Assembly (NCBI GenBank): GCA_963662475.2
Contig: CAXXUE010000002.1
Span: forward strand, 50,486 to 114,485
Source: an uncultured Pseudodesulfovibrio sp.
Lineage (GTDB): Bacteria > Desulfobacterota > Desulfovibrionia > Desulfovibrionales > Desulfovibrionaceae
Direction of reading: 5' to 3'
DNA length: 64,000 bases
Below the pieces are notes generated by a model, which did no database searches, was not told the origin of the DNA, and saw only the letters and a program-made list of their open reading frames with translations. This document shows positions 1 to 64,000 of this stretch, piece after piece (position 1 is the first letter of the stretch; every line of letters starts with the position of its first letter). Made by a program: the position numbers and the translations under genes.

Positions 1-60
1 AGACACGGGGTGCAGCGCTAGATCACAGGAATGACCGTGTGCGGTAAAAATGAGTTCCAT
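1..60 (-). CDS. 5' end of an unknown protein (MELIFTAHGHSCDLALHPVS...), runs off the window
   Basis: ATG at 60 preceded by AAGGAG; frame open to position 1; sigma54-like promoter upstream. Confidence 0.5.
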   Translation of the reverse strand, partial: MELIFTAHGHSCDLALHPVS

Positions 61-105
61 TATACGTCTCCTTGTTGGATTTCATTTACGCAATGTCTCC
101 TGCAA

Positions 106-121
106 TGCATGGGCCGTGCCT
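106..121 (-). promoter_or_regulatory. Putative sigma54 (-24/-12) promoter
   Basis: Minus strand AGGCACGGCCCATGCA has GG-N10-GC spacing, ~45 nt upstream of the ATG at 60. Confidence 0.5.
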
Positions 122-357
122 ACAAATAGCAGCACGCACACTATTATTTTATCCTACTGAATAAACAGTATAAAAATCTAGCAAGCGACAACGGTCGCAC
201 CAATATTGCGAGATGTAAATATGGCTGGCAAGATATGACCGAAAGATTGCGAGGGTAATGGCCTGACTTGGCAGGACCATGAAAACCGAGTCCCTTTTAT
301 GTCCTATCGGACAAAAAATCAGGAGGTTGGATCTACGTTCCGAGGGGGGGGGCCGAA

Positions 358-1044
358 TCAGGAATAGGAACGCAGACGGACAAAGACATCTTCCAATTTC
401 CGGCGCACAGGCAACGGCTCGGTGCAGGTGGCGAGCACATACTGCACCGTCTGGTGAATATGCTGCCACCTGGGCTTTTGCGGCAGGGACTCTTCGGCCA
501 GATACTTATCCAGAGTCTGCGTTCGGAAATAGCCGTCCCGTTCCATGTACACATTCCAAAGCCCGGACTGTTCGGCCAGGTCCGCCTTGGTGAAGCCGCT
601 GGCGGTCCAATATTCCAGAGCCAGACACATGGCTTTGACCGCCACTTGTCGCCTGGCGTCATCCTGGTTCGCGGGAAAGAGCCGGGAGCCGATCCTTTCG
701 AGCAGTTCGTCCAGAGAATTCAGATCCTCAAGGACTTCCTGCTGCCGAGCCGGGTCCCCGGCTTCCAGAGAGAGCACGGTTTCCTCAAGACTGAGAATCC
801 GCTGCCGGTTGTTGTTCAGTTCCCGGAACAGAGCAAGGGGAATCCGGGTTGTCTGAATTCCTTCGGTCGAGTCTGCCAGACGGACAGCCATCAGGAGCAT
901 GGGCTCGTCATCTATGACAAAGCCCGTCACGAAAAACACGGTCATGAGCCGTTGTCCGCCGCTGTCGACGAGCACGACGTTCTCGAAAACACCAGTCTGG
1001 TCCGAATCGCAGGGTCCGTCGAAAACACCGCCGATCAGGGGGGC
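358..1044 (-). pseudogene. 5'-truncated gene: C-terminal part of a large protein, probably a sensor/signalling protein, cut by IS21
   Basis: Frame of ORF 358..975 stays open up to the IS21 left end (PLIGGVFDGPCDSDQTGVFENVVLVDSGG...). The C-terminal motif ELAEQSGLW...RTQTLDKYL...LPQKPRW resembles tails of large hybrid sensor kinases (recall, unverified). Confidence 0.55.
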
Positions 1045-1161
1045 TGTGAATCGGCGTGCAAATATGACCCACCTGAGCCGGTAATCGGCGTCGAAATTTG
1101 ACCCACCCCGGCAAGCCCCTCAAGGTCACGAGAAAATCGTGACGGGAGGGCCAGCGAGGAG

Positions 1162-2673
1162 ATGCTGACGGTGGAAACAATTCGAAAGATTAAGGTGGCC
1201 CATGACCGGCATGAGACGCCGATCAGGCAGATATCCAAGAATTTAAACATGAGCCGGAATACGGTCCGCAAGGTGTTGCGCTCGGAGGAGACGCGCTTCG
1301 AGTACAAACGAGCGATCCAGCCCATGCCCAAACTTGGTGAATTCACGACCTGGCTGGAAAGCGAGTTGGAGCGGGATGTCGGGCTTCCACGCAAACATCG
1401 ACGCACGATCAAGGTCTTGTTTGAGCAGCTTCAGGGGCAAGGTTACGAGGGAGGCTATGATGCTGTCCGGCGTCATGTCTCCCGCTGGCGCGAAGCCGAA
1501 GGGCACAGGGTGTCGCAAGCCTTTGTCCCGCTGACTTTCGCCTCTGGAGAGGCCTACCAGTTCGACTGGAGCCACGAGCAACTCGAAATTGACGGCATGC
1601 CAATGACGGTCAAGACCGCGCACATGCGATTGTGCCATAGCCGGATGGTCTTCTGCTTCGGTTACCCTCGGGAGACCCAGGAGATGGTATTCGACGCCCA
1701 TCAGCGCGGCTTTGCCTTTTTCGGCGGATCTTGTGGCCGAGGTATTTACGACAACATGAAGACCGCAGTGAACAAAGTTCTACGCGGCAAGCAACGCGAA
1801 CTCAATTCCCGCTTCGAGCAGATGTGCACTCATTACCTGGTGGACCCCACGCTGTGTACGCCTGCTGCTGGCTGGGAAAAAGGGCAGGTGGAAAATCAAG
1901 TCCATCTGGTACGTACTCGTTTTTTATCCGGCAGATGGCGTTTCGGGAGCCTTGAGGAGTACAACGCCTGGCTGCTGGAGCGAGCTATTGGTTGGGCCAA
2001 GACTCAGGCTCATCCGGAGATTACGGACAAGACGATCTGGGAGGTCTTCCTGCAGGAGCGTGAAAACCTAATCAAGCCCGCAGCCCCTTTCGATGGCTAC
2101 CGTATTCAGGAATGCCGGGTTTCCTCCACATGTCTGGTGCGGTTTGATCACAACCGGTACAGCGTACCCTGCGAGGCGGCTGGACAGGCGGCGCAGATCA
2201 AGGCGTACGCCGACCACATCTCGGTGATTCGCGATGGCCGGGTGCTGGCCGTACATGCCCGCCGATTCGGCAGAGAAAAGACTGTCTATGACCCGTGGCA
2301 CTACGTGCCTGTCCTGGAGCGTAAGCCCGGAGCGCTCCGCAACGGCGCTCCCTTCCAGGACTGGAGGCTTCCTGCGCCGATGGAGCAAATCCGTCTGTCC
2401 CTGCGGCGGCATAAGGACTGGGACCGACAGTTTGCGGGTATCCTGACAGCGGTGCCCAGCCATGGACTCCAGGCAGTAACCGACGCCTGCCAGGCGGCCC
2501 TGGACCAGAACACGGTGAGTCGGGACGTGGTCCTTAACATCTTGAACCGCTCCCGTGATCAAAGGCCAACCCAAGAGGTTTGCGTCCCCGATCACCTCAG
2601 GATCAAATGCGAGCCTGTGGCCGACTGCGGACGTTATGACCAGCTATTGGAGGCGAGCCATGCTTCGCAATGA
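1162..2673 (+). CDS. istA: IS21 transposase IstA (DDE)
   Basis: N-terminal HTH, QFDW, YDNMKT and KGQVE motifs typical of IstA. Confidence 0.95.
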
Positions 2674-3412
2674 CATCTTGGCTTTGCTCAAAGAGCTCAA
2701 GCTGCATGGCCTGCGCGGAGCTTACGACGAGATGCTTGAGCACGGTCGTCGATCCGGGGCCACTCTGGAACGGTTTCTGTTAGATCTGCTCAAGGCGGAA
2801 CAGGCCGAGCGCCGCGTACGCAGCATCCGATACCGCCTGGGGATCGCCAGATTTCCCGTGAGCAAAGATCTGGACGGTTTCGACTTCCAGGACTCGCACG
2901 TCGGTGAGGCCAGGATCAGGGATCTATACCAGGGCGGCTTCATGGAGAGCTGGATCAATGTGGTCTTTGTAGGCGGCACGGGCACCGGAAAAACGCATTT
3001 AAGCATCGCCATCGGCTCCAATGCCGTGCGCAACGGCGCCCGAGTGCGCTTTTTCAATCTGGTGGACCTCGTCAACCAGCTCAAGCAGGAAAAGGCGGAC
3101 GGCAAGGCCGGACGGCTGGCCGAGACTTTGGCGCGCTTCGACTTGGTCATCCTGGACGAACTCGGCTACCTGCCGTTTTCCAGGTCAGGAGGCCAGCTGC
3201 TCTTTCACCTGCTCTCAAAGCTCTACGAGAGGACCTCGGTGCTGATCACCACGAACCTGAGCTTCGGGGAGTGGTCACAGGTCTTTGGAGACGCCAAGAT
3301 GACCACGGCCCTGTTGGACCGCGTCACACATCACTGCGAGATCATCGAAACAGGCAATGAAAGCTGGAGGCTGAAACAAGGCAGGGGACAGCACCAAGGG
3401 CAGGACGCATAA
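2660..3412 (+). CDS. istB: IS21 helper ATPase IstB
   Basis: Walker A GGTGTGKT, Walker [13 protein letters not shown] and ALLDR motifs; ATG at 2660 with GGAGG, overlapping the istA stop. Confidence 0.95.
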
Positions 3413-3416
3413 GCGT

Positions 3417-3479
3417 CGGCGGCAGGGTCGGGAATTCCGGTCGCCCTCCGGGCTCCCTCCATTCCCGACCCTGCCGCCG
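3417..3479. repeat. 19-bp perfect inverted repeat inside the IS21 right end
   Basis: CGGCGGCAGGGTCGGGAAT (3417-3435) / ATTCCCGACCCTGCCGCCG (3461-3479). Confidence 0.85.
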
Positions 3480-3575
3480 CCCCCGGAAAAGCCTCCCCCC
3501 AACACCCGAAAATCACGTTCGGGGTGGGTCAAATTTCGACGCCGATGATGGGTCAACTTTCAACGCCGATTGACA

Positions 3576-4403
3576 TACACACAAATTGTCATGGAACTGA
3601 AGTTCCAAATCCGTGAAACACAATCCGTTCTAGACAACCAAAAAGAAGAGTATGACGGTCTTTGTTCAGAATTGCCTCACATAAAAACGGCCTTAGACGG
3701 TGTTCAGAACGAACTGCATAATCAGATTAGCCATGTTACTCCTTCCCAGGCTGCTATTGAATCTATCTCCAAAGAGATTGGGTTTATTGAAGCCCGCATT
3801 CAACAAGAAGAAGGGAAATTGCAACACGCAACAAAACTTGAAAGCCTTTATGAACAAAAAAAGGGGCTTAACGAATCTATTTCAGACTTGAATGACAAGT
3901 TAGATGAGCTTGATGCTCTCAATAGAGATAGGGATTTAAATGTCAGAAAGCGGCTTGAGGCGAAGGTATTAAACCTAATCCAAAAAGACGATGGAGATGA
4001 GAAGAGCTTCGACAACCCACAATCATTTAGTTTCGATTTTAGAGCCGATAAATACTCCCTGGATGGGAAACAAAAAATCTCCGACAGCTCTATGGTGATT
4101 CTTAAGAATTCTCTAGGCTTGGCCCTCTTCTTAGAATCAATAACCGATCCTCAAATAAGAATTCCAAAATTTATGCTGTTTGACAATATTGAAGATAACG
4201 GGATGCGCGAAGAGAGAAGTGGTAATTTTCAACGCCTGATTGTTGCTGAATGTGAAAAAATGAAGAACAAAGGAGAGTTCCAGCTTATTATGACCACATC
4301 CATGATCGATAAGGAACTAGAAGGCTCCAAATATTGCGTTGGGCCATTTTATGATCGCAATACCCCAACCCTAGACTTCTCAAAGTGTAATCTTCTGCTA
4401 TAA
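3576..4403 (+). pseudogene. 5'-truncated coiled-coil ABC/AAA ATPase (ABC three-component-system type), C-terminal half
   Basis: Frame begins at the IS21 right end; coiled coil, then signature-like SDSS, Walker B MLFDNIED and LIMTTSM; no Walker A; AT-rich relative to flanking DNA. Confidence 0.65.
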
Positions 4404-4546
4404 AGACTAAACGCACTTCGATTGGTCTAGTAGCGGGACTTAGGAGGACTGTATACCTAAAAGACTGCTGTCAATTTAACGGAAGATAGCCCTTCGTCCT
4501 CTAACAATCCAATATTTCCTGCCGGGTGGCGTCCTGCACGGACGGC

Positions 4547-4582
4547 GGTACTTTCTTGGCTGAGCCGCCCCAAGAAAGTACC
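4547..4582. repeat. 13-bp hairpin of a structured intergenic repeat
   Basis: GGTACTTTCTTGG / CCAAGAAAGTACC perfect inverted repeat. Confidence 0.7.
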
Positions 4583-4737
4583 AAAGAAACTCGGCTTTTT
4601 TGTGCTCCGCCGCCTGGCGATCACAGGCAAAGAATCTGATCAAAGCGGGACGGCTCCCTCTTCGCAGCTTCACGCTCATTGCCAATCTTACAAACCATAG
4701 GCCGTCCGAGACAAGCCTGATTTTTGGAAATAGAGCC

Positions 4738-5627
4738 GCCTTACCCGCTTTGTCAGCTTCTAAGCCCTGTGCTCGATGGCTGCCGCAGGTCTGCGTAAGG
4801 GCATTCCCTAAAAAACAAGCCGAAACGCGAACAGGTGCACCCGTACTCCAAATTCCGGCGAACGCACTGGCCTTTCGGCACTTACACGCGCCCTCACGAA
4901 CAAGCCATCAAACCCATTACGGCTTGGAGGGTGACAAAGCGGCGGGAGCGGCTCTTTCGAATCACCGGAGGGAGCGCAGCGCACGACCTTGATTCGGGAG
5001 CGAAGCCGCTTTGATCAGCCTCCTGCCGCAATGGGGGGCGGGTAAACGAGGCACCCCAAAGGCGGTTTTTGCTTACTTTTGAGCGCCTTGGTTCAAAAGT
5101 AAGTCGTAGCCGAAGGGTACGAAATCCTTGCATCCGCATGTGTCGCCGCCAAAAGCGGCTTTCCCATCTGCCTTTCAGCCTTACCCGCTTTGTCAGTTTC
5201 TAAGCCCTGTGCTTGATGGCTGCCGCAGGTCTGCGTAAGGCCATTCCCTGAAAGGCTAGCAGCAGCGCGAGTGCTCTGGCCTTGCTCCAAATCTCGGCTA
5301 ACGTACTGGCCTTGCGGCACTGTCCCGCGCCCGCACGGATAAGCCATCAACCCCATTGCGGCTTGGAGGGTGACAAAGCGGCGGGAGCGGCTCTTTCGAA
5401 TCACCGGAGGGAGCGCAGCGCACGACCTTGATTCGGGAACGAAGCCGCTTTGATCAGCCTCCTGCCGCAATGAGGGGCGGGTAAACGAGGCACCCCAAAG
5501 GCGGTTTTTGCTTACTTTTGAGCGCCTTGGTTCAAAAGTAAGTCGTAGCCGAAGGGTACGAAATCCTTGCATCCTCATTTATCGCCGCCAACAGCGGATT
5601 CCCCTTCTGCCTTTCAGCCTTTCCCGC
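4738..5627. repeat. Two tandem ~440-bp structured intergenic repeat units
   Basis: GCCTTACCCGCTTTGTCAG at 4738 and 5178; GGCTTGGAGGGTGACAAAGCGG at 4921 and 5360; each unit has nested inverted repeats. Confidence 0.9.
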
Positions 5628-5726
5628 TTTCCCACTTTGCCGCTTTCACAAACAAAAAAGCCGCCCATTATAGGGCGGCATCCATTTCTCTCTTCAAGTC
5701 CGAGCCGAAAAATTCAAAAACCGAAG

Positions 5727-6377
5727 CTACCGCTCTTCCCCCAGGGAATCGAGTGTCTCCTTGAGCCGCTTCCGCTCCACCGCCAGCGTATCGACATTCA
5801 GCTTCTCCGTTGTCACGGCATACGGCTCGCCGAACACCAGCTCGCAACGGGAAAAGAACCAGGGAAGCTGAAACCGGTCCCAGGCATTGGCAAAAACTTT
5901 TTTCCTGGATGTGTAGGCCCGGATGGGAACGATCTTGGCCTTGGCCCGCTGGGCGAGAAAAATGACCCCGTCCTTTGGCTCGTGGCGGGGGCCGCGCGGA
6001 CCGTCCACGGCAAATACCGCCATGCGATTCTCCCGCTCCATGACACGCTTGGCCTCCAGCAACGCCCGCACCCCCCCATGGGAGCTGGAACCCCGCACCG
6101 TGGTCTGGCCGAGCCCCTCCATGACCGAGGCCACGAACTGCCCGTCCTTGCTTTCGCTGACAATCCCCATCAGGCCCGTGGTGTAGACACACCCGTACCC
6201 GGCAATGGGAAACAGCTCGTCATGCCACAGGGCAATGACGAATCGCTCGCCTTCCCGATTCCGCTCCATTATCTTGTCCAGGGCTTTTGGCACGGTATAG
6301 CGCATGGATTTGACCCATAGCCTGAAAAGGGCAGCCATGGCCGGCGCGAATCGAATGGGATCAAAGGAAATTCTCAT
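5727..6377 (-). CDS. Lysophospholipid acyltransferase family protein (DUF374-like)
   Basis: WH motif, SESKDG, RGSS, DGPRGP acyltransferase blocks. Confidence 0.85.
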   Translation of the reverse strand: MRISFDPIRFAPAMAALFRLWVKSMRYTVPKALDKIMERNREGERFVIALWHDELFPIAGYGCVYTTGLMGIVSESKDGQFVASVMEGLGQTTVRGSSSHGGVRALLEAKRVMERENRMAVFAVDGPRGPRHEPKDGVIFLAQRAKAKIVPIRAYTSRKKVFANAWDRFQLPWFFSRCELVFGEPYAVTTEKLNVDTLAVERKRLKETLDSLGEER

Positions 6378-6555
6378 CTGTCCTGCTTATGCGACAACGC
6401 TACAAAGAGGAGGGATACGAAAGATATCCCACAGTACGGCACGGTTGACGTGACCACAATGAAAAAAAACAATCACTTCCAGCCGCCTTTCACTAACACC
6501 GCATGCCGTTCTCCCCCTCTCTTGACTCAGGGCGCCGGAGGCGTATCCTGAAATC

Positions 6556-7317
6556 ATGTCTAGGCAAACGCAATCTCCGGGCACGTTTCGATACCTGATC
6601 CTTTCGATCGGAACGTTCTTCGTCCTCCAGGCGATGGTTATCGTCCTGCACGAGTTCACCCATTCCACCACGGCCTGGCTACTCGGAGAAATGAAAAACC
6701 CGTTCGATATCGTCTGGGGAAACCCGGTGATCATGACCTGCTGGGACGAGGGCGTGGACTACACACAAATATTCAAACACGGTGACGACTGGCAAGGGGC
6801 GATCATCGGATTCATGCCGATCATCATGCACTCCGCTGCCGTGACCGTGGCCCTGTACCTCATGGGCGGGCAATGGCTCCCGAAACGGAAATGGCTATTC
6901 AACATCGTCTACTGGCTTACCGTGGTCAATCTCATGGAACTCATCGCCTATGTCTACATGCGCGCCTTTTCCGGGCACGGCGACATCGGCAATTTCGACC
7001 GGGGCATGTCCCTCTCGCCCTGGTGGATATTCCTTTTCGGCTCGGCCGCCCTGACCTGGGCACTGTGGCTTTTCTACCACAACGCCCTGCCCCGGCTACA
7101 AGATCTGTTTGCGAAAGACCACCCGACAACGGCCTGGACGATCCTGGTCATGACGTCCTTCCTCCTCTTTCTCTGGGGAAGCGGCATCCGGGTCATGGCC
7201 CATGTGAGCGGGAGCCAACGATTGTTCGGCCTCATCGGAGTCGTGGGATTCGTCACAACCGTATGGGCGTTCAAGTCGTGGTCGGGAACCGATGCCAAAA
7301 CCACCCCGAAAGATTAA
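6556..7317 (+). CDS. Integral membrane protein with HEXXH motif (M50-peptidase-like)
   Basis: VLHEFTHS following a hydrophobic helix; multiple TM segments; downstream GHGDI. Confidence 0.65.
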   Translation: MSRQTQSPGTFRYLILSIGTFFVLQAMVIVLHEFTHSTTAWLLGEMKNPFDIVWGNPVIMTCWDEGVDYTQIFKHGDDWQGAIIGFMPIIMHSAAVTVALYLMGGQWLPKRKWLFNIVYWLTVVNLMELIAYVYMRAFSGHGDIGNFDRGMSLSPWWIFLFGSAALTWALWLFYHNALPRLQDLFAKDHPTTAWTILVMTSFLLFLWGSGIRVMAHVSGSQRLFGLIGVVGFVTTVWAFKSWSGTDAKTTPKD

Positions 7318-7402
7318 ACCTCAAAACGAGACGATTCCAGCTCTCCGTTCCAGCATGTCGCTTGCGACAAAACAAAAGGAACAGCCTGCACAGCAGACTG
7401 CC

Positions 7403-7558
7403 CCTCAGGTTGCTTACAAACCCCAATTGGGCAGGCTGTTGAGAAAGGTTCGAGGGCAAGGCGCAAAAAAAGATCAGGGCCGACGCGTACTTCCTGTACG
7501 CTAGGATCTGATCTTTTTGCAGCAACGCAGCAATCGGGCCTTTGTCAACAGCCTGAGG
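7403..7558. mobile_element. 156-bp MITE, copy 1
   Basis: Ends CCTCAG/CTGAGG, inner inverted repeat CAGGCTGTTGA/TCAACAGCCTG, internal hairpin; near-identical copy at 56580-56735; flanked by a 25-bp direct repeat (7381-7405, 7560-7584). Confidence 0.85.
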
Positions 7559-7605
7559 GACAGCCTGCACAGCAGACTGCCCCTTCCTTTCAATTCGAAT
7601 CAAGC

Positions 7606-8844
7606 CTACCAGGCATAAAGCGGGAATTCACGGGCAAATTCCTCGACTTCGTCACTGATTTCCTTGAGCACCTTGTCGTCTTTCATGTTGTCCAATGCCG
7701 CAGTAATGGCCTCGGCCACCACGATCATGTCTTCCTCAATCATGCCACGGGTGGTCAGGGCCGGGGTGCCCAAACGCACGCCCGAGGTCTGGAACGGAGA
7801 CTTTGTCTCGAACGGGATGGTGTTCTTGTTGGCCGTGATGCCCGCCTTGTCCATGGCGATCTGGGCGTCCTTGCCGGTGTAGTCCTTGCCGGAAAGGTCC
7901 ATGAGCATCATGTGGTTGTCCGTGCCGCCGGAGACCAGCGTGTGGCCCGCCTCCATGAGCGAAGCGGCCAGCACCTTGGCGTTCTTGACCACCTGCTGCT
8001 GGTATTCCACGAACCCGGGGGACAGCGCCTCGCCGAAGGCCACGGCCTTGGCCGCAATCACATGCATGAGCGGGCCGCCCTGGATGCCGGGGAAGATATT
8101 GGAATTAAGCTCCTGCTCCAGGTCCTCGTTGGACAGGATCATGCCGCCACGGGGGCCGCGAAGGGTCTTGTGGGTCGTGGTGGTGGTGTAGTGGGCGTGC
8201 TCGATGCAGGACGGGTGCTCGCCAGCAGCGATGAGACCCGCAATGTGGGCCATGTCCACCATGAGCTTGGCCCCGACCTCGTCGGCAATGGCACGGAAAC
8301 GAGCGAAATCGATGATACGCGGATAAGCCGAGGCACCGGCAATAATCATGGTGGGCTTGTGCTCCTTGGCGAGCGCCTCCACCTGATCGTAATCAATGGT
8401 CTGGGTATCCTTGGACACACCGTAGTGCACCATCTTGAAAAGCTTGCCCGAGAAGTTGACCGGGGAGCCGTGGGTCAGGTGACCACCGTGGGACAGGTCC
8501 ATGCCGAGCACGGTGTCACCGGGCTGGCAGGCGGCAAAATAAACGGCCATGTTGGCCTGGGAACCGGAGTGCGGCTGGACGTTGACGTAGGATGCTTCAA
8601 AAAGTTCCTTGGCGCGATCGCGGGCCAATTCCTCGGCCATATCCACGAATTCGCAGCCGCCGTACCAACGCTTGCCGGGATACCCTTCGGCATATTTGTG
8701 GGTCATGACCGAGCCCTGGGCCTGACGCACGGCCGAGGAAACGAAATTCTCGCTGGCGATGAGTTCCAGCTTGGAGACCTGACGTTCGGTCTCTTTGATG
8801 ATGGCGTTAGCCACTTCCGGATCTTGGATGAGCAGTTCTTCCAT
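7606..8844 (-). CDS. glyA: Serine hydroxymethyltransferase
   Basis: [26 protein letters not shown] (PLP lysine); ATG at 8844 with AGAGG. Confidence 0.98.
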
Positions 8845-8993
8845 GATGACATACCTCTTGCTAAATGGTGGATGCGAATGGCTTCCCACTCCGACCGGAC
8901 AACCGGCGGTCCCTGCGTCACAATCGACGGGTTCGACTTCAACATCGTTCCCGGCAGACGCTCTCGTCGTCCTCCGCGAAGTGGAGATCCGTC

Positions 8994-9021
8994 CTTATAT
9001 TGTCACGGAACGCTCGTTCAA
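8994..9021 (-). promoter_or_regulatory. Possible sigma70 promoter for glyA
   Basis: Minus strand TTGAAC-N16-TATAAG. Confidence 0.35.
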
Positions 9022-9035
9022 GGGTTCCGATTATT

Positions 9036-9140
9036 GCCTCTGGCAGCCCTACCGGGGGTCGCTTTCAGCGGGGCCAGAGAACCCTTTGAAAAGGGTTCTC
9101 TGGGCTCTCCCAAACTTTTTGGTTCCGCTTCGCGGGGGGA
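9036..9140. repeat. REP-like intergenic palindromic element
   Basis: 13-bp inverted repeat CCAGAGAACCCTT (9074-9086) / AAGGGTTCTCTGG (9091-9103) in a context resembling Desulfovibrio intergenic repeats. Confidence 0.6.
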
Positions 9141-9209
9141 GACGCCAAATGCACTTTGTTGAACAACCCGCACCGGAAGCGCATATGGGGTTTCAACCCA
9201 ATCGCGTAC

Positions 9210-18329: not shown

Positions 18330-19604
18330 GTGCTTCTTTTCAGGAATGTTCTGCCGATACTATTTCTGGCTGTAGCCACCACCCTGCAGGCGGTGCCGAA
18401 CGCACGTGCCGCCGAGTCCGAAGATCTTGTCTTCCTGCACTACTGGACCGGGGCTCTCAGCGGCGGCATCGACGAAATGGCCAAGGCGTACAACCGGGTT
18501 GACCCTCCCTACCGCGTCCGGGCCACCGGTTTTGAACACGAATCCTTCAAGCAAAGCATTCTCTCCATGCTCGCAGGCGGCAATCCGCCCGACATGTTCT
18601 CATACTGGGCCGGAGCAAAAACCCAGTTCCTGGTGGACAAGAATTTCCTGGCATCCATCGACTATGTCTGGACTATTGCCGGACTGGACAAAATTTTCCC
18701 CGCTTCCGTAGCCCAAGCATGCACCTACAACGGGCACAAGTATGCCATCCCCCTGACCCAACACTACCTTGCCTTTTTCTATAACAGGGCAATTTTTGAA
18801 AAGCACGGCCTCACGCCCCCCACCACCTGGAAGCAGTTTTTCCAAACCTGCAAGATTCTCAAAAAGGCGGGCATCACGCCCATCGCCCTCGGAACCCGTG
18901 AACGATGGCCTGCGCAATTCTGGTTCGACTTCCTGCTTCTCCGCATGGCCGGGCCCGAATACCGGCAACGGTTAATGGAGGGAAGGGCTTCCTACGACGA
19001 TCCCCAAGTGGTCCAGGCCTTCTCCGAATGGCAAAAACTCCTTGAAGCCGGTTATTTCAATGCCACTCCTTCCCTGCTCAACTGGTCCGAGGCGGCCGGT
19101 CTGGTGCAATCCGGCAAAGCGGCCATGACCCTCATGGGAACCTGGATCACCGGCCTGTTCGATGGGAAACTGGGTTGGAAGCAGGGCAGCGATTATGATT
19201 TCTTTCGATTCCCCGCGATGTCCAGCGACGTGCCCATGACCGCGCTGGGTCCCATCGACACTATCGTGATCACACGCAAAGGCAACCCGGACAAGGCCAA
19301 ACAAGTCCTGGCCTATTTCTCGGACCCGGGACCGCAGATGGAAATGAGCCGAGGCTCCGGTGCCCTGTCGCCCAGCCTGGCCATTCCTCCCTCCTTCTAC
19401 ACACCCATGCAGAGCCGCATCCTCAAGATCATCAGGACGACGCCCCATTGGGCGTTCAACTATGACCTGGCCACCCCGCCCCCTGTAGCCGAACTGGGAC
19501 TGGAGGCTTTCAAATTGTTTGTGGAAAACCCGGCGGACATCCGGGAAATCCTCCCTCGCCTGGCCCAGCAGACGAAGCGGGTCTTTGAAGACGAAAAACT
19601 GTAA
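18330..19604 (+). CDS. ABC-type extracellular solute-binding protein (family 1, sugar-type)
   Basis: Signal peptide, HYWT, PDMFSYW, YNRAIFEKHGLTPPTTW, GTWI; start placed at GTG 18330 (inferred). Confidence 0.85.
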   Translation: MLLFRNVLPILFLAVATTLQAVPNARAAESEDLVFLHYWTGALSGGIDEMAKAYNRVDPPYRVRATGFEHESFKQSILSMLAGGNPPDMFSYWAGAKTQFLVDKNFLASIDYVWTIAGLDKIFPASVAQACTYNGHKYAIPLTQHYLAFFYNRAIFEKHGLTPPTTWKQFFQTCKILKKAGITPIALGTRERWPAQFWFDFLLLRMAGPEYRQRLMEGRASYDDPQVVQAFSEWQKLLEAGYFNATPSLLNWSEAAGLVQSGKAAMTLMGTWITGLFDGKLGWKQGSDYDFFRFPAMSSDVPMTALGPIDTIVITRKGNPDKAKQVLAYFSDPGPQMEMSRGSGALSPSLAIPPSFYTPMQSRILKIIRTTPHWAFNYDLATPPPVAELGLEAFKLFVENPADIREILPRLAQQTKRVFEDEKL

Positions 19605-19622
19605 CCCGACGACAGGAACGAC

Positions 19623-21542
19623 ATGCGGCTCTTCGGAAAAAGTCTCATTTTCAAAATAGGTGCCGTCGTGCTCCTTGTGGAATGCCTGGTGCTCACCTCC
19701 CTGGGACTCTTCTACACCGGGACCTTCTCCATCGAGATGGACCGCTATCTTGAAGACAATGTCCAGCTTCCCGGCAAACTCATGAACCGTCAGCTCCTGC
19801 GCTACGAATCCGTGGGCAGCGAAGACGTCATGAAGGAGCTGGTGGGCGAGGAGTTCCTCGATGCCATGGTCATCGGCGCGGGTGGCCGCATCTATTATGC
19901 CTTCCGCCCGGAGCTGGTGGGGAAGACCATCTTCGACGTCTCCGAAATAATCCCGGACCTCCTGGCCGGTGCCGAAAAAACCATTCTCGCCACAGACACG
20001 ACAAAGGGGCACCACGCCATCATCTCGATCACTCCGCTTCGGGCCTACAAGGGAGCCAAGCCGTTTTTTCACGTCTATATCAAAGTCGACACACGGGGCG
20101 TGCGAGTCCGCAAAAACAAGATCGCCGCCATGTTCATCTTTGGCTCGGCCTTGTGCATCATCCTCACCTCGCTGGCCATCATCGGCTACACGCGCAAGCA
20201 CGTCACCAATCCCCTGACCGAACTCACCCGCACGGCCAACGCCCTGCGCCAGGGCAACCTGAACATCTCCATTCGCACCGATCGGCAGGACGAGATCGGC
20301 AGCCTGGCCGAGAGCTTTGATGCCATGCGTCACGCCATCAAGCAGAAGATCCGGGAACTGGAGCAGACCAACCTCTCCCTGGAGGACAAGGAAGGGAGAA
20401 TCCAGGCCCTGGTCGAAGCACTTCCTGATCGGATCATTCTCTTTGACTGGCATGGCCGCTACCGCGACATCTATCCGGGTTACGAGGAAGATCTGATCCT
20501 CAAGAGCAAGGATATGCTGGGTCGCCTGCTTCACGAAGTCCACGACAAGGAACTGGCAGACAGGGCTCTCAATGTCATTCAAAAAACCATTGCCACGGGT
20601 CGAAGCCAGGAGATGGAATACACCATGGCTCGGCACGTCGGTCAGGCATGGTTTGAAAGCCGGACCTCCCGCATCGGAAGCGACGACGGCGAGAGTGGCA
20701 CCGTGGTATGGGTCGCCCGCGACATAACCTACCGCAAGGAAATGGAAAAACGTCTGCGCCAGTCCAAGGAAGAGGCGGAACATATAAACAAACGGCTGAG
20801 AGAGCTGGACCAGACAAAGTCTACCCTGGTTTCGTCGGTTTCCCACGAATTGCGCACCCCGCTGACTTCGCTGCTGGGTTTCTCCAAACTCATCTTGAAA
20901 AATTTCTCAAAATATTTCTGGCCGTTGGCCAAAGGCGACCATAAGCTCCTGACCAAGGGGTCACAGATCGTGGAAGATCTGAACATCCTGCTCCACGAAG
21001 GCGACCGGCTGTCCCGACTCATTGGCGACGTGCTCGACCTCAACAAGATCGAGATGGGCTACACCGAATGGCACGAAGAAAAAATCAATCCCGCCGAACT
21101 GATCCATCGGGCAGCGACCGCCGTGAGCGGCCAGTTCGCCAACAACCCGGACCTCACCCTTATCACCAAGGCCGAGAAAAACCTGCCCGACATCGCGGTG
21201 GACCCGGACCGTATGCTCCAGGTCCTGCTCAACCTGCTGACCAATGCGGCCAAGTTCACGGAAAAGGGGACCATCACCCTGACAGCCACGGCTCCAGCCA
21301 CCGGCCTGATCCGAATCCAGGTCAAGGACACCGGGCCGGGCATCCCCAAAGAGGAGCAAGACCGCATTTTCGACCTTTTCCATCAGATCAGCAACCTGGA
21401 CCCGGCCGACAACAAACCCAAGGGTGCTGGGCTCGGCCTGGCAATCTGCCGCGAAATCGTGGGGCACCACAACGGCACCATCTGGGTGGAATCCACGCTC
21501 GGCCAAGGTGCCTCCTTCATCATCGAACTTCCCGTCACCTGA
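19623..21542 (+). CDS. Sensor histidine kinase (2 TM, HAMP, PAS, HisKA, HATPase)
   Basis: SHELRTPL H-box, NLLTNA, DTGPG, GLGL. Confidence 0.93.
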   Translation: MRLFGKSLIFKIGAVVLLVECLVLTSLGLFYTGTFSIEMDRYLEDNVQLPGKLMNRQLLRYESVGSEDVMKELVGEEFLDAMVIGAGGRIYYAFRPELVGKTIFDVSEIIPDLLAGAEKTILATDTTKGHHAIISITPLRAYKGAKPFFHVYIKVDTRGVRVRKNKIAAMFIFGSALCIILTSLAIIGYTRKHVTNPLTELTRTANALRQGNLNISIRTDRQDEIGSLAESFDAMRHAIKQKIRELEQTNLSLEDKEGRIQALVEALPDRIILFDWHGRYRDIYPGYEEDLILKSKDMLGRLLHEVHDKELADRALNVIQKTIATGRSQEMEYTMARHVGQAWFESRTSRIGSDDGESGTVVWVARDITYRKEMEKRLRQSKEEAEHINKRLRELDQTKSTLVSSVSHELRTPLTSLLGFSKLILKNFSKYFWPLAKGDHKLLTKGSQIVEDLNILLHEGDRLSRLIGDVLDLNKIEMGYTEWHEEKINPAELIHRAATAVSGQFANNPDLTLITKAEKNLPDIAVDPDRMLQVLLNLLTNAAKFTEKGTITLTATAPATGLIRIQVKDTGPGIPKEEQDRIFDLFHQISNLDPADNKPKGAGLGLAICREIVGHHNGTIWVESTLGQGASFIIELPVT

Positions 21543-21645
21543 CCGTGTGCAACATTCTTCCCACCCACGGGCAAGAATATGCACAAGTGCACATCCCACA
21601 GGACCCGCTAATCAATTAACACCTCAAGGTCATTGACTATTTTTA

Positions 21646-21662
21646 TTGGCACGCCCTATGCA
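21646..21662 (+). promoter_or_regulatory. sigma54 promoter for the SHOCT gene
   Basis: TTGGCACGCCCTATGCA, GG-N10-GC, 26 nt upstream of the ATG. Confidence 0.75.
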
Positions 21663-21687
21663 TCTTCAATAGAAAAGGAGTGACGGT

Positions 21688-21957
21688 ATGGACTTTACCT
21701 CAGCGTTCGGCATTGGGTGCGGCGGCCCTGGAGTTTGGCATGGCGGCGGTACATGGATGGGCGGGTTTTCCTTCCCCTTTGGTGGAATCATCCAGCTTTT
21801 GTTAATCGGGATGATCGTCTACTTCATTGTCAGAACGTTCCACCATCCTGCCACCAACACGGGTGCGCCCTCCCCGCACGACGTGCTCAAACGCCGCTAT
21901 GCCGCAGGTGAAATAGACCAGGAAACCTTCGCCCGGATGAAGGAAGAATTGAAATAA
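21688..21957 (+). CDS. SHOCT-domain small membrane protein
   Basis: Gly-rich N-terminus, one TM, LKRRYAAGEIDQETF; AAGGAG RBS. Confidence 0.85.
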   Translation: MDFTSAFGIGCGGPGVWHGGGTWMGGFSFPFGGIIQLLLIGMIVYFIVRTFHHPATNTGAPSPHDVLKRRYAAGEIDQETFARMKEELK

Positions 21958-22099
21958 GCAACACATTTCCAGAACGCACACACCTCCCCTCAAGCCGGGC
22001 CTTCGGTCGATTCAGTCCCGACCGGAGGCCCGCAGTCAACCAAAAGGCCCCGCCGAATTACTTCGACGGGGCCTTTTGGTTTTTTCCATGACAAGCCGA

Positions 22100-23497
22100 T
22101 TACAGTTCGACCGCCCGTTTGATCCGGGCCAGGGTCTGCTCCCTGCCGAGCACCAACATGGTCTCGAACAGACCGGGAGACTGGGTCTTGCCCATGATGG
22201 CCACACGGATGGGCTGGGCAATGACCTTGAACTTGATGTCCTTGTCCTCCAGGAACTGCCGGTGCACTTCCTCCAGGGACTGCTCCGTGAACTCGTCCAA
22301 TGCCGCGATACGCTCCGCGATCTCAGACAACATCGGCTTGGTCTCGTCAGTAAGAAACTTCTTCACTGCCTTCTCGTCATACGCCAGGAAAGAGGCATCC
22401 ACAATGAAGGGACGGGCCTGTTCCAGCATGTCCACCAGGGACTTGGCCCGAGGCTGAAGCAGCGGAGCCACGGCGACAAAGGTAGCCCGGTCCACGTTGG
22501 CGGCCTCTTCCTCACCCACCTCGCGGGCCAGAAAATCCATGAGCAGGTCGGCCAACCGCTCGGGATCGGCCTTTTGCATGTACTGACCGTTGACCCACTC
22601 GAACTTGGCCAGATCGAACACCGAGGGCGAATTACCAAGGTTGCCTTCGGAAAAGAACGCCACCATCTCGTCCATGGAGAACAGCTCCTGGTCGCCGTGA
22701 GACCAACCCAGCCGGGCCAGATAGTTGGTCACGGCCTCGGGCAGGTAGCCCATTTTTTCGTATTCCATGACCGAAAGTGCGCCGTGCCGTTTGGAAAGCT
22801 TCTTCTTGTCCGGCCCCAGGATCATGGGCACATGGCCGAACTGGGGCACATCCCAACCCAGGGCCTTGTAGATGAGGATCTGGCGCGGAGTGTTGTTGAC
22901 GTGATCGTCGCCACGCAGGACGTTGGTCACGCCCATGTCGTGGTCATCCACCACCACGGCCAGGTTGTAGATAGGCGTACCGTCGCTGCGCCGCAGGATC
23001 AGGTCGTCCATCTCACTGTTTTCCACGGAGATGAACCCCTTGACCATATCCAGAAACCCGGTGGCCCCGTCCTGAGGCGCCTTGAGCCGGACCGCCCCGG
23101 AAGTCAGCCCCTTGTCGCGGCAGGTGCCGTCGTACTTGGGCTTGCGGCCTTCCTTCATGGCCTTTTCGCGCATGGCGTCCACGTCTTCCTTGGAACACTG
23201 GCAGTAATAGGCATGGCCGGTCTCGATGAGCCGGTCAATGATCTCATTGTGGCGGGCAACCCGGGTGGACTGGAACACGATCTCGCCGTCGTGTTCAAGC
23301 CCGAGCCACTTCATTGAATCAATGATGGCATCCGTGGCTTCCTGGGTGGACCGCTCCCGGTCCGTATCCTCAATGCGCAGGCGGAACTCGCCGCCTGAAG
23401 CACGGGCCAGCAGCCACGAAAACAGAGCGGTGCGCGCTCCGCCGATATGCAAATAACCGGTCGGACTGGGCGCGAACCGGGAAACTATCTTGGTCAT
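22100..23497 (-). CDS. gltX: Glutamate--tRNA ligase
   Basis: RFAPSPTGYLHIGG (HIGH), KLSKR. Confidence 0.97.
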   Translation of the reverse strand: MTKIVSRFAPSPTGYLHIGGARTALFSWLLARASGGEFRLRIEDTDRERSTQEATDAIIDSMKWLGLEHDGEIVFQSTRVARHNEIIDRLIETGHAYYCQCSKEDVDAMREKAMKEGRKPKYDGTCRDKGLTSGAVRLKAPQDGATGFLDMVKGFISVENSEMDDLILRRSDGTPIYNLAVVVDDHDMGVTNVLRGDDHVNNTPRQILIYKALGWDVPQFGHVPMILGPDKKKLSKRHGALSVMEYEKMGYLPEAVTNYLARLGWSHGDQELFSMDEMVAFFSEGNLGNSPSVFDLAKFEWVNGQYMQKADPERLADLLMDFLAREVGEEEAANVDRATFVAVAPLLQPRAKSLVDMLEQARPFIVDASFLAYDEKAVKKFLTDETKPMLSEIAERIAALDEFTEQSLEEVHRQFLEDKDIKFKVIAQPIRVAIMGKTQSPGLFETMLVLGREQTLARIKRAVEL

Positions 23498-23660
23498 GTA
23501 TGAATTCTCCTTGGGGGAATGTTACCGTGCGCCCCGCGAGAGGCTGCGGAGAGCGGATCAACACCGAAACGAAAGAGGCCACTCGGCCACCGACACAACA
23601 GCATTGCGCCGGAGAGCGATTCGCCCCTTCCAGTAACAGGATCAGCCAGCAGAGGCCGGA

Positions 23661-23882
23661 TCAGACGGCTTCAACGCCTTTGACTTCCGGGATTTCCTTG
23701 AGAATGATGCGTTCGATGCCGTTTTTCAGGGTCATCTGGGACATGGGGCACCCCTTGCAGGCACCGGTAAGCCGCACCTGGACGATCCCCTTGTCGGTCA
23801 CGTCCACGAGTTCCACATCCCCGCCGTCGGACTGAAGCATGGGGCGGACCTTGTCCAGCACTGTTTCTACTTTTTCACGCAT
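23661..23882 (-). CDS. nfuA: NifU/NfuA-type Fe-S carrier
   Basis: [17 protein letters not shown]. Confidence 0.85.
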
Positions 23883-23951
23883 GGGAATATATCTCCGTAA
23901 GAGTATGTTGGGAGGCAGAAGTAAATATCTTTGCGCCTCCTGTCAATCGGA

Positions 23952-25010
23952 CTACACCTTGATGAGCACGCCGAACGCTTCGTCAAGCTCCTCGTCCAGG
24001 TCCTCGATCATCTCGTCCATGCGGTCGGCCGTGAGTTCCATGGATTCCCATATGGCCGGGTCGGGCGGCTGGACAAAATATTCACCGCTGGAGCCGATGC
24101 CCAGTCCGGTGGCGATGGTCTCGGCGCAGTGGACCAGGCCGGGTTCCGCTTCCTTCTGCTTTTCCTTCGGGTGGTGGTGTTCGAGAACCGAGGCCACGAG
24201 CACGAAGGGAAAATTCCATTTTCTGAGCAGCATACCGCCCAGGGTGGCGTGATCAAACCCGAGCAGGGTCTTTTCCTCCTCATAAAGCAGCACGTCACGG
24301 GATCGAGCATGGGAGAGCACGGCAGAGGCCCGCTCCGGTTCGGACTGGAGCAGGATGAGCTGGCCTATGTCATGCAGCAACCCGGCCACAAAGGCGCGCT
24401 CGGGGTCGCCCTTGCCGGTGATGCGGCAGAGCCGACGGGCGATCAGGCCGCAGGTCAACGAATGTTTCCAGAACTGCTCCATGTCGAGCACTTCGGCGGG
24501 CACATCCTTGAACAGGGACATCACCGAGGTACCCACGGCCAGGGTGGAAAGCTGATTCACACCGACCACGGTGACGGCGCGCGAGATGGTGTCGATCTGC
24601 ATGGGCAGGCTGTAAAAGGCGGAGTTGACCATGCGCAGGAGAAAGGCGGTCAGGCTCGGGTCCTGGCTGATGATCACGGCCAGGTCCTTGGCCGAGGTGT
24701 TTCGAGCGTTGATGGCCTGCTGCAACTCCAGGAACACCTGAGGCAGCGCGGGAAGCTGATGTTCCTTGCGCAGGATGTCCAGGGGATCAAGGGACTGGAC
24801 TTCGGGCACCGGGGCCATGGGCCTGGGGGCGTAGCGCTCCGGTGCAACCGTCATGTCCTTGGCCACATGTTTCGCTCCGAGCCGAGCAAGACGCTTCAGG
24901 GCTTCGTCCGGCTTTTTTATGAATTTGAACCGTCTGATCAATAACTTTTTCGCGGCTTCAAGGGACTCGGGCGCGACTTCAACTTCCGTGGTGGCGGTTT
25001 CTTCTGCCAT
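23952..25010 (-). CDS. HDOD domain protein
   Basis: LPALP, DPSLTAFLLRMVNSA, FWKHS, GLLHDIG. Confidence 0.9.
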   Translation of the reverse strand: MAEETATTEVEVAPESLEAAKKLLIRRFKFIKKPDEALKRLARLGAKHVAKDMTVAPERYAPRPMAPVPEVQSLDPLDILRKEHQLPALPQVFLELQQAINARNTSAKDLAVIISQDPSLTAFLLRMVNSAFYSLPMQIDTISRAVTVVGVNQLSTLAVGTSVMSLFKDVPAEVLDMEQFWKHSLTCGLIARRLCRITGKGDPERAFVAGLLHDIGQLILLQSEPERASAVLSHARSRDVLLYEEEKTLLGFDHATLGGMLLRKWNFPFVLVASVLEHHHPKEKQKEAEPGLVHCAETIATGLGIGSSGEYFVQPPDPAIWESMELTADRMDEMIEDLDEELDEAFGVLIKV

Positions 25011-25119
25011 AATGCATTCCTGTATGGTTCGGGAACAGTCCAGAATCTTATTATAAGCGAAAACGCCGGGAAGAAAAAGGGGTTTGTACGAAATGGAGCT
25101 TAGTGCAATGTCCCGACGG

Positions 25120-25782
25120 TCAAAAAATGAAATGGGGATTGTTCAGTTTTTCGTGGATCACGGTGGTCATGGGGCCGTGACCGGAATAGACGCGGGTGTC
25201 GTCCGGCAGGATGAAAATGCGCGAGCGGATGGACTGAAGCAACTGCTTCCCGTCACCACGCGGCAGGTCGGTGCGTCCCACCGCGATCATGAAGAGGAGA
25301 TCACCCACGAACACACACCCGCTGGCCGGCAAGAAGTAGGACAGCGACCCCGGCGTGTGGCCCGGCGTGTCAAGCACCATCATGGTCTGGCCGAGAACGG
25401 TCCTCGGCCCCGGCCCGATGGGCTCGAAAGGGAAATCCGCCAGTTCGGCGAAATCGGCAAACCCGCCCTGCTCCACGGGATAGTCCTTGAGAAAGACATC
25501 CGCACCGCTGGCAAAGACCGGCGCGCCGAACCGTTCGTGCAGCTCGCGCACCCCGCCGATATGATCGAGGTGAAAGTGGGTGACATAGATGGCCCGCAAA
25601 TTGAGCCCGGAGGTCTCGATGCGCTCCACCAGACGTTCCTGGTCAGTGTCCGCATCAATGACCACGGCATCGGAACCCGAACTCAACAGGTAGCTATTGG
25701 ACTCTTCCGGCCCGAGAATGAAGGTTTCAACGGTCAGTTTTCCCACCGGGTGACCATGCGGTACGAACGCAAGGATTGTCAA
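25120..25782 (-). CDS. MBL-fold metallo-hydrolase (glyoxalase II-like); true start may be the GTG at 25746
   Basis: THFHLDHIGG, TPGHTPG, GDLLF, GHG. Confidence 0.9.
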   Translation of the reverse strand: MTILAFVPHGHPVGKLTVETFILGPEESNSYLLSSGSDAVVIDADTDQERLVERIETSGLNLRAIYVTHFHLDHIGGVRELHERFGAPVFASGADVFLKDYPVEQGGFADFAELADFPFEPIGPGPRTVLGQTMMVLDTPGHTPGSLSYFLPASGCVFVGDLLFMIAVGRTDLPRGDGKQLLQSIRSRIFILPDDTRVYSGHGPMTTVIHEKLNNPHFIF

Positions 25783-25795
25783 ATTACAACACCGG

Positions 25796-27205
25796 TCATC
25801 GCCGCGTCAGTCCGTATTTCTTGAGCTTGTATTGCAAGGTGCGGCGGCTGATACCCAGGGCATCGGCCGTGTGCTCACGGTGATTGCCGTTTTCTTCCAG
25901 GGCGCGCATGATGGCCAGCTTCTCAGCCTCCTCCAGGGATGCGGGCGAGGACATCCCATGGGGCGCTCCACCGAATTCCGCATCCCCGTTCATGTCCAGG
26001 CTCATGTTCATGGCCGCTTCACGCGCCCCGGTGATTTGGGACGGCAACAGGTCCGGGCCCAGGGCATCGGCCCGCGAAAGAATCAGGGCGCGTTCCAACA
26101 CGTTTTCCAGTTCGCGCACATTGCCCGGCCAATCGTAGCCGGACAGGGCATCCAGAAACGCGGGCGTGACCGTGCGGATAATCTTGTTGTTCTTGTTGCC
26201 CAACCGCCGAAGCAAAAAGCTGACCAGCAAAGGCAGGTCTTCCTTTCGCTCGCAAAGCGGCGGGATGCGGATCTCAAGCACGGCCAGCCGATAATAGAGA
26301 TCCTCGCGGAACCGTCCGGCATCCACTTCCTTCTTCAGGTCGCGGTTGGTGGCCGCGATGATGCGCGTATCCACCTTGATCGTCCTGACCGACCCCAGCG
26401 GCTCCACGGTCTTTTCCTGAAGCACGCGTAACAGTTTGGCCTGAAGCACTCCGGGCAACTCACCTATTTCATCCAGAAAAAGTGTACCGCCGTCGGCCAG
26501 TTGAAAACGGCCCGGCTTGTCCTTGATCGCGCCGGTAAACGCGCCCTTCTCATAGCCGAACAATTCGCTCTCCAGCAGGTCGTCAGGCAGGGCCGCGCAG
26601 TTGACCTTGATCAGGGGTCGATTGATCCGGTGAGACGCCCGGTGCAACCCCTCGGCCACCAGCTCCTTGCCCGTGCCGGACTGGCCCAGAATGAGCACGG
26701 TGGCCTCGGCCGGACCGGCCTGGGAAATGAGGTCGCGCACCCGCTCGATGCCGGGACTCGCACCGATGAAATCCGCTTCGCCGCCCACCTGGGCCTTGAG
26801 CCGAACGTTTTCCTTGACCAGCCGGTAATATTCAAAGGCCTTGCCCATGACCGCGGTCAGCTCGTCGTTATCCGCAGGCTTGGTCAGGTAGTCGAACGCG
26901 CCCTTTTTCATGGCATCCACCGCACTGCCCACGCTGCCGAAAGCGGTCAGGAGCACCACGGGCATGCCGGGCCGCCGGATCTGCAACTCCTTGAGCAGTT
27001 GCATGCCGTCCATGCCGGGCATCTTCATGTCCACCATGGCCACGTCCGGGAAGGTATCCGACTCAGCAGCCTCGCCCAGCACGGCAAGCGACCGCTCGCC
27101 GGAATCCGCTTCCAGCACGGTCCAGCCGTCGTCTTCGAGCACGGCCCGGACCATCATCCGGTGACCGGGTTCATCGTCCACAATAAGTACTGTACGATCT
27201 TCCAT
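25796..27205 (-). CDS. zraR: sigma54-dependent response regulator (ZraR-like)
   Basis: REC domain, GQSGTGKE, GAFTGA, Fis-type HTH; adjacent to a ZraS/ZraP-like pair. Confidence 0.8.
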   Translation of the reverse strand: MEDRTVLIVDDEPGHRMMVRAVLEDDGWTVLEADSGERSLAVLGEAAESDTFPDVAMVDMKMPGMDGMQLLKELQIRRPGMPVVLLTAFGSVGSAVDAMKKGAFDYLTKPADNDELTAVMGKAFEYYRLVKENVRLKAQVGGEADFIGASPGIERVRDLISQAGPAEATVLILGQSGTGKELVAEGLHRASHRINRPLIKVNCAALPDDLLESELFGYEKGAFTGAIKDKPGRFQLADGGTLFLDEIGELPGVLQAKLLRVLQEKTVEPLGSVRTIKVDTRIIAATNRDLKKEVDAGRFREDLYYRLAVLEIRIPPLCERKEDLPLLVSFLLRRLGNKNNKIIRTVTPAFLDALSGYDWPGNVRELENVLERALILSRADALGPDLLPSQITGAREAAMNMSLDMNGDAEFGGAPHGMSSPASLEEAEKLAIMRALEENGNHREHTADALGISRRTLQYKLKKYGLTRR

Positions 27206-29020
27206 CTAGGATTCCTCGTTCTCTTTGTCGGGAAAAAACAACTGCACCTGCACGCCCTTGCCGGGCTCGGAATCGATGACCACCCTGCCCTTGTGGACGC
27301 GCATGATGTTCTGGACGATGGCCAGGCCCAGTCCGGTGCCGGTCTTCTTTCCGGTAACGAATGGCTTGAACACGTCGCCCTTGATATCCGGGTTCATGCC
27401 GGGACCGTCATCGGCCACGGTGAGCCAAACACCACCATCCCCGGGGCTGGAAGTGATCCGGACGCAGCCGGGCTTGGGACAGTCGTCGCAATCGGCCATG
27501 GCGTCGAGACTATTGGATATCAGATTGAGCAACACCTGCCGAAGCGCATCCGGGTCGGCGTAAACCGTCTCGGTGCCGAACTCGAATTCGGGCGCGGCCT
27601 GCTTGTCCTCGAAATCAAATCGCATGAGCTGGCCCAGGGACTCTCCCAGGCTGACCAGATCGACCGCCACGGGATCGAGCTGGCGCGGACGGGCCAGATA
27701 GAGCAGGTCCGTGACCACACGATTGAGGCGGTCCGCCTCCTGTACCATGGTTGCGGCATATTGATCCAAGGGGGCCTGCCCCTTGAGCTTGGTGGCAAAA
27801 AGCTGGGCAAACCCGCGCAGGGCACTGAGGGGATTGCGCACCTCGTGGGCCACGCCCGCAGCCAAGGAACCGATGGCCGCCAAACGCTTGGCCTCATTGA
27901 GGTCCTCTTCCAGGGAACGAATTTCGGTGCGGTCGCGGATGAGCACCAGATGTTGGCCGAGTTCGGGCGCGGCCTCCTCATCGCTGGCCTGAAGCGGCAG
28001 GGAAAGGATTTCGAGCTGTCGGCCCTGGTAGTCGTACTGTTCCCAGGCGTAGGGGGCGTCCCCGGTCTTGAGGCCAAAGGAAAAGCTGCTCCAGCTGACG
28101 CCGAGAATCTCGGGCGGCACGGGCTCCCCTTGCGGGGCAAGCAATTTCTTGGCCGAACGGTTGGCGGCCAGAATTTCGCCGGATTCGGCCAGGGTGACCA
28201 GTCCGTCGGGCATGTTGTCGAGCAGCTTGTTCTGAAACCGCTCCATGCGCACGAGTTTGCGCCCCTCGCCGCGCCGTTTGAGATAGGCGAAAACCAGAGA
28301 CCAGAGCACCACGGCGGCCAGGAAGACATAGCCGGTTTGATAGATGGCGGCCCGGCGGTACTGCCGGAACTGGGCCAGATGCTTTTCGGCGTTGAGACCG
28401 ACCACAAGGTACACAGGCGCGGAATCCAGCGAACTGACCTCGGGCGGACGGCCGCGTCCCATGCCACGCCCCATACCCTGGCCCATGCCCTGGTCCGAAC
28501 TCTGACCCTTGCCGGGCCGAAAGTTCTCACCCCTGGAAAGGGCAGCCACGACCGGGTCCACCATCAGCCCGGAGATAAGCACGGCACGCTTGCCGAACTG
28601 GGCCATGACGTGCCAGGCGCGGCCCGGTTCCAAACCGTGAGCAACGGCGTCAGGCAGGTTGATTATCGGTTTTTTCTTGTCCTCGCCCGAGGTGACGACA
28701 GGGGTGCCGTCCGTGCCGAGCAGGGTGATGAATTCAATATCCTCGGAACGGGAAAGCTCGGTGAAAAGCTCCTCGGCCATGGCCGGAAAAATCGGCGCGG
28801 CCTGGGGATTCATGCGCAGGGAACGCCGAAAGCGCGACAGGTTGTTCTCCACACCGCGCAGGATAGAGGAACCGGTCATGATCATGTGGTCCTCCACAAT
28901 CTCACGCTGGTGCGCAATGGACCGCCAGGTCAGGTACAGACTCCCCAGCCCCAGCACGATGAGTGCCAGAACCAAGGCGACCAACGGGCCTTTTTCCTTT
29001 CCAAGAGAATGAACTTCCAT
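27206..29020 (-). CDS. zraS: Sensor histidine kinase (ZraS-like)
   Basis: 2 TM, Gly-rich periplasmic loop, PAS, AHEVRNPL, GTGLGL. Confidence 0.75.
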   Translation of the reverse strand: MEVHSLGKEKGPLVALVLALIVLGLGSLYLTWRSIAHQREIVEDHMIMTGSSILRGVENNLSRFRRSLRMNPQAAPIFPAMAEELFTELSRSEDIEFITLLGTDGTPVVTSGEDKKKPIINLPDAVAHGLEPGRAWHVMAQFGKRAVLISGLMVDPVVAALSRGENFRPGKGQSSDQGMGQGMGRGMGRGRPPEVSSLDSAPVYLVVGLNAEKHLAQFRQYRRAAIYQTGYVFLAAVVLWSLVFAYLKRRGEGRKLVRMERFQNKLLDNMPDGLVTLAESGEILAANRSAKKLLAPQGEPVPPEILGVSWSSFSFGLKTGDAPYAWEQYDYQGRQLEILSLPLQASDEEAAPELGQHLVLIRDRTEIRSLEEDLNEAKRLAAIGSLAAGVAHEVRNPLSALRGFAQLFATKLKGQAPLDQYAATMVQEADRLNRVVTDLLYLARPRQLDPVAVDLVSLGESLGQLMRFDFEDKQAAPEFEFGTETVYADPDALRQVLLNLISNSLDAMADCDDCPKPGCVRITSSPGDGGVWLTVADDGPGMNPDIKGDVFKPFVTGKKTGTGLGLAIVQNIMRVHKGRVVIDSEPGKGVQVQLFFPDKENEES

Positions 29021-29028
29021 GATGAACC

Positions 29029-29847
29029 TTACTGCCCCCGAAGCGCGTTGTATACGTCACGGGGCATCTGTCCGCTTTCCGTAGCGATCTGCTTGAGGGT
29101 CATGTCGGCATCGGCTTTGAAGGACTTGGCCTTGAGCCGGGCCAGGGCATCGTCCACGGAAAGGCCGAAGGTCTGGCACACGTCGGTAAGCTTGAGCTTG
29201 CCCAGCCCCTGAGGCGGTTCGGCAGGCAGGACCTTGAACGGGTCGCCGCCAAGTCCGGCCCGGATATCGTCAAAGACCTGCTGCGGGCTGACCCCTTTGG
29301 TCCGGGCGATGTCTTTGATCGGGGTGCTCTCGTCCTTGTCCAGAGTGTATCCGGCCTTGCGCAGGACGGCCATGGCCTTGCCTGCGTCGAGTCCGAGATA
29401 CCCGCAAAACTTCTTGAGCTGGCTGTCCTCCGCATGGCCGTAGGGCGGATTGCCGTAGGTTGCCACGGCCCCCTCCTTGATGGCGGTGCTGAAGTCGAGG
29501 AACTGCTGCATGGGCGGCCACCCGAGCAGGGTCCCCGCGAAAACGAAAACCGTGATCGCCAGGCTGACGACCATGGGTCGGGTCATAATCACCAGCTCAC
29601 GCGCCTTGTTTTTCATGTAGGCGGTAATGGGCTTCCAGTTGAGCCAGATGTGGAGGAGTCCCGCGATAACGAACAAGGTGCCCACCGTGGTGTGGGTACC
29701 GCCCCAGTCGTCCTTGGTCATGCCGCAGAAAGTCCAATCGGCCCAGTTGGCCACCCGGCCATGGGGCACAATGTACAAAACCACGCTGGTGATCAGCGTG
29801 ACAATGAAGGAAAGCAGGGTGGTCAGCGAAGTAATCTTACGTAACAA
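29029..29847 (-). CDS. DUF4405-type membrane protein with two C-terminal repeats
   Basis: HTTVG and LHIWLNW His pair in TM helices; start placed at TTG 29847 after AGGAG. Confidence 0.8.
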   Translation of the reverse strand: MLRKITSLTTLLSFIVTLITSVVLYIVPHGRVANWADWTFCGMTKDDWGGTHTTVGTLFVIAGLLHIWLNWKPITAYMKNKARELVIMTRPMVVSLAITVFVFAGTLLGWPPMQQFLDFSTAIKEGAVATYGNPPYGHAEDSQLKKFCGYLGLDAGKAMAVLRKAGYTLDKDESTPIKDIARTKGVSPQQVFDDIRAGLGGDPFKVLPAEPPQGLGKLKLTDVCQTFGLSVDDALARLKAKSFKADADMTLKQIATESGQMPRDVYNALRGQ

Positions 29848-30014
29848 CGGATTCTCCTGAATCTTATGGTTGAGCAGGCACACTCCCAACCATGCTCTCC
29901 GAGCAATATACCTGATTTTTCATCGCATTGCAGTGCATTATTTTCAAATGACGGGACGGCCTCTCCCCATGAGAAACCGTCCCGTGCAATCCTGTTTTCC
30001 GGTTTATCGGAAAA

Positions 30015-30524
30015 TTATTGCCAGCGGGGTCCGCCACCGCGCTGACCGCGCCCCTGGCTGTAACCGGGACAGTTGTCAGGGCCGGAACCCGGGCCGCCGC
30101 AGTTGAGGCCCTGGCCGTTGCCGGGACCGAAGCCCCTGCCCACGCCCATTTCAAGACCGGTTTCCTTGGTCAATTCGTCACGCATGGCCTTGTTCAGGTC
30201 GACCATACGATCACGCAGGGTGTTGATGTCCTGAGTGAGCTTGGTGATCTTCTTCTCGTCGGCCTGGCCGCCGTTGATCATGGCCTGGAGCACGGCGTGC
30301 TTGGCCTGGAGGGAGGTTCTCACTTCATCGAACTTGGGACGGTAGCTTTCAACGATCTTGTCTACAGCCACCTGCTTTTCCGGGGTCAACTGACTGTACA
30401 GGCCCCTGGGCCCCTGGCCGCCACAGGCGCCACGGCCATAACCCGGACCTGCAGCAGCAAATCCTGCCACAGCCAGGACCAGAACCATGGACAATGCCAT
30501 TGTGGTAATGTTCTTCTTGGTCAT
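30015..30524 (-). CDS. zraP: Spy/CpxP/ZraP-family periplasmic protein
   Basis: Signal peptide, Gly-rich ends, LTPEKQ motif, helical core. Confidence 0.8.
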   Translation of the reverse strand: MTKKNITTMALSMVLVLAVAGFAAAGPGYGRGACGGQGPRGLYSQLTPEKQVAVDKIVESYRPKFDEVRTSLQAKHAVLQAMINGGQADEKKITKLTQDINTLRDRMVDLNKAMRDELTKETGLEMGVGRGFGPGNGQGLNCGGPGSGPDNCPGYSQGRGQRGGGPRWQ

Positions 30525-30594
30525 GTCGTCTCCTTGTTATTTAAGTGTGATGTAATTTGGAAGAAGCGTGCATCGCCTTCCCTACCCTCACCTA

Positions 30595-30611
30595 AGCATG
30601 GGACGTGCCAA
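30595..30611 (-). promoter_or_regulatory. sigma54 promoter for the zraP-like gene
   Basis: Minus strand TTGGCACGTCCCATGCT, GG-N10-GC. Confidence 0.8.
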
Positions 30612-30662
30612 GTTGTAACACATTGTATTTAAAAGAATTTATTAAATCTTAACAATCAGAAC

Positions 30663-30720
30663 AGCGCAATAAGTGCAAGTAATTGCGCTAAAAATTGCAC
30701 GCATTGTGCAAACAGTGCAA
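30663..30720. promoter_or_regulatory. Candidate upstream activator sequences
   Basis: AGCGCAAT/ATTGCGCT inverted pair (30663-30689) and TTGCAC-N5-GTGCAA (30695-30711), 50-110 bp upstream of the sigma54 promoter. Confidence 0.55.
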
Positions 30721-30797
30721 GAAAAATCCAGGCCGCCTTCACAGTCGCGCCGGTTGTCGCACCCAAAAGATGCGGGGGCGTTTTTCACCAAAGAATA

Positions 30798-32327
30798 TCA
30801 ATTCTTGGGCATGACAGCTGCCTTGACAGGAGGCTCCACATCCAAAACCGGACAGAGGAACAAGGAGACGGTGGTGCCCTCGCCGGGCACACTAGCCAAC
30901 TCCACATGGCCGCCGCACTCCTCAATGATCTTCTTGATCATCGGCAGACCGAGGCCGCTGCCGCCTTCCTTGGTCGAATAGAACGGATTGAAGGCCTGGT
31001 CCTGCTCGTGCTCGCTCATGCCGATACCCTGGTCCATGACCTTGATCAGAACTTCGCCCTTTTCCAGGCCGATCTCAAGGGTGATGACACCGCCGTTGCG
31101 CATGGCCTCAATGCCATTCTTGATGAGGTTGACCAGACATTGCTTGATGGCGTCCTGGTCACCCTGAACCGACGGCAGGACTTCGTCCGCCACGACCTCC
31201 ACGCTATACCCCTGCTGACCGTAGCCAATATCCATCAGTTCGCCCACGTCCTTGCAGACGCTCAGGATGTCCACGGAACCTCCCGGCGCGTGTGAGGAGC
31301 GTGCAAAATTGAGCATATTGGTGAGCATCCGGTCCAGCCGCTTGGTTTCATTGACGATGATCTGCACCTTTTCCCGCTCCTTCTCCCCCAGTCCGGGGGA
31401 CCGCAACAGGGAATTGGCAAACCCGCCCACCGCAAAAAGCGGGTTGCGGATCTCGTGGGCCAGGTAGGTGGACATCTCGCCGATAACAGCAAACTGATCC
31501 CGCTGCTGCTTATACTTCTCCCGATGGGTCCGCTCCGTGATATCCCGATGCATGACCATGATGTGCGTCATGTTTCCCCGAATGTCGTAGATGGGATAGG
31601 CATAGAGCCGATAATACTGGAGCAGGCCGCTTCCGTTGACCCGTGTAACCAGGGATTCCTCTTTTCCGCCGCTCTGCAGGGTCTTGTGAAACGGGCAGAT
31701 CGGGTCGAGATGGCTGCAAAAGCAGGAGCCGTCCCGCAGACGGGCCGCGTTCCAGCACGGCTTGCCCAGCAGACTCTTCCGGGAAACACCCGCCCGCTGC
31801 CAGACAATACGGTTCAAATCCACGACATTGCCGCTCTTGTCGAGCAGAAAGATATCCTCCCGGATCTCGTCGATGATTGATTGTATCAGGGTACGCTGAT
31901 GATCCATCTGGTTCATGTAGTTGCTCTTGACCAACGCCATGTCGTGCAGACCGCAGAAAAACACGACCTGCCGATGGTCCATCAGGGAGATGGAATTCGG
32001 CAACGCCCGGCGCAACTGCGCCAGCACAGCCATATCCCCGGTCATTTCGACCACCAGATTGATTTCAGGATGACTCGCGACCATCTCGTCCCAGGTCGTG
32101 TATACCGGACAAGACACCTCGCTCAAGCAGGCCTCCACCTCGACCCCGTCAGGGCAGCTCACAGCACACAGCTTCATCTCCGGCAGAAATTCACGAAACG
32201 CCTCGTTGTAGACGATGTCCACCAGGATACCCAATGCCGATCCGGAACCGACCACCCCCACGTTGAAGGGCCCCATGGTGCCATTCCAATAACATATCCC
32301 CAGATTCTCGTACGCAAAATCACCCAT
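30798..32327 (-). CDS. Cytoplasmic histidine kinase (Rossmann-like N-terminus, PAS)
   Basis: AHEIRNPL, NLIKNG, DQGIG, GSGLGL; no evident TM. Confidence 0.9.
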   Translation of the reverse strand: MGDFAYENLGICYWNGTMGPFNVGVVGSGSALGILVDIVYNEAFREFLPEMKLCAVSCPDGVEVEACLSEVSCPVYTTWDEMVASHPEINLVVEMTGDMAVLAQLRRALPNSISLMDHRQVVFFCGLHDMALVKSNYMNQMDHQRTLIQSIIDEIREDIFLLDKSGNVVDLNRIVWQRAGVSRKSLLGKPCWNAARLRDGSCFCSHLDPICPFHKTLQSGGKEESLVTRVNGSGLLQYYRLYAYPIYDIRGNMTHIMVMHRDITERTHREKYKQQRDQFAVIGEMSTYLAHEIRNPLFAVGGFANSLLRSPGLGEKEREKVQIIVNETKRLDRMLTNMLNFARSSHAPGGSVDILSVCKDVGELMDIGYGQQGYSVEVVADEVLPSVQGDQDAIKQCLVNLIKNGIEAMRNGGVITLEIGLEKGEVLIKVMDQGIGMSEHEQDQAFNPFYSTKEGGSGLGLPMIKKIIEECGGHVELASVPGEGTTVSLFLCPVLDVEPPVKAAVMPKN

Positions 32328-32371
32328 GAATCTTCTCCGTCATATTCTTCCACCCCAGATGCCGAACGCCG

Positions 32372-32797
32372 TCATTCATCGGAAAATCCGAGGAGATGGG
32401 ACACCTGAATTTCATGGTTTCGCAACAACTTACATTCCATGGCCCGGCTGACACACTCCAATATTTCCGACACGGATGCCGGCTTCAGGAGATAATCGAA
32501 CGCCCCCTTTTGAAGGAGTTTCGTGGCATCGGGCACCGAGACATGCCCCGTAAGACAGATTGTTTCGACGTCAAACCCGCGCTGCCGAATCTCCCGAAAG
32601 GTCTCCTCGCCGCTCATGCCGGGCATCTTCAGGTCGAGCAGGACCACATCGAAATCCCCGCTCTCCAGCTTCTTGATGGCGGTCGGTCCGTCCGGGGCCT
32701 CATCAACAACGTGGCCGTGTTCCGCCAACAGGCGGAGCATACTCTTCCGGAACCGGTCTTCGTCATCGACCAAAAGGATTCGTGCCGCAGTCTTCAT
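32372..32797 (-). CDS. Single-domain response regulator
   Basis: LLVDDE, LLDLKMP, YLLKP. Confidence 0.92.
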   Translation of the reverse strand: MKTAARILLVDDEDRFRKSMLRLLAEHGHVVDEAPDGPTAIKKLESGDFDVVLLDLKMPGMSGEETFREIRQRGFDVETICLTGHVSVPDATKLLQKGAFDYLLKPASVSEILECVSRAMECKLLRNHEIQVSHLLGFSDE

Positions 32798-32806
32798 GGC
32801 AACCTC

Positions 32807-33724
32807 TCATGCTTTTAATGGAATGCGAACGATAAAGGCAGCACCCTTCCCCAACTCGGAACGGACCGCGATCTCCCCCCCCAGTTGCGTGACGATACGC
32901 AGGCTCACGGAAAGCCCGAGGCCGGTCCCCTCGCCGGGTGCCTTGGTCGTGAAAAAGGGATTGAATATTCTGTCGATGTCGGCCTGAGCCACGCCCGGGC
33001 CGGTATCGCGGACCTCCACACACGCCATGGCCCCCTCGCAATACGTGGTCACATAGATTATCCCGTCGTTATTCACGGCCTGGACTGCGTTTATCAGCAG
33101 ATTGAGAAACACCTGACGCAACAACGGCGGATCGGTCTTGACCGGGCGCAAGTTGTTGTCGAAAGCCTTTATTATCTGAATCTTCGGGCCAGCTCCGCGT
33201 TCGAGCAGCCCCAACATGTCTTCGACCAACCGGTTGATGTCCGCAACCTGGGAGATGGGCACCCGATTACGTGCGAAATCGAGCAGCTTGTGCGTGATAT
33301 CGGAGCATCGTTCCACCTGCTTCAGGATGACATCCAGGCTCCCCCGGATTTCCTCCAGGGATTCCGGAGTTACCTCCTCCTTGAGATCCACCCGCATCAA
33401 CTCGGCCTCTTGCATGATGATATTCAACGGATTGTTGATCTCATGGGCGATGCCCGTGGAAATTTCCCCCAGGGCCAATATCTTTTGCGACTGAATGAGC
33501 TGATTGCCCAGCTCGGACTGTTCCTGACAGACGTGGCCCAACCATTGGTCGGTCGTTCGCATCAACAGCCATATCCCGACGGCCGCCAATGTGGCGACAA
33601 CGGGGACAGCAATCTCTATTCCCGCCGAAGGCCGTCTCCAGGCAATAGCCGCGAGTGCCAGGAATACCGAGGGCGCAACATATTGCCCCAGCCTGACTAT
33701 CCGTCTGGCCTTGGGCAACGTCAT
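32807..33724 (-). CDS. Small histidine kinase with two TM helices and no periplasmic domain
   Basis: [19 protein letters not shown]. Confidence 0.92.
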   Translation of the reverse strand: MTLPKARRIVRLGQYVAPSVFLALAAIAWRRPSAGIEIAVPVVATLAAVGIWLLMRTTDQWLGHVCQEQSELGNQLIQSQKILALGEISTGIAHEINNPLNIIMQEAELMRVDLKEEVTPESLEEIRGSLDVILKQVERCSDITHKLLDFARNRVPISQVADINRLVEDMLGLLERGAGPKIQIIKAFDNNLRPVKTDPPLLRQVFLNLLINAVQAVNNDGIIYVTTYCEGAMACVEVRDTGPGVAQADIDRIFNPFFTTKAPGEGTGLGLSVSLRIVTQLGGEIAVRSELGKGAAFIVRIPLKA

Positions 33725-34119
33725 GCAGTCCCTCCGCTTCCCCGCTTCAACTGGGAGTGTTCACAAGCGGCCCGTATCCGCTCCAGCAAATCGTCTATGG
33801 AAAACGGCTTGAGCATGTAATCATACGCTCCGTGACTCATGCCCTCGATGCCGGACTGCACGGAGCCGTGGCCGGTCAGCATGATGACCTCGGTGTCCCG
33901 GAACCGCTTCCGCATTTCCTTGAGTGTCTCGATACCATTCAGGCCGGGCATGCGGACGTCGAGGATAGCCACGTCAACCCGGTTTTCCGCCAGGAATTCA
34001 AGGGCCTCCTTTCCACCGGGAACCACGCTCACGTCGACATTCCGCTTTTCCAGTCGCCTTTTGATGAGTTTCAGGAAATCCAATTCGTCATCCACGACAA
34101 GGATCTTTATTCTGGCCAT
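33721..34119 (-). CDS. Single-domain response regulator
   Basis: VVDDE, ILDVRMP, YMLKP. Confidence 0.92.
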   Translation of the reverse strand: MARIKILVVDDELDFLKLIKRRLEKRNVDVSVVPGGKEALEFLAENRVDVAILDVRMPGLNGIETLKEMRKRFRDTEVIMLTGHGSVQSGIEGMSHGAYDYMLKPFSIDDLLERIRAACEHSQLKRGSGGTA

Positions 34120-35792
34120 GACTCCTCCAAGCGGCCGGGAAAGTGGGAATGAACAATGGGCAGGGAGATGGTAAACGTGGTCCCGACACCACGTTCACTC
34201 TGCACGGAAATCCTGCCGCCAAGCTTCTTGAGTGTGCTGTAAACGATGGAAAGGCCCAGCCCGGTGCCCTTGCCCGTGGCCTTGGTAGTGAAAAAGGGAT
34301 CAAACACCCGGGACAGGTTTTCCTCGGCAATACCTTCGCCGCTGTCCCTGATGTCCATGACCACATTATCACCCTCCACCTGAGTTTCCAAATGCAGGGC
34401 CCCCTTCTCGCCGATGGCGTCGATGGCATTTTCCAGCAGGTTGAGAATGACCTGCTGCACCTGGTTGGAATCGGTGGTGATCAGGGGCAGGTTCGGATCA
34501 AACTGACATTCCACCTCGATATTGCGGTGGCGAATTTCATTTTCCAGGAAAGAGACCGTCTGCCGCGCCAGCATGTTCAGGTCCACATCTTCCTGCATGG
34601 GCTCCATGCGGCGGGCGAACCCGAGCATGCGGTGGGTAACCGTACGCGCCCTTTCCACATGCCGGTCGATGTCGTTGGTGGCTTCCTGCAGGTCGTCCAC
34701 AGCCTGGGATTCCCCCAGTTCACCGTCGTTTATGATATCCCGTATCCACCCCGCGCTCTCCCGGATAATGGAGAGCGGATTGTTGATTTCGTGTGCCACC
34801 CCGGCCGCCAGCTTGCCCAGCGATGCCATCTTGCTGGACTGCATGACCGCTGCGTCCATGGACGCACGCTCCTTGTCCGCCTTCTTGAGCCGGGTGACCA
34901 CCGAGGCCACGGAGAGATAGGCCCCGATAAAGATCATCAGACCACAGGCCGCGAACAAAATATATATCAGGGACTGGGTCCTGAGCAGGGGCGAAAGCTC
35001 CTCCTCGGGATTCTCTATTACCACCAGCCGCCATTCCGTATGGGCCAGCGGTGTGATCCCGGCCACAAGGCTCGTCCCGTCCTCGTCCCATTCGAGGATA
35101 TCCACTCCGGCAACTCCCCTGCTCGCGGGCAAAGTCACCCTGGTCAGTGCCTTGCCACCAAACCGCGAGGGCGTCTGAAGCACGCCGTCACGATTGACCA
35201 GGTAAGCGTCCCCGAACTGGCCGGAGCGGACGTTACGGACCAGCGAAGTGAAGATATCAGAATCAATGGTCGCCCTCAGTATCCAGGTCCGGCCCGCTTC
35301 CCGCCGTTTCACCGCAATGATGAAGTGGGGAAAGTTGCGGAACCCCATGAACACGTCGCTGATGTACAACCCCTTGAGCATGACCTGATGAAACCAGGGT
35401 TCATCCCGATAGTTGACATCCTTGAGGTCAAATGGCCCACTGTACGCCTCGTGACGTCCATTCTGGCCAATGACCCCTATGTCAATAAAAGAGGGACTCG
35501 TCTCGTGCACGGTGTCGAACACTGCTTCCAGATATTTCTGGTCCGTTATCCGGGAAAAGGAATGCATCCCGGCCAGCATCTGGAGCTGCACGACCCGTTC
35601 GTTGAGAAACATGTCGATGGCGTCGCGCTTGTTGCTGACCACCAGGCGTAGGTTGCTGGTCAGCTTTTCCTCATACGACTGCCTGAACTCGGAATGGATA
35701 ACGTAACCCAGCGCAAAGAGAGGAAGAATAGACAACACCAGGGTCATCAGAATAAGATTCCAGCGCAACCTGACGTAGGACGTATCCGTCAT
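34107..35792 (-). CDS. Sensor histidine kinase with Cache-like periplasmic domain
   Basis: 2 [21 protein letters not shown]. Confidence 0.92.
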
Positions 35793-38413
35793 TGCTCACA
35801 CCTCCGCGTGGTCGACGCTTCGGACAGTTCGGAAAGTATCACATTGATATCCTTGCTAAATTTTTCTCTATATCTCTCTTCCGATGCCCCGTCGGCCATG
35901 ACCATGTCTATCTGCCGGGTATGCACCAGCAGGTAGCCCATTATGGCAAGGGCCTGTTCCGCGACCTCGCAGGCCACGCCCTCCATCCGGGCGTACAGGG
36001 AATCCCCCCTGACCTCGACGATGAATCCGTGTTCCTCAAGCAGGCCCGCCACAAGCCTGATCCGGGTCTGGCGGCGACCTATGTCCGCCCCGCCGCCCTT
36101 GTACTGGAACAACGCGTAGTTCTCGCCCGGATCGTCGCCCGCAAAGCCCTCGACCGTGCAGAAATGAAAGCCGAAACGGGATTGGAGATTACAGTAATGC
36201 CTTCCCACGATGAAATAGTTGCGCCTGCCCATATCGTTGGCCACGCCCGGAGTCAGAGCCGGATTCTGCGCGGCTTCGGAAACAATGGACATGAAACCGC
36301 TCATGTTGACCGGGGGCGGCCCTTCCCACTCCACTGCAGTCATGCCGTGCCACAGGGACAGCATGGCATTGGACAGGATATCGTCCAGGGAAATATGCCC
36401 GCCCTCACCGGAATCAAGGGTGCCGCCGCCGATGTCCACCAGCCAATAATGCATGGGCAACTCGCCCCTGAGCTTGCGCGCGTTGGCCGTGGGATGGTCT
36501 CCGCCGGAAAACATTTCGAACACGGCCTTTTCATGACAATACCGCGTGATGTCGTGCAGAGACGTGCACCCCTCAGGCGTGAATTCGGCGCTGTCGGGGT
36601 CGGTCAGAGAAAGAGGCACCACATAGGGAAGCACCCGACGCAGGGCCAGAACCACGTCGTTTTCCCTGGGCAAGGATTTTACCGTGCCTGCGGCATCAAT
36701 CTGTGCCTGCCGGATACCGCGATAGATATTGCCGGTATCGGCGTTGACCGTGACCACGCCGACATCGGACAACCGTTGCACCGCACCGGGCGCGCCGATC
36801 AGGGCAGGAACGGAAAATTCACGCGCCACGTTGGCCAAATGGCTGGCCGAGCTGCCAAATTCGGCCACCAGCGCAGCGGCCTTGGGCAGCAGAGCTGACA
36901 ATTGCGGCCTGGCATTGCGCGTAAGCAGGATTCCCCCATCAGGGAATTGCAGCATGTCCTCATCCGTTTCCACCAGAAAGACGTGGCCCGAAGCCACACC
37001 CGGACTGGATGGGACAGCGGACGTAAGGACAACAAAAGACGCGTCTTCGTCATATTCCGGGTCGAATTCAATCGCATCCGCCTGTCCGGAAACCGCCAGG
37101 GGGCGGCATTGAAGAATGTAGACAAGGCCATCCCGATCCACGGCCCACTCCACATCTTGCGGCTGGCCGAAATGGGACTCCATACGCATCGCCATCCCGG
37201 CGAGAAGGGTGACCATCTCGTCGGATATGGAGGGAGCGGAACGTTGCGGCCCTTCCAATTGATGCCGGGTCACAGTGCCATCGTGGGCCATGCTTTGAAG
37301 CCATTGCTTGTCCGCAATTCTCGCCTCGCGAATCTCCAGGGTATCCCGGTCAACCCGCCAGGTGTCAATCCGGGCGGAGCCGTCCACCACGGCACAGGGT
37401 AGGCCGAAAGCACCATTGACTATCAATGCCGTGTCACTGGTGGAAACGGGATTGCACGTATAGACAACGCCTCCGGCCACGGCATCAATCATTTCCATAC
37501 AGCCCACGCACATGACCACTCCGTCTTCCCGGAGTCCGCGATTGAATCGGTAGATCATGGCCGTGGCCGAATACATACTCCCTACCACGCTCCGATACGC
37601 CTCGGTTACGTCTGTCGGCCTGACGCCGAGCAGGGAGAGAAATTGTCCGGCAAAACTGGTGTCCTCGGCGTCCTCGCCCAGGGCGCTGCTGCGCACGGCC
37701 AGTCTGAGGTTCTCCTTTCCGGCCATAAGCGTCTTGCACTGCGCCTCGATGGCCTCCTCAAGTTCCGGCGGAATGGCCGCCATGTCGATGGCCTGGCGAA
37801 TGTTCGCCTCCAGCGTGCGGAGTTCATCCAGCTCGTTGCTGTCCGTTATCTGGATCAGACGGTTGATCTCGTCCTCAAGACCAGTGGAGTCCATGAAAAG
37901 TCGAAATGCCGAAGCCGTTATGGAAAATCCCAGGGGAATCCGAATATCCAGCTTTTCGCCGATCTCTCCGAGCAGGGCCATCTTGGACCCGGTTTCGAGT
38001 GCGGACTCCGCCCTGACGGACTCCAGTCCCAGGACCAACGGGCCGGACGACTCGGCCGGGCGAAGGACAACCGCCGCCTCCATATCCATGACGATGCGGT
38101 TGAAAATATCCTTGAGCGGTTCGTATTTCCCCGGACACATGCGGCACAACCGCTCAATCATCTGGCGGACCGACGCCGCCACCTTGAGGCTCTGCGCCCT
38201 GACGTGCGCCATGCCGAAAACGCGATTTGACTTCGCGTCCTCGGTCATCTCGCCCATGCGTTCAAGGGCATCGTTGTTGGCGGCGAGCAAGAGACGAAAG
38301 TTTTCCGACTTGGCAAGGAACCGATCGGCAGCAGCCGTTCCGGCCGGTGCCCGTCGGATGAGATTGAATATATTCTTGATAAGGGTCTGCATGGCATCAC
38401 CGCCGCAACTCAA
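35789..38413 (-). CDS. PEP-synthase/PPDK-like protein (ATP-grasp plus phospho-His swivel domain, atypical C-terminus)
   Basis: GSKMA, AVRSSA.GED, FAGQF, QDVEWA, ILQCRP, SSASHLANVARE. Confidence 0.88.
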   Translation of the reverse strand: MSCGGDAMQTLIKNIFNLIRRAPAGTAAADRFLAKSENFRLLLAANNDALERMGEMTEDAKSNRVFGMAHVRAQSLKVAASVRQMIERLCRMCPGKYEPLKDIFNRIVMDMEAAVVLRPAESSGPLVLGLESVRAESALETGSKMALLGEIGEKLDIRIPLGFSITASAFRLFMDSTGLEDEINRLIQITDSNELDELRTLEANIRQAIDMAAIPPELEEAIEAQCKTLMAGKENLRLAVRSSALGEDAEDTSFAGQFLSLLGVRPTDVTEAYRSVVGSMYSATAMIYRFNRGLREDGVVMCVGCMEMIDAVAGGVVYTCNPVSTSDTALIVNGAFGLPCAVVDGSARIDTWRVDRDTLEIREARIADKQWLQSMAHDGTVTRHQLEGPQRSAPSISDEMVTLLAGMAMRMESHFGQPQDVEWAVDRDGLVYILQCRPLAVSGQADAIEFDPEYDEDASFVVLTSAVPSSPGVASGHVFLVETDEDMLQFPDGGILLTRNARPQLSALLPKAAALVAEFGSSASHLANVAREFSVPALIGAPGAVQRLSDVGVVTVNADTGNIYRGIRQAQIDAAGTVKSLPRENDVVLALRRVLPYVVPLSLTDPDSAEFTPEGCTSLHDITRYCHEKAVFEMFSGGDHPTANARKLRGELPMHYWLVDIGGGTLDSGEGGHISLDDILSNAMLSLWHGMTAVEWEGPPPVNMSGFMSIVSEAAQNPALTPGVANDMGRRNYFIVGRHYCNLQSRFGFHFCTVEGFAGDDPGENYALFQYKGGGADIGRRQTRIRLVAGLLEEHGFIVEVRGDSLYARMEGVACEVAEQALAIMGYLLVHTRQIDMVMADGASEERYREKFSKDINVILSELSEASTTRRCEQ

Positions 38414-38793
38414 GCGGGAGCAAGGCGACGCGATTTGACCGCATCCAATACCTTGAAATACAGTTCATCGGTTCCCACTGGCTTCAGCAGGTAGTCGAAC
38501 GCCCCACACTCCATCCCTTCGATGAGGACCTTCGAGTTCGCATGACCGGTCAAAATGATGACCGGCAAGGTCGAGTCCAGTGCCTTGATTCGACGCAGGG
38601 TTTCTATGCCGCTCATTCCGGGCATCATGACGTCGAGAATCACCACGTCAAAGGCTTTGGCCTGCACTTTCTCAAGGGCCTCCAGGCCGCTGGTCGCGAT
38701 GTCGATTTCCGTATTCCGGCGAATGAACCGGCGCGAATAGGCGGTGAGGAAGTCATTCTCATCATCCACCAACAGCAAACGTATCTTTTTCAT
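38410..38793 (-). CDS. Single-domain response regulator
   Basis: LVDDE, ILDVMMP, YLLKP; start at ATG 38793. Confidence 0.9.
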   Translation of the reverse strand: MKKIRLLLVDDENDFLTAYSRRFIRRNTEIDIATSGLEALEKVQAKAFDVVILDVMMPGMSGIETLRRIKALDSTLPVIILTGHANSKVLIEGMECGAFDYLLKPVGTDELYFKVLDAVKSRRLAPA

Positions 38794-38918
38794 CTCTGCT
38801 CTCCTGCGGCTTTCTCCGCGCCCGGACCGGGGGCTAGGGGCGTGCCCCCGGCCAGGGGTTGGAGGGGTGAGGGAAGGGTATGTCCTCATTATCTATGCGC
38901 AAAAAAACGGTGTGATCC

Positions 38919-39464
38919 TCACATCAACTCTTGCAGTTCGGTAATCAGCGGCGCTGCGGTCCAGAAAAACAACAGCAGCAGAAAGCCCGTCATGACAACG
39001 ATCAATGCCGCCTTGATCTTGGTTGTACCGGCCGCCTTGACCAGCCCGATACCCACGAGCAGGGCGCGGACCGGCTCTATGGCAATGGCCAATCCCGGAA
39101 TCCAGGAAACCACCATGACCGCGCCGCTGGCGTACGCATAAATATTGAAGACCTTGCCGTAGGATACCTTGTCCATGCTGGTCATGCCGAGAAGGATAAA
39201 GGTGATGACCGCACCAAAAGCTGGCATCGCCACCGCGTTGACCATCATGATCACGCCCATGGTGAGCGAGTTCTCGAAAAAGTAGGCCATGCTGACCGAG
39301 CAATAGAACAAGGCCGAAATCATCAGGAAAAACAGTGCGCGCCTCGAACTGGTCTCCGCAGCGACCGATCCGAAGAATTTGATAGGCGACCGCATAACGG
39401 AAAAAATCGTATCGAAATATTCCCTGGCATTCATCCGGGAACCGTTTTCGCAAGTAGCTTCCAT
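38919..39464 (-). CDS. YIP1-family membrane protein
   Basis: SPIKFF motif, about 5 hydrophobic segments, YAYASG. Confidence 0.7.
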   Translation of the reverse strand: MEATCENGSRMNAREYFDTIFSVMRSPIKFFGSVAAETSSRRALFFLMISALFYCSVSMAYFFENSLTMGVIMMVNAVAMPAFGAVITFILLGMTSMDKVSYGKVFNIYAYASGAVMVVSWIPGLAIAIEPVRALLVGIGLVKAAGTTKIKAALIVVMTGFLLLLFFWTAAPLITELQELM

Positions 39465-39479
39465 GCCCCCCCCTTATCG

Positions 39480-39629
39480 TTAAATGAGATCCTTGGCGTA
39501 GTCGACAATGCCCCACAGGAGCATGGCCAAGGTCATGATGAAAAGAACCCGTCGTTCGGTCTGCTTCGTAAAATAGGTCACGCCCTTTTTGTGGACAAAT
39601 GCGCGTTCCTGACTTTCATTGGCATTCAT
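39480..39629 (-). CDS. Unannotated 49-aa single-TM protein
   Basis: MNANESQERAFVHKKGVTYFTKQTERRVLFIMTLAMLLWGIVDYAKDLI; AAGGAG RBS; fills the gap between SLC13 and YIP1. Confidence 0.75.
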   Translation of the reverse strand: MNANESQERAFVHKKGVTYFTKQTERRVLFIMTLAMLLWGIVDYAKDLI

Positions 39630-39705
39630 TGTATTCTCCTTTGTTGTGGCCCGGCGGCCCGCCCTGAAGCGGGCCGCCGGGGTATGGCATGTTGATTCAA
39701 TTGCG

Positions 39706-41556
39706 TCAGAAGGCTGGCAAACTGCCGAACCCGATGCCGCACCAGTAAACTGCCGTCAGAAGGACGATCACGATATTGGCTATGAACCACATGGGAAGTC
39801 CGACCCGGATATAATCCTTGGGTTCCAGGTAGCCGGATGCATAGACGATGGCATTCGGCGGGGTGCCGATGATCAGGCAGTAGGCAAAGGACGATGCCAC
39901 TGCTGTCGCCATGGCCATGAACGGCAGGAACGTGGTGCCGGGATGGACGATACTCGCCAGGTTGAGGGTGATGGGACCAACTGCGGCAGCGGCGGGGCCG
40001 TCAGCCATCAGGTTGGTCAGAACCGCAGTCAGGCCGTTGGACGTAAGCATCAGCGGGATGCCGTGGTCCATGCCGAGCGGGGCCAGCATATCGATGACGG
40101 ACTGGGCCAGCCAGTAGGCAGCGCCGGTCTTGTCCAGGGTGCGACCGAAGATGATGGCACCCGCGTACAACCAGACAACACCCCAGTCGACCTTTTCCTG
40201 GTAGTCACGCCAGTTGACAACACCCGCGAACAGGTAGGCCACAGCACCGGCAACCGCGATGACACCAATGCCCAGGCGGATGGGGTAGATACCCAGGTTG
40301 TAGAATTCCTTTTCCGTGAACCAACCGAAGACCATGACGGCAAAGATGACCATTGCCCAGATCTGATTCCGGTTCCACTTGCCCATCTTGCTGATTTCAC
40401 CTTCGAGGTGGCGCATGGCCGGTGCCAGGGAGGTGATTTTCGGCTTGAAGACCATGTTGGTTACGATCCAGGTGATGGGGATCATGACGACCACGAACGG
40501 CATACAATAGGCGATCCACTGGGCGTACCCAATGTCCATGCCGAACATGTCGCTCAGATAGGTCATCATGATGACGTTGCGTGCGCCGCCCGAAGGTGCG
40601 CCGGGACCACCGATGTTACACGCCATGGCAATGGCAATCATCAGCATCTTGGCCAATTCCTTGTCCTCGGGGACTTCATCGGTCAGGCTGTTCTGATAGA
40701 GCAGCATGCCGATGGGCAGGAACATGGCGGCCAACGCATGGTCGGAAATGAACGCGGCCAGCGGGCTGATGACGATGAAGAAGATAAGCGTGATCCAACG
40801 GACGTTGGGCACCGCCAGCTTTTTGAACATCATCAGGCACATGCGCTTGTCCACGCCCGTCTTGACGAAGGCTGCAGCAAACATGAGTGAACCCATGATA
40901 AACCAGCAGGCGTCAGACCAGTAAAGACCGGCCACTTCGCTTCGGGTCACGACCCCGGTGAAGACCAGAATCAGGCCGATGGAGAACGCCACGCCCGGAA
41001 GCGGGATGCACTCGGTCATGAAGCAGAAGACAACGAACACGACCAGAGCGATGGCGACCTTGATCTTCCAGGCACCCTTTTCGGCGCTCTTCTTTTCACC
41101 CTTGGATAGCTCGTCGTACTTGAGGCCTTTCATTCTCTTGTTAAACGCGCCCTTCATGAACTTGAGGTAGGCCTCGTCCGCGACGGAGGTCTTGACGTAG
41201 TCCATGGCACGCTTGAAGTTTGTTGCATCAGCGGGGATCTTGTACTTCTTCGCCCACTTCAGGTTGCGCTTCATCAAACGGTCCTTGGAAAGCGCGCCCA
41301 TACGCATATTCTGTTCCATCATGCTGGCGGTGAGAAGCTGCCATTGTTCGCAATCCGCACTTTTTTTCTGGAAGAGCTGCTGACACAGGTAATTGGTTAC
41401 GACCTTGGGGCCGACCGAGTACTGCATGCCCACGTCTTTCATCCCGTTGGGGGTGGGTAACATGAGAATTACAGCAAAAAGTACCACCGGAAATATGAAA
41501 AGCTTCCAATTGACGTACTTGTCGTAACCGGTCGCTTTATTCTTTTGTTGAGCCAT
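39706..41556 (-). CDS. SLC13/DASS-family anion transporter
   Basis: ISDHA, GAPSGGARN, LIIGTPPNAIVY; many TM helices. Confidence 0.9.
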   Translation of the reverse strand: MAQQKNKATGYDKYVNWKLFIFPVVLFAVILMLPTPNGMKDVGMQYSVGPKVVTNYLCQQLFQKKSADCEQWQLLTASMMEQNMRMGALSKDRLMKRNLKWAKKYKIPADATNFKRAMDYVKTSVADEAYLKFMKGAFNKRMKGLKYDELSKGEKKSAEKGAWKIKVAIALVVFVVFCFMTECIPLPGVAFSIGLILVFTGVVTRSEVAGLYWSDACWFIMGSLMFAAAFVKTGVDKRMCLMMFKKLAVPNVRWITLIFFIVISPLAAFISDHALAAMFLPIGMLLYQNSLTDEVPEDKELAKMLMIAIAMACNIGGPGAPSGGARNVIMMTYLSDMFGMDIGYAQWIAYCMPFVVVMIPITWIVTNMVFKPKITSLAPAMRHLEGEISKMGKWNRNQIWAMVIFAVMVFGWFTEKEFYNLGIYPIRLGIGVIAVAGAVAYLFAGVVNWRDYQEKVDWGVVWLYAGAIIFGRTLDKTGAAYWLAQSVIDMLAPLGMDHGIPLMLTSNGLTAVLTNLMADGPAAAAVGPITLNLASIVHPGTTFLPFMAMATAVASSFAYCLIIGTPPNAIVYASGYLEPKDYIRVGLPMWFIANIVIVLLTAVYWCGIGFGSLPAF

Positions 41557-41588
41557 GGGTAACCTCTAGGTTTTGCGCTTCAATGAAT

Positions 41589-42488
41589 TCAGCTGGATGA
41601 AATGATCTTGGCGATCTCGTAAAAGAGCTCCTGCTCTCGAACGATACCGACATCACTACCATTGGCCTGTACCAACATACGTCTGGCAGGGAGGGTCACC
41701 ATGGTATTGGCCGCATCCATGAGATTGGCATTGGCATCAATCACGGGGAGAGTCTCGGACATGAGGCCACGCACGGGCTTGTCCATGATTTCCTTGACCC
41801 GTGAGGTAAAAAGCCCCTGCCAGAACATGGCCGAATATTGCAGACTGTCGGCCATAGAGGGTTTTGATGCCGAGAGGTAGTCAGGCCTCACCGCATCAAT
41901 GAGATCCAGCGGACTGAGCAATCCGACAACGCTTCCGTCAATGTCCGTCACCAGTACGGACCGGTGCCCGGTGTCCATGAGACGGTCGGTGGCCAGCAGA
42001 TGACGCATGGCCTTTTCCAGTGCCCGAATGGCGTCCCGGACCGTGCTGTCAACCGGAATTTGCGTATACCGCTCCAGCGGGATCATGATGTCGCCTGCCA
42101 GCTTTTCGATGTAGGCCACTTTGGTGGCGTAATCGTAGGCATCCTTGATCTTGGCACCCAGCAGGTCTACGTCACAGGGCTTTGCCAGATAGTCGAACGC
42201 ACCTGTTTCATAGGCTTTTTTTGCGCCAGGAACATCGCCATGCCCGGTCAGCATGATGATGGGAATATCCGGCAATTTAGCCTTGATGAGTTTCAAAGTG
42301 TCATGCCCGTCCAGACCACCCATTTTCACGTCAAGGATGACCACATCCGGCGACTGGTCCAATTTGTCCAATGCCTCCTCGCCACTTTCCGCTAGAATTG
42401 TTTCAAATCCTTTGCGAGCCAGTATCTTTGCTGTCGTGGTGCGAAAGCGCTCCTCATCATCAACCATGAGGACCTTGATTTTAACCAT
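41589..42488 (-). CDS. Response regulator with C-terminal CBS pair
   Basis: REC (MVDDE, ILDVKM, YLAKP) followed by CBS-like repeats; ATG 42488 with AAGGAGG. Confidence 0.88.
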   Translation of the reverse strand: MVKIKVLMVDDEERFRTTTAKILARKGFETILAESGEEALDKLDQSPDVVILDVKMGGLDGHDTLKLIKAKLPDIPIIMLTGHGDVPGAKKAYETGAFDYLAKPCDVDLLGAKIKDAYDYATKVAYIEKLAGDIMIPLERYTQIPVDSTVRDAIRALEKAMRHLLATDRLMDTGHRSVLVTDIDGSVVGLLSPLDLIDAVRPDYLSASKPSMADSLQYSAMFWQGLFTSRVKEIMDKPVRGLMSETLPVIDANANLMDAANTMVTLPARRMLVQANGSDVGIVREQELFYEIAKIISSS

Positions 42489-42498
42489 TACAACCTCC

Positions 42499-42957
42499 TT
42501 ATTTTCTAACCAATTCACTCTGTCCACCCGAGGATTCGGCCATTTGGGCAGAGTGTATTTTCCGTTTCTGAAGCTTGACCTTTTCAAAAGCCTCCTCAGC
42601 CTTGCTCAGGAAATCCTTCATGCTCACCGGCTTGATGAGATAATCCAGCGCACCCAGCTTGAGCCCCTCCACCGCAGTCTCCATGGTGGCGTGACCTGTC
42701 AGGATGATGACCTCGGAAAGCGGGTAATCCTTTTTAATGCGCTGCAACGTCTCCATGCCGTCCATGCCAGGCATCTTGATATCGAGAAAGATGACATCCA
42801 CGTCCCGGGTTTGCAGAACATTCAACGCTTCCTGACCCGAATTGGCCGTAAGCGCTTCGATGCCGATTTTCTCGAAAAGCTTCCTGGTAGTGCTAAGCAA
42901 CCGCTCTTCGTCATCCACAAGTAAAATTCTCATCTTTTTCATACCGTCACCATGCAT
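42499..42957 (-). CDS. Single-domain response regulator (start 42957 or 42942)
   Basis: LVDDE, FLDIKMP, YLIKP. Confidence 0.88.
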   Translation of the reverse strand: MHGDGMKKMRILLVDDEERLLSTTRKLFEKIGIEALTANSGQEALNVLQTRDVDVIFLDIKMPGMDGMETLQRIKKDYPLSEVIILTGHATMETAVEGLKLGALDYLIKPVSMKDFLSKAEEAFEKVKLQKRKIHSAQMAESSGGQSELVRK

Positions 42958-42994
42958 TTGGCCTGAGCGTTTTGTGTGAACATGCCGAAGCCTT

Positions 42995-43011
42995 AGCAAC
43001 CAACATGCCAA
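42995..43011 (-). promoter_or_regulatory. sigma54 promoter at the head of the RR-RR/CBS-SLC13 operon
   Basis: Minus strand TTGGCATGTTGGTTGCT, near-consensus -24/-12. Confidence 0.85.
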
Positions 43012-43264
43012 TTTTAACTATCTGTTTTTAATTGCTTTTTTCTTGCAATGATTTTGGCAAATAGGCCTTGCAACGCGCAAAAAACACGCAAAAGCCCATT
43101 AGAAGCCAAAGAAACCACTCGCCGCGACACGAGGCTTGAGTATGGATAAATTCAATGAAGACAATGGTTGAAAGCTGACAAACAACCCCGTATGGAATGA
43201 TACAACCTGGCAAGGCATGGTTGCTGCAAGATATCAATCGCAACCACAACAAGGGAGAAAGGTT

Positions 43265-46200
43265 TTGCCCCCCCATTCCATCTACTACGACAACAACGAC
43301 TATAAGCTTCTCGAAATACTCAACGATTTAATGAATCGGGAAGTGGACCGTTCACGCTTCAAGACCATCCTGGCCCCGTACCTGAGGCCCCACGGCATAA
43401 AGGAACTGGCTGCGGACCCGGGACTTCGGATCGGGTATGCGATCATGCACCTGCTCCAGTCCCTGAAGTCGGAGCAGTCATCCGACCGCATCAAGGCACT
43501 CACGACCTTGCGCGACGAAACCATGGCCGCCGCCCGCGGCAGCATGCGCAACAACCGCGCCCGCGTACTGATTCAAATCGGCAAGGAACTCATCCGGGCA
43601 GGAGACGACGGACGAAAACAACTGGAACTGGCACACGATTTCCGCCTGGCCGCCATGGGAAAGGTGAGCTTCCTGCGAAAGCAGCTCAAAAAATATCACC
43701 TGCTTGAAATGCCCGAGGAATGGAACCAGATCACCTTTGACGACCGGGTTCACGACGCCAATAGCAAAGGGCGCAAATCGGCAACCCACCTGATCATGGA
43801 TGCATGGGTCAAAGGCATCCAGCACCTGACCGTGGTCTACTATGACTTTCTTGAACCGGCTGTGGCACGCGAGCTATTTGCTTCTGCCCGCATATTGGGT
43901 GTTACCGTTCGTGTAGGCATAGAATACCGAGCGGAATTCCGAGGACGCTCCATAAAAATAGTCTGGAGCCCCAGCGGATTGCAGGATAATTCTGATATTG
44001 ACGAATTCTTCCAGCAGGAAGCCGTGCAGGAACTGATGCAGTTGGGTAGAATGGTTCAGGAACGCAGGACAAGCTATGTCCAGGCGGTCACCCAACAATT
44101 CAACGAAGTACACCTCAAATCCATTCACCAGGAATTCGGCATTCTTCTGCCCCCCATCGACTACAGCGACGTGGCCCGAGTCATCGGAACCGGACAGCCA
44201 TCGATTTTCCATCTCGGCAGCCACATCCACGAAATAGCCATGCCCCTTTTCATCGAGCACACCGCGCTGCTTCGGGAACAATATGCCGCAGCAGATTACG
44301 ACACCAAGGCTGCCATAGCCATGCAGCTCGAATCGCTGGATTCGCTCGATGCTGAAACCATTGTGGAACGATATCTCATCCCGAAGGAAAATCCGGACAT
44401 ACCGGACCCGGACGCTTTGCTCCCGGGCTCGGATGCCCCGGAGCATCTCCGGCAATCACCGGCTGAACTGACCGCCCGTCTCCGACAGGCCTGTCCGGGC
44501 AGTCATCTGACGCTCATACTCTCCGGCCTTGAAATCGCCGATATGATTGAAATATTGTATGATTGTAGCGGAAGAATAACTCATTTCGAGGTCTTCAACG
44601 TCAAATCGCTCACCGAATTGCAGGTCATCCAGCGCAAACCGTTCAACCGTTTGCAACAGGCCATAAACGAACACAACGCCGTCACCCTGAAGCGGATGAT
44701 CCGCAACGGCATTGAGGAAATGCAGTCCGATCCCCGGCCTGACGCCGCAGAGAGATCGGATAGGCTGAAAGCGATCCTTACCGATTTTCATCGCCTGCTC
44801 GAACACTATCGGCGCACCCCCTTGCGCGGAACCATCGGCAGCGGCTCCACCGGACGTTCCACACGATCACACGGCATGGGGTTTGCCGTTGCGTACACTC
44901 TGCCACTCCGGGCTCAGAGGGAAATCCACTCCCGCGCGCGTTCAAACTGTATTCCGGTTGTCGGCACGGTGTCGGCATCCGTGGAATTTATCCCGCCACC
45001 GCGCAAACCCGGCTTTTGGGGAAGAATCGTGCAATCGGCCAGTCGTTTGCCAGGTTTGCGCGCCTTGCTTTGCGCAACACACCATCGCTGGCACGTGGCA
45101 GAATTCCGCATTGAGAACGCCACGTGCGGCAATGTCGTTTCCCTTGGCGGCATAAGCCGGGAAGGCAACGGATTAAGCCTGTACGAGGAACAAAATACCA
45201 AAAATGAACAGCCTTCTCTGGGAAAACTGAACAGCTCTCTCAAGAATGCTCTCAAAATTCTATTGGGATTCATCCCTGCCTTCCTGACCTTCTACCTGAC
45301 CAAGGAATGGTGGATTCTGGCCTATCTCGGCGGGGTCATCTGGTTTGGCATCACCGGCCTGCGAAACGTCATCCAGTCCGTACTCGGCGGCGGCGGTCTC
45401 AGGCGTTCCGCCCTTTTGCGCTGGAACGACTACATTGATTGGGACCGTATTTCCGATTCCCTTCTATACACCGGATTCTCGGTACCGCTGCTCGACTGGC
45501 TGTGCAAATCCGTGGTCCTGGATCAAGGGTTCGGCATTAACACCGCCACCAATCCGCTCATGCTGTACACCGTCATGGCCCTGACCAACGGCGTCTACAT
45601 CTCCAGTCACAACCTGATCAGGGGATTGCCCCGAAAGGCGGCCATGGGGAATTTTTTCCGGAGTGTCCTTTCCATTCCGGTGGCCTTTGCCTTCAACCTG
45701 GCAGTCGGTTCATTTCTGCAGATGTCCGGGGCCGTGGATACGGCCATGACCCTGCAACTCTGGGCCGCAGTCATCTCGAAGCTCGCCTCCGACTGCGTGG
45801 CCGGCTTCATCGAGGGATTGGCTGACCGCAGTCACAACATCGCCATGCGGCATTGGGATTACACGGAAAAAATCCGACAGGTGTTCGATCTGTTCTCTCA
45901 GCTCGAAATCGTTTTCCCGAACCTGAACATGCTCGATCAACTCAACGACCCGAAGGCCTTCATCGAACATTCGCGAGCTTCAAACGCCGATCACGTTTCG
46001 GAACTCATGGCCAACGCACTCGACCTGCTCTACATCAGGATGTACAAACCCCGGGCGCGCGAGGCACTTCACCTGGCAATGACCAAGATGACCGAGGATG
46101 AATTGGACGTGTTCCTGGCTTCCCAGCAGATTCTGGCCGAGGAGAAAGAGGTTGCCCTGCTCTTTGTCAACGGCCTGGTAGGCCGCAACTTTTCCAAGGC

Positions 46201-46285
46201 CCTGTCCTTCTATCTCCTCAGGTATCGCGGATATCTCAGGGAACTAGGTAATATGAGGACGCACTACCGGCCGCAAGCCGAGTAG
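43265..46285 (+). CDS. ~1000-aa protein: degenerate PHP-like domain plus C-terminal multi-TM region
   Basis: DDRVHDANSKGRKS...GIQHLTVVYYD...GVTVRVGIEY aligns by eye to the PHP N-terminal pattern; hydrophobic C-terminal third; start placed at TTG 43265 after GGGAGA. Confidence 0.7.
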   Translation: MPPHSIYYDNNDYKLLEILNDLMNREVDRSRFKTILAPYLRPHGIKELAADPGLRIGYAIMHLLQSLKSEQSSDRIKALTTLRDETMAAARGSMRNNRARVLIQIGKELIRAGDDGRKQLELAHDFRLAAMGKVSFLRKQLKKYHLLEMPEEWNQITFDDRVHDANSKGRKSATHLIMDAWVKGIQHLTVVYYDFLEPAVARELFASARILGVTVRVGIEYRAEFRGRSIKIVWSPSGLQDNSDIDEFFQQEAVQELMQLGRMVQERRTSYVQAVTQQFNEVHLKSIHQEFGILLPPIDYSDVARVIGTGQPSIFHLGSHIHEIAMPLFIEHTALLREQYAAADYDTKAAIAMQLESLDSLDAETIVERYLIPKENPDIPDPDALLPGSDAPEHLRQSPAELTARLRQACPGSHLTLILSGLEIADMIEILYDCSGRITHFEVFNVKSLTELQVIQRKPFNRLQQAINEHNAVTLKRMIRNGIEEMQSDPRPDAAERSDRLKAILTDFHRLLEHYRRTPLRGTIGSGSTGRSTRSHGMGFAVAYTLPLRAQREIHSRARSNCIPVVGTVSASVEFIPPPRKPGFWGRIVQSASRLPGLRALLCATHHRWHVAEFRIENATCGNVVSLGGISREGNGLSLYEEQNTKNEQPSLGKLNSSLKNALKILLGFIPAFLTFYLTKEWWILAYLGGVIWFGITGLRNVIQSVLGGGGLRRSALLRWNDYIDWDRISDSLLYTGFSVPLLDWLCKSVVLDQGFGINTATNPLMLYTVMALTNGVYISSHNLIRGLPRKAAMGNFFRSVLSIPVAFAFNLAVGSFLQMSGAVDTAMTLQLWAAVISKLASDCVAGFIEGLADRSHNIAMRHWDYTEKIRQVFDLFSQLEIVFPNLNMLDQLNDPKAFIEHSRASNADHVSELMANALDLLYIRMYKPRAREALHLAMTKMTEDELDVFLASQQILAEEKEVALLFVNGLVGRNFSKALSFYLLRYRGYLRELGNMRTHYRPQAE

Positions 46286-46314
46286 TCCCTTTGGCAGACG
46301 ACATCTGACAGGAC

Positions 46315-47994
46315 TCAGGATTCCATCCCCGGCACCGTGATCGTAAACACGGTGCCCTGTCCCTTGTGACTGTCCACCGAAAGCTCTCCACCCAAAGAAT
46401 CAATGATGCTGTAACAAACGGAAAGCCCCATGCCCGTTCCCTGCCCCGGTGCCTTGGTCGTAAAGAAGGGAACAAATATCTTCTCCAAATTGTCCTCTGA
46501 CATGCCGCAACCATTGTCCTTCACCGTGACCACAGCGTTGCCGTTCTTGTCGCCACGGGCGGCTATGCCGATCTCTCCGCCACTGGCCCCGTGACGGTCA
46601 ACCACAGCGTAAATGGCGTTGTTCAACAAGTTGATCATGACCTGTTGCAATTGGCCGGGGTCCGCCTCAATAATGGGAACGGACGCATCCACATAGCACT
46701 GCATGTGGATGCCGTGCACGTTGGCCTTGTTCTCGACCATGGCCCCGACCTTGGGCAGGTAGGTCGAGAGGTCTATGGGCTGCAATTCCGGTGCATCCTG
46801 CCTTCCAAAACGCAATATTTCCCGCGTAATGACGGCACACCGGTCTATCTGAACCTTGAACTGCTCGGAGATATCCTTGATCTCTGCGTACTGCTCTTCG
46901 TGCCCGTCCTTTTCCATGAGGTCGTTGACGGTCATATCGAGCAGCGCCAGGTCGGTCTTCATGATCTGGAGGGGGTTGTTGATCTCGTGGGCAAACCCTG
47001 CGGACATCTCGCCCAATTCGGCCAGACGGGCCGCTTGCAACAACTGATTCTCAAGCTTGACCACGGCCGCAGCCTGTCGATCCAGTGTATCCACCACCCG
47101 TCGGCTGACGACCAATGCCAGCCCGAGAATGAGAACCCCGCCGCACGCCAGGATCACCAGGACCATGTATCCGGCCTCCGTGGTGGACCGAAAGGCCTCG
47201 TCTCGCTTCTGGCGGACAACGAGCCGCCACTTCCCGTCGTTCATCGAAGCGGATGCGTACAAAAATTCGTTGCCTTCTGCCCCGCCGCCCATGAATGACA
47301 TGACGCTGCCCTCCTGCCGGGGATATGAAGAACCGTCCGCTTCGAGCAAACCTCCACCCGAACGCCGTCGCGTTTGCAACACATTGTCAACATTGAGAAT
47401 ATACGCCTCACCCGAGTCGCCGATGCTGACCTTCTCGACAATCTGTCCGAACAGGCTCGAATTGACCGTTGCCCGCAAGACCCACGTCTGCCCTTCAAAC
47501 CGCCGGGCCACAGCGATCACGAAATGCGGAACGTTCCGGTATCCCAAGAAAACGTCACTGATGTAGTACCCCATTTTCAAAGTTTCCAAATACCAGGGAG
47601 CAGTCCGATAATCCTTGCCCGCCAGATCATACGGACCGATATAGGCTGACTGCCGTCCGGCCGGATCAATGACTCCCAAATCGCTGAACACGTTACCGGC
47701 CACCTGCCGCATCAGCGCGATTTCGCTCTGCGCGCCCTTTCCGGTCAGCATGTCCGGTGGAGTCATGACCAGGAACGATTCGAGATCACCCCTGCGTTCG
47801 TCAAGAAAGGCGGTTATCATTTTCTTGTGATCAACTGCAGTCTGCCGGATGGCACTGACAGCCAACCGCTCCGTAGTCTGGGAGAAGGAATAGAACCCTA
47901 TGGCCGCAGCCAGCAGCAAAGGGACTGCCGGGATAATGAGCATGGAGATAAACAGCAGCCTGTGAACACCGGAAAACAACATGTCTTTCTTCAT
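46315..47994 (-). CDS. Sensor histidine kinase with Cache-like domain (paralogue of 34107-35792)
   Basis: 2 [21 protein letters not shown] shared with the paralogue, [13 protein letters not shown]; start at ATG 47994. Confidence 0.92.
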
Positions 47995-48106
47995 GTGAAG
48001 TCTGCCTGATTTTTTGCGAAATACTGCTACAAAATAATGACTTATTCCAAACACTTAAAAAATCACGCAAAGAGTGTCTTTTGCGCAAGTAAATCCACCC
48101 CGATTT

Positions 48107-48122
48107 AGCAATCATCGTGCCA
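48107..48122 (-). promoter_or_regulatory. sigma54 promoter for the kinase at 46315-47994
   Basis: Minus strand TGGCACGATGATTGCT, consensus -24/-12. Confidence 0.85.
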
Positions 48123-48223
48123 CAATAGCCATTGACAACAAGCAGAACTGAGCATAACCGGAATAAAAAAAGAGACAAGTTCTTTTTTCCGCAACACGGG
48201 CCACACCGCTCCGGAGGAACCCC

Positions 48224-50737
<2,514 letters not shown>

Positions 50738-50888
50738 TCCTTCGGGGTCATTTGACATCACCGTAACGCCCTTCTCCAATGCCGACTGTGTGCGCCTGCG
50801 CAGACAATCGGCTCCCCGGTCTTGACATTCCGTCACGAGAACGCACTTTATTGCGGCAAACATTTATCCATATTGCAGGGAGAACGGT

Positions 50889-51104
50889 ATGCCCATCTAT
50901 GAATACAAATGCAGTGAATGCGACACCTGCTTCGAGGAGCTGGTCTTTTCCCGGGATGAAACGCCCCCTTGCCCCCACTGCGGTTCAACGGTTGTGGAAA
51001 AACTCATGAGCGCCTGCGCGGTGCAGACCGACGGCCCCACGCCCAGCGGCCTGGACGCCATGCCCACGGCAGGCAGCGGCTGTGGCGGCTCAAGCGGCGG
51101 CTGA
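50889..51104 (+). CDS. FmdB-family zinc-ribbon protein
   Basis: MPIYEYKCSEC...CPHCGS. Confidence 0.9.
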   Translation: MPIYEYKCSECDTCFEELVFSRDETPPCPHCGSTVVEKLMSACAVQTDGPTPSGLDAMPTAGSGCGGSSGG

Positions 51105-51226
51105 GGCATTTAGACACCCGCCCCGGTTCGGGGCGGCACGATTCCGACCATGGGTTCGCCGGACACCTTCGTTTCCATATACTTGATCGCCATAAATTTG
51201 CGACTCACAGTCTCAAGAGAATGTAA

Positions 51227-51589
51227 TTGAAACATCTCGGCTGGCTCGTTGCCCTCGTCCTTTTCATGCCCCCCTGCCCACGCCGGGTAATTCACCGTCC
51301 TGTCCAATCAACTGCCGTCCAACACCGCATAGACGGGGACATCGATCGGCTCGCCTTTCCCAAATCATCCGCGTTCTACCTCCTCACCCCAAAAGGCATC
51401 CCCCTCACCGATTACGCTGTGGTTTTCGAGATGAAGCCGCTCGATCTATTCATTGGCTTCAACAAAAACACAAACAATGGCCTTATCAATGCACTGCAAA
51501 CGGCTCTTGATACCATGAAATTCCGGGGAAAGGACGAGGACAGCGTCTAGGAGTCCATCATCAGGGAATACATCCACCCGGTGCTCTGA
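51227..51589 (+). pseudogene. Decayed family-3 solute-binding protein gene
   Basis: Signal-like start joined to the SBP C-terminus (LFIGFNKNT...LQTALDTMK); central part missing; in-frame TAG at 51548 followed by ESIIREYIHPVL. Confidence 0.6.
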
Positions 51590-51677
51590 GTCCCCTTTCC
51601 CGCCGTTCCCTTTCGCGGGAAGAAATGATACGTGGAGCATTCAACCATCCACCCGCCTGTATGCGTGAGGGAAAACA

Positions 51678-52136
51678 ATGTCCGACAGATTACCCTGGCC
51701 CGAATATTTCATGCGCATCGCCCATCTGGTTTCCCAGCGATCCACCTGCACCCGCCGCGCCGTGGGTGCCATCGCCGTGCGCGGCAAACGCATCCTGGCC
51801 ACCGGATACAACGGCGTGCCCACCAACATCGCCCATTGCGAGGAAGTAGGCTGCATCCGCGACCAACTCGGCATTCCCTCCGGCGAACGCCACGAGCTGT
51901 GCCGAGGCCTTCACGCGGAGCAAAACGTCATCATCCAGGCCGCCACCCATAACCTGGATCTCAAGGGATGCGACATCTACTGCACCACCAAACCCTGCAT
52001 CCTGTGCACCAAAATGCTCATCAACTGCGAAGTACGGAACATCTATTATTCCGAAAACTACCCCGACGAACTCTCCGAACAGATGCTGGATGAAGCGGGA
52101 GTGAACTATGTGTACATGGAAGGCGACTACGCCTAA
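51678..52136 (+). CDS. Cytidine/deoxycytidylate deaminase family protein
   Basis: HAEQN and PCILC zinc motifs. Confidence 0.9.
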
Positions 52137-53244
52137 CCGCGAGGACTTCATGGCCCGCGCCGTGGAGCTGGCCTACCGGGGACGCGGCAGTACCGCGCCC
52201 AATCCCTGCGTGGGCGCCGTGCTTGTGCGCGAAGACGAAGTGGTGGCCGAGGGATGGCACCGGCAGTACGGCGGTCCGCACGCCGAGCGGGAATGCCTGG
52301 CCGATGCCGCCGCCAAAGGCATCAACCCACGCGGCATGACCATGTACGTCACCCTGGAGCCATGCAACCATACGGGCAAGACGCCGCCCTGTAGCGAGGC
52401 GCTGATCCAGGCCGGTGTGGCCGAGGTGGTCATAGGCACCCTGGACCCCAACCCCGTGGCTGCCGGAGGCGCACAGCGGCTCTCGGAAAACGGCATCACC
52501 GTATCCACCGGCGTGCTTGAGCGGGAATGTCTGGACCTGATCGCTGACTTTCGGCTGTGGCAGCACTCCCACTCCCCTTTCAACATCCTCAAGATGGCCA
52601 CGACCCTGGATGGCAAGATCGCTTCGCGCTCGCAAAAACCCGAGCCCGTGTCCTGCCCCGAGTCGTTCCGGCGGGTTCACGAATTGCGCTCCCGCGTGGG
52701 CGCAATCGTCATAGGGGGTGGCACTTTTTATGCCGACAATCCCAGCCTTACCTGCCGCCTGGAGAATCTGCCAAAAGACGTTGTCCAGCCCTTCGGCGTG
52801 ATAATCACCTCCCGCCTGCCGGAAAATCCCGAAGAATTCATCCTGCTCCGGGAAAGACCGGAACGCGCCGTTTTCATGACCACGGACGATTCAGCCCGCA
52901 GCGAGAGAGCGGATCGGCTTCGGGAACGTGGCACCAGTGTCTGGCCCCTGTCCGGCGGTCCGGGCTGCCTCAATCTCTCCCTCGGATTCGAGCGCATCCG
53001 GTACGATCTCGGGTGTCATTACACCCTCATCGAGGGCGGCGGGAATCTCGCCCTGCACTGCGCGGCCCAGGGAATCGCCGACGAAGTTATCCATTTCGTG
53101 GCCCCGCGCATCCTGGGCGACAACCTCGCCCCTGCCGCCTATTCGGGAAGGCAGGACGTGACCATGGACAAAACCCTGGACCTGCGCATCATCCGAATGG
53201 AACAGAGCGGGACGGACGTGATGCTCACCATGCGCCCGGTCTAG
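52108..53244 (+). CDS. ribD: Riboflavin biosynthesis deaminase/reductase
   Basis: [27 protein letters not shown]. Confidence 0.96.
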
Positions 53245-53298
53245 ACTATCCGGTTCCCTTGAATGTATGGACAACAACATCTCACTCGGGCTACCAAA

Positions 53299-54069
53299 AT
53301 GAATATGTCCGATATATCTCGCTATAGGCTGCTTCTCCCCCTACTGGTCGTGTGCCTCTTCTGGATGCTCTCACCAAGGCTCGCGTCCGCCCAATCTCTG
53401 GAAAATCTCACCTATCTGACAGAAGAATACTATCCGTTCAACTACACGGAATCCGATAAAATCAAAGGTTTTTCCGCAGATATACTCCGACTGGTATGGG
53501 ATCGGCTCGGAGTCCCTCGGCAAAAAATCGAGAGCATGCCGTGGGCCAGAGCATACGACCGCGTCCAGATCGAGCCCGCCACGGTCCTCTTCAGCATGGC
53601 ACGCACGCCGGAACGCGAGGCCATGTTCCGGTGGGCCGGCCCCATCCTGACCGTACGCTTCGTGCTCATTGCCAAAAAAGAAAAGCACATCACCATAACC
53701 GATCTCACCCAATTGGCAGGATTCTCGATCGGGACCATGCGTGAAGACATTTCCGATACCATCCTGGCCCCGTATGGCTCAAAAAATACCATCGAGGCCT
53801 TGGCCGACATGCGACAAAACGTCAAGAAGCTCAGGGAAGACCGGTTGGACATGATCGCCTACGAGGAAAAATCCTGGCCTCATATGCTCGCCAGAATCGG
53901 GCTCGATCCGAATGACTTTGAAACAATTCTCGTTCTGAAGGAAACACCGATCTACTATGCCTTTCACCGCAACACCCCGCTCGAAATGATCGCACGCTTC
54001 CAGCAGGCCCTCGACGCAATCAAGGACTCGGCCGCCTATGACAACCTCCTGAACAAATACTTGATGTGA
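53299..54069 (+). CDS. Family-3 (amino-acid type) solute-binding protein
   Basis: Signal peptide, TEEYYPFNY, MPWARA, YYAFHRNT. Confidence 0.88.
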   Translation: MNMSDISRYRLLLPLLVVCLFWMLSPRLASAQSLENLTYLTEEYYPFNYTESDKIKGFSADILRLVWDRLGVPRQKIESMPWARAYDRVQIEPATVLFSMARTPEREAMFRWAGPILTVRFVLIAKKEKHITITDLTQLAGFSIGTMREDISDTILAPYGSKNTIEALADMRQNVKKLREDRLDMIAYEEKSWPHMLARIGLDPNDFETILVLKETPIYYAFHRNTPLEMIARFQQALDAIKDSAAYDNLLNKYLM

Positions 54070-54105
54070 TCAAATTTTCCCCTCGGCAGGGACCAAATAT
54101 TTTTG

Positions 54106-54134
54106 TTGACAATATGAACTTGAGTTCATATTCA
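54106..54134 (+). promoter_or_regulatory. sigma70 promoter overlapped by a TetR-type operator
   Basis: TTGACA at 54106; perfect palindrome AATATGAACT-TG-AGTTCATATT (54111-54132). Confidence 0.75.
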
Positions 54135-54157
54135 TATTGAAACATTCAGGAGGTACC

Positions 54158-54727
54158 ATGAAATACCTGGACAGCAATCAGGGCGATCACGTCTTTGACT
54201 GGAACAAGCATCAAACCCTCGACAGCCCATTCAGGCGGTGGTTTCATCCCCCGGAAAAACTCCTGGGCGGATTCATCACGCCCGGCATGACCGTTGTCGA
54301 CACCGGTTGCGGCACCGGCTTTTATTCCCTTCCCATGGCCAGGATGGTCGGCCCGACAGGCCGCGTCATCGCCGTGGATGTCCAACCGGAGGCCTTGGTA
54401 ATGGTCGAGAAAAAAGCGGAGCAAGCCGGTCTGCATCCAATAATCGAGACATGGAAATGCGAAGCAGACGACCTGGGCGCACTCCCGGCTTGCGATTTTG
54501 CCATCGCATTTTTCATGGCCCACGAAGTGCCCGACATTGATGCCTACTTCAGCCGCATGAGCCAATGTCTGCGTCCCGGTTCGGCCTTGTTCCTTGTTGA
54601 GCCGTGGTTTCACGTCAAACGGGCAAATTTCGAGAAGGAACTCGTTGCCGCAGTCAGGGCCGGATTCTCCATGGAAAAAGCACCGACTGTCCGGTGCAGC
54701 CACTCGGCGATCCTCAGGAAGGGTTGA
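54158..54727 (+). CDS. Class I SAM-dependent methyltransferase
   Basis: VVDTGCGTG motif I, IAVDVQ; AGGAGG RBS. Confidence 0.9.
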   Translation: MKYLDSNQGDHVFDWNKHQTLDSPFRRWFHPPEKLLGGFITPGMTVVDTGCGTGFYSLPMARMVGPTGRVIAVDVQPEALVMVEKKAEQAGLHPIIETWKCEADDLGALPACDFAIAFFMAHEVPDIDAYFSRMSQCLRPGSALFLVEPWFHVKRANFEKELVAAVRAGFSMEKAPTVRCSHSAILRKG

Positions 54728-54762
54728 TGGAAATCCCGACTCCGGGTACTCTGGGAGATCAC

Positions 54763-55395
54763 ATGAGCACAGAAAAAACCACCAGAAATCCCCAACAGGC
54801 GCGTAGCATCGAGAAACGGCAACGCCTCATGGACGCAGCCATCTGCCTCTTCGACGAGAACGGGTTTGACGGGACCAACGCCAAGGCCATCGCCCGGCGG
54901 GCAGAGGTCTCCGTGGGCACTTTCTACGCCTATTTCAAGGACAAGAAGTCGCTCCTCCTGGAAATCCTCGGCGAACATATCGGTGAGGTTGACCGTACCA
55001 TATTCGGCAAACTCGAAACCGCTATCCGGGAACGGGCAACGGGTCGGGAAATTATGCGGTTGGTCGTGGAGGCGGGCCACGCCACCCATACCCAGCCGCC
55101 GGGGCTTTTGCGCATGATGCTCGCCATGCGCTACACTGACGACGACATACACCAATTCCAGAAAGCCGAAGAAAAGGCCCTTCTCAAACGATTGGCCGCT
55201 TTATTCGAAATGCTCAAGCCGCGCCTGCGCATCACCGACATGGAGGCCGCCGCCTTCGTGATGGCATCCGCCTTCGAGGAGGTCATGCATTCGGTCATCG
55301 TCTTTGAACAGGAGATCGAGCGGGAACGACTCTTTGCCGCCCTCGCCGACATGGGCGCGGCCTACCTTTTCACCGATCCCGACGCCAAGGGATGA
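54763..55395 (+). CDS. TetR/AcrR-family regulator
   Basis: IARRAEVSVGTFYAYFKDK HTH. Confidence 0.92.
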   Translation: MSTEKTTRNPQQARSIEKRQRLMDAAICLFDENGFDGTNAKAIARRAEVSVGTFYAYFKDKKSLLLEILGEHIGEVDRTIFGKLETAIRERATGREIMRLVVEAGHATHTQPPGLLRMMLAMRYTDDDIHQFQKAEEKALLKRLAALFEMLKPRLRITDMEAAAFVMASAFEEVMHSVIVFEQEIERERLFAALADMGAAYLFTDPDAKG

Positions 55396-55465
55396 TCAGT
55401 GCCGGATTTACACCCGCCCTGCTCCCTGCTACAACTCCCTTGCACCACTTGAAGGGAGGCTTGCC

Positions 55466-56122
55466 ATGTTCACCGGACTGATTTTGGGAATGGGCCGCAT
55501 TGAGGCGGCAGACAACCGGGGCGCGGAAACACGCTTTCGCATCCGCGCGCAGTTCGACCTCCCGGCCATTGAGCACGGCGAATCCATTGCAGTCAACGGC
55601 GCCTGCCTGACCGTGGAAACTTTCGGCGAAAATTGGTTCACGGTCTACGCCAGCCGGGAGACCCTGTCCGTCAGCAGCCTGGGCAGTCTGCGCGTGGGTT
55701 CCGAGGCCAATCTGGAACGCGCCCTGGCCATGGGCGACCGCTTCGGCGGGCATATCGTCTCCGGCCACGTCGATACATTGGCCGAAGTGACCGAGGTGCG
55801 CCCTGCCGGGGAATCGAAAATCTACAAACTGTCCTTCGACGCAGCCCACGGCATATATGTCATCCCCAAAGGCTCCATCACCCTGGACGGCATCAGCCTG
55901 ACGGTCAACGGATGCGGAGCCGACTGGCTGGAGGTGAACATCATCCCCGAGACGCAGAAGGCCACCACCATTTCCAGTTGGACTCCGGGCCGCAAGGTCA
56001 ACATGGAAACCGACATCATCGGGAAGTACGTGGAGCGCATGGTCGCGCCCTGGACCGCTGGCGGGACGGATGAGAAAAAATCCGGCATCACCATGGCCTA
56101 TCTGCGGGAACACGGATTCTGA
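55466..56122 (+). CDS. ribE: Riboflavin synthase (alpha chain)
   Basis: MFTG start, NGACLT, GGHIVSGH, DGISLT. Confidence 0.96.
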   Translation: MFTGLILGMGRIEAADNRGAETRFRIRAQFDLPAIEHGESIAVNGACLTVETFGENWFTVYASRETLSVSSLGSLRVGSEANLERALAMGDRFGGHIVSGHVDTLAEVTEVRPAGESKIYKLSFDAAHGIYVIPKGSITLDGISLTVNGCGADWLEVNIIPETQKATTISSWTPGRKVNMETDIIGKYVERMVAPWTAGGTDEKKSGITMAYLREHGF

Positions 56123-56212
56123 GCCCCTGCCGTGCGTCCGCCGTTGTCACGACATTTCATTTGTTATAAATAAAGAAACGACGCGCTCTTTCTTTTATCT
56201 TTCGGAGGACAC

Positions 56213-56530
56213 ATGGGCTTCATTGCATTGCTTCTTTGCATCATCTGGTTCGTCGGCATGTGGCGGGTGTTCGAAAAGGCGGGGGAACCCGGCTGGGCCG
56301 CACTCATTCCCTTTTACAACCTCTGGGTGATGGTCCGCATGGGCGGCAAGCCCTGGTGGTGGTTTTTCATGTTCCTCATTCCACTGGTCAACCTGGTTTT
56401 CCTGCTCCTGCTCAGTCTTGCGATGGCGAAAAAATTCGACCAACCCGTTATTTTCGGAATTGCCCTGTTCCTGTTCCCGTTCATTTTCTACATGATAATC
56501 GGGTTCAGCGACATGCGGTACCGGCGGTAG
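56213..56530 (+). CDS. DUF5684-like small membrane protein
   Basis: WRVFEKAGEPGWAALIPFYN. Confidence 0.8.
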   Translation: MGFIALLLCIIWFVGMWRVFEKAGEPGWAALIPFYNLWVMVRMGGKPWWWFFMFLIPLVNLVFLLLLSLAMAKKFDQPVIFGIALFLFPFIFYMIIGFSDMRYRR

Positions 56531-56579
56531 GAAGCGGAGTCTCTCTTCAAGGGAAAAAAGGCCGTCCGTTACCGGGTGG

Positions 56580-56735
56580 CCTCAGATTGACAACGAACCC
56601 CAATCTGGCAGGCTGTTGAAAAAGGTTCGAGTGCAAGGCGCAAAAAAAGATCAGGGCCGACGCGTACTTTTTGTACGCTAGGAACTGATCTTTTTGCAGC
56701 AACGCAGCAATCGGGCCGGTGTCAACAGCCTGAGG
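56580..56735. mobile_element. 156-bp MITE, copy 2
   Basis: Same ends and internal hairpin as 7403-7558; flanked by a 22-bp near-direct repeat (56560-56581, 56734-56755; 20/22 identical). Confidence 0.85.
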
Positions 56736-56780
56736 CCATCCGTTACCGGGCGGCCTTCTGTTTTTCTTCAATCGACGAAT

Positions 56781-59279
56781 TTAGTTGGCAACAATATTCA
56801 CCAGCTTGTTCGGGATCACGATCACTTTCCTGATCGTCGTGCCCTCGATGAACTTGACCACGTTCTCAAGTCCCAGGGCGATCTTCTCGACCTCGTCCTT
56901 GGGGGCGTTGTTCGGAGCCTGGAACTTGCTGCGCACCTTGCCGTTGACCTGGACCACCAGGGTCACCTCGTCCTTGACCAGGGCGGATTCGTCAAAGGCG
57001 GGCCAGGACTGGGTAGCCAGGCTCTCGGCATGCCCCATGGCCTGCCACAACTCCTCGCAGACATGCGGAGCAACGGGCGAAAGCAGGGTGATGGCCGTTG
57101 CCATGGCCGAAGACAAGGCTTCGGACTCGCTGCCGAGCTGGTCCTTGAGACCGTACATCTCGTTGACCAATTCCATGATGGCCGCGATGGCCGTGTTGAA
57201 CTGGAACTCGTTCTCGATGTCGCGGGTCACGCGGCGGATGGTGTCGTGCTCCTTGAAGCGCAACAGCTTGGCCGCATCGGACGCCGGGTCGGTAAAGGAC
57301 GCCGGGTGCACCGACGAAATGGTCGGCTCCAATTCCTCCATCAGCCGCCACAGGCGGGAGAGAAAGCGGAATGCGCCCTCAAGGCCCTGATCCGACCACT
57401 CCAGTTCCTTGACCGGCGGCGAGGCGAAAAGAATGAACAACCGAGTGGCGTCTGCGCCGTACTCGTTGATCATGGCATTGGGATCGACCACGTTGCCTTT
57501 GGACTTGGACATCTTGCCGCCGTCCTTGAGCACCATGCCCTGCGTGAGCAGATTGGCAAACGGCTCGTCCGCCCGGATGAAGCCGGTGTCCCGCAGTGCC
57601 TTGGTGAAGAACCGGGAATAGAGCAGATGCAAAATGGCGTGTTCGATGCCGCCGATGTACTGATCCACATTCATCCAGTAATCGGTGGCCTCCATGCTGA
57701 AAGGCTCGCTGTCGTTGCGCGGGTCGCAATAGCGCATGTAGTACCAGGAAGACTCGAAAAAGGTGTCAAAGGTGTCTGTCTCGCGACGGGCGGGCATGTT
57801 GCAGCGCGGGCACTGACAATTGACGAACTCTTCCATCCCCGGCAGGGGCGATTTACCGTCCTTGCGAACCTGGGCATTCTCGGGCAGCAGTACCGGGAGC
57901 TGATCCTCGGGCACAGGCACCACACCACATTTTTCGCAGTAGATGACCGGAATGGGCGCACCCCAGAACCGCTGACGCGAGACATTCCAGTCCCGCAGCC
58001 GGTAGTTGACCGCCATCTTGCCCAGCCCGGACTTGTCCAGATGCTCGACAATGGCCTTCTTGGCGGGTTCGTTCTCCATGCCGTTGAAATCATCGGAATT
58101 GACCAGGATACCGGGTTCCGTATAGGCGGCTTCCATGGTCGCTTCGTCCAGGATCTCGCTCTTGGCATGCAGTTCGGGCGGGTTGATGACCGTCTTGAGC
58201 CGCAGGCCATACTTGCGGGCGAACTCGAAATCGCGCTGGTCGTGGGCGGGCACGGCCATGACCGCGCCGGTGCCGTATCCCATGAGCACGAAGTTCGCCA
58301 CATAGATGGGAATGTCCTCGCCGGTGACCGGGTTGACGCAGTACTTGCCGGTGAAAATGCCCTCTTTTTCCAGGTCGTCGGCCCCGCGCTTGATGCGGTC
58401 CATATTGCGGATATTGGTGATGAACGCCTCGACCTCATCCTTGTTGTCCACGTCCGCAATAAGCCGCTCCACCATGGGATGCTCGGCAGCCACGGACATG
58501 AAGGTCGCCCCGAAAAGGGTGTCGGGCCGAGTCGTGAAAACCGAGATAGTCTCGTCCATATCCTTGACCTGAAAGGTCAGTTCCGCACCGTAGGACTTGC
58601 CTATCCAGTTGCGCTGCATGGTCAGCACGCGCTCGGGCCAGCCGCCCCCGAGGGAGTCGAGTTCGGCCAGCAATTCGTCGGCGTAATCGGTGATGCGCAG
58701 GAACCACTGCTCCATGTCCCGTTGCTCCACCTCGGATTCGCAACGCCAGCACAGCCCCTCTTCCACCTGCTCGTTGGCGAGCACGGTGTTACAGCTCGGA
58801 CACCAGTTCTGCGGGGAATCCTTGCGGTAGGCCAATCCCTTTTCCAGGAACTTGAGGAAAAATTTCTGCTCCCACTTGTAGTATTCGGGACGGCAGGACG
58901 CCAACTCGCGCCGCCAGTCGTAGGAGTAGCCCAATCGCTGGAGCTGCTCGCGCATCTCGCTGATATTCTGGTAGGTCCACTTGGCCGGATGGGTCTCGTT
59001 CTTGATGGCCGCGTTCTCGGCAGGCAGGCCGAAGGCGTCCCAGCCCATGGGATGGAGCACGTTGAACCCCTGCATGGACTTGAACCGCGCCACCACATCA
59101 CCGATGGAGTAGTTGCGCACGTGTCCCATGTGAATCTTGCCCGAAGGATAGGGAAACATTTCGAGCACGTAATATTTGGGCTTGTTGTGGTCGACTTCGA
59201 CCTCGAAGCAACCGGAATCCTTCCAGACCTGCTGCCATTTTTTTTCGATTTTTTCCGGATCGTACTTACCTATGGCCAT
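56781..59279 (-). CDS. leuS: Leucine--tRNA ligase
   Basis: [22 protein letters not shown]. Confidence 0.98.
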
Positions 59280-59314
59280 GATCTTCTTCCTTATGGGAAT
59301 TGTGCGCGATCGCG

Positions 59315-59761
59315 CTATTTCTTCATATTCTTGGCCGCGCCGTCGAGGATGCCGTTGACAAAGGATCGGGACTTGTCGTCGCCGAATATCTTGGACAACT
59401 CAAGGGCCTCGTTGATGGCGACCCGCACCGGAATGTCGGTGAACAGCATCTCGTACAGTGACAGACGCAGAATGGTCAGCTCCACTACGGCGATGCGCTC
59501 AATCTTCCAGTGCTGGGAGTGGGCCTCAATAGTCCGGTTCAGGACTTCGAGATTCGCCCCGACGCCGATCACGAGATCGTGGGCGAAATCACGCGCAGTC
59601 TCGGATTCCTGCTCCATGATGACCGGATTGATGGCGAACTGCGTCTCGATAGCGGCGGGTTTTTTCTTGTCGGCAAAGCACGTGCCGAAGAGCACCTGAA
59701 AGGCCAAAGTACGGCCCACCCTGCGAATGCCGGGCTTGTTGCCCTTTTTTTTGCCTGCCAT
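59315..59761 (-). CDS. nusB: Transcription antitermination factor NusB
   Basis: [26 protein letters not shown]. Confidence 0.95.
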
Positions 59762-60235
59762 TTAGATCAGTTCCAGCACGCGAACGGTCTCAAGCATGGC
59801 GGACGCGGCTTCCACGCCCTTATTGCCACCCTTGCTCCCGGCACGCTCGATGGCCTGATCCAGGGAATCGCAGGTGAGCAGGCCGAAGCCAATGGGCACA
59901 CCGGTCTCCATGGATACCTGGGCCACGCCCTTGGCACATTCGTTACAGACGTAATCGAAATGCGGGGTGGCACCACGGATGACCGCGCCGAGCACGACCA
60001 CGCCGTCATACTTGCCGGACCGGGCCAGCTTCTGGGCAGCGATGGGCAGCTCAAAGGCACCGGGTAGTCGCACGAGCGTCAGATCGTCCTCGTTGCCGCC
60101 GTGGCGAACGAGATAATCAATAGCTCCGGAGATGAGCCGGTCAACGATGAAATCGTTGAAACGGGCGGCGACGAGGGCCACCTTGAGGCCTTTGGCGTCC
60201 AGTTGTCCTTCGATGGTCTTAACGGGCATGGTCAT
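59762..60235 (-). CDS. ribH: 6,7-dimethyl-8-ribityllumazine synthase
   Basis: [23 protein letters not shown]. Confidence 0.97.
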
Positions 60236-60310
60236 TTCTCCATGAGTGATGAAATATAGTACAATAATACGGTATGGATTCCGTAAAAGTCAACGTTGCG
60301 GCAACCGGGA

Positions 60311-61525
60311 TCAGTCGACGTGGTCCACCTTGAGCATGTGGTCCATCTTGTCCCGCTTGGTCTTGAGATATCTTTCGTTGAGTTTGCAGGCACCAACCTC
60401 AATGGGGACACGCTCCGTGACCTTGAGACCGTACCCTTCCAACCCAACCATTTTCTTTGGATTGTTGGTCATGAGCCGCATCTTGGATACGCCGAGCGCC
60501 ACCAGAATCTGCGCCCCGGTGCCGTACTCGCGCAAGTCCGGCGGGAAGCCAAGCTTGACGTTGGCCTCCACGGTGTCGAGACCCTGATCCTGAAGATGAT
60601 AGGCCTTGATCTTGTTGCCCAGACCGATTCCCCGGCCCTCCTGGCGCATGTAGACCAGCACGCCCTTGCCCTCGTTGCGGATCATGCACATGGCGTCCTG
60701 CAACTGAGGACCACAGTCGCACCGCAGGGAGCCGAACACGTCTCCGGTCAGACACTCAGAATGCACGCGGACCAACGTGGGCTCGTCCGGGTGGATGTCG
60801 CCCATGTAGAGCGCAATATGCGTCTTGCCATCGGTATCGGAACGGAAGGCGGCAGACTTGAAATCACCCCAGCGGGTGGGAAGGATGGCTTCCGCGACCT
60901 TTTCCACGCAATGACCGTCGAACTTCATGCGATAGGCGATGAGGTCTTCCACCGAACAAATTTTGAGGCCGTGTTTCTTGGCGTAGATTTCCAGGTCCGG
61001 CAAGCGGGCCATGGAACCGTCCTCGTTCATGATCTCGCAAATGACGGCTGCGGGTTTGAACCCGGCCAGACGAGCGATATCGCTGCCGCCCTCGGTCTGT
61101 CCGGCACGAACCAGAACGCCGCCATCCTTGGCTCGCAGGGGGAAAATGTGGCCCGGAGTGACGATGGATTCCGGCCCGGCCCCGTCGGCAACGGCAGCCA
61201 GGACGGTGGTGGCGCGGTCTGCGGCGGAAATGCCCGTGGTCACGCCATGGCGTGCCTCGATGGACACGGTGAAATTGGTGCCGAACCCGGACTCGTTCTT
61301 CTGGGCCATGAGTTCCAGGCCGAGACTGTCGGCTATCGTATTGTTCATGGGCAGGCAGATGAGCCCCCGACCATGGGTGGCCATGAAATTGATCATCGCG
61401 GGCGTGACCGCCTCAGCAGCGCAGACCAGGTCGCCTTCGTTCTCGCGGTCCTCGTCGTCCACCATGATGACCATCTTGCCCTGGCGGATATCCTCAATGG
61501 CTTCTTCTATCGTGCACAGTGCCAT
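60311..61525 (-). CDS. ribBA: DHBP synthase / GTP cyclohydrolase II
   Basis: [33 protein letters not shown]. Confidence 0.97.
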
Positions 61526-61825
61526 GCTCAAACTACCTCGTTATTCTTTGGTTCCGGCGCAAAAACGGGAAAAACACCCCCACCCCGCGCGGACCCAACT
61601 ACTATCAATAAAGGGCGGCAGGGGAAAGGAGAAATTTTTCAACAAAATATCCTGACGAATCAATAGGATGAAACGACTACCACCCAACGCCGCGTATGAC
61701 GGCGAAATCCGTTGCCGAAAGGATAGTCATTTTGAAGCCATTGGCAAGACAGCCACGCAATGCGAACCGCCGGTCCGGGAGGTAAAGCCCGAACCGACGG
61801 AGATTTCACATTTTGCCGTGGCCGA

Positions 61826-62560
61826 TCAGAGAAGCGTCAGACCTGCGGCCTCTCTCGCCGGAAATACCGTGCTCAAGGGCACGACACCGCGTTCGGCGAC
61901 CAGCCGATCCAAAAGATCCTGCTGCCGCACGGACAGGGCGTTGTTGTCCAGATTGCGTCCGCTGTCGTACACGCCCACGATTTCCTCGATGACGGTCACG
62001 CTCTGAGCGCGGCTATACCAAGTGAGGATATTGCGATAGTCCGCATCGATCCTGCCCCGGTGATTCCAGCCGCCGCAACGTTCCACCATGCGGCGGGACA
62101 GACACAGGCACAGGGGATCGATATTTCCCGGCCGGATCAACGGAGACGTATCCTGCACGGGCAGGTACGGCCTCTCCAGCGCCAGTTGGGTGTCGATGCG
62201 CCCGATAATCATCTCGGTATCGAAATGCCGGAGATAATGGTGCAGGGCATACGGCTTGATGACGTTGTCGTCGTCAAGAAACAGAATCTTGTCGCCAAGG
62301 GCCAGCTTGAGCAGGGTATTGCGAATGCCGTTGCCCTAGTCGTTGTCGCTTGGCAGGTTAAAGGCCCGAATGGGATAATCGCAGGCAGGTGCCTTGCCAC
62401 TGACCCCGTCGAAACCAATGAGAATTTCCACACGTCCCGTCTCCAATCCGGCGAACCTGGCAGCCTTCTCAACGGAATTCACCGCTTGCTTGAGCGCCTT
62501 TGGCCGCGTGCCGATGGAGGGGATAACCACCGAAAAGAGTATATCGCCGTCCCTGGCCAT
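61826..62560 (-). pseudogene. GT2 glycosyltransferase interrupted by an in-frame TAG
   Basis: SVVIPS...NLPSDND*GNGIRN...FLDDDN; ORFs 62336..62560 and 61826..62212 share one frame, with the only stop at 62336-62338. Confidence 0.85.
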
Positions 62561-62796
62561 ATCCTTTCTCTCCCTCCCCGCATCCTTGCGGGTCTTGAAG
62601 GGTCTCCCAACCCCTTATGTGTCTCCCGACAGGCCGGGTATATTCCGGCTTGTCTCAGATGGTATCGACTGAGTTGACGAAAAGCTTTAGGGCAATCCAC
62701 GCACGCCGGGCAAAAAATCCCCGGCCTGGCTTGAAACGCCTTCTACCGCTTCCCGGATGTGGACCTTTGCGCCGATTCCACGTACTATCGTCTGTC

Positions 62797-63315
62797 ATGA
62801 CGCACACCACGAAAACATCCCGGCTCGCTCCGTGCGGGTTCCTGCTCCTGCTGCCGCTCCTGCTTGCGGGTTGCGGCTATTCCTTCGGTGAGTCCGGCCA
62901 GTCCGTACTCGCAGAACGGTACCGGACCCTGGCCATCTCCGGGGTGGAGAACCCCACCACCATGTCATGGCTGGAACCCCGCCTACGCAAACTCCTGCGC
63001 GACGAACTGACCCGGCGCGGCACCATCACGTGGGTGGACGAAAAAATGGATGCGGAAGCCCTCATCAACATCAAGATACTCCGTTACAACCGCCCCACCG
63101 CCGTTGCCGGTTCCAAGGACGAAACCCTGCAATCCGTGGCCAGCTTCGAATTCGAGGCGACCATCAAATCCGCAACCGACGGTTCCATCCTGTGGACCTC
63201 GGGCAGGATATCCCAGAACTGGCCCTTTTTCTCCGGCCAGGAAACCGAAGCGGACAAGGAAGTCACCTTGCTCGGCATCCGCCGACTGGCTGACCGCATG
63301 TCCCAGGATTATTAG
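62797..63315 (+). CDS. lptE: LptE-like lipoprotein
   Basis: Lipobox LAGC followed by GYSF; position upstream of holA. Confidence 0.8.
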   Translation: MTHTTKTSRLAPCGFLLLLPLLLAGCGYSFGESGQSVLAERYRTLAISGVENPTTMSWLEPRLRKLLRDELTRRGTITWVDEKMDAEALINIKILRYNRPTAVAGSKDETLQSVASFEFEATIKSATDGSILWTSGRISQNWPFFSGQETEADKEVTLLGIRRLADRMSQDY

Positions 63316-63324
63316 CACTTCCTC

Positions 63325-64000
63325 ATGAGCATGCACCGTCCGAAATATCTCTTTCTGGTCTGCCCTGACCCCCAACTCATCAAGACGGAGGTGGCGCAGA
63401 GGTTGGCCGCTTCCGGCCAGCAGGGCTGGGAGACCAAAACCTTCTGGGGTGACGACGACGATCCCCTCACGACCGCATTCTGGACCGATCTGACCATCAA
63501 ATCGCTGTTCCCCCAACCCAAGGCCCTGCTCGTACGCCGCGCCCACTCCCTCAAGGCCGAACAATGGGACAAGCTCGACGCCGGGGTCAGGGGATTGTCC
63601 AGCGACATTTTCCCCATTTTCTGCCTGGAAGGGGAATGGAAAGGGAAAAAATCTTCGATCCCGGCCACGCTCTCCCGCCGAAACTTTTTCAAAAAAGCAA
63701 AGGAAAGCGGCTGGATATGGGAGTCTCAAGGACTGGATCAGCAATCCCTGGGCGCCTTCGTGCGCCAATGGGCCGGGCAGTCCGGCATAACCTTCGAGCC
63801 GGGCGCGGACCAGGCCCTGATCATGGCTCTGCCCATGGACGCGGTGGCCGCCCGCCTGGAACTGGACAAGCTGGAACTGGCCGCTGGCGAGGAAAAGGTG
63901 CTCCGCCGCGCCCACGTGGACCTCGTGGCCCGGACCGGCGAACTGGCCTTTTTCGACCTCATGGACGCCCTGGGCCAACCCGGTGCCGAAGCCGCCGTGT
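63325..64000 (+). CDS. holA: DNA polymerase III delta subunit, partial (runs off the window)
   Basis: Open frame MSMHRPKYLFLVCPDPQL...LELDKLEL; conserved lptE-holA context. Confidence 0.75.
   Translation, partial: MSMHRPKYLFLVCPDPQLIKTEVAQRLAASGQQGWETKTFWGDDDDPLTTAFWTDLTIKSLFPQPKALLVRRAHSLKAEQWDKLDAGVRGLSSDIFPIFCLEGEWKGKKSSIPATLSRRNFFKKAKESGWIWESQGLDQQSLGAFVRQWAGQSGITFEPGADQALIMALPMDAVAARLELDKLELAAGEEKVLRRAHVDLVARTGELAFFDLMDALGQPGAEAAV

Follow-up and report, generated by a model that had tools for sequence, protein, structure and literature searches.

A small foldback element flanked on both sides by copies of terminator-like stem-loops in Pseudodesulfovibrio

At two places in the window (the whole 64,000-nt stretch of DNA analysed, from an uncultured Pseudodesulfovibrio sp.), copies of the same short repeat separate a pair of convergent genes, and each time a G+C-rich stem-loop stands on both sides of the repeat. 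The locus thus raises the question of how a mobile element can come to lie at a transcription terminator with a full copy of the hairpin on either side, and what kind of enzyme could have placed it there.

The repeat and its two sites

An unbiased repeat search of the window, complemented by alignment, independently returned a 156-nt repeat at 7403-7558 and 56580-56735 (91% identity), the element that an initial annotation had described at these positions; a 25-nt core pattern had exactly two matches in the window versus none expected. Its location between convergent genes, after glyA and after leuS, was likewise confirmed, a 253-aa open reading frame and a DUF5684 open reading frame being the genes opposite (Table 1). 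The duplicated flanks proved slightly longer than the 25 and 22 nt first claimed: AGG[A/G]ACAGCCTGCACAGCAGACTGCCCCT (29 nt, one mismatch) around copy 1 and AGGCC[G/A]TCCGTTACCGGG[T/C]GGCCT (24 nt, two mismatches) around copy 2. Since both flanking repeats start with AGG and end with CCT, the element proper is bounded by CAG...CTG, and with the bounds fixed in this way the pre-insertion site can be reconstructed unambiguously.

Each 150-nt copy consists of a 26-nt left extension and a 124-nt foldback with CAGGCTGTTGA inverted ends. These terminal repeats are perfect 11-mers in both copies, CAGGCTGTTGA at the inner left and TCAACAGCCTG at the inner right end (7432-7442 and 7545-7555 in copy 1), and the outer left end begins with CAG. 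Both the double left end (outer CAGGTTGCTTAC / CAGATTGACAAC, inner CAGGCTGTTGA) and the long internal hairpin that had been proposed are present in the sequence. The extension opens like the inner end (CAG.TTG...ACAAA); that of copy 1 is a diverged, weakly hairpin-forming second copy of the left terminus, and that of copy 2 folds as a 7-bp CAGATTG/CAATCTG hairpin. Between the two copies the extension is far more diverged than the inner part (7/26 versus 7/124 positions, p = 0.003). Only spurious open reading frames overlap the element, which is non-coding. Read depth in the source organism's runs was 3x over the extension and 8-20x over the core, suggesting the presence of about three extension-bearing copies and 8-20 related cores in this organism. 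In being small, non-coding and multicopy, the 150-nt element has the properties of a MITE, and its earlier designation as such, a non-autonomous inverted-repeat element, is supported, the flanks being target duplications of whole stem-loops.

Table 1. Features of the two sites in the window (window positions), followed by the other hairpin-duplicating loci and by autonomous relatives (positions within the locus named)
Feature	Position	Strand	Remarks
Hypothetical membrane protein ORF, 253 aa	6556..7317	+	No Pfam match; reads towards copy 1
A-rich tract	7367..7376	-	T-tract TTTGTTTTGT on the minus strand; with the adjoining hairpin, the only predicted glyA terminator
Left target stem-loop, copy 1	7377..7405	.	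AGGAACAGCCTGCACAGCAGACTGCCCCT
Element proper, copy 1 (w1)	7406-7555		150 nt, CAG...CTG
Left extension, copy 1	7406..7431	+	26 nt, CAGGTTGCTTACAAACCCCAATTGGG; 'outer end', starts CAG
Inner foldback, copy 1	7432..7555	+	124 nt
Right target stem-loop, copy 1	7556..7584	.	AGGGACAGCCTGCACAGCAGACTGCCCCT; nearest glyA; no T-tract after it on the minus strand
glyA, serine hydroxymethyltransferase	7606..8844	-	PF00464; reads towards copy 1
DUF5684 small membrane protein ORF	56213..56530	+	Reads towards copy 2
Left target stem-loop, copy 2	56559..56582	.	AGGCCGTCCGTTACCGGGTGGCCT; A-tract before it
Element proper, copy 2 (w2)	56583-56732		150 nt, CAG...CTG
Left extension, copy 2	56583..56608	+	26 nt, CAGATTGACAACGAACCCCAATCTGG
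Inner foldback, copy 2	56609..56732	+	124 nt; 7/124 positions differ from copy 1
Right target stem-loop, copy 2	56733..56756	.	AGGCCATCCGTTACCGGGCGGCCT; then T-tract TCTGTTTTTCTT (56757-56768)
leuS, leucine-tRNA ligase	56781..59279	-	Reads towards copy 2
Third copy, source organism			Duplication AGCCCGGCTTCGCAGCCGGACT ... AGCCCGACTGCAAAGCCGGGCT
L017 (Pseudodesulfovibrio pelocollis)			Duplication 18 nt
L025 (Clostridia)			Duplication 25 nt
L065 (Clostridia)			Duplication 21 nt
L095 (Clostridia)			Duplication 17 nt
L135 (metagenome)			Duplication 29 nt
L138 (metagenome)			Duplication 24 nt
L140 (metagenome)			Duplication 25 nt
Autonomous element L144	2436-3727		1292 bp, CTAA-CAGGGTGCTGAAAAAG...CAGCACCCTG-CTAG; intact 334-362-aa transposase
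Autonomous element L128	1665-3017		Decayed copy
Autonomous element L126			Truncated copy

The duplicated targets are imperfect stem-loops, with 13 pairs, 2-3 mismatches and the loop ACA at copy 1 and with 10 pairs, including wobbles, and the loop TTAC at copy 2. As had been noted from the start, those of the two sites are unrelated to each other in sequence.

For each gene, a T-tract is kept by the distal hairpin copy only; the proximal copies run into element sequence. The T-tracts after the distal copies read TTTGTTTTGT for glyA and, at the leuS site, TCTGTTTTTCTT on the plus and TTTTTTCCC on the minus strand. A simple terminator scan called the distal hairpin copies only, the combination of a G+C-rich stem-loop and a T-tract being found there alone; for glyA the terminator-like site runs from 7406 to 7376 on the minus strand with the tail TTGTTTTGTC. 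Because only the distal copies retain the T-tract, predicted termination is displaced by ~180 nt downstream with the capacity kept. The suggestion that insertion preserves termination for both neighbouring genes therefore stands for the distal copy, which scores as a terminator, but not for the proximal one, which has lost its T-tract. With the T-tract at the distal copy only, the element should be transcribed from both sides; the convergent genes would then terminate after reading through it, and it would form part of both 3' UTRs. In metatranscriptome data of a ~94%-identical strain, contigs covering each of the flanking genes continue past the proximal hairpin and into the element; the same contigs occur in the DNA run, and contigs stop at repeats. 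These contigs weakly support read-through, DNA carry-over being possible.

Unoccupied sites, related elements and candidate transposases

The best relatives by GlyA (91-94% identical) are named Pseudodesulfovibrio. The glyA site of three relatives (L121-L123) lacks the element and holds a single G+C-rich hairpin with a T-tract immediately after it; the leuS site of two relatives (L142, L143) holds the single hairpin GGGCCGCCCCGGTGGGGCGGCCC followed by TTTTTT, with no element and no trace of the 26-nt extension. The latter hairpin is recognisably homologous to AGGCC.CCCG....CGG..GGCCT of the window, and the sequence of the glyA hairpin is not conserved between relatives. Two hairpins in relatives devoid of the element would have spoken against a duplication; a single hairpin was seen at both loci, and the duplication is absent from unoccupied sites as judged from relatives with differing hairpin sequences. 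That relatives at 91-94% protein identity lack the element and have a lone hairpin at both sites indicates that the hairpin was duplicated with the insertion. An exact conspecific empty site was not found in the source organism's runs, which contained the occupied form only and no reads or contigs skipping the element. The ~94%-identical strain, from marine-sediment runs, carries the glyA insertion and a different 604-nt stretch at the leuS site, and so provides no clean empty site.

Relatives were sought in one genome per species as two inner ends ~100 nt apart. Elements with the same ends occur at no fewer than 119 genome loci in many phyla, most of the listed ones having their inverted ends flush against a 4-bp YTAR-type duplication. 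Extension-less elements account for at least 55 exact duplications of this kind (CTAG, CTAA, TTAG, TTAA) and at least about 33 more with one mismatch. The same core is also found with ordinary YTAR duplications (L077, L043, L114).

Unrelated hairpins of 17-29 nt on both sides of the element were found at ten independent loci in Desulfovibrionaceae and Clostridia, namely the two window copies (w1, w2), a third copy in the source organism and L017, L025, L065, L095, L135, L138 and L140 (Table 1). Degenerate versions are present at L084 and L137, and at L129 the hairpin is seen on the left side only; a placement of L084 in the T-arm of a tRNA was rejected, as no tRNA is predicted there. Eight out of nine loci sit 3-66 nt past a stop codon. 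Targets that are terminator-like and mutually unrelated at ten independent loci point to targeting by structure and not by sequence, in support of the structure-directed targeting initially suggested. At the eight loci with an asymmetric loop (w1, w2, L025, L065, L095, L138, L140 and L135) the two hairpin copies are direct repeats, which is consistent with target duplication since this requires direct repeats. The bases abutting the element (the last two of the left copy and the first two of the right copy) read CT...AG or TT...AA at 8/10 loci.

Among the matches listed, duplication of the hairpin goes with one type of left extension: it was seen in 10 of the 13 elements with a CAG...CTG hairpin-type extension (beginning with CAG, ending with CTG plus one base and able to fold), in none of the seven with a non-hairpin extension (p = 0.003) and in none of the ~108 without extension (p = 2e-12). 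In L013, L102, L130, L131, L134 and L136 the left 26 nt are simply repeated in tandem, in diverged form, as the extension, and all elements with non-hairpin extensions (these six and L114) have 4-bp duplications. No duplication of 12 nt or more was found among the extension-less elements listed, one apparent exception lying inside a tandem repeat. Within a given assembly, separate loci share an identical extension (L138/L140; L130/L131), which hence belongs to the mobile unit and is not a by-product of insertion; the idea that it is made anew at each insertion was rejected on this ground and because it differs from the inner end. Duplicated hairpins are thus borne out at ten loci, the two of the window included, but as a property of one sub-lineage only, given that in the source genome the majority of the window element's relatives are extension-less and flanked by ordinary 4-bp duplications.

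Autonomous elements with the same ends were found for the extension-less relatives (L144, L128 and L126), but not for the hairpin-duplicating lineage. These three have ends and a 4-bp duplication as in the extension-less relatives, and their proteins combine DUF772 and DDE domains. The transposases of autonomous relatives score 218-273 bits against NF033581 (NCBIfam IS5 family; cut-off 140) and 174-203 bits against NF033551 (IS1182; cut-off 270), matching the latter mainly over the N-terminal ~150 residues. Being above the first cut-off and below the second, they are placed in a broad family of IS5 type, near the IS5/IS1182 border, and the IS1182 attribution initially offered was not confirmed.

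No autonomous element bearing the extension was found, nor any transposase in the window or at any hairpin-duplicating locus. BLAST searches of plasmids with window copy 1 and with a copy from Clostridia gave nothing relevant, and neither pairing of inverted ends at 0.6-3.5 kb in the 119 listed loci nor all-versus-all clustering of open reading frames yielded a transposase for the extension-bearing lineage. With IS5-type seeds, tblastn against the window and all loci gave no match in the window or in the hairpin-duplicating loci. Two pattern scans of viral contigs for an extension-bearing autonomous partner gave one chance match and then none, a protein search for such a partner returned only close (at least 80% identity) IS5-family relatives, and the source organism's contigs contained nothing at 80% identity or more to the L144 insertion sequence. 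A literature search for the end sequence gave only unrelated primer-type matches. As no autonomous extension-bearing element or transposase was found, the family of the enzyme that moves the window copies is inferred from these relatives.

The features on which the two families differ point in different directions. The fixed 4-bp YTAR duplication of IS5 elements is seen in the extension-less relatives and not in the window copies (29 and 24 nt), and the unrelated stem-loops at ten loci agree with the IS1182 feature of stem-loop targets without sequence specificity. IS1182-family elements have variable, sometimes long direct repeats as listed in ISfinder, with which 17-29 nt would fit. IS5-group transposases are known for fixed 4-bp duplications, a habit that counts against a variable stagger of 17-29 bp being produced by an IS5-type enzyme.

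Insertion at stem-loops and alternative explanations

We consider it likely that the repeat is a MITE of the IS5/IS1182 superfamily, inserted by a DDE transposase acting in trans at the feet of a terminator stem-loop, the whole stem-loop being duplicated in the process. The element would be made of two parts, a foldback of 123-124 nt with IS5-type ends CAGGCTGTTGA...TCAACAGCCTG and a left extension of 26-28 nt, a diverged extra copy of the left terminus, that travels along with it. The transposase would insert it at the foot of an intrinsic-terminator stem-loop, with one strand transfer at each 5' foot of the palindrome, so that the two are separated by 17-29 bp and not by the 4 bp (YTAR) otherwise seen; gap repair would then copy the whole stem-loop, giving one copy on each side. 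Insertion would otherwise be that of an ordinary cut-or-copy DDE element and would correspond to pathway b of the model drawn for IS1272 (PMC5678879).

What the enzyme recognises would be the structure of the target, in the simplest case an extruded cruciform with the two feet brought together at its four-way junction; a cruciform target would explain why the length of the duplication equals that of the hairpin and why no common target sequence exists. An additional idea, that targets must start with AG and end with CT so that the stacked cruciform arms recreate CTAG, was dropped, as L135 (GG...CC) and L140 do not fit; moreover, in the standard conformers of a four-way junction the hairpin arms do not stack on each other. 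The hairpin-type extension may redirect the enzyme; the data would be equally well accounted for by a pair of transposases with similar ends, one specific for YTAR and the other for structure.

The folding of the inner element is conserved among its relatives. Its length is 123-124 nt in all 15 aligned members (Desulfovibrionaceae and Clostridia), and 18/42 pairs of the consensus fold have changes on both sides, with a covariation score of 0.336 versus 0.148 in shuffles (reached by 0/500) and 0.03-0.10 for slid partners. Pairing is also strand-asymmetric: 56 cells are of G-U type versus seven of A-C type, the forward strand folds better than its complement by 4-18 kcal/mol in 15/15 members, and a similar asymmetry is present in extension-less subfamilies (in a cluster of 45 members, 43 have one sign and one the other), counts that are inflated by relatedness, with several separate subfamilies in agreement. 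The asymmetry suggests that one strand matters as a single strand. Since the duplicated target is a palindrome, the two hairpin copies are inverted repeats as well and extend the foldback to a structure of ~210 nt, in which the left copy pairs with the right. No Rfam family was matched in the window at gathering score, or in 7340-7620 even at E<=1.

This pairing of left with right copy, by which the whole composite folds as one giant hairpin, is what would be expected if the element had inserted beside a hairpin with a short duplication or none, and intrastrand template switching across the foldback had later added an inverted second hairpin. Mirrored, complementary changes are seen wherever left and right copies are unlike at two or more positions, namely in window copy 2, L017 and the third copy: those of window copy 2 lie at mirrored positions 6 and 19, the right copy of L017 is the exact reverse complement of the left, and the right copy of the source organism's third element has three mismatches to the reverse complement of the left and five to its direct sequence. 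Right copies nearer to the reverse complement, as in the last two, are not predicted by simple duplication. However, template switching cannot produce the direct copies at the eight asymmetric-loop loci, no leftover 4-bp duplication is seen outside the hairpins, and the mirrored changes, which look like either quasi-palindrome correction or selection for a long stem, are equally explained by later correction of a true target duplication; we regard this origin of the second hairpin as improbable. Even less credit, indeed the least of all the explanations weighed here, is given to a scenario without duplication, in which identical tandem hairpins pre-existed and the element entered the YT/AR junction between them. 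The CTAG or TTAA formed by the abutting bases at 8/10 loci is the normal target of the extension-less relatives, as such an entry would have it; against it, both window loci have just one hairpin in relatives, the left copy departs from the right by 0-2 bases though the glyA hairpin is not conserved between relatives, and a perfect tandem hairpin would have been needed beforehand at ten unrelated loci.

Two other explanations draw on the fold itself. A hairpin-specific enzyme of non-DDE type (an IS110-type recombinase with bridge RNA, an IS200/IS605-type single-strand transposase or a terminator-targeting retroelement), for which the inverted ends would be incidental, accounts for hairpins as targets and for a strand asymmetry of the kind that a single-stranded DNA or RNA intermediate would select. 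Yet that asymmetry also marks the extension-less subfamilies, IS5-family elements with DDE transposases have identical ends, and the same core is found with ordinary YTAR duplications; to our knowledge, moreover, none of these systems makes long target duplications or has terminal inverted repeats, and such an enzyme seems very unlikely. Slightly less likely again is that the repeat serves chiefly as a structured RNA with a function, such as stabilising 3' UTRs or acting as an sRNA that brings its terminators along, and is not an active or recent transposon. A length fixed across phyla, the excess covariation and the conservation of G-U pairs on one strand are features of such a module, but the lack of any Rfam match even at E<=1, flanking hairpins that are locus-specific target copies outside the element, no orientation preference relative to T-tracts among nine loci, and terminal repeats and duplications typical of transposons all argue otherwise. 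A role at the RNA level could coexist with mobility, and leaves the hairpin copies unexplained.

Insertion by a transposase at the feet of stem-loops is therefore the reading we retain. A joint version of it, which we consider doubtful as a whole, holds that an IS5/IS1182-superfamily transposase can read DNA shape in place of sequence; that the CAG...CTG hairpin of the left end switches its target from YTAR to the base of extruded stem-loops; that the size of the stem-loop (17-29 bp) sets the stagger; that the palindromic duplication extends the inverted repeat of the element, its copies being kept complementary; and that one strand of the foldback is selected as a single strand, be it RNA or DNA.

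In a compact bacterial genome, terminator hairpins belong to the small number of sites that can receive an insertion without breakage of a gene, and an element that finds hairpins by shape and rebuilds a full hairpin on each side would be close to harmless for its host. Such insertions would add ~180 nt of strongly folding, mutually complementary RNA to the 3' UTRs of convergent genes, and would place palindromes of ~210 bp between genes, with assemblies breaking at terminators. A concrete, testable variable is provided by the association of hairpin targets with a left extension of hairpin type.

Comparison with known systems

Extragenic hairpins and terminators serve as safe landing sites for several other elements, including IS1397/ISKpn1 and IS110-family elements in REP/BIME, class C group II introns, which insert after terminators, and IS200/IS605. 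These recognise specific repeats or single-stranded hairpins and use other chemistries, and we know of no whole-hairpin duplication or IS5-type inverted ends among them.

Closely related are the IS5-family insertion sequences and MITEs with CAGGCTGTTGAAAAA-type ends (L144, L128 and at least about 110 extension-less elements), which have the same inverted repeat and the same foldback architecture. In Desulfovibrionaceae the same core is found in both forms (L077 and L043 versus w1, w2 and L017), and both coexist in the source genome. The extension-less elements differ in their fixed 4-bp YTAR duplication at any YTAR site and in having neither a left extension nor a duplicated hairpin.

MITEPye1 of Paracoccus yeei is a small foldback with 18-bp inverted ends, attributed to an IS1182-family partner, ISPye18 (PMC11578231); it is intergenic, and its co-transcription with upstream genes as an RNA stem-loop has been proposed (PMC11578231). 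It resembles the window element as a small intergenic foldback with inverted ends, and differs in having 4-bp direct repeats and no reported hairpin targets, the two being compared by description and not by end sequence. Those elements from Paracoccus that the present search recovered (L125) lack the extension and belong to the YTAR type.

In targeting, the nearest parallel is IS1272/TnSha1 of staphylococci (IS1182 family). Stem-loop targeting has been reported for IS1272 and 'some members' of this family, IS1272/TnSha1 being directed to terminator stem-loops without sequence specificity, and many IS1272 targets are confirmed transcription terminators just downstream of genes, with inverted-repeat structures of 21-38 bp (PMC5678879; PMC4923244). 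The window element likewise has stem-loop or terminator targets of unrelated sequence. A striking parallel is also offered by the variant IS1272L, in which the 25-bp left end, including the inverted repeat, is duplicated in tandem (PMC5678879), much as in the 26-28-nt left extension of the window lineage. IS1272 is, however, autonomous and 1.9 kb long, whereas the window element is a non-coding 150 nt (the comparison again being one of descriptions and not of end sequences), and transposases with window-type ends fall below the cut-off of the IS1182 model. Insertion of IS1272/TnSha1 removes all or part of the stem-loop and leaves no duplication (PMC5678879; PMC4923244), whereas the lineage of the window element duplicates the whole stem-loop, an outcome that the IS1272 model does predict for attack at the 5' feet (PMC5678879). 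We found no description, in the literature examined, of a cross-phylum MITE lineage that consistently duplicates hairpins and is tied to a hairpin-type left extension. Published work already covers hairpin targeting by the superfamily and the possibility that the whole hairpin is duplicated, and the insertion mode is thus an uncommon and partly anticipated one. If the mechanism holds, the length of the duplication would be set by the structure of the target and not by a fixed geometry of the enzyme, in a mirror image of the hairpin-deleting IS1272.

Junctions and paired hairpin copies

Junctions were compared at all ten hairpin-duplicating loci (in the window, 7404-7408 and 7553-7557, for example). 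In 8 of these 10, the duplication begins with A-R and finishes with Y-T, and the element is therefore preceded by YT and followed by AR, which corresponds to the usual YTAR target, split and swapped. The exceptions were L135 (GG..CC) and L140, both metagenome loci.

Wherever the hairpin copies of a pair had at least two differences (copy 2 of the window, L017 and the third copy in organism A, the source of the window), the differing positions were mirrored and complementary, as in G6/T19 versus A6/C19, or loop GCGA versus TCGC. As a result, the left hairpin copy pairs perfectly with the right one, in a giant foldback of ~210 nt. This perfect pairing resembles the outcome of quasi-palindrome correction, or of selection that favours the long stem.

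Inner element and left extension

Inner elements of the window (7432-7555 and 56609-56732) were aligned with those of L017, L025, L043, L065, L077, L084, L095, L114, L129, L135, L137, L138 and L140. Length was constant across phyla (123-124 nt), and compensatory changes were numerous, affecting 18 of 42 pairs. Pairing was strand-asymmetric, with 56 G-U-type cells versus 7 A-C-type cells, and the forward strand gave the stabler fold in all 15 of the 15 members; the asymmetry was also present in other subfamilies. Taken together, constant length, compensatory changes and strand asymmetry suggest that one strand of the inner element is under selection, as RNA or single-stranded DNA.

The two window copies differ at 7 of 26 positions in the left extension (7406-7431 versus 56583-56608), compared with just 7 of 124 in the inner part (p = 0.003). 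Either the inner parts have been homogenised with the many copies lacking the extension, or the two copies represent old sub-lineages.

A closely related strain and other repeats

A ~94%-identical strain contained in marine-sediment runs X5/X6 was compared with window 56530-56732. At its leuS site, 604 nt of unrelated sequence replace the left hairpin copy and the element. The glyA insertion is common to the window and this strain; at that site of the strain, each of the two flanking hairpin copies, left and right, has changed on its own (3 and 1 changes).

The window also carries a ~440-bp unit in two tandem copies (4738-5617, 90.5% identity), which contains neither an ORF with a Pfam match nor a match to Rfam. 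The relative L143 has a 66-nt piece of it (83% identity) downstream of the leuS terminator (4073-4138). Possibly, the unit represents a further family of intergenic repeats in the genus. Diverged coding segments are also repeated at about 26800-47800, where they form several families (D2-D6, D9 and D14, 4-6 copies each), which suggests a cluster of paralogous signalling-type genes.

Irregular copies and a different target pattern

Coordinates of compared hairpin pairs, irregular copies and same-ended elements
Feature	Locus	Position	Strand	Remarks
Hairpin pair	Window	56559-56582 vs 56733-56756		
Hairpin pair	L017	3243-3260 vs 3411-3428		
Hairpin pair	Organism A, third copy			Runs X1/X3
Irregular copy	L137	9672-9930		Extra ~55-nt right-end fragment and degenerate hairpin upstream of full element
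Irregular copy	L129	829-1010	minus	Hairpin on left only; CTAG on right
Irregular copy	L084	2860-3045		Left hairpin copy truncated; extension start altered
Same-ended element	L078	770-886		Candidatus Stahlbacteria
Same-ended element	L078	3693-3809		Candidatus Stahlbacteria
Same-ended element	L113	3813-3929		Candidatus Stahlbacteria

The GGTTCGAT motif of L084 was considered as a tRNA and rejected, as it is not one. The same-ended elements of L078 and L113 have ATT on either side and lie within short tandem repeats of the AGTCATT type, a target pattern that differs from the YTAR typical of extension-less relatives.

Follow-up and report, generated by a model that had tools for sequence, protein, structure and literature searches.

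A barrel-less, PEP-synthase-like dikinase encoded with two-component genes and an anion permease in Pseudodesulfovibrio

The window, that is, the whole stretch of 64,000 nucleotides that was analysed, carries on its minus strand the gene of a dikinase whose relatives are nearly always encoded with one subfamily of stand-alone receivers, with histidine kinases and with an anion permease. A sequence-only reading of the window had taken the product for a dikinase-type phosphotransferase with an acceptor other than pyruvate, and this stands: the catalytic positions are invariant, the C-terminal domain is modelled as alpha+beta, and the genome encodes a separate canonical PpsA. With a probability of roughly 0.55, we propose that the enzyme is a receiver-controlled dikinase which, through its non-pyruvate acceptor, switches anion transport post-translationally; here we infer the activity, the direction of control from receiver to dikinase, what kind of acceptor is used and how transport is affected. 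The window dikinase probably helps to control the uptake of sulfur oxyanions.

Gene model and domains of the dikinase

The gene and the parts of its product are the following:
35789..38392, minus strand: coding sequence of the dikinase (barrel-less, PpsA-like), 867 aa, ATG start, identical to record P0006; the homologues share the same start Met
38066..38335, minus strand: N-terminal three-helix bundle, residues 20-109, family-specific (AF2 helices 20-54, 61-85, 92-109)
37073..37993, minus strand: ATP-grasp nucleotide-binding domain (PPDK_N, PF01326, Pfam E 1e-80), residues 134-440, or 141-447 in the numbering of the 874-aa ORF
36731..36946, minus strand: swivelling phospho-histidine domain (PEP-utilizers mobile domain, PF00391, Pfam E 5e-15), residues 483-554
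36839-36841, minus strand: codon of the catalytic His518 (codon checked)
35792..36670, minus strand: C-terminal alpha+beta domain, residues 575-867 (~290 aa), family-specific, presumed acceptor site (AF2)

In the homologues, and in the recorded gene call P0006 (867 aa), the start is the ATG at 38392 (MQTLIKNIFNL). The earlier reading had the ORF running over 35789-38413: it is indeed a minus-strand ORF, but it does not begin at 38413, where a TTG was chosen as an artefact of taking the longest ORF. The 4-bp overlap with the upstream receiver (38410-38413) rested on that TTG and is lost with it; 17 nt separate the receiver stop (38410) from the dikinase ATG, and the same junction measures 15-18 nt in the relatives L001, L002, L004 and L005. 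The receiver ORF had been over-extended as well, its 127-aa orthologues fitting a start at 38793. The overlap with the downstream kinase (35789-35792) is real: ATGA is present and is preceded by GGAGGTG. Translational coupling, which had been proposed for both sides, thus holds downstream but not across the 17-nt gap upstream. The strings quoted from the protein (SSASHLANVARE, SLHDITRYCHEKA, SRFGFHFC and YKGGGAD) were all found in the dikinase translation.

The ATP-grasp motifs and the swivel His had been described as intact, and we agree, as the nucleotide and Mg ligand positions (K137, R234, E240, D241, D413, E415, Q428 and R430 in the ATP-grasp domain) and H518 are invariant in 117 homologues. 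His518, in the motif SSASH, falls on the catalytic His in alignments with the PEP synthases 9dae and 2ols (the GGMTSH motif of PpsA); K137, R234, D413, E415, Q428, R430 and H518 are also kept in a paralogue of 31% identity. In Foldseek searches, the ATP-grasp part matches 2ols, 5hv1 and 5hv6 (superposing on the last at TM 0.89), and the N-terminal part has RPH, PPDK and HpeI as structural neighbours. The first ~125 aa have no Pfam match even at E=10.

The C-terminal domain was said to lack the PEP-synthase barrel, and every search points the same way. The last ~300 aa gave no Pfam match even at E=10, PF02896 included; the domain matched none of the PDB sequences, and its model matched no PDB fold at E<=0.001 (Foldseek, TM<=0.21), with no RPH entry among the 50 Foldseek matches listed for the domain model alone. 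AF2 predicts an alpha+beta domain, at a pLDDT of 77.5 when modelled alone and of about 80-95 over most of its length in the full-length model. A divergent PEP barrel was rejected on the lack of a Pfam match, the AF2 model and Foldseek. It is thus well supported, on the predicted structure, that the C-terminus is not a PEP/pyruvate TIM barrel and that its fold has no known relative. Its invariant residues are H613, D614, R617, H620, H743, G766, G767, R777, D797, R826 and D829, and the signature HDxxRxxH ... H ... GG ... R ... D ... RxxD is retained in the 31%-identical paralogue.

A helix with an LHD-like motif, together with faint Foldseek matches of the C-domain to DesK (probability <=0.11, TM ~0.13), suggested a hidden histidine-kinase module. 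We rejected this candidate: hhalign gave a probability of at most 1.6% against kinase core, REC and ATP-grasp, and no DHp/CA homology above that value in either the C- or the N-domain (88-row kinase-core alignment).

Like PpsA and PPDK (2ols, 8a8e, 9dae, 1kbl), the window dikinase has an ATP-grasp domain followed by a swivelling phospho-His domain, with about 30% identity over ~460 residues and with the nucleotide/Mg ligands and the catalytic His conserved. It differs from them by the ~290-aa alpha+beta domain standing in place of the TIM barrel (PF02896), by the added three-helix bundle, and by the setting of its gene, an operon for signalling and transport and not for metabolism. Such proteins pass in databases and in some papers for ordinary PEP synthases (pyruvate, water dikinases) serving gluconeogenesis. 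Homologues are indeed named "phosphoenolpyruvate synthase" or "pyruvate, water dikinase", and the best NCBIfam matches are PpsA models; these matches stay below both equivalog cut-offs, however (TIGR01418, 327.4 vs 598; NF005057, 306.1 vs 739.75), and stop at model position ~470 of ~790. The genome encodes elsewhere a full canonical PpsA (1206-aa frame), as well as an Enzyme I. With neither PF02896 nor a barrel in the model, the domain content already refutes a PEP synthase, and we give this label next to no credence.

Other enzymes likewise join ATP-grasp and swivel-His domains to a different acceptor module: RPH (5hv1, 5fbs), PigC/RedH, phenylphosphate synthase and HpeI. The analogy with rifampin phosphotransferase that had been drawn is sound in principle and does not extend to the domain order. 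RPH carries its His domain at the C-terminus and its acceptor domain between the others; the window dikinase has the His domain in mid-chain (residues 483-554), with some 300 aa still to follow. Scores fall far short of the cut-offs for the RPH model NF041857 (212 vs 999) and for the PigC model (197 vs 1300).

Family, operon and the nitrate cluster

The family counts at least 1455 cluster representatives from at least 596 species. Its C-domain was found only at the C-terminal end of proteins of ~860-890 aa (at least 1455 representatives), in one fixed architecture of four parts (helical bundle, ATP-grasp, swivel His, signature C-domain), all of which the window dikinase has. None of the 1455 representatives is fused to a REC or HK domain, and the long ORFs that were checked carry no extra Pfam domain. 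The family is almost confined to dsrA-bearing Desulfobacterota: dsrA is present in 113 of the 119 genomes that bear the family, and the family in 6 of 144 genomes devoid of dsrA (raw counts, uncorrected for phylogeny). About 70% of the sampled dsrA-bearing Desulfobacterota have it, often in several copies, with up to 7 paralogues per genome accompanied by REC/HK sets; the window genome has three copies, all adjoining REC/HK genes.

The neighbourhood is conserved too. In a set of 80 loci, a receiver lies at most 3 kb upstream of the dikinase in 56 of 72, a kinase directly downstream in 20 of 65, and kinases beside the dikinase in 53 of 80; TauE is found in 60 of the 80 and its 230-aa partner in 59. 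The receivers adjoining the dikinase and those just upstream of TauE form one REC subfamily, which includes the window receiver at 38410-38793, and their DD/D/T/K pocket is intact (24/24 and 32-33/33). The window locus has everything expected of the family, a receiver of the partner subfamily, histidine kinases and a permease, the last being DASS and not TauE. In the tree, the DASS-linked clade (Desulfovibrionaceae) is nested inside TauE-linked ones. This means that the transporter was swapped while the REC-dikinase-HK set was kept. Around the dikinase, the genes are laid out as follows, in the direction of reading:
42996..43010, minus strand: sigma-54-like -24/-12 element TGGCATGTTGGTTGC, 1 mismatch, candidate operon promoter
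41589..42587, minus strand: REC-CBS protein, first gene of the run (Pfam)
39706..41556, minus strand: DASS/SLC13 anion symporter, replacing TauE in the window clade (TIGR00785, 229 bits, above cut-off; tree)
38919..39464, minus strand: Yip1-family membrane protein, between transporter and receiver (Pfam Yip1, E 2.5e-6, just under cut-off)
38410..38793, minus strand: partner stand-alone receiver, 127 aa, 17 nt upstream of the dikinase (Pfam Response_reg, E 3e-30)
34107..35792, minus strand: dCache sensor histidine kinase, its ATG overlapping the dikinase stop (Pfam)
33721..34119, minus strand: stand-alone receiver 2 (Pfam)
32807..33724, minus strand: soluble HisKA/HATPase histidine kinase (Pfam)
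32372..32797, minus strand: stand-alone receiver 3 (Pfam)
30798..32327, minus strand: PAS histidine kinase, last gene of the run (Pfam)
30695-30711: terminator-like hairpin, past the PAS kinase gene

The Yip1-family gene keeps its place in L001-L005. The sigma-54-like element is possibly the operon promoter, on weak evidence from the sequence, the window holding 13 such matches where 6 are expected. Scans for sigma-70 promoters and terminators within the operon yielded nothing above chance. Pfam detected no DNA-binding domain in the nine island proteins scanned (9/9), and neither Pfam nor NCBIfam detected other metabolic genes in the dikinase operon.

The 31%-identical paralogue lies on contig 28 of the same genome and bears the family C-domain (E 4e-63). 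The gene order around it, TauE-hyp-PtxB-HK-REC-dikinase-DSP phosphatase, is that of the Desulfovibrio "nitrate cluster" DVU0251-0245, and the phosphatase is of the Cys-type dual-specificity (DSP) kind. Neither a DSP phosphatase nor a PtxB-like gene occurs in the window or near the 80 closest loci; hence both are confined to the "nitrate-cluster" subfamily. DVU0246 and Dde_0604 resemble the window dikinase in that their listed domains are just PPDK_N, mobile domain and ATP-grasp, the barrel being absent, and their genes follow those of a kinase and a lone receiver and lie beside that of a TauE permease; it is this domain list and gene order (PMC4001038), not sequence, that tie them to the family. 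No D. vulgaris or G20 entry was among the best 120 matches of the second homologue search. The window dikinase differs from them by its linkage to DASS, Yip1 and REC-CBS and by having neither PtxB-like binding protein nor phosphatase beside it. Transposon insertion in TauE (DVU0251), in the receiver (DVU0247) or in the dikinase (DVU0246) makes the cells nitrate-resistant, and in D. vulgaris the phosphatase (DVU0245) mutant has the opposite nitrate fitness (Korte et al. 2014, PMC4001038). The D. vulgaris cluster kinase DVU0248 is a pseudogene, yet mutation of the receiver or of the dikinase still gives the phenotype; in G20, a mutant of the kinase behaves as the other cluster mutants do, and cluster mutants are mildly sick on thiosulfate (PMC4001038). 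These genetics concern the TauE-linked paralogue type, 31% identical, and not the DASS-linked gene of the window.

Partner receiver, acceptor and anion transport

In the scheme that we favour, the ATP-grasp domain would move the beta-phosphate of ATP to His518, yielding AMP and Pi, and the swivel domain would ferry it from there to the family-specific C-domain, where the invariant His/Asp/Arg cluster would hand it to an acceptor other than pyruvate. The dikinase would be the effector arm of the neighbouring two-component genes, which themselves have no DNA-binding output: the operon kinases would phosphorylate the partner receiver (38410-38793), which would then switch the dikinase. The product would most likely be a protein or ligand at the transporter that carries an O-phosphate, and may turn on the co-encoded anion permease post-translationally, this being DASS in the window operon and TauE in most relatives. 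The Cys-type DSP phosphatase that is paired with the paralogue points to an O-phosphoester product. Against the scheme, the acceptor could be a small molecule, and the window clade has no phosphatase gene. Gene order alone suggests the direction from receiver to dikinase, and the need for a receiver in D. vulgaris, where the kinase is a pseudogene, fits the reverse direction equally well. As for transport, sulfate or thiosulfate has been proposed as the substrate of the DASS carrier (PMC11887813), and a "PEP synthase" adjoining TauE rises by 3.4 log2 units, together with TauE and its partner, in thiosulfate disproportionation (proteomics, PMC13490349).

The reverse direction would make the dikinase a phosphodonor: loaded from ATP, His518~P would pass its phosphate to the Asp of the partner receiver, docked on the C-domain or the N-terminal bundle, and the enzyme would be an ATP-grasp-type stand-in for a histidine kinase. 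Chemically, the step from phospho-His to Asp is an ordinary one, and there is an analogy in Enzyme I and Enzyme I-Ntr, swivel-type phospho-His proteins heading a chain that controls transporters and sensor kinases, Enzyme I passing phosphate from PEP, via its barrel domain, to HPr/NPr. The likeness is in the possible mode of working: unlike Enzyme I, the window dikinase would draw on ATP, has no barrel and has CheY-like receivers as partners, and it scores 16.5 on the Enzyme I model TIGR01417, far from the cut-off of 341.7. That a single receiver subfamily with an intact phospho-acceptor pocket travels with the dikinase, that the island has five receivers for the three kinases of the dikinase operon and no DNA-binding output, and that the phenotype survives the loss of DVU0248 all favour this possibility. 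The kinases beside so many of the dikinases (53/80), the matching phenotype of the G20 kinase mutant, the lack of any REC/HK fusion and of HK-like homology, and the DSP phosphatase of contig 28, of a kind normally active on O-phosphoesters, speak against it; moreover, the invariant His/Asp/Arg set is typical of a catalytic site and not of a docking surface. We consider it rather unlikely.

Of similarly low probability, in our estimate, is a dikinase whose C-domain binds and phosphorylates a low-molecular-weight acceptor, as rifampin phosphotransferase, phenylphosphate synthase and glucan-water dikinase do; candidates for the acceptor would then be the imported anion or one of its derivatives, or else a second messenger, with the two-component genes merely tuning the activity or expression of the enzyme. 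To our knowledge, the characterised relatives, Enzyme I excepted, phosphorylate small or polymeric O-nucleophiles. RPH, PPDK and HpeI as structural neighbours, the conserved His, Asp and Arg of the C-domain, and a permease that is nearly always at hand to supply a substrate would all suit such an enzyme. In plants, glucan-water dikinase and the dual-specificity phosphatases SEX4/LSF2 work in opposition on a single O-phospho substrate, an arrangement that the dikinase and DSP phosphatase of the contig 28 cluster, and the opposite mutants of D. vulgaris, may recall; unlike the plant enzyme, the window dikinase has no carbohydrate-binding module, its acceptor part is unrelated in sequence, and its operon has no phosphatase. 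Against a small substrate, the gene context yields no candidate and no other metabolic gene; the permease changes from TauE to DASS under a constant C-domain signature, which fits a regulatory target better; and the paralogues, as many as 7 in one genome and each accompanied by a REC/HK set of its own, look like signalling modules.

The receiver-controlled dikinase that we prefer bears on how sulfate reducers control the uptake of their electron acceptor. The operon with its DASS carrier, CBS proteins and two-component systems has been described for the regulation of sulfate uptake with no mention of the dikinase (PMC11887813), which is likewise absent from Marietou 2018 (PMC5840216) and from the Sci Adv 2025 paper, supplements included. 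The family is mislabelled "PEP synthase", so that the proteomics study read its induction as gluconeogenesis. Through the nitrate cluster it is genetically tied to nitrate sensitivity, and so is relevant to the control of oil-field souring. Should the dikinase instead head an ATP-driven, AMP-forming phosphorelay, from His518~P to the Asp of a CheY-like receiver or to a transporter-associated protein at the C-domain, which we think improbable, the charge of the His would follow ATP, AMP and Pi/PPi, the products of sulfate activation; sulfate-reduction flux and energy state would be coupled to sulfate or thiosulfate uptake, and receivers would have a third route of phosphorylation besides histidine kinases and small phosphodonors. 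The acceptor, once found, would define a new output of two-component systems and a new acceptor domain among the swivelling dikinases.

Domain content of the dikinase

Pfam matches the dikinase (P0006, 867 aa) to PPDK_N (E 1e-80) and to the PEP-utilizers mobile domain (E 5e-15), and even at E=10 finds nothing in its first ~125 or its last ~300 residues. The match to the NCBIfam PpsA equivalogs stops at model position ~470, with scores about half of the cut-offs, and those against the rifampin phosphotransferase (RPH), PigC, RedH and Enzyme I models lie far below theirs. Across 117 aligned homologues, whose identity is 40-76%, K137, R234, E240, D241, D413, E415, Q428, R430 and the swivel His518 are invariant, and His518 is aligned to the catalytic His of the PEP synthases 9dae and 2ols. 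Among the invariant positions are those which we take to be PPDK Lys22, Arg92, Asp321, Glu323, Gln335 and Arg337. In the full-length AlphaFold model (pLDDT 84), a three-helix bundle (residues 20-109) comes first, then the ATP-grasp and swivel domains, and lastly an alpha+beta domain. Foldseek matches of this model are PpsA 2ols, RPH 5hv1/5hv6, HpeI 9goj and PPDK; their scores stem from ATP-grasp and swivel, and where an alignment extends further, its identity is low and its rmsd high. Judged by its sequence, the dikinase carries a complete ATP-grasp and swivel-His machine.

The C-terminal domain of the model is made of antiparallel strands and helices. Modelled alone (pLDDT 77.5), it has no Foldseek match in the PDB at E<=0.001 (TM <=0.21), and its profile finds no match among PDB sequences. 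The sequence-only reading had held that this C-terminus is not the canonical PEP-utilising barrel; since the model is alpha+beta and matches no PDB fold, that claim withstands the check. This is a new conserved domain with a His/Asp/Arg signature. The genome has, besides, a 1206-aa frame of canonical PpsA type, in which PF01326 and PF02896 are both found, and an Enzyme I. Its domain content refutes the label of the dikinase as an ordinary PEP synthase.

Gene boundaries and operon layout

The open reading frame 35789-38413 (-) proposed earlier does exist, but its TTG is not the likely start: the recorded gene and all close homologues start at the ATG at 38392 (MQTLIKNIFNL...). Upstream, the receiver frame 38410-38889 (-) is over-extended by 32 Pro/Arg/Gly-rich residues; as its orthologues have 127 aa, the receiver probably starts at the ATG at 38793 (MKKIRLLLVDD). 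Given the dikinase start of the homologues and the gaps of 15-18 nt between the two genes in four of the closest loci (L001, L002, L004 and L005), we concluded that the receiver and the dikinase are 17 nt apart and that the 4-bp overlap read there does not exist. This spacer holds GGTGA, a Shine-Dalgarno-like motif. The overlap read at the other end is genuine: the dikinase shares ATGA with the Cache kinase gene at 35789-35792, preceded by GGAGGTG. Three further features bear on the layout.

42996-43010, (-) strand: sigma-54-like -24/-12 element with 1 mismatch, upstream of the first gene, which encodes a receiver-CBS (REC-CBS) protein
38919-39464, (-) strand: Yip1-family membrane protein, 181 aa (Pfam E 2.5e-6, just under the cut-off)
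30695-30711, (-) strand: terminator-like hairpin and T-run, after the last kinase gene

In the run that starts with the REC-CBS gene and ends with the last kinase, neighbouring genes are spaced by -13 to +125 nt. Together with the hairpin and the sigma-54-like element, this spacing fits a possible single operon of ~12 kb and eleven ORFs, ten of which have family or conservation support, the other being a putative 49-aa ORF. The Yip1 protein has the DASS carrier on one side and the partner receiver on the other, a position kept in the five closest loci (L001-L005); its slot is that of the 230-aa partner of the TauE anion permease in other clades.

The family, its neighbours and its copies

Searched in 1.84 billion proteins (E<=1e-3), the C-domain profile retrieves at least 1455 cluster representatives. 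In all of the 150 matches listed the domain lies at the C-terminal end, and the proteins reach ~890 aa, a few being longer; among the long family ORFs checked, none carries a further Pfam domain, and fusions to REC or HK were not observed. Relatives are encoded in at least 596 species genomes, almost all of Desulfobacterota. When this phylum was sampled evenly, 119 of 301 genomes contained the family, at most 7 matches being found in one genome; by genus, the figure is 71 of 201. Its presence tracks dsrA: this gene is found in 113 of the 119 positive genomes, and the family in 6 of 144 dsrA-negative ones (odds ratio 59, phylogeny ignored). The sequence-only reading had correctly spotted a real feature, and the dikinase belongs to a variant of the swivelling dikinases which is widespread, carries the wrong label and is biochemically unstudied.

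In the 80 loci compared, the usual order is [HK]-REC-REC-TauE permease-230-aa membrane partner-(REC)-dikinase-(HK...), with TauE in 60 loci and its partner in 59. Within 3 kb upstream of the dikinase, 56/72 loci have a receiver; the gene directly upstream is the 230-aa partner in 39/72 and a receiver in 23/72, and the one directly downstream a kinase in 20/65. The receivers adjacent to the dikinase and those just upstream of TauE are reciprocal best matches across loci and form one partner subfamily, whose DD/D/T/K phospho-acceptor pocket is complete. In Dsr organisms, the dikinase nearly always comes with a receiver of this subfamily, with kinases and with an anion permease. In L036 and L045 two dikinase paralogues stand in tandem, separated by a receiver; in L026, L059 and L073 the two are on opposite strands. 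Such pairs within a locus suggest that the module was duplicated locally more than once.

In a tree of 83 enzymes, the window gene and L001-L005 (Pseudodesulfovibrio, Maridesulfovibrio and relatives) share a clade that branches from among the TauE-linked enzymes. There REC-CBS, the DASS carrier and Yip1 replace TauE and its partner, while REC-dikinase-HK is kept: the transporter was swapped and the signalling core retained, which argues that the enzyme serves the transporter and not any one substrate.

Two further copies lie in the same genome. On contig 20 (L085 2600-10730) the order is HK-REC-REC-REC-TauE-partner-dikinase, and kinase, TauE, partner and dikinase are each split over at least two frames, so that either this copy is decaying or the MAG contains assembly errors here. 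Another HK-REC-REC-REC-TauE set comes after this cluster. On contig 28 (L086 9938-19450 (-)) we find TauE, a hypothetical protein, a PtxB-like periplasmic binding protein, a Cache/PAS kinase (sCache/HAMP/PAS), a receiver of 119 aa, a dikinase of 819 aa and a dual-specificity (DSP-type) phosphatase of 361 aa with a C-terminal Cys-rich segment; the ORFs of 203 aa and 159 aa between TauE and the PtxB-like gene have no Pfam match. This dikinase shares 31% identity with the window protein and has retained 56 of 68 invariant positions, including, in the C-domain, H613, D614, R617, H620, H743, G766, G767, R777, D797, R826 and D829.

A proposed role in anion uptake

In gene order, which is complete, and in domain list, contig 28 agrees with DVU0251-DVU0245 / Dde_0597-0605, the "nitrate cluster" of Desulfovibrio (Korte et al. 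2014, PMC4001038); the tie of DVU0246 itself to the family rests on synteny and domain content. Transposon mutants of this cluster in TauE, the receiver and the dikinase resist 100-150 mM nitrate but not nitrite (PMC4001038). This shared resistance places permease, receiver and dikinase in one pathway promoting anion entry. The D. vulgaris phosphatase mutant, opposite to the others, has strongly negative fitness, which the G20 homologue does not show; G20 cluster mutants are mildly sick on thiosulfate, and Korte et al. suggest a leaky thiosulfate transporter (PMC4001038).

In Dissulfuribacter thermophilus, the "PEP synthase" DITHS69_1988 adjoins a "transmembrane protein co-occurring with TauE" (1989) and TauE (1990), and is up 3.4 log2 units with them in thiosulfate disproportionation, which was read as gluconeogenesis (PMC13490349). 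As its gene order matches that of the family, DITHS69_1988 is probably a barrel-less member mis-assigned as PEP synthase. The same protein is cited once under another locus tag, DITHS69_1161 (PMC13490349).

We propose that ATP would charge His518, releasing AMP and Pi, and that the swivel domain would bring the phosphate to the C-domain, where it may pass to an acceptor other than pyruvate. The receiver, phosphorylated by the kinases of the operon, would gate this transfer, and the product would switch the permease on after translation. Such post-translational control fits the nine island proteins scanned by Pfam, none of which carries a DNA-binding domain. The phosphatase of the contig-28 cluster favours an O-phosphoester as product; that the acceptor is a small molecule seems rather improbable.

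The main rival, raised by the sequence-only reading, is that the dikinase donates its phosphate to the partner receiver. The data on this receiver are compatible with it, as is the kinase of the D. vulgaris cluster, a pseudogene; but most loci do have kinases, and these, the catalytic-looking C-domain and the phosphatase of the paralogous cluster are less consistent with a phosphodonor, so that we regard it as unlikely. A receiver gating the dikinase is the more likely reading.

For sulfate reducers, a cluster of DASS, CBS and two-component genes has been presented as a regulon of sulfate uptake (PMC11887813); neither the text of that paper nor its examined supplements mention the dikinase. 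The dikinase gene of the window belongs to the DASS-linked sub-clade and lies in an operon which probably controls the uptake of sulfate or thiosulfate.
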